From Harriotta raleighana (taxonomy: Eukaryota): a DNA stretch of 64,000 nucleotides. The position numbers and the translations under genes are program-made. Location: positions 9,094,708-9,158,707 of the forward strand of contig JBNZDD010013714.1 in assembly GCA_050575255.1 (NCBI GenBank), read 5' to 3'. The notes beneath the pieces were generated by a model, which was given only the letters and a program-made list of their open reading frames with translations, was not told where the DNA came from and ran no database searches. Shown here piece after piece: positions 1 to 64,000 of the stretch; the first letter of the stretch is position 1; each line of letters opens with the position of its first letter.

Positions 1-974
1 GTATTGCTAAAGCACGTATTTATATGCAACATTAAAAAATTATATACATAAAAGTAACTGTCCGTTACTGAATCCACTCCTGGTGAATTGCGGATCTTGA
101 ATCAGAAACTCTGATTCATTTTGTATGTTACATTGAGAAATTATTCATTTCAAATATAGAATGCTTTCACAACGTAATCCTTGCTTTCTATTAAATCACT
201 CTGAATTACATTCCAATCTTACAGCACAGATGAGACAACTGTAATCTTTCAATAATTATGGTTATGTTAAACACTGATGTTGGAATGTGTTACTGACACA
301 ATGAAATGTTTCAACAGTGCTGTCCTACTCTCCTGGCATTGCCTGAATCGCCACATACTTTCTGAGGCCTACTTGAATGCACTAAAGCCAGCAATAGGGG
401 AGATATTATAGTATTATGTTAAAGAAGTTTTGGCTTCTAATTCTACTTCTCGGTTTGTAACTCTCCGGATAAACGGTTGATGTGCATTGGTTATGACCGA
501 GCACTGCAAGTAGTAATACTGTATTATTTATTCTAACAGATAGCGAGAGTGATGCAAAGGTCTGAGGGAAAACAAAATCACGCAAAATATTAGAAGTATA
601 ATTTACAAAATGTATGAGTGAGAAAAACAAAAACCTTTAAAAACAATACAAAGCGTGATGTACAACTCAAAATCCTCATGTGAAATAGAACTTGAGACAG
701 ACTACAATAAATATCTTATCAATTATTTTTAAAATAATTCAGATTAAAGCAAAGAGTGAATGTTTCTGACACATTCAGAAATATCACCTAATAATTTAAT
801 TTTAAATTGTCACAACAAAATCCATAAATATTGCCATACTCAGTATCAATTGTATTCTTTTCATTAAATGGAAAAAGTTTCTACATGTGAAGTTTGAACG
901 TATGACTTCTAGAAATCCAAATGATTAGGATTTTAGATCACTTAATGACAGTAGAATGTCAGCACACAAAATCC

Positions 975-1730
975 ATAAATCAATCAATCAAAATTACATT
1001 GATATAGCGCCTTTCACATCGGGAGGACGTCCAAAGGCGCTGTCCAATCAAGTAGGGATCAGAGCAGGGGAGTAGGGGTCATGGGAAGGAAAATAGGAAA
1101 AATCGACAGTATATAATAAAACCCCATTTATGGATAAACGAGGTTTTACTGTATTTGTGGGCGAAAAGTGGCAGCCAAATTGTGCACAGCAGTGTCCCAC
1201 AAACAGTCATGGAAGTGGGGTTAGTGGAGAAAGGGGGAAAAGATGGCAAGGGGAGGAGTCGGGGTAGGGGGAAGGAGAGCAGGAAAAAACTATTGTATAT
1301 TTGTGGGCGAAATGTGGCAGCCAAAGTGCGCATAGCAGTGTCCCACAAACAGTCGCGTAAATGGGGCCTGGAGAGAAAGGGGGAAAAGAGAGTAAGGGCG
1401 GAGATGGAGGGAAAGGTGAGTGGGGCAAAGACAGGGAGGAAAGGGGGCAAGGGGGAAATCGGAAGGAAAAGGGGGGAGAAAGGGGGGCAAGAGAGAAGAG
1501 GGAGGGAAAGGTGGGTGGGGGGCAAAATCGGGGAGAAATGGGGAGGAAGGGGGGTAAGAGGGAAGACGGGAGTAAGAGGGAAGAGGGAGTGAAGGGGGGA
1601 AAGGGAGGGAGGGAAGAAGGAAAGGTCAGGGAGCAGGGGGGGATTAACAACAAACAACAATATCAACAACGATAAACAAAAAAAAGCAACAATACACACA
1701 GCAAAAGCAACAACAACAACAATTAAGAAC
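975..1730 (-). mobile_element. Non-LTR retroelement body: (TTG)-rich tract, polypyrimidine spacer, two tandem Deu-type domains, L2-like tail ending in (GATT)n
   Basis: Two copies of gactgtttgtgggacactgct.tgc.ca.tttggctgccac; tail tgtgaaaggcgctatatcaatgtaattttgattgattgatt; collinear with 61124-61432. Confidence 0.8.
1114..1151. mobile_element. 38-bp hairpin mini-MITE with Tc1/mariner-pogo-type ends and TA target duplication
   Basis: TA[cagtaaaacctcgtttat-cc-ataaatggggttttatta]TA on the minus strand; the site is empty (cccacaaaTAtacagtc) in the copy near 61290. Confidence 0.65.
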
Positions 1731-1829
1731 AGTCTAGCAACCGCTCCTTGTCCTCGCCGGCCGCCTGGATGATATTCCAAAAGGTGGGAACCAGGCCCAG
1801 TGTGGTGAAAGCTCCTCAGCTGCTGCACC

Positions 1830-2053
1830 AGGTGATTCAGCGATGACCCTGGTACCTCGGACACGGCGAGTCTGGCCAGTTCGCCCGGCAGCAGCAGCTC
1901 TACCCCCGTCGGGATCTCCCGCGACGAGATGGTCCGCCGCCTGCAGCACCAGGCCAAAGGGCTTCGCAAATGAACTGCTCGAAGATGTCGCCGTCGTCCA
2001 GACGCCGCCGTGCTCGGATGTACCTGTACCAGCTCCCTGCAGTTGCAGGCGAA
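1830..2053 (-). pseudogene. Degenerate histone H2B-derived sequence (histone fold) with three indels
   Basis: QVHP (2026-2015), DIFE....EA (1989-1960, shifted frame), [28 protein letters not shown] (1939-1856; 21/28 identical to canonical [28 protein letters not shown]), then shifted GTRV. Confidence 0.85.
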
Positions 2054-2896
2054 TGGGGTGTGGATCACCATTCTTGCACTGGATCCTCGGTAGCGATATC
2101 GATTCTGGTCGTGGCAGCGGTTGCGGTAGGGGCGGCGCTGATCGCTCCTCCGCCGCCAGTGATAAACAACAATAGTAAAAGACAAAATATAATTTGCGGA
2201 AAGCAGGTGACACTTAAACTGGAAGAGTAGAGTGATGACCAATTCCAACTGCACAGAAACCACTGTTGTCCAACTGGCCAGTTCCAAAGTTTAAAGAAAC
2301 ATAATAGACACAAGCAATTAATCCCCACAGGTTATACAGTCTTGTGCTGCACTAACACAGAGCAATAGGCCAAAGGGTCTTTCTCTGCTGTAAAGTTCTA
2401 CGATTCTATAATATTACTTTTTCAGCTGCAATGTATTCTGTACCAATTCTCAGAATTAATCTCTGGAACAAATACATTTCTCTGTCTCAGTTTTCATACG
2501 TTGCCCTGTGCCTTAAACTCTATATTCTAAAACTCAATGAAATTCTGCTGTCGGATAAAAGTTATACAATAATTGGAACCCAGAAAATATGAACCAATGG
2601 ATGTTTCTAAACTAATAATTAAAGATCAACTGTCAATAACAAAGGTTGAAATCAAAACAGTTTTAATAGGTCTTGGAGCGATTACAAAGATTAACAAAAC
2701 CTAAATTCAATGCTTCAAGCTGAGTAATGAATTAAAACTAATTTAAGCATTGAATGGCAAAGGAAAAATACATTTGTAAACTGAAGAGCCTGCAAAACCA
2801 CTTTTCGATATGCACTAAGCATTTGTAGCACAAGGAATAGAAAATAAAACTTAATTTGTGGAAACGCTTAATGTAGAAACATTGCCAGCAATCGTA

Positions 2897-35453
<32,557 letters not shown>

Positions 35454-35505
35454 CTTCGCTTGCTGCCCAAACTGTGGGGAAACAAGGGGGGTTGTTGGTG
35501 ACAGT

Positions 35506-35570
35506 TACACACACACATACACACACTCACACACACTCTCTCTCTGTCTGTCTGTCTGTGTGTGTGTGTG
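35506..35570. repeat. (CA)n-(CT)n-(GT)n compound microsatellite between the CEP89 ATG and the X-box
   Basis: Directly visible. Confidence 0.9.
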
Positions 35571-35590
35571 GGGAGGGGGGGGGGAGGTGA

Positions 35591-35605
35591 GTTTCCGTTA
35601 GTAAC
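35591..35605. promoter_or_regulatory. RFX X-box candidate upstream of CEP89
   Basis: GTTTCC-GTT-AGTAAC, about 140 bp upstream of the ATG of a ciliogenesis gene. Confidence 0.6.
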
Positions 35606-35705
35606 GGATAAACAGTTGGTGCCTGGCCTGGGGCTGGCAGTGGCTCCACCCCAATAGCAGGCAACAGGCTCTGAACCTGCCAATCACTCCCCAGCAATAC
35701 TCAGA

Positions 35706-35905
35706 ATAATAATAATAAGATTAATATTAATAATAATCCTTGCATTCGATGTAGCGCTTTTCACATATTCTAGGCGTCCCAAAGCGCTTCACAGAGTATA
35801 CTGTAAAGTGAATTGACTGTAGATTTGTGGGAGAAACGCGGCAGCCAATTGCGCACAGCAGCGTCCCACAAACAGCCGTGGATGGAAATGGCCAATTTAT
35901 TATTT
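35706..35905 (-). mobile_element. 5'-truncated SINE copy just upstream of the CEP89 promoter
   Basis: Deu motif plus tail. Confidence 0.85.
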
Positions 35906-36029
35906 TCACTGATCCCAAATGAGGAGCAACCGTTTAAAATCACTGGGAATGGTCAGGAGCCTCTGCCTTCCCTTTCTCTCTCTTTCTCTTATTTATTACC
36001 CTTCATCTGTCTGTCTGTCTCTATCCCTA

Positions 36030-36420
36030 CAACAACAACTACAAAATTACACTTGTATAGATATTGCCTTTCGCGTCAGGAGAGCCCTGGAAAGTCATTG
36101 TTTCACTACCCGAGCTGGGGACAGGGACGGTGGGGGGAAAGGAGGAGATCTGGAGTGACCGATGGGACCGTCGAAGAGGAGGGTCTTGAAGGAGGCCAGG
36201 GAGGAGGTGAGGTGGGGGGACTGCCGGATAGAGTTCCAGAGGTTGGAGACAGAGTGGCTGAAGGCTTGCCAGGCAGTGGTGGGGCGGGTGAGGTGGGGGA
36301 CATGAAGCAGGCCAGGGCCTGCTGAGCGGAGGGGGCAGGGCAGGTTGGTAGGGGGTTAGGAGGTCGCAGATTTAGGGTGGGACCATCCCATCTGTCTGGC
36401 TCTGTCTGCCCTTCTCTATC
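36030..36420 (-). mobile_element. L2-clade LINE 3' fragment
   Basis: Minus-strand NLWNS...SFKTLLF motif and (TTG)n tail. Confidence 0.6.
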
Positions 36421-36489
36421 TGCCCACACCCCACCCAAAAATATATTTATATATAAAGAAGAGTTACTGCTCCTTCCATAAAATGGACA

Positions 36490-37141
36490 GGCAGAATATT
36501 ATATGTTTCAATAAGATCCCCCCTAATTCTTCTGTACTCTAGAGAATACAGCTCTAGTTTATTCAACCTATCCTCATAGGTCAGTCCCCTCATCCCAGGA
36601 ACTAACCCAGTGAATCTACGCTGCACCCCCTCTAAGGCAAGCATGTCCTTTTTTAAATAAGGAGACCAAAACTGCACACAATACTCTAGGTGTGGTCTGA
36701 CCAAAGCCCTATACAGTTGCAGCAAGACTTCCCTACTCTTGTACTCTAAACCTTTTGCAATGAACGCTAGAATGCCGTTCGCCTTCTTAGTTGCTTGCTG
36801 CACCTTTAAACTAACTTTTTGAGACTGGTGTACAAGGACACCCAAATCCCTTTGAATGCTAACACTATCTAACCTCTCCCCCTCTAGAAAACAATCTTTT
36901 TTTTATTTTTGCTACCTAGGTGAATAATTTGACACTTCCCCACATTAAATTCCATCTGCCACCTACTTGCCCATTCCCCTAGCCTATCTATATCTCGTTG
37001 CAATCTTTTTGCATCATCCTCAGAGTTCACTCTCCTACCTAGCTTAGTGTCATCCGCAAATTTAGACACGTTACAATGTCCTCGTCTAGATCATTGATTG
37101 TAATTGTAATTGTAAATAGCTGAGGCCCAAGCACTGATCCT
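36490..37141 (-). mobile_element. CR1-clade LINE fragment, RT C-terminal region, frameshifted
   Basis: [47 protein letters not shown]. Confidence 0.93.
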
Positions 37142-37334
37142 TGTGTTGTCACGCAGAGTCGTGGATTCGAATGAGCAATTTATTATAGTTTTTTGTACTG
37201 GGTCAAAATTAGCTACAATGCTTGCCAGCAAAATACTCAGCCATTCAACTTTTCAGAAACATGGGGAAGCAATTTTGAGACAGAAAAATATATGCACTGG
37301 TGCTCTCATTTTAAATGTGAAAAAGGAAACGGGA

Positions 37335-37620
37335 TAGAGCACTCGTCTTACAAGCAAGAGACCTGGTTTCAATTCGAGGCAGGGCAAAACCTTGGGCAAG
37401 TTTCCTTACTCCATATGCCTCATAATAATATCTTTAAAAAAATAATAAATTGTTCATTTCAATCCACGGTTGTTTGTGGGACATGGCTGTGCGCAATTGG
37501 CTGCCGCGTTTCGCCCACAAATATACAGTCAATTCACTTCACAATATATTCTATGAAGTGCTTTGAGACGCCTAGAAGATGTGAAAAGCGCTATATCGAG
37601 TGCAAGGATTCTTATTATGA
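37335..37620 (+). mobile_element. Near-full-length SINE copy
   Basis: Same consensus. Confidence 0.88.
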
Positions 37621-38162
37621 TGAGTATTCTTATTATGAAGATTATTATAGCACAGAGACCTTATAGACCAGAAGTTTCCAGACTTTAGGAACTCAGCTGG
37701 ACTGATGCAATGAGTTGGCAGCAATGCAAGTCCCAGGAACAGCAATGAGATGAATTGTCGACGTTGCTCGTGGTGTACCTGTCCACACCTACATTTTTGG
37801 AGGCTGGCTTCGAAGAGATAGAATTCCCTTTGCTGGCCTCTCTCTTGGGCTCATTCGTGGTGTGGATAAACATCCAGGCTACATGGTGAGGAAGGGAGGA
37901 GCGACTGGGGACAAGGGAAGTAGCCACCCAAAACAGCAGCAGCAGCAGCAACAGCCTGGGAGACACAAAGAGATCAGAAAACACAACCAACTCAAGCCTC
38001 TACTGTTACAGGTACTGACTGTACAGTGAAATCTCATGAATCCAGGCACCAAGTTAGTAAGGCGAGACTGACATACACATAGGGGGGGTGTCTGAACACT
38101 CGTGAAGTTTAGAAACTAATAATAGTTTGGGACATGTTTTTGCTTTGTGTTCTTCTTTTCTG

Positions 38163-38201
<39 letters not shown>
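38163..38201. repeat. (CT)n(AT)n microsatellite
   Basis: Directly visible. Confidence 0.9.
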
Positions 38202-38675
38202 TTAAAGAAATCTGTATTGTTCTAGTGCTGTAAGGTGTTCCCTGGCGGTGAGGGTAACTGGGTCTCTTTCTCTCTCCTGCAGTCACTGTGTTCAGAGAGT
38301 TTCGCCTGAGCATTGGATCTTTCTTTCCTAAGTTAAGTTTCGGTCAGGTGCTGAGGTGTCGGGTTTCCAAGGGTTTGATCACTGCTGTGGGATCAACAAT
38401 AAATGCTGGGAGACAACAGTAAGTGAAGTGATGTCTGTTGAGAAGTTGTTGTCATTGGGACAGTGATTGGTTGTTGGTTGATTGATTGATTGATTGCACT
38501 AAACCATCGGTTAAAAGTTATAATATTTAAAGACGAGGATAGTATTTAACTACTATTACTGTACAACACCTGAAAGCACTTCTTGGTTGATCGCTTTCTG
38601 TTTATCTATTCATTATGTTTCTTTGGGTGGGGGATTCCTGATGGTAAAGCTTGAGTTGGAACAAATACCTATAAT

Positions 38676-38991
38676 ATAATAAGCCTTGCATTTGATATAG
38701 CGCTTTTTTCACGTCTTCTGGACGTCTCATAGCGCTTCACAGAAAAAATACTGCAAAGTCAATCGACTGTATACTTGTGGGCAAAACGTGGCAGCCAATT
38801 GCTCACAGCAGTGTCCCACAAACAGTCCTGGACTGAAATGAGCAATTTTATTATTGGTGTTTTTTGGAGGGATTATTGTTAGGCATGTGGAATAAGAAAC
38901 TTGCCCAAGGTTGCGCTCTGACCTGCCTGGATTCGAATACAGATCTCACACTTGTAAGGCGAGTGCACTAGCCACTGAGCTACAGGACTCC
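38676..38991 (-). mobile_element. Full-length copy of the same SINE
   Basis: Reverse complement of head, body and tail. Confidence 0.9.
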
Positions 38992-39233
38992 ACTCTCACT
39001 TTTTTGACCTGTTTCAAACACCTCCTTAACCCCCTCCCACCCCACCCAGAAAAAAACTTAGTTCATGTATGTAAATCAACTCATGTTAACTTCAATCAAT
39101 CACTTTTCCAATGTCTTGATCCGAGGAAAACCACTAGAAAAGCCGGGAAGCCTTCACTCTTTCAAACAATGCTAAATAATGTATGCACAAAATTTGCTTC
39201 CGAATTTTGACTTTAGGGGCAAAAATACAAGTC

Positions 39234-39342
39234 AATAATAATCATCCTTGCATTTGATATAGCACTTTTCACATCTTATCGATGTCCCAAAGCGCTTCAC
39301 AGAATATACTGTAAAGTGAATTGACTGTATATTTGTGGGTGG
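39234..39342 (-). mobile_element. SINE 3' fragment; similar short tails at about 13716-13793, 25510-25600, 45505-45600 and 58600-58680
   Basis: aatccttgcatttgatatagc.cttttcacat-type tail. Confidence 0.8.
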
Positions 39343-39854
39343 AGTACAGTGTATTGTTAAACGTGGAACTGTAGAAATCTATCTCTCGCTAGACTAAAGT
39401 AAATGACTGCAAGTGGATTTGCAGTTAGAATCCCTAACTACTGACCCTGAGGTCTTCTATATGTGTGGTTCTCAGCTGCTTGTTGAATAAACTCTGAACA
39501 ATCATGTGGGGTGGGGGGAGGTGGAAAAAGTAATTGTTTTGTGTGCATTCCTAAATATAAATATTATTAAGTTGCATAAACCTAATATTCCCAATTATTC
39601 TACACTTTTCCCAATACTGTCCTATCTCTTGTCAATTGCACATGGGAGGGCAGATCACAACTATTTCCTATGCTAGTACATCTCTTGCAAGTTGGCTGGA
39701 ACATGCACTGAGGTCAACTCATTGGCTACAGTTAAAATATCATTAAAAATATCTTGCATTAAGTCAGTTCTTTGTGTGTATTCTAACAATTGGGTTTCTT
39801 TTTAAGGAGCTTCCACATCTATGTGTCCCTCTTCGGTCACAATTCCAATAGAAG

Positions 39855-40339
39855 ATGGCTCATTCAACAAGACACCGAGAACACAGCAGTGATAAGTATT
39901 CAGTAAAAGGTGAAGAAGATCACCATCGCAAAGACCGGCAACGTGATCACCGTCATCATGAAGATCGTCCCCATCGGGAACACAGAAAACATACGGATCA
40001 CAACAGCAGAAGCCCTCAAGATGGGGATCATTCTGAACCAAAATATAATAGAGACCGAACAAAGAGAAGAGAGCGAGAGAAATCGGAAGACCAAAGACAT
40101 GATGATGGAAATTCTCATTCAAGGGATGACCGACATCGGAGTGAGAGGGATTATCGTGAGAGGGAACATCGTGAGCGGGAACACCATAAAAGGAGTGATC
40201 GGGATAATCACTACAAAAAGACAGAGAGAGAGCATCATTCCCGAACAAACGATCGTTCAGCAGATGGTAATCATCAGCATTACAGAAACGAAAAAGAAGT
40301 TCCTTTCCCAGATAATCACGTTTCTTATAGAAATGACAG
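39855..40339 (+). CDS. MARVELD3: MARVELD3 coding exon 1 (R/H/D/E-rich cytoplasmic N-terminus)
   Basis: Kozak aagATGG; upstream acceptor tttttaag at 39806; donor AG|gtaaga; 485 nt. Confidence 0.85.
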
Positions 40340-40902
40340 GTAAGATCACATAAAATTGTCAGCCGTCGATTCAAAAGTCAAATTATCCCATCAATACAGC
40401 AGTTATTATGGAACATTGCTGATGTATCTAGAAATAAGAATGTAAAATCCAGGAAGTCAGAAATGTCTTGACAAAATGAAAAAGGTACTCCTGAAGATTC
40501 ACTCAATGGTTAAATGCATTTGTGGTCGATTCAACTTATTACCTTTGGTTCAGTTTAGCCTAGTTTTGCCTGCTGGTCATTGGGTTGCCTTTACCCAGAA
40601 GGTTAGTGGGGAACTGAAAGCAACTCTTTTACAGTAGCTCAAATGAATTTAATTGGAGATTTTTGAACATAGAATTAAGACTACATTCAAAAAACTTTTT
40701 TTTAAATTGACATTCCAAAGGGTAAAGGCAGAAAGTCAAACAGAGTGAAATGTAATAGTTTTTAAATCAACATTTACCCATCGAATCATCGGGAGCCCCT
40801 TTTGCATTTTCTCACTATCTGACAACCTCAGTTTTATTAGACTAGGACTAAAATATTTAGCATGGTATACACCTTCATATAGATTTGTAACCACTCTTAT
40901 AG

Positions 40903-41039
40903 ATTTGTTGCAGCTGCACCAGTGGAATATATAGAAGCTGAAGACCGCGCAACACCATCCGAAATGCACTATTTTGAGCCTGACTATGCAGAAGGGATCT
41001 TGAATTTCTTCAAATGTCAATACCTTTGCACAAGTCGAG
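40903..41039 (+). CDS. MARVELD3: MARVELD3 coding exon 2 (...NFFKCQYLCTSR)
   Basis: cttatag|A...CGAG|gtaagg; 137 nt, phase 2-1; KC.YLCT.R motif preceding the MARVEL domain. Confidence 0.9.
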
Positions 41040-41334
41040 GTAAGGTGACAGCGTTAGATTTAATGTTATGGTCAGCAAAAGTTCACAGATTTATACAGTA
41101 CTTGTCTTGGTATTCTGTCCCTTACACTTATTTGGAAAAGTAGCTGCAGCTCCTGTGCTACAGATTAGTTTTGTCATCGGGATGGAAAGTAAGAGTGAAA
41201 GCAATCAGAAAACATAATTTCTGCTTCGGTTCCAGTTGCCTGTCAGGAGTTCTCTTTCAAGTGGTTACAAGAAGAGTGGAATAAAACTGTAGAATGGGGA
41301 AAGGAAGAAAATTATTCACAAGTATGCTACAGGT

Positions 41335-41639
41335 GGAGTCCTGTAGCTCAGTGGTTAGAGCACTCACCTTACAAGTGAGGACCTGGGTTGAATTCCAAGC
41401 AGAGTGAAACCTTGGGCAAGTTTCCTTACTCCACCTGCTTAATAATAATCCCTCAAAAAAAACAATAATCAAATTGGTCATTTCAATCCACGACTGTTTG
41501 TGGGATACTGCTGTGTACAATTGCTGGCTGCCGCGTTTCACCCACGAAATATACAGTCAATTCACTTTGCAGAATATTCTGTGAAGCACTTTGAGACGTC
41601 TAGAAGATGTGATAAGGTGCAAGGATTATTATTATTATT
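41335..41639 (+). mobile_element. Full-length young tRNA-derived Deu-domain SINE with L2-like tail and (ATT)n end
   Basis: Head ggagtcctgtagctcagtggttagagc (A box) and ggttgaattcc (B box); Deu motif; tail caaggattattatt. Confidence 0.9.
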
Positions 41640-42794
41640 GAGATGCAAACAGTTGTGCAATTGCCAACTTTTTTTTATGAACAGAGAAAGCTCCTTAAAT
41701 AGCCTGTTGAGTAAAGGCAGATATAGAAAATCAGAGAAGCTTGCATGTTTAATTCCTGCTCTGCAGAATTTGCTGACTTAGCTTTGCTGGGGCAACAATT
41801 AGGCATCACAGTTGAAGGAGGGGCAAAGCTCATTAAGACAAGTTTTTTGGAATGAGAAATTGAACATACAGGACAGTGATGACCTCCACAATGAGCTAAC
41901 ACTCGTTGTTTTCAATTTGAGTCACTATCAATTGGATTAAAGTGCTATGTCTATAGAACAATCTCAACAAGATCCTGTGCCTCAAGAGAAAAATGGAAAA
42001 TTGTTTTTTCAAATAATTTGTTTTTGTTTAATAACTCATCACACAGATCAATCTACAGGGCCCACCATTACTGAAATGACAGTCAGAACAATCTCGGGGA
42101 CAATATTGAATCACTTGTTTTTCTCTTCAGTTTTGAGTTCTGCTTAATGACAAACAAGGTGTTGGCACTGCATTTTTCACATGCTGCACATAGCAGCTTG
42201 TTGATGCATTTACATTAATACTCCAGGTAGTGTTTAAGATGTAAGCATCATGTCAAACGGCACAAGAAATTGTTGCATTATACGTTTACATGAGAACGTC
42301 GGGTTTTCGCACCAGAGCTATATGGTATAAATGTAGTTTCCTGTTGTTTAAATGGGATTGGAAATATCAAAACTATGGATAATGTGCAATGAAATTAGTG
42401 AAATTGACCTGTTTGCCAGCAGTCAATAGAAACTATCCTTTGACTTCAATCAGAGCAAAGCTAAAGGAGTGGACAGAATGTGGCATTTCTGGTTTAACGG
42501 GTTGGTGCAAGTCACGTGACTTCATACAACACAAGTTTCTGTAATGATTAATTCCCTAGTTACTCTTAAACTGCTGAAGATCAGGAACATTGAGACAACA
42601 TGGTAATGCAATCATAGCAATGGAGACACTGGCTTGATTTCTTCCCCCCATCCACCCATCCCACTCACTCTTCTGATAATAATAATCCTTGCATCTGATC
42701 TCCACTATGCTACTATGAGATGAATGGCTAAGTGAATGTATAGCATATTTGAATATTCGGGTGTTAATGGTTGGTTGTGTTTTGGTTGTTGCAG

Positions 42795-43405
42795 GTCTTT
42801 GTCAGTTGATGGAGGTGCTGCTGAATCTTTTAATTCTGGTGTGCGGGGCAATCTCCTACGCTGGGACTGGGGGCTACACTGACCTGTCCAGTCTGGGAAG
42901 CCTTTACTACTACTCTTTCGGATCAGCGTATAGTGGATTTCAAGGAGCAGAGGCTGAAAAAGTAAACAAACTGGATGCTGAATTTTATCAGCTGAAGTTG
43001 CCAACAGTCATTGCCACAATGGCATACAGTGGGGCCCTGATGACGTTTGCGTGCCTTTTGTTGGTTCTAGGTGTGGCACGGATACCATGGAGATTGCCAT
43101 TCTTACTGATTATTGAATGTGGACTGGACATAGTGATAGGTTTTGCCTACATACCTGCTCTGTATTTTTATTTCCAACACCTAATAGAAGGCTATAATTC
43201 AGCAGTGTGTAAGGAAAGGATGAGCATGTACAAAAGCAAAGGATATGATGGATTTAGCTGTAGTCTGCATGGTGCTGACATTGCTGCTGGTTTGTGTGCT
43301 GCATTAGCAGTTATAGTATATGAACTCAATGCTTATGCAGACATTTTAGCATTTAGGACAGTTAAAAAACAAAAGGGACAAAATGAGGAAAGTTATGGTG
43401 TGTAG
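42795..43405 (+). CDS. MARVELD3: MARVELD3 alternative terminal exon A (MARVEL domain; isoform about 410 aa)
   Basis: ttgcag|GT; CQLMEVLLNLLIL, TGGYT..SLG..YYY.FG.AYSGF, LD..FYQLKLP, YIPALYFYF, VCKER...Y.SKGY.GF.CS.HGADI. Confidence 0.95.
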
Positions 43406-44451
43406 ATAACTTAAAGGTTTTGTTTGGATAAACTTATTGCAGAATACAGAGCAGTTTCAGTCATGTTTTAGTTAACAAATCTTGTTTTAAGTAAGGAATA
43501 TTTTTTAATAATAGAAATGTGCTCATCAGTCACTTTGGGACACTGTGTAAACTGTTAAGCAGTTATGTTACACCAAAAGCTACAAGTTTATCTAAAAGAA
43601 ACTCAGTGAAAAGTGCACCAGTTACTCAACGATAACATTATCCATCCACTAAAATTTTAAACAGCAAATGCAAAGTTCATGAGTAAAGATCCAAAACACT
43701 GCATTGTTCTATTTACTGTATTCTATAAAATGCAGCTGTGAAAATAACTTAACACTTATTTAATGGGTGTATAAGTATGTTTACTTTTTCTATTGACAAT
43801 TGGTACTGTTTGTGTTTCATAAAATATACTATGCTATAGTTCTGACAAAACATATACTGCTGATTTGTTCAGTTTGGAAACTTAATATTGTACAAATTTC
43901 AATTACATTAAAAGATACAATGTCCAATTTGTAATTTTTTTCAAAGTTACTATATCATCAATTGGTGTAAAAATGCCATGTAATACAGAAAAATCCTGCA
44001 AGCAACACAGAAATGAATAATTGTGTTTACTTACCAGGACACTTTTTATATCGATACTCTTTCAGGTTTACAAGCATTATGGAACCATAGCGTTATTCTT
44101 ACATTTCCTCAACCAGTGTCAATTGATGTGCTCTAACACAACTGGGCTAGTTTTGGAACTCATCAGAACATAGCATAATAATGGGATTGGGGATTCATGG
44201 AGAAGGATATTATTGTATATCTCATTTCAATGCAGTCCTTGCATTGGTTGATTTCTGATAAAATTTCCATAGAAATAATCACAAAAGGTGATTTAGGATT
44301 AAATGTTACTGGGATAAATGGTAAATCAAAATGATTAAATCCAAGGTATTCAATATTGTGCTATGAAAAAATTAGGTTATTGAAAGTTGCAGGGTGAATG
44401 AAGAATAAAATATTCCTAAACAATCACTTACCTGCTATTCCTGTCTTGCAG

Positions 44452-45068
44452 GTATAATTCAGTTGGTGGAGGTCATATTGAATCTCCTGGTGTTGGTGTG
44501 TGTGGTAGCATCATACGTCGTAATCTCAGGATACAGCAGTAACTTGGGTCTGGCCACTAGCTTTTTCAGCATTAACAGTGACTTTTCTCCAATTGAAGGG
44601 GAGGAACTGAAGGAAATACAGAAACTTGACCAACAGTTTGCATTTCTCCGAGCACCTGTACTATACGGTGGCATTGCAGTGTCCATAGGCATGTTTGCAA
44701 TAACCATGGGTGTCATGATTCGAGGTGCCCGACTTTTGAGGATTAGATGTTTAAAGTGGTTGATTTTTGAAGTCCTATTCAATGTGTTAGCATCTTTGGG
44801 TTATGGAGTATCAGTTGGACTTTACTTGTATTTTGTCCTCCAAATTAATAGTACAGATCTCTGTAAGATCAGAGAAGGTATCTATGCAAGGCATGGCCTC
44901 AACTGGATGAACTGCGATGTGTCTGGAACAGACGGTGCAGTAGCATTCTTTGGAATACTGCTTTCTATATTGTATTGCGTTAGTGCAGTGCTGGCAGTAC
45001 TTTGCTACTGCAAAGCACCCCTACAAAAAAACACTCAAAACAGGAACTTAGAACAAAATTGCAATTAG
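44452..45068 (+). CDS. MARVELD3: MARVELD3 alternative terminal exon B (second MARVEL domain; isoform about 412 aa)
   Basis: cttgcag|GT; VEV.LN..VL.C.VASY, SP.EG.EL, LDQQ...LR.P..YGG.AVS, LQINSTD.CK.RE..YAR.GL.WM.C...GTDGA; AATAAA at 45074. Confidence 0.95.
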
Positions 45069-48000
45069 TACAAAATAAAATACAGCTTAGTGTATAAACG
45101 ATAAACACAGTAGGTACCAACTTTGATCCCTGGTCAATGTATTAAACCCAGTTGAATCAATAACGGGGACTTCAGAATCGGTGAATTACCTCAAATAGAC
45201 AACACATGCACTTTTTAAAAAAACAACTAAAATGCGATGGTTATCAAAAAAAAGAATCTTAGCTCTTCTTCCTCTTTAATTACTATAATTTTGGTGGGAA
45301 GAGTAGACAAGTGAGAAGGTCCAGTGGCATATTCTCAGACCTCAGTAAAAGGTGTTCTTTCCCAAGATACCACAAGGTATAAGAGACATAGGTTTACTTC
45401 CAATTTGTTCTTCCTCCCATGGGGAAAATCACATCAATGCGCCAGATGATTTTTGTATGCAATTATTCAAATTATTTGTTTGTCCAAATGCAGATTCTCA
45501 AATTGTATTCACTCTTCAGTAAATTCTGTAAAGCACTTGAGTCGTCTAGAAGACATGATAAGGCGCTACATAAAATGCAAGGATTAGAATTATTATTAGT
45601 AGTACTGCATGTTAATTAATATAGGATATTTTATGTCAGAAATCAGCAAGTATCTGAATTTATAGTTTGCTAATAGAATTTTCCATTTGAAAAGCAACAA
45701 ACCAGGAGTAATGTATATTTTATCCCTCCTTCTGCAGAACATATTTTAAATTTAGCAATTTTTATGGAGGAAAAAAGTATTTGATTTATACATAATCAGA
45801 TGGAAGGATTATGATATTCAGTCAGTCACACAGAACTGCCAAAAAAAATGAAGTATTTAAATTGACCATCCAGGTTTTACATTGGGCAGTTTGAGTGAAA
45901 TTAACCTTGTATACCTCAAAAACACTCGGAATACAGGCTGCTCTATGGTTCCTATAAGCTACTTTACAATTTAATATACATCTGAACAGCTTACTTACTG
46001 TTTGTAAACAGAAATGCTGTACTCCATTGAATTTTACATGAAGTAATTACTGGATGAGAAACACAAAGGTGATGCGTAAGCGTGAGAGATGACATCTGGG
46101 TTAAATATCTGGTGGATCAAGGGGAAATGTGTATGAACCGGTTTTAACCGACGAGCCCATGTTTGAAGAATGTATCTTATCCACATGTTGTATGCAGTAT
46201 AAATCTTTATTGCTACTTTGGCTTGAACAGATAATCAAAAATACACAAGGATCTTCCAGAATCTATAGCAGCATCTTTAAGAAACTTATTCTGGTAACAA
46301 AGGAAATCATTGATCCTCAAAACCTAGGCTTCATTTCTCCAAAGTGCCCCAGACCTATACAATTATGTGCACGGAGAAACAAAATACACTAAGTAATAAC
46401 AGGATCTCATTCTTACATTTTATGCACAATTTTGCATGCTAAAGTACATATACATTAAAATATTTTATATCCTTCAGTCCTGATTAAACCATGTGCAATA
46501 TAACCACTGCATGAAATAAAATTACACAACTTATAAGTTCACATTGTGATTAATTTCTTAACATTAAATACATGCCCCATTGTGGAAGTTTCCAAGATAT
46601 TATTCGCGTCAAGGCAAGTTGTACTGAAGACATAATGAAGAATGAAATAAACTATTTGTCCTGAATTGTACTGTGTTAGCTGTCTCCTGCTAAAAATTCT
46701 CAAAATAAACCAGTACTTCACTATTTAATATGGAAATAAGTAAATAAATCCAATGTAGAAAATAATTTTACTCCATGCTGCCAAAGAACACAGAGTTGTA
46801 TTTAAATTAAAAGAATGAATGCTCGCATTTGTTTTTAGTTTTACAGATTACTGGCAATCGTAGGTGTTAAATTACTGTCTTAAAAAGTAGAGATGAATAG
46901 GTAGTGAATGGTCTATATATTTTATTCAGTGCAGTGGAGCATTAATGACTCATTTCATACGGATGAACTTTGAATGCTTTAACCCGTAGCAGAATGTATT
47001 TAAAAGGGAGGTATTTCATAATCATGAATGATACAAATTACTTACATTTTAATAGAGCAGCAAAAATATTACATACAAAACATGATAATTCTGATTGTGA
47101 AGATCCTATTTAACCCAAAAACAAACATTTTGGCACTCCATTTAAGATAATGTATTTTTAAACAACAAAAGATTTTGTTTGTTAAAAACAATAAATCACA
47201 TAAAGAAAATCAAAGAGATTTCTATCTTTTACAATTACACAAAACTATACTTGCAAGGAAAAGTATAGTTTTAATGTACACAGATACACACAAGGGGTTC
47301 ACATATTTTAAAATAGGAGAAAAACATAATTTTAGATGACAAAATGAAGATTTTTAGACTATAATTTGCATTTGTGTATGTGCCATTTTTAGAGAACTAA
47401 TGATTGTTATTATATTAAGCTATATTTCATAAATAAATCACATAAATCATAAATAATTCAATTAGTGGCAGAGCATGTTACACATTAATGGACCAATGTC
47501 AAAATGAATGATTTCCATCTTGATTATCTCATTTTAAAAGCAGTTCATCAGAAGGTCAGTTGTTCATTCATTAACTGAAGATCACAAATACATTTTAAAG
47601 CTTATTTTGTTACTGCATTGACCAGATCTGTAAGTGTCTCTGGGCCAAATATGTAGGGCATATTCCTCATACTATACTGACTGGCTTAAGTACCATTATT
47701 ATGAGTTACCAAGATAGTTTAAGTCTGCAAAGGGTTAGAGCACCGGATGTAAATAAGAATTCAGTCAGCCTTCAACTGAATTGGTAAGTAAATAAAGTGG
47801 GTTTCTTGCCACACAGCAAAAATGTTTCAGGAGTCAAGTCACAGATGCAGAGGATGCTCTGACTGGTTTACTTGCTTAGTCATTGAAGAGGAAATGAAGG
47901 AACAGTGGCCAAAATAAACCTGCCTGACAAGAAAGGGGAAATAGTTTAAAGTGGTTAAATATGTAAAACAGTCAAACGCCGTGCAGTGCAGTTGAAGACG

Positions 48001-51000
48001 GGTCAGAGATAAAGCAGCACATATTGTACATTTCATTTTTCACTGGGAAAACATTGAAAACTGTGTGTCAAGCTGTGTATATTATGTTGATATAATTTCT
48101 ATGTTTTAAAACAGTTTTTCACAAAGACGACAAATTTCCCAGTGACATTTCATTTCTGAAATTACTACCCATATTTTCTGATTTCACCACTTATTTAAAG
48201 AGAACTGATTGGAAAATTGACAGATTGTCTAGAGCCTTGACTTTTATGGTAAGATTTGTTCAGTGGAGTTATTGTAAGTAAATGTTGAGGGTGGAGAAAA
48301 AGAGATTTTTTAATTCCCCCAAGTTAACCTGATTTATTGGCAAAATAAATGTACTCCACGGTTAATACTAAAACAATACAATTTGTTTTTAATATACAAA
48401 TTATTTTCTATGATAAGACGTTATATCAAATGCAAAAATTGTCATCATCATTATTGACACTTGTCAAGGGAATTTTCTCCTTATCTTTTGATCCTGGGAT
48501 ATATCCTGGTCACTGAAGGTATCCTAATCTGTGTCCAAGCAACCTTCTGAACAGTCGGAATATAATTAGGGCCATTTCCAACATTTAAATTCAATATTTA
48601 ATGCAACTTTCATTTTGGCCACCAAAAGCCTTACTGAAATCACAGTAATTTACTACCTTCCATCATAAAAGACATAATTTAATAAATATTTCTAAGTTAT
48701 TTTACAGTGAAACATTTATTAAGTCTGGACTTCAGATGAATCTAAGCTTACAGGGCAGTATCTTGAAAATTCTCATTAGTAAAAGTAGACTAAACAGTTT
48801 CTCCAACTTGATTGTCTTAAATCTAAAACTTTACCATCACCAAGGTAACCAACTTCTTTTTTAAAAAATCTGAAATATACAGGCCAACAAAAAAGAAACT
48901 TCTCTTTAATGCAAAAAATTATTTAACAACGATGTAATTAGGATCAAAGGAAGTGCTGCTATATTTACAATAAGCTGCTTTTGAATTGGCTACATTCTCT
49001 CAGAGAAGATTAGTAAATTTTAGTGACTATGTCACAAGTATTTTTACCACTCCTAGGAGTATTTATTCCTTCTTTCACTTTATACAAGGCATTGAATCAA
49101 GCAGAAGGGTGCAAATTCCACCACAGTGAAAAATTGGGCAGGACAGAAAAGGGTGAAGGTTGGTATTGAAATTAATATTGCTAGACAAAGCTTCAAAAAT
49201 AATCACATTTTCTTTCAACCCATCAAATGTTTGCTAAATTAAAAAACACACTTCAAAATTAGCAACTCCTCACTGAATTCCAATTCAAATGCACCAGTTA
49301 GACACACAGTAAACATTTGATTTTAAAACTATGATTGACAAAGTATATAACTCATGCTGCCTCCCTGCTTTGTGCAGAGAAAAATATTTTACTTACATTA
49401 TATATTTAATACTGTATTTTTAAAGAAATATTAGATATCTTTAGCTCTGCCTATGAATCTGCTGAAATATCTATACATCAGCCAGATACAATATGATTTG
49501 CTGCATAAAATCAGAAATTATATTTTCTTTAAGAATTATTTACACTGAATTGTTGGGTATGCTTCTTAATATATTCTATTTTTGATCATCAATTTCATTT
49601 TATAAGTCAGTGGTTAGTTTCCGTCAGCTGAATGGAATGGAACAACAATTCCTGAAAATACACTCAATATACTGATACCATCCTTATACAGTAAATTATG
49701 TCAAATACTGTACTTCAACACGCAGTCAGGCGGCATTAACTTCTAGTAAATGCTTAACTGCAGTCGGAAAAACACCAAAGCTTTGTGATATAAGCATGTG
49801 GAAGTCATTTATACTTGCATATGCTCTCTTCATTATTTGCATTTACTGCAAAAAAATGGGTGAAATATAGTTACAAAAAAGTTAAACTGGAAACTCTAGT
49901 GATGTTAGAAATATCAAAGCTTGAGTGGCTTGTAAACATCACATGAACCCCACATTAAAATCTTTCCTGTAACTCATTCCAACCCATTTGTAAAAACACA
50001 AATTTTAAAATCTCTGCATAGAATCTTTAAATACTGTACTGTAATACTCCAATATTAAAACCACCAGCAAATGTACAGTAGTGACAGGCTCTCTTATACA
50101 GCTAAGGATCATGCTACAGATACCACTCAGTATTATAACCAGGTCTGTATACATACAGTAGATTTTTTTTAAAAAGTGCTCACTTCAGCAGAAATTAAAA
50201 TAAACATTACTAAGAAAGATATTAACAAATATAAAGTAGGTGGCATTCAGCTTTGCAATTACAAGACTTTGGATGTGCACTCTGCCTGTAACGTTTACAC
50301 CAGTACTGGAAAATATTCAGCTCTAAACCACACCCACTGCATCATTTTACATTAGGATTACTATAAACATCATGGAGACAGTCATTGATTTAGGCAAATT
50401 GTGCAAATTTTGAACAAAAAGTAATGAAAATATGAGCATATACAAACTGCAAAATATTGGAAAGAAAATATTAGATGCAGATACAGAACACTGAATGAAT
50501 CACTCATTACTGGAGGACAACATTGTTCTAAGACATGTTTTGCAGCCTTGGTGTACTCCATAGTTATCTAAAACACATTTGTGCCAATAAAATAGTTATT
50601 TTCATAAGAAAAATAAATGATCTGGTAGAAACTTCCTATGCTCCATACTCCACTCAAAGAAGCTGTGCATGAGATCACCATACAAATGGTTAAATGGCCA
50701 GAATCAAACTTCCTATTAAATTGACAGATGAATACCTTGATCAGTCTTTGTAAACAGTTTCTTCCATTCTGAATTCTAAATGTTTTTCCTCCCTGAACAT
50801 TTTTTTTCCATTTTAAATTGCACACTATTCCAGTAATTTGCAGATTCCCTACTTATTTTGCTCCCTTAACAGGTCCACACCACAACTCTCAAATCACATG
50901 CTTTTGCCAGCCATGAAACAGCCAAAGTTGATACAAAATCCAGGCCTTCCTTTTCTCTCCTTGGGGTACTACAGTAACAAATGGTACCACTGTGCAGCGT

Positions 51001-51797
51001 TCTGCTGCTTGCCACAATTCTCCCACATTATCACCAAAGCAGTCTAGGGATGTAAGAATCAATAAATTAGCTCACATGCACGTGCTGTTATTGCAAGACT
51101 AGCACGCAAGCCTTAACAGCAGGAAGTGCAAACATTATGTTCCTTCTGGATACCTATTTGGAAGCTTTAAAACAAACATGAAAATGTGGACTATGTACAA
51201 TAATCTGGAAAAACACTGTTCCATACAGGATGACATTAAATTCAGAATGAAATATGAGACAAAAGATAAAGCATTTTGCTAGATTAGATAACCCAAATTC
51301 AATTCAAATATTTTCAAACTACAGTGGAATGATACAGCCTCAGCTATACAAATGTAATTTTGTTGTTGTTGCCAAAATTATTTTCAATTCATCACATTAA
51401 GTAGTATTCACTTTGCAAATCTTGTTTCAGATTAACTTTTATGGCTCACAAGCATTTGATTTGAAACAATTGCTTGCATTTGATACGCTTAATCATGCTG
51501 GAACATCCTCAATGCTTTTAAGTGTAATAACCATTAGTTGATTGAGAAATAGGATAGCTAATTTACAGCAGCCAATTTGATGAGATGAATGATCAATTTT
51601 TTGCTGAATTAGGATGAATGATGGATTGGCCAGAAACTAAGAAAGATCTTTGAAATAAAGATACTTTGCTAGAATCTATCCCAGCAATGTGTAAACAAAG
51701 AGATTAGTCTGTTTTTTGCATGTAAAAATCATTCTTAATTCAGAGTTGTAAAGTTATGGACTAAATCTGCAATCTGTTTATTTTGATTAGAATTCCT

Positions 51798-52103
51798 AGT
51801 CCTGTAGCTCAGTGGTTAGAGCACTCGCCTTACAAGCGAAAGACCTGGGTTCGATTCCAGGCAGGGCAAAACCATAGGCAAATTTCTTTACTCCACATGC
51901 CTGATAATAATCTCAGATTTTTTTTAAAAAAAAATCAGAAATGGTCATTTCAATCTACGACTGTTTGTAGGATACTGCTGTGTGCAATTGGCTGCTGTGT
52001 TTCGCCCACATATAGTCAATTCACTTTACAGTATATTCTGTGAAACGCTTGAGACGTCTAGAAAACGTGAAAAGCACTACATGAAATGTAAGGATTATTA
52101 TTA
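51798..52103 (+). mobile_element. Full-length copy of the same SINE
   Basis: Same head, body and tail. Confidence 0.9.
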
Positions 52104-53305
52104 CTTCATCTATCTGAACCACTAAAAGCAAAAACAAGCTTGATTTAATGTCTCATCTAACCTGGTTATTAGAGTATCAGACAAGATAATGAGCTCTAGT
52201 TTTGATGCAGAATCAAACCTGCAACCTTCAGACTCATGAGCCAAGAAAACACTGACATACCAGTACTGTATCAATCAACTACCAAGATGTAGTTATTAAG
52301 TCCAACATTCATACATAGAATGTATATTAATGAAAATCATGAAATATTTTAAGATTGGCAAAATGTGTCTAATCCTCTCAATGAACCTAGAAATGTCCCT
52401 GATATGTTACTATGGAAAGTATTTTTTTTTAAACAATTATGCACATTAATGCAAAACAATTACCAAATGAGATCCAGGAGAGTTTTTTCCAAGCATTTTT
52501 GAGAACAATTTTTAAAAAATCATATTGTTACATCCAAGTCGTTTCTCGTAAATACAGCACTATTCAAAGATGAGCCTTGGTCAGAATCATCCTTGAAACC
52601 TGCAATTTATTTTTCAACTAAAGCTACAGCATTGCTTTGTAGAAATTTAAAATCTAATCTAATAAACCATCACAAACTTTCCATATCATTTAAATCTTCC
52701 CAAATGTGAGTTTGGGAAGATTTAGTGCTGGAAAACATAGTGCTGAAAAAAAATGGAGCAAAGGCACAAGACTATTAAAAGCACAGCTACCTGCAGGGTT
52801 TTAGCATCAATGTTATGAACAGCTCACTGACTTGAGAGCTGATAGCTAATGTGAACCTGTCCAGCAGTGCAGTTAAATATATCAAAGAAGTTGCGATACT
52901 TTGCTCCTTTTCTTATTCCTTTGGAGGCACTGCAATAGTTTTTTGTTTAAAAACTTCAATACAGTAACCCAATTAAAGTTATTCTTTTTAAGAGGCAATA
53001 TGTAAAATCAGAAATTAGATGGAATATGGTTTTGATGATTTTTTGATTACAAATTTAGGATGTGAATTAAATGTTGAAAAAAAATCTCATGGTAAACTGA
53101 AAACAATAGTTCAATACCAACACCAAACAGTAGATTTGTTTCCAGCATATGGTGAAGCATCATGAATCTACTGTAAGTTACGTCATGTACAACTTAAAAC
53201 ATTTTGACTTGTATCTTTTGTACAAGAGATATCTATTACAATAATATCCTAGCTCATATTTTGTCTGTGAATGAAAAATCCATTGACGCAGAAGATAAAG
53301 AAGTG

Positions 53306-54481
53306 CTACAGTGCTGTGTCATAAACTTCCTGTTGGGCACATCTGCTGCTGTCTCTTTCAGATTCAGCTTCTGAAACTGGATCCTGATGTTGCTTCATTT
53401 GCTCCTTTACTTCCTCTTCTAAGTCTGGTGGCACAACTAGTTGATCCTCTGGGTCTGGCTGTGCAGGTGCTGCAAAATACCCACACTTTTTCTTTGGTGC
53501 CTCTGTGGCCACCTCAATAATATTGTGGCTTTTTTCAAGGGGTACCACAGATCCATTTGAAAACTTCTTACCCTGTAGGTTCAAGGCAGACGGAGATTTC
53601 TTCAGATCATTTCCATCTTTATTAACTGTTAACGGTGACCCAGCATTTACACCATTTTGCCTCTGTATCTTTAAATAAGCTCCTGGACTGTCATCCTCAG
53701 ACATACTAACAGACAGCCCTTCATCACCAACTTGTGAAGGGGAGGAAATCCCAGAAACTCTGAATTGGAAACAGTGAATGTCTACTTCGACTTCTAGTTT
53801 GCTGCCATTAGAAATAACTCCTTCAACTGGTCGATCATCATCACTGTCGAGGCCATTGTCAGAGTGGTTACCGGAGAACGTTGCGCTAGAAAGCTGCCGC
53901 TGGAACACACTGGTCGAAGTGCTGGGATGCAGACTGCAGCGGCGTTCAGAACGAGGGACCGCACCAGCCTCCAGGCTCGTGGCTGGCTGCTCATCCGAAG
54001 CTGTAGATCCCACCTCACTGCTGACCTCTGAAGCAGACATCTCACTGTTGAATTCAGATGCTATACCACTACTAGACGATGGGGTGACCGGAAACTGCGC
54101 ATTCTCTTTTACTAACGTGTTAACAGGTGGAGCATACATGCCTGGACTCGCCATCGAAACTCCGTGCACTTCACATGTGCAGCCGTCCTCTCCAATCCTC
54201 AAATTCACCACCACAACACCAACGTTGTCATAGCAACCGTAGCTCTGGGCAAGTGTGCAAAGTTTCTTGGCTGCTGCGAGAGGATCAGGCACATTCTGAA
54301 CAGCTTCTATCGCCTCACCGTATGACACATTTTCCCAGAGTGTCCTGTTGCCTAAGATGAAAAATTCATCCTGAGCAGTAAGTGATATTGTGTGAACGTT
54401 GGGTTTTGGAAGGACCCATGGGAACAGGTAGGTGCAACCCAACAGACGGGTAGAACAAGTCACACCATTCACTTTGTTGTC
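53306..54481 (-). CDS. PHLPP2: PHLPP2 terminal exon ([12 protein letters not shown]...EVYDTAL*)
   Basis: tcttag|GAC; TAG stop at 53308-53306. Confidence 0.95.
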
Positions 54482-57400
54482 CTAAGAAAGAGAAACAGTA
54501 TTAATCACAGAATTCCAGCAACTGTGATTCCTTTTTAGTAAACTAAGAACAGGAGGCAGAATACGCAACACAAACTATCAGTCCAATTCCACCCATTTAA
54601 CAGCATAAATTACAGTAAGCTACTGGTTATGTAAACAGAATCACTGCATGAATTCTAAACAAAAAATAAACATTTATGGTCTTCTACATGCCGTGACATT
54701 AGTACATAGGTACCTATTTACATAACACACATACACACAAGGTAAAGAAGGGTAAAATACTGGTGCCTACCTCAGTTATAATGGCTTTTTGTTGTTTCAC
54801 TCTTTCCAACTCCTCGTCACACTGCTCAAGACTGAACACTTTTGAGAGCAGCAATGGCTGCCCATCACGACACACCACCACTTGACAACTGCCCACATTG
54901 GCCACAGTGAGGGTGAAATTGCTGTTATGGTCACTGGGATCATGTCGAATGTGACAAAGAACCGTTGAGGAGCCCAACTTCTGTCCCACCATCCCCAGTT
55001 TTCTGTAATAACAAGAGTTATATGGAATAAGTATTGAGAATATTGCTAACAATCTAGTTTCATGACCTGTAACGGCAGCTTTCTCACCTATGAGACACAA
55101 GGAATGTGTGGGTCATATAAACATTGTCCACGTTGGATTGTTGCAATTCCTCTGCCAGTACATCCCCCACAGTGCACTGCAACAAACGTGGGATCTCCAT
55201 ATTCCTTTCTCCATCAAATACGCCATACAAGGCTTCCAGGTTATCTCCAAAGCTGTCTAGGGCAAGCACTGAGAGGCAGAGTCTAGAAACACAAACAATT
55301 TTATAGGATACACTGTAAAGGCATAGCAATATCCCACAAACAGCTATGAAGTGAAAGACCAATTTTACTTTGGGGATTTGTTGGCAAGGACACTGGGAGA
55401 CACTAAGTCCCGTCTCTTTTCGAATAGTGCTTTGGAATCTTTAAAGATCTACCTGAACAGGTAGATGGGATCTTGGTTTAACATCTCATCCAAAGAATAC
55501 CATCTCCAACAATGTAACTCTGTGCCCCACAGCACAGGAAGTGTCAGTTTAGATCATGTGATTCCAAGTCCCGGGCATGGGTTGTGAACCCACAAAGTTC
55601 TGATTGAATAGGCAAACGTGTTACCGCTGACGCCCTCTCAATGAAACAACTAGCACCTAAATGTGTACTAACTTGTTCCTGTGTCCTGCCATTTCAGCGT
55701 ATCCATGACTCCAAAGCGTAGGACCTCCTATGGAATCATTCGTCAGAACTGGTGGCTTTTGATCAATTTTCAAAGTGGCAATATGACTGTAAGAAAAGGA
55801 GATGATTGACAATTGTTTTCATTTCTACCTCAATTTACAGAATATTCCTGAGGTTGAGAAAACTGTTGAAATGACAATTCTACAATTTTCAAACCTGCTG
55901 CCCCCTATAATGCAGCCAAAAACAGGGGTTATTTCCGCCAAGTTGTCATTTGAACGACACCCAACAACATAGCAATGGTGGCCAGCCAAAGTGAGATGAC
56001 CAGAATCACAAAATCAAAAAGTTTATTCACCAACAATTCATAAATGTTACATCAACTCATTGCTCAATCTTAATGAAGGGGAAAAAATATATATTGTGGA
56101 ATATTATGTGGTACAGGTCTTCATGGCATACAACATCGCTGAAGTGCTCAGATATTTCCATCTTAATCCATGCTGCACTGGTGCAAGGATCAGCTAAGAT
56201 CTAGAATTGTTCAAAGACTGGGTATATTAGAAATCATCTCTTAAATGCTATCCAATTGTGTGAAATAACTTGGATTTATATCTTGTCTAGAGAAAGATGT
56301 AATCTCCTCTTTGATGGTATTGTAGTTATTTATCAAAAGGAAATTAAATAAATGTGTTTTAGTTCAAAGATAAGGCAACAGCACAAAACTGTTCCAATTT
56401 GTAGCACTCTAGGTCTCAAACAGTTGGACCAATTTTAAAATGGCCAGAGTTAATGTTTCAGTGAACAAAACCTTGAACATCAACATGTGACTGGGTTACA
56501 AAATGACAATAGAAAATAATACCCTGGCTCCCTGATGGCATAGTGGGTAAAGGCACTACCCCAGTGTAGCACAAAGCCATACAGACCAGAATGTCCCAGG
56601 TTCGATTCCTGGTCAGCGCTGAGCTGGCTGATCATCACCCCCATACAGCTCTTGTACAGCTCCTAGGGGCTGGTTAGAGAGTGATATTTGGAAGAGGCCT
56701 GGGAGCAGGTCATCTGGCTGCTTGCTGTGTTTGGGAATGGTGCATGACAAGCTGGAAAAGAGAACCAGAAACAATACTGGCCCAAACTCCTACATTTTCA
56801 ATATTTATTTAAACAGACACAAGAGTGTCAGCAAACGGTTCCATTAACTTCTTGTCACTGATGACAATCAGCATTTACCAAACATTATCTATCATCAGGC
56901 TAGATCTAAACAGGGCTGTATCTACCTGAATATTTCTAGGGTCTTGTGGTCAAGGACCAGGTTTGTGTTACCAGTCAAGTCCAGTTCCTGAAGAGAGGAT
57001 GGGAGCGTCTCAGGCATCAAAATCTCTGTAAGCTCATTACAACTGAGGTCAACCAGCTAAAATGGGACCAGAACATCAGGAGGAAAAACAATGGCATTAG
57101 TGTGAGACCCGAAACCATTACCCAAGTCAATCGATACAACCATTTGCTATTCAAATAAGAATGTGCAAAGGCTAAAAATTAGTAGTTACAAAACTCCATA
57201 GACCGTAACTCAAACTGTCATCAGATAGAAGAAAGAAATGCAAGGCAATTCAACCTGGGTTCTTGGAATTTCCATTGTTGTACCTATTGACTGTTTTAGA
57301 AAATACCATACATAAGATAAGCCTTGCACAGAGCTTTAAAGTTGACAACTTGCACTTATTGATATTGATAAACGGTGGTACATCTCACATATCCTGACAA

Positions 57401-60400
57401 ACAGCAACTCTTGATCCATTATTCAAATCACAATTTTGTAGAGAAGTAACAAACAATATGTTTCTCTCATACTGAGGATGGCTTCTGGCATGGAATAGAC
57501 CATCTTCATCAAGTCCACTGACCTCCGTGGCTTTGGAGTTGATTAAGTCAAGGAACAAGATGGGTTTTGTTGGCAGTCTGCCAATCCCTTCAATTCCAAT
57601 GGCTCAAAAGCAGCAGCATGCATCTTAGCTAAAGCATCATTCATCAACCAGATCACAAGATCTTCCCACCAGAGAGAAAAGTAGACTATGTTTATATACT
57701 TGTGAAGGGGTGGGACAGAGTATAAAGTGAGAGCACATATTAAAATTGGAAAAGTGGGAGATGACATGGTAAGAAAAACAAGATGTGGAAAAATTTCAAT
57801 ATCATGGGAAAAATCAGTACATCAGAGTTTAATGTGATCTATATTTGTACCTTAATATCGGTTAAGTGCAAGATCTCAGGGAAGACAGTGATGTTGTTGG
57901 AGTGGACGACGAGGGTATGCAGCCGCTTGCAGCTGGTGATAGTGGTAGGAACGGCCTTCAGTTTGTTTCCACTTAAATTCAGCTCCTCTAACAGTTCCAA
58001 CTTTGTCAGCTTGCTGAAAGGGAAACAATGAAATTAATCAGTGGAATTGGATGGAATCAGAAACTTCCAATACTTTATATTGCATGTGACTTGCACCAAG
58101 GCAGATACTTAAAGACATCTTACAATTGAACTCCATGATAATTAGCACATTGATGCAGGAATGTTACAAACAGTTTGCAAGCAGAAAGATGCACCAATAC
58201 TAAAATGAAGATGACAGGGCTTAACTGAAGTAATGGAAAGTGGATTCACAGATGATCCTCCACATTAGGAGACACAATTATTTCCTTAAAGGTGCAAGCC
58301 TGTTCTGTACCACATCACCGGTAGATAGGGCTATTCCCAGATACCATTTATTTGAATTTAATAACAGATTCAGTAAAGCTACTCAAGTTAACCAGACCGT
58401 CTAGAGTCCCACTATTAGTCACCTGCCAATAGAATTGATGTAATATGAGATGACAGGTATTTCACTTAGTCTATGAATGAAGAACTTGCAAACATGGTCT
58501 TAAAATGAAGTTTAAGTAAGATAAGATATTGGAAAGAAATTTGAGCAACAGCAGATGAGTGGAACAAATTTTCAAGATAAGTAAAAATAATATAGTATCT
58601 TATCAAGTCAATGTGATGTCTCAAAGTGCTTCACAGAATATACTGGTAAAGTGGATTGACGGTGCAAAACATAGTTGCTTTTTTTCCCTAAAAATAATTA
58701 GATTTTGGGTGTGGATTGCACGTATATTCTACATAACCATGGGCAGTTATCAAGAGGCTGAAAAATTCACGGGCACGATTATGGGACTCAACTCTAGCTG
58801 TGAATAACCCTTCCTTCTATCCATCGAAAGCTTGAGTATTTTGTTCTGGCAGGCAAAGACAGGAATATTGGGTGGATGTGTACGAGTTGAGAAATTCTCC
58901 TTACCTGGCTGGAAATGACTGCAGTTGGTTGTAAGCCATATGAAGGACGCGAAGGCGAGGGTGCCCAGTCAACACTTGAACACACTTATCAGTCAGGTTG
59001 TTCCCTGTTAAATAAAGTTCCTGAAGCACGCTAAGACTCTCCTCAGTATCACTGCTGGGAGGCAATGATTCCAGATTGTTTGCAGACACATTAAGAATTC
59101 TTAGGCTTAAAAAGAACGCACACAAAATCATGAATGAATAAATTTCAGTGCAATTCACCAGAATTATCTCAGGTGATTAGATTCTAACATGACAATCATT
59201 TGCATTGCCACCCACTTTGCTCATTATGCTTTGAGACAGAGGTATTTGAGAAACAGAACATTATTCACATGTCGTGGCTAAAAATCATGACAGATAGATG
59301 TAAAATGCATGAACTAATTTCCTTTTACTCATCATTATAGTAAATAGATATATCTACTGTTAAAACCACATAGTTCACCCAATTACTTTTCAAATCAGAT
59401 GCTCAGAATGCAGCTAACAGTTACAGAATAGGCAAGTGCCTATTGATGTGACATAAGGCTATCAAAAAAGGCACAGTAGTAGCAAAAATGTCTTTACGAC
59501 ATAAGGTCTTAAATAACATGCTGTAGATGGCCTTTAACTATTGGACCATTACAACTTTAGCAATAGTTTGTAATCCTCCAAACTCCCACATGCAACTTCT
59601 GGTGGTATGTGCACCAATAGAAAATTGTGCAGTAAATGTCTCTCTCTTGCCACTTGGCTAAGGTTCATGGGAGACTATTAAGAACATAAGAATATAAGAA
59701 TTAGGAGCAGGAGTAGGCCATTTGGCCCTTCAAGCCTGGCCCCGCCATTCAATAAGATCATGGCTGATCTTCTGACCTAACTCTAATTACCTGCACTATC
59801 CCCATATCCCCTAATCACTCTATTTTAAAAAAATCTCTCAGTCTCAGCCTTGAAAATGTTCCAAGGACGGAGTATCTACAGCCTTCTGGGATAGTGAATT
59901 CCATAAATTCATTACCCTCTGAGTGAAGAAATGTTTTCTCAACTCTGTTCTAAAAGGCTGACCCTTAATTTTAAGACTGGTTATAGATTCTCCTACCAGG
60001 GAAACAGTCCCTCAGTGTCTACTTTATCCAGCCCTTTAAGAATCTTATATGTTTCAATAAGATTCCCCCCTAATTCTTCTGTACGCTAGAGAATACAGCC
60101 CTAGTTTATTCAACCTATCCTCATAGGTCAGTCCTCTCATCCCAGGAACTAACCTAGTGAATCTACGCTGCACCCCCTTTAAGGCAATTATGTCCTCTTT
60201 TAAATAAGGAAACCAAAACTGCACACAATACTCTAGGTGCGGTCTCAACAAGGCCCTATACAGTTGCAGCAAGACTTCCCTACTCTTCTACTCTAAACCT
60301 TTTGAAATGAACGCTAGCATGCCATTCTCCGCCTTAGTTGCTTGCACTATTAATGTATGAATGCATGCACTATACTTACTTCAAGGCCTTCAGGAACAGG

Positions 60401-63400
60401 CATTCTGGGAGCTCTGCTAATTGGTTGTGCTGAACATCGAAAACATCCAGAGGGGTATGATCCAGTTGGTTGGGGAGACTCTGAAGATGATTGTGTCCAA
60501 CAAACAGCTTTTGTAGGCTCAAACTGGACAGCAACCTGTGACAATCCATTGAATGAAGGGGACCACAGGGGGATTGAGAAAGCAGTATTGTACTTTTAGT
60601 ATGAAATAAAATCGAATTAAATTCTATATGAAGCTACAAACAAGACTGAGAATATGGAGTATATATTCACATTTTGTGATACCTACCTCACAGGTAATTC
60701 TGTAATCAAATTATGACTAAAATCCAACAATTCCAGTTTCTTGGTCTCACAAACCCAATCAGGTACAGATTCCAGTCTGTTCCTATGAAGGTAAAAATAA
60801 AATGGATTCAGATCTATCCATGCCTATCCTCATCTCCCACTACTATATGTACAGAACAAACTGCTCTGAACCTAATGTCTGCAGTGTCGCATATAGGACA
60901 CTATCAGATGCACAAAACCACTTCAGGATTCTTCACCTCCAAATGCTTGAGCTTTTAAATAGTTAATCAGGAATTACTTTTGGGGGGAAAATTGATGGTA
61001 CTATTTACAAAGTGATTTAACTAGACAATTGCTTGATTAAATTACATTTTATGATTAGGATTTACAAGAATTCCCAATTAAATTTATAATTGTAGCTCAT
61101 GAACTTGTATTAAACTTTCATTTCAATTTGGCTGCCGCGTTTCACCCACAAATATACAGTCAGTTTTCCTGCTCTCCTTCTCCCTACCCCGACCCCTCCC
61201 CTTACCCTCTTTCCCCCCTTTCTCCCCTAACCCCACTTCCATGACTATTTGTAGGACACTATTGTGCGTAATTTGGCTGCCACGTTTCGCCCACAAATAT
61301 ACAGTCAATTTACCTACTCTCCTTCCCCTTACCCCAACCCCTCCACCCCTCCTCTGACTGTTCAGCACCTTGGGATGTCCTCCCGCTGTGAAAGATGCTA
61401 TATAAATGTAATTTGGATTGATTTTTTGATTAATTACTTGTACAGGTACACATATATGTCTACCTACCTTGAGAGATCAAGGTGGACCAGTTGACCAGGA
61501 AGTGGGTAGACACTTAGTGTTGTCAACCCTGAATAAGATATCCAAAACAAGGTTTAAAACAAAAAAGTATCAAAATTCAATAAGAATCTAAATTGAACAC
61601 AGTTATGCTGTTACTGTTGATTGGAGTAGCTGGGATTACTGATTTTTTAAACCACAAAATGTTATAGAAAATATTGAATCCGCTAAGCACTGAGCGCACA
61701 GTCCAAGAATTCGAACCAAAGAAAATTATTGGGATTAAATAAATGACAAATAGAAACATCAATAGCAAAGCTCTGAAATCTCTAAGGTGAAATTTTTTTT
61801 AAAAAATATTGACTTACGGTTGGAGCCAGCATACAGTGCTCTCAAAGAGAAACCACTTAGCGTGAGGGTGGTCAGATTGTTGCGTTCACAGTGCAGTTGT
61901 TCAATACCTCCAACTACACTTAAATCAAGTTCAGTCAACAGATTATCCCGCAGATCCAGGCTAGTTATGTGATTGATTGCCGCTAGGTTCTCCATCACTA
62001 CTGAACGAATTGAATTCAGTCTAACAGGCACAACAAGAAACAATTAGAGATTAGTAGCATCTTCCAATGAATGGGGACTCGGCACAGTCAAGTGGCCAGA
62101 AACACCCAGTTTCTAAACAGTCTTTACTGATTCCATTTACAGCAAAGGATGACACCTACTCAAAAATACAAATAGGCAAATAAAGAAATAATGCTGAAAT
62201 TGCACAGCATGTTGATGGCTAGCTGAAAGTGAATACAGGCGGTCCTCAAGTTACGTCAGGGTTAGGTTCCTAAAATGTGGTGTAAGTCGAATTTGTATGT
62301 AAGTCGAGTCACCCCCCTATAATGCTTACAGTAACATACAGTGATTGGTTGTAGTGTATAGTGAGCTGCCCTCTCTCCCCTGCACCCCTCCTAATATGTA
62401 CAGTACTGTAAATAAAATAAAATATTACTATACTTACATGGCTTCATTGTGAGTCTGGCACTCGATGTAGCGCAACGCAGGAGATCACACGCGATGTAGC
62501 GCAACGCAGATCACATGTGACGTAGCGCAACGCAGATCACGCGTGACGTAGCGCAACGCAGATCACACGTGACGTAGCGCAGTCTAAAGGCTGGAGAGTA
62601 CTGTACCGCCGAGCTCACAGACTCACACAGTACCTGTACAGTACACACTCGCGTCTCGCCTCCATCCTGTTCCTGTCCTGAACGCGTATCGTGGTCCCGT
62701 AAGTGTTGAGAGCGGCGACTCCAGTTTTCTATCGCGCGTGGGGCAACTAAAGTATTTACATAGTAGTGTCGTAACTTCGAGAACTTGGATGTAACTCGGA
62801 CGTAATTTTACTGATTTTCAGTGTCGTAACTTCGAATTGTCGTACCTCGAAACGTCGTAACTAGAGGACTGCCTGTACTGCCTTAATGCTTTGGATGCTA
62901 ATTGATTTTTTACTTCTGATGACACTTAGTTACAGTAAGGAAACAGTCAATTCAGCCCAACTATTACTGCCAATGTTTGGATGCCACAAGAAACTCCAGC
63001 TGTTACTGGATATGCTGCAGTTTGGAAACAAACAATCCTTTCCTACTTGTAAAATGTGGGCTGCACAGAATAGGTTTGGGAAGGAGTTCAAAATCCATCA
63101 AGTGTGAGTAACAGACAGCTGGGAGAGCAGTCCTGACATCTACTGGTTATTGAGAATATTTCATTCAGTTAATTGTTTACAAAGAGTTATCCATCCATGA
63201 CATTAATTATGTATGCAAAACTTGAGAGCCATCATAAAGCATTCTAAACGTGCACATTCCTTCATGGCTTTTCTAATAAATGCAGGATATTATTCCAATG
63301 TTTCATAGCTCTGAGATACTACCCTGTGTGAAAGGTACTGTATAAATGTAAATTGTTGTAGCTGTAGTAAATCTAGTAAATTAAAAAAAATCTAAAACTA

Positions 63401-63772
63401 ATCTAAAACTAAATATGAAATATTAATGAATACTGGAGTTAAATGTTGTATTGAACACAACTACACACAAAAGAAGAAAAATAACATGCAGATTGGTACT
63501 GCGCATTTGTAAAGCTGGTGTTACAGTACAATGCTTCTTGCCTTAGATCCACATGTTTGATTTGTGTCATTTCTCCCAATGTTTCCAATGTCAATATCTG
63601 TAAGTGGTTTCCAGCCATACTAATCTTCTCCATGGCTACTAGTATGACACAGACTGCTGGAATTGCTGTGAAATCATTGAAGGACAAGCCAAGGTGTGTG
63701 AGCTGCTGCAAATTTCCCAGTTCAGAAGGCAAGTTCTGAAGGCAATTTCCATCTAAAATAAATGTTTGAAGG
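53306..63772 (-). CDS. PHLPP2: PH domain leucine-rich repeat protein phosphatase 2, 3' part (12 coding exons: LRRs, PP2C-like domain, PDZ-binding C-terminus); 5' end lies beyond the window
   Basis: LRR exons; PP2C-like motifs ([31 protein letters not shown]); C-terminus YDTAL is PHLPP2-type; tail-to-tail with MARVELD3 as in human. Confidence 0.95.
54771..55002 (-). CDS. PHLPP2: PHLPP2 PP2C exon ([12 protein letters not shown]...KAIITE)
   Basis: ttacag|A...GAG|gtaggc; 232 nt. Confidence 0.93.
55088..55282 (-). CDS. PHLPP2: PHLPP2 PP2C exon (LCLSVLALD...FLVSHR)
   Basis: ttctag|A...AG|gtgaga; 195 nt, followed by an 85-nt intron. Confidence 0.93.
55320..55630 (-). mobile_element. Older SacSINE-type Deu SINE, diverged
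   Basis: ggtttaacatctcatccaaag core shared with the copy at 8230-8250. Confidence 0.7.
55673..55786 (-). CDS. PHLPP2: PHLPP2 exon ([10 protein letters not shown]...[14 protein letters not shown])
   Basis: ttacag|T...AA|gttagt; 114 nt. Confidence 0.92.
56523..56640 (+). mobile_element. tRNA-like SINE head of a third, older family
   Basis: tggcatagtggg (A box) ... ccaggttcgattcctgg (B box within a T-arm-like stem). Confidence 0.55.
56926..57056 (-). CDS. PHLPP2: PHLPP2 LRR exon ([13 protein letters not shown]...LEIF)
   Basis: ttttag|CTG...AG|gtagat; 131 nt. Confidence 0.92.
57851..58013 (-). CDS. PHLPP2: PHLPP2 LRR exon ([18 protein letters not shown]...TDIK)
   Basis: tttcag|C...AAG|gtacaa; 163 nt. 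Confidence 0.92.
58905..59105 (-). CDS. PHLPP2: PHLPP2 LRR exon ([15 protein letters not shown]...QSFPA)
   Basis: tttaag|C...AG|gtaagg; 201 nt. Confidence 0.93.
59679..60346 (-). mobile_element. CR1-clade LINE 3' fragment including 3' UTR and tail
   Basis: [17 protein letters not shown]; 3' end aagaacataagaatataagaattaggagcaggagtaggccatt, typical of chondrichthyan CR1; near-identical to 36495-36800. Confidence 0.92.
60380..60535 (-). CDS. PHLPP2: PHLPP2 LRR exon ([21 protein letters not shown]...LKALN)
   Basis: tcacag|G...AA|gtaagt; 156 nt. Confidence 0.92.
60687..60782 (-). CDS. PHLPP2: PHLPP2 LRR exon ([17 protein letters not shown]...ELPVR)
   Basis: tcatag|G...AG|gtaggt; 96 nt. Confidence 0.92.
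61124..61432 (+). mobile_element. 5'-truncated copy of the same dimeric Deu/L2-tail element
   Basis: Same spacer (ttttcctgctctcctt..cctaccccgac...taaccccacttccatgact) and same tail as the reverse complement of 975-1350. Confidence 0.8.
61468..61528 (-). CDS. PHLPP2: PHLPP2 LRR exon ([20 protein letters not shown])
   Basis: attcag|GG...AG|gtaggt; 61 nt. Confidence 0.92.
61818..62020 (-). CDS. PHLPP2: PHLPP2 LRR exon (LNSIRSVV...YAGSN)
   Basis: tgttag|A...AACC|gtaagt; 203 nt. Confidence 0.92.
62236..62875. mobile_element. pogo/Tigger-like MITE, 640 bp, with TA TSD
   Basis: TA|CAGGCGGTCCTCAAGTTACG ... CGTAACTAGAGGACTGCCTG|TA; repeated subterminal gtcgtaac motifs. Confidence 0.85.
62464..62581 (+). 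repeat. 26-bp tandem repeat, about 4.5 copies (gacgtagcgcaacgcagatcacgcgt), inside the MITE
   Basis: Directly visible head-to-tail units. Confidence 0.9.
63542..63772 (-). CDS. PHLPP2: PHLPP2 LRR exon (LQTFILDGN...KHVDLR), GC donor
   Basis: gtatag|C...CTAAG|gcaaga; 231 nt, phase 2-2. Confidence 0.88.
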
Positions 63773-64000
63773 CTATACACGAAAGGGGAAGACAATAAAC
63801 ACATTGTAATTCACAATTCTCAAAATAGTCACTGCTGTATGTTCTGCTTACAAAAGCACTTTTGTTTAAAAGATCACATCTTCAAGTCAAATCGTCAACC
63901 GTTGGGTTGCAAAAGGAAAATAATAAAGTTATCCCAAGATTTGTTGAGCGAGGTCTTATATTGGCCACCTTGGGACAAAATAAATGTATAACAAGGAATA

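Follow-up and report, generated by a model that had tools for sequence, protein, structure and literature searches.

A non-autonomous, LINE-tailed retroposon family headed by histone H2B-variant and RUNDC1 sequence in the chimaera Harriotta raleighana

Within a 64,000-nucleotide stretch of the Harriotta raleighana genome (contig JBNZDD010013714.1, forward-strand positions 9,094,708 to 9,158,707; hereafter the window), we identified a full-length, minus-strand copy of a ~1.2-kb repeat that is a histone-headed, LINE-tailed, non-autonomous retroposon. Its head combines an H2B variant with RUNDC1, and we consider it likely (probability roughly 0.7) that this family is transcribed by RNA polymerase II (Pol II) from its own head, copied by a LINE reverse transcriptase and altered by A-to-I edits that became fixed. 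Under this reading, a SINE/LINE 3' end would first have gained RUNDC1 5' sequence, of which residues 1-26 would then have been replaced by the H2B variant, through splicing or template switching; the RUNDC1 middle would have been deleted afterwards, followed by a doubling of the unit that precedes the tail. The GC-rich head would drive Pol II transcription of the element, a LINE reverse transcriptase would copy its RNA, and A-to-I RNA edits in the source lineage would be fixed as A>G changes in DNA. An initial annotation of the window had proposed a captured histone gene as the 5' module; H2B is present in the head, but the head is built from two genes.

The window copy, a member of subfamily C, aligned end to end with the family consensus at 80% identity, placing its start near 2160 and its end at 978 (Table 1) rather than at the limits first given (975..2170). 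The (TTG)n tract, C/T tract, duplicated unit and LINE-type tail with (GATT)n of the initial annotation were all recovered, as was a truncated second copy, there placed at 61124-61432. Its GC- and CpG-rich block was equally evident (17-18 CpG per 200 nt at 1801-2200, against a window-wide CpG observed/expected ratio of 0.34); the part said to contain H2B (2170-1735) does so only as far as 1816, with 1817-1735 derived from RUNDC1. No reverse transcriptase was found in the element, none of four translations of the window copy matched Pfam, and Rfam returned no match to the element near the cut-off. The window copy also carries a private palindromic insertion of ~44 nt inside unit 2 (1112-1153; fold z -4.4), which we take to resemble a small DNA transposon remnant.

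Table 1. Coordinates of the element, its modules and a second family copy within the window.
Feature	Position	Strand	Basis
Full-length element copy, subfamily C	978..2160	-	End-to-end consensus alignment and end mapping
GC-rich 5' start, probably from the coding sequence of the H2B-variant Gly/Arg-rich N-tail, with short-repeat expansion	2072..2160	-	Comparison with L087 and P0023
Decayed coding sequence for the H2B histone fold, TGA-terminated	1816..2071	-	H2B homology and indel comparison
RUNDC1 5' coding remnant: both ends of residues ~27-110, middle gone, private 17-nt deletion	1735..1817	-	tblastn matches of P0025 in older copies (E down to 1e-21); nucleotide alignment with old copies, B and C
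(TTG)-rich tract	1645..1734	-	Read from sequence; also in consensus
C/T-rich tract with internal repeats	1355..1644	-	Read from sequence
Unit 1, common to 3' part of local tRNA-headed SINE	1291..1354	-	Sequence alignment
Unit 2, a second copy of unit 1 (84% identity across 101 nt, flank included), with private palindromic insertion at ~1112-1153	1105..1208	-	
LINE-type 3' tail, ending in (GATT)n and predicted to form a stem-loop at 1041-1006	978..1085	-	105-nt match to LINE tail consensus at 86%; z -3.0 for the 975-1050 fold
Same-family copy, 5'-truncated, beginning inside unit 1	61124..61429	+	87% to subfamily C consensus over 316 nt

The H2B histone fold first noticed in the head was borne out by tblastn of the window copy (E 2e-8 to 3e-10, small database) and by the head of the family consensus, which across 220-240 nt is 72-74% identical in nucleotides to this genome's H2B genes (E 5e-32 to 6e-25). 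Judged by protein similarity, the donor is a chimaera variant nearer to the Callorhinchus milii 'late histone H2B.L4-like' (P0002) than to this genome's intact H2B genes: subfamily B was 75% identical to P0002 versus 60-63% for three intact H2B genes here, and one locus (L086) reached 84% protein identity to P0002. The closest donor protein carries the name H2B.L4-like, and orthology with H2B.K is not implied. An intact donor variant was not among the 40 scored of 221 genome candidates, nor among 150 of 600 in a second search. Another locus, L087, is a one-off H2B-variant retrocopy that has a long N-tail, a stop and 3' sequence of its own and is linked to the element body; as a query it led to the same C. 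milii annotation (XP_042202150, XP_042202152 and XP_042202158). This complete retrocopy (L087 positions 1853-2920) is fused to a body with C-like letters, from which the donor gene was likely late-expressed in the germ line and recombined again with element RNA. A replication-type stem-loop follows the stop in one (L039) of the three intact H2B genes checked and, as remarked at the outset, is absent 3' of the stop in the element, as it is in L042, L045 and L087. The L045 locus (positions 1423-1803; G000:C13217) encodes an intact, divergent H2B; no stem-loop lies within the 120 nt that follow, its contig has several other histone-fold matches, and it is possibly a second variant.

Behind the H2B stop, ~250 nt of the oldest copies translate as RUNDC1 residues 27-110, with up to 76% identity over 71 residues and E values down to 1e-21 at genome scale (tblastn of P0025); the 76% match in L129, for instance, covers residues 38-108. 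The top Atlas match for this piece was a cluster with PF26030 (RUNDC1) in 18% of its members; a Pfam library without PF26030 gave nothing meaningful for the RUNDC1-derived peptides, and a short-query search found no homologue among 188 candidates. The RUNDC1 middle was lost stepwise (L142, L143, L145, L146), leaving only the two ends in subfamilies B and C and in the window copy, which by itself had no tblastn match to RUNDC1. All 25 of the 25 genome matches to RUNDC1 end at or before residue 112. The last exon of this genome's RUNDC1 is 90% identical to that of C. milii and 78-82% identical to those of sharks and rays, and exon 1 was found neither in the 29.9 kb around the last exon, which includes N gaps, nor among 86 scored candidates. 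Because L135 and L139 hold RUNDC1 residues 2-111 and TTG without H2B, this single tandem-duplicated locus suggests that RUNDC1 was captured before H2B; no element body was seen within 20 kb behind either copy. The H2B-RUNDC1 junction is identical in all copies displayed. It can be read as a GT that follows the H2B part in L087 and an AG that precedes the RUNDC1 part in L135 and L139, but a switch at 1 nt of microhomology fits too; head capture would be consistent with either GT-AG splicing or a template switch.

Searches of this 1.1-Gb genome with the head returned 862 candidates, and each of the 40 that were scored was a match, figures to be read as lower bounds and not as copy numbers. The head continues into the body in 28 of 29 other fetched loci, 23 of which extend to the tail; in L021 it is followed by a second, inverted head. 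The proposal that the body belongs to a repeat family was upheld, the head being neither single-copy nor unlinked, the two outcomes named in advance as counting against it. A further shared 5' module was seen among the fetched copies only in segmental duplicates; UQCC2 gave one match among two candidates, the gene itself, and its first exon had no match to the element loci. That the heads are independent H2B processed pseudogenes, or a chance adjacency of pseudogene and repeat, might be entertained since L087 demonstrates that gene-derived one-offs exist, and since five old loci have common flanks and are segmental duplicates of one insertion, not separate insertions. However, a 1-nt frameshifting deletion that the genes lack is common to all 43 of the 43 B and C copies, all examined copies have the same H2B-RUNDC1 junction, and 28 of 29 run into the same body; refuted by shared derived indels, the junction and the subfamily ladder, this explanation keeps a vanishingly small probability. 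That shared deletion is one of three frameshifting deletions in the fold of the window copy, for which a check of sharing had been advised, whereas the 26-nt and 4-nt deletions proved private to it.

Searches with the tail returned 1,808 candidates, and among 28 mapped loci of the tail-picked sample (29 other loci, L061 left out), 26 were 5'-truncated and without the H2B head, with H2B sequence in the other 2. Seventeen of the 28 (within L052-L080; one adjoins an N gap) begin at one same unit position, which coincides with the 3' arm of the unit's predicted hairpin, a fold no better than that of shuffled sequences (z -1.2); this common truncation point may represent a stall, a cut site or a separate short subfamily. 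Three unit-to-tail matches in 260 kb chosen independently of the element would, by rough extrapolation, put the genome-wide number of 3' fragments in the ten-thousand range. Most copies lack a target-site duplication: both ends were available for 28 of the 46 copies tried, and a shared word of at least 7 nt occurred in 5 of these 28 versus 8% of mismatched pairs. Two loci (L065 and L089) have possible target-site duplications of 10 and 11 nt, atypical of the family. Traits of the L2-mobilised type are represented by a tail stem-loop, short terminal repeats, 5' truncation and poor target-site duplication.

The body unit, ~65-70 nt long, corresponds to the 3' portion of the tRNA-headed SINE common in the window (88-89% over 72-76 nt), which we take to be CmiSINE-like; across window SINEs, the stretch in common with the unit spans 41-76 nt, with nothing matched further upstream in the SINE. 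Subfamily B has one unit copy and subfamily C, the latest and the only one with the doubling, has two. What had been described as two tandem Deu domains appears to be a short unit from a SINE 3' end rather than a whole Deu domain. The accessible text of PMC5499810 describes CmiSINE as a CORE-SINE whose 3' end of ~160 bp is shared with the Deu-bearing SacSINE1-CM and with L2-2_CM, Deu matches lying at SacSINE1 124-258 and the shared 3' 160 bp being treated apart; because of this sharing, the unit would have DeuSINE ancestry at most. Hybrid 3' ends that mix the C/T spacer with the head or tail of a tRNA-SINE occur at L024 2640-2964, L007 1163-1330 and L009 2550-2750, which reads as repeated module exchange between the element and tRNA-SINE families. 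ARAGORN also reported tRNA-Val(tac) at window positions 30139-30208, 41337-41407 and 51797-51870; these calls fall on heads of the common SINE and do not mark tRNA genes.

Over its terminal 105 nt, the element matches at 86% identity the consensus tail of a LINE family for which 8,408 candidates were returned, and it aligns there more closely to this LINE tail than to the SINE tail, which, together with the missing reverse transcriptase, agrees with the original description of a non-autonomous, LINE-tailed element. In one LINE copy with the same tail (L025), a partial RVT_1 match that falls short of the cut-off (E 0.0045) lies upstream, and an Atlas search with the LINE C-terminus returned no name. 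From its motifs, we take the partner LINE to belong to the L2 clade. This label, which is putative, draws on those motifs and on the accessible part of PMC5499810. LINEs of the stringent type require their own 3' end for retroposition, and SINEs borrow that end (PMC3747384, accessible part). It is very probable that the LINE protein binds the element's predicted tail stem-loop (z -3.0) in trans.

In a tree of the H2B segment, the order was gene, L087, old copies, subfamily B and subfamily C (L085, L117, L117b, L005 and L021b are omitted, and three truncated rows are poorly aligned). Divergence of copies from their own consensus is 6.5-6.6% at non-CpG sites and 18-20% at CpG sites, values from best matches and hence biased young, and the window copy differs from the consensus by 10% and 16%, respectively. 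At an assumed rate of ~1 × 10−3 per site per million years (PMC5499810, accessible part), we infer that the copies are roughly 60-100 million years old. The suggestion that the head degenerated inside a source element and was then recently copied was therefore half right: degeneration did occur in source elements, but the copying is old, as the 10% non-CpG divergence of the window copy indicates. Diagnostic variants segregate within subfamily C (+2 in 10 copies and -33 in 5, with or without a 6-nt duplication).

One might suppose that the element encodes a needed tailless H2B-like protein, kept as a frame or through its translation, because the consensus frame is open from a gained ATG through the fold (~95 aa in C and 130 aa in B) and several shared fold indels are in frame (+3, +6, -3 and -33). 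Substitutions argue otherwise, at 11 synonymous changes over 61 sites and 39 non-synonymous over 197 (0.18 versus 0.20 per site, equal rates), as do a +2 frameshift common to 10 of 29 C copies, a 33-nt deletion that cuts into the fold in 5, and two other frames with almost as few interruptions (0-4 stops per 147-161 codons). There is no selection on the protein, which is not what is kept; frame preservation was dropped on the shared +2 frameshift, and an encoded protein, a reading already largely refuted, is highly improbable.

Evolution of the source lineage was marked by an excess of A>G on one strand. Relative to a majority-vote stand-in for the source, A>G had occurred at 22 of 58 sites and T>C at 3 of 42 (p = 4e-4), and when tallied as column counts against real H2B genes, at columns where three such genes agree, A>G affected 15 of 39 in C versus 2 of 31 for T>C (p = 0.002). 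Fixed A>G changes accumulate along the ladder, from 2 (L087) and 3 (L086), through 9 of 40 in B, to 15 of 39 in C, and the RUNDC1 part has a weaker bias (A>G 4/17, T>C 1/14, C>T 6/29). Inserted heads decay symmetrically, with A>G at 2.6-2.7% and T>C at 2.2-2.6%, and their CpG is lost, whereas the CpG count of the source lineage climbs (24, 29, 34), which is why the head is diverged and yet CpG-rich. Among copies, the C tails are not symmetric (A>G 4.4% versus T>C 2.3%, p = 0.005). The neighbour preference expected of ADAR was non-significant (with a 5' G, 4 of 18 changed, versus 18 of 40; p = 0.14), and no 3' G enrichment was found at A>G sites; we hold ADAR A-to-I editing to be the source of the A>G excess with odds only slightly better than even.

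The same pattern could arise if a single germ-line master locus, a chimeric pseudogene with a flanking promoter, repeatedly seeded LINE-mobilised copies while itself evolving as DNA, its A>G changes coming not through editing but through transcription-linked asymmetry together with GC-biased conversion, or through reverse-transcriptase error. A ladder-shaped tree fits one master, the CpG rise (24, 29, 34) is as in an unmethylated, GC-favoured locus, the ADAR context is not significant, and transcription-linked A>G asymmetry is established, at a ratio of roughly 1.5-2. That ratio falls well short of the per-site A>G/T>C ratio of ~6 here, however, GC-biased conversion should lift T>C equally, and the several diagnostic variants within C (+2, -33 and the 6-nt duplication) suggest several sources; we regard a single master locus as unlikely, if much less so than an encoded protein, and retain the self-transcribed, edited family as our preferred reading.

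ARAGORN found nothing at the head. The element has no Pol III A/B boxes, and runs of T5-T6 lie inside it, so Pol II transcription is likely. A common 5' start is kept by old copies with different internal deletions and across subfamilies: A(A/G)ATGG(C/T)(G/A) begins 14 of 28 complete copies, 7 of the other 14 retain ATGG, and the window copy has lost the A(A/G)ATGG start. We take this motif to be a putative YY1 site. Initiation of human L1 requires YY1 (PMC10778729, accessible part). Comparison with L087 indicates that the motif could have arisen from Ser/Gly codons through A>G changes, and an internal Pol II promoter with a YY1-like start seems reasonably probable. The constant 5' start and the CpG richness of the head would point to such a promoter only indirectly. 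Taken to its furthest extent, this would be a self-promoting lineage of coding pieces with a borrowed LINE tail that persisted for tens of millions of years through successive sources, its evolution driven by ADAR edits that became fixed in every RNA round and its YY1-like start possibly made from histone-tail codons, a picture that as a whole we put forward only tentatively and think rather doubtful.

Elsewhere in the window, a 159-codon open frame on the same strand (2897-3376, minus) is a probable last exon that ends ~740 nt upstream of the element and had no Pfam match. Ordinary host genes are represented by a RING-finger frame (12777-13556, plus), a pair of MARVEL-like frames, of which one matched Pfam weakly (42719-45068, plus), and the end of a PP2C-domain gene (53306-55112, minus). 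At 39802-40377, low-complexity, Arg/His/Asp-rich open frames overlap on both strands, and the one frame scanned had no Pfam match.

Among known systems, the nearest in design are certain SVA elements, which as a class are mobilised by L1 through poly(A). SVA_F1 (MAST2 exon 1) and pt_SVA_D6 (STK40 exon 1) have GC-rich 5' modules from coding genes in 84-94 copies, and such captured exons, likely gained by splicing, can act as internal promoters, as shown for SVA_F1 (PMC6139936, accessible part). Like these, the element is a non-autonomous composite with a GC-rich piece of a protein-coding gene as its 5' module; unlike these hominid elements, each with one first exon as described there, it combines two coding pieces with a sequence-specific LINE tail ending in (GATT)n, comprises several subfamilies and headed copies that number in the hundreds or more, and shows a strong A>G ratchet. 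The accessible part of 10.1101/2025.02.02.635956 describes LINE-1 chimeras in which gene promoters are co-opted. With CmiSINE (SINE2-1_CM, formerly SINEX-1_CM), SacSINE1-CM and L2-2_CM, the element shares a holocephalan host, a common 3' end and a putatively L2-type tail (accessible parts of PMC5499810 and PMC3747384), but CmiSINE and SacSINE1-CM as presented in PMC5499810 carry Pol III boxes in a tRNA head, together with a body of CORE or Deu type, and for the element neither a tRNA head nor such a body is shown. SINEX-1_CM was rejected as an existing name for the element, being the tRNA-headed SINE2-1_CM. Platypus snoRTE and the bird RTE SINEs likewise combine a LINE tail with a head of other than tRNA, 5S or 7SL origin, but their partners are RTE elements, their heads are snoRNA or unassigned GC-rich sequence, and no protein-coding gene is identified in the accessible parts of PMC7245038 and PMC5499810. 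Germ-line H2B variants also leave retrocopies, as for H2B.K and H2B.N, yet those are single retrogenes of intron-containing genes and not a self-propagating family (PMC8857922, accessible part). The closest head donors are the C. milii H2B.L4-like and RUNDC1 (P0025) genes, both of which in the element are broken, fused and neutral. On its sequence features, the element is not an SVA, nor strictly a SINE (its head is coding-derived and it has no Pol III boxes), and would work like SVA_F1 and pt_SVA_D6. Our search of the open-access literature found no histone-headed or RUNDC1-headed element.

Together, these results indicate that a successful SINE-like family can arise from a sequence-specific LINE tail and ordinary coding sequence, with no small-RNA head and outside the L1/SVA system, and that the ladder of subfamilies records each step of its assembly. 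Since the heads answer histone searches (528 candidates versus 8 near-full H2B matches), they can be expected to inflate counts of histone and RUNDC1 genes when chimaera genomes are annotated. If the A>G ratchet is indeed editing, the family would be a natural record of RNA edits inherited through retrotransposition.
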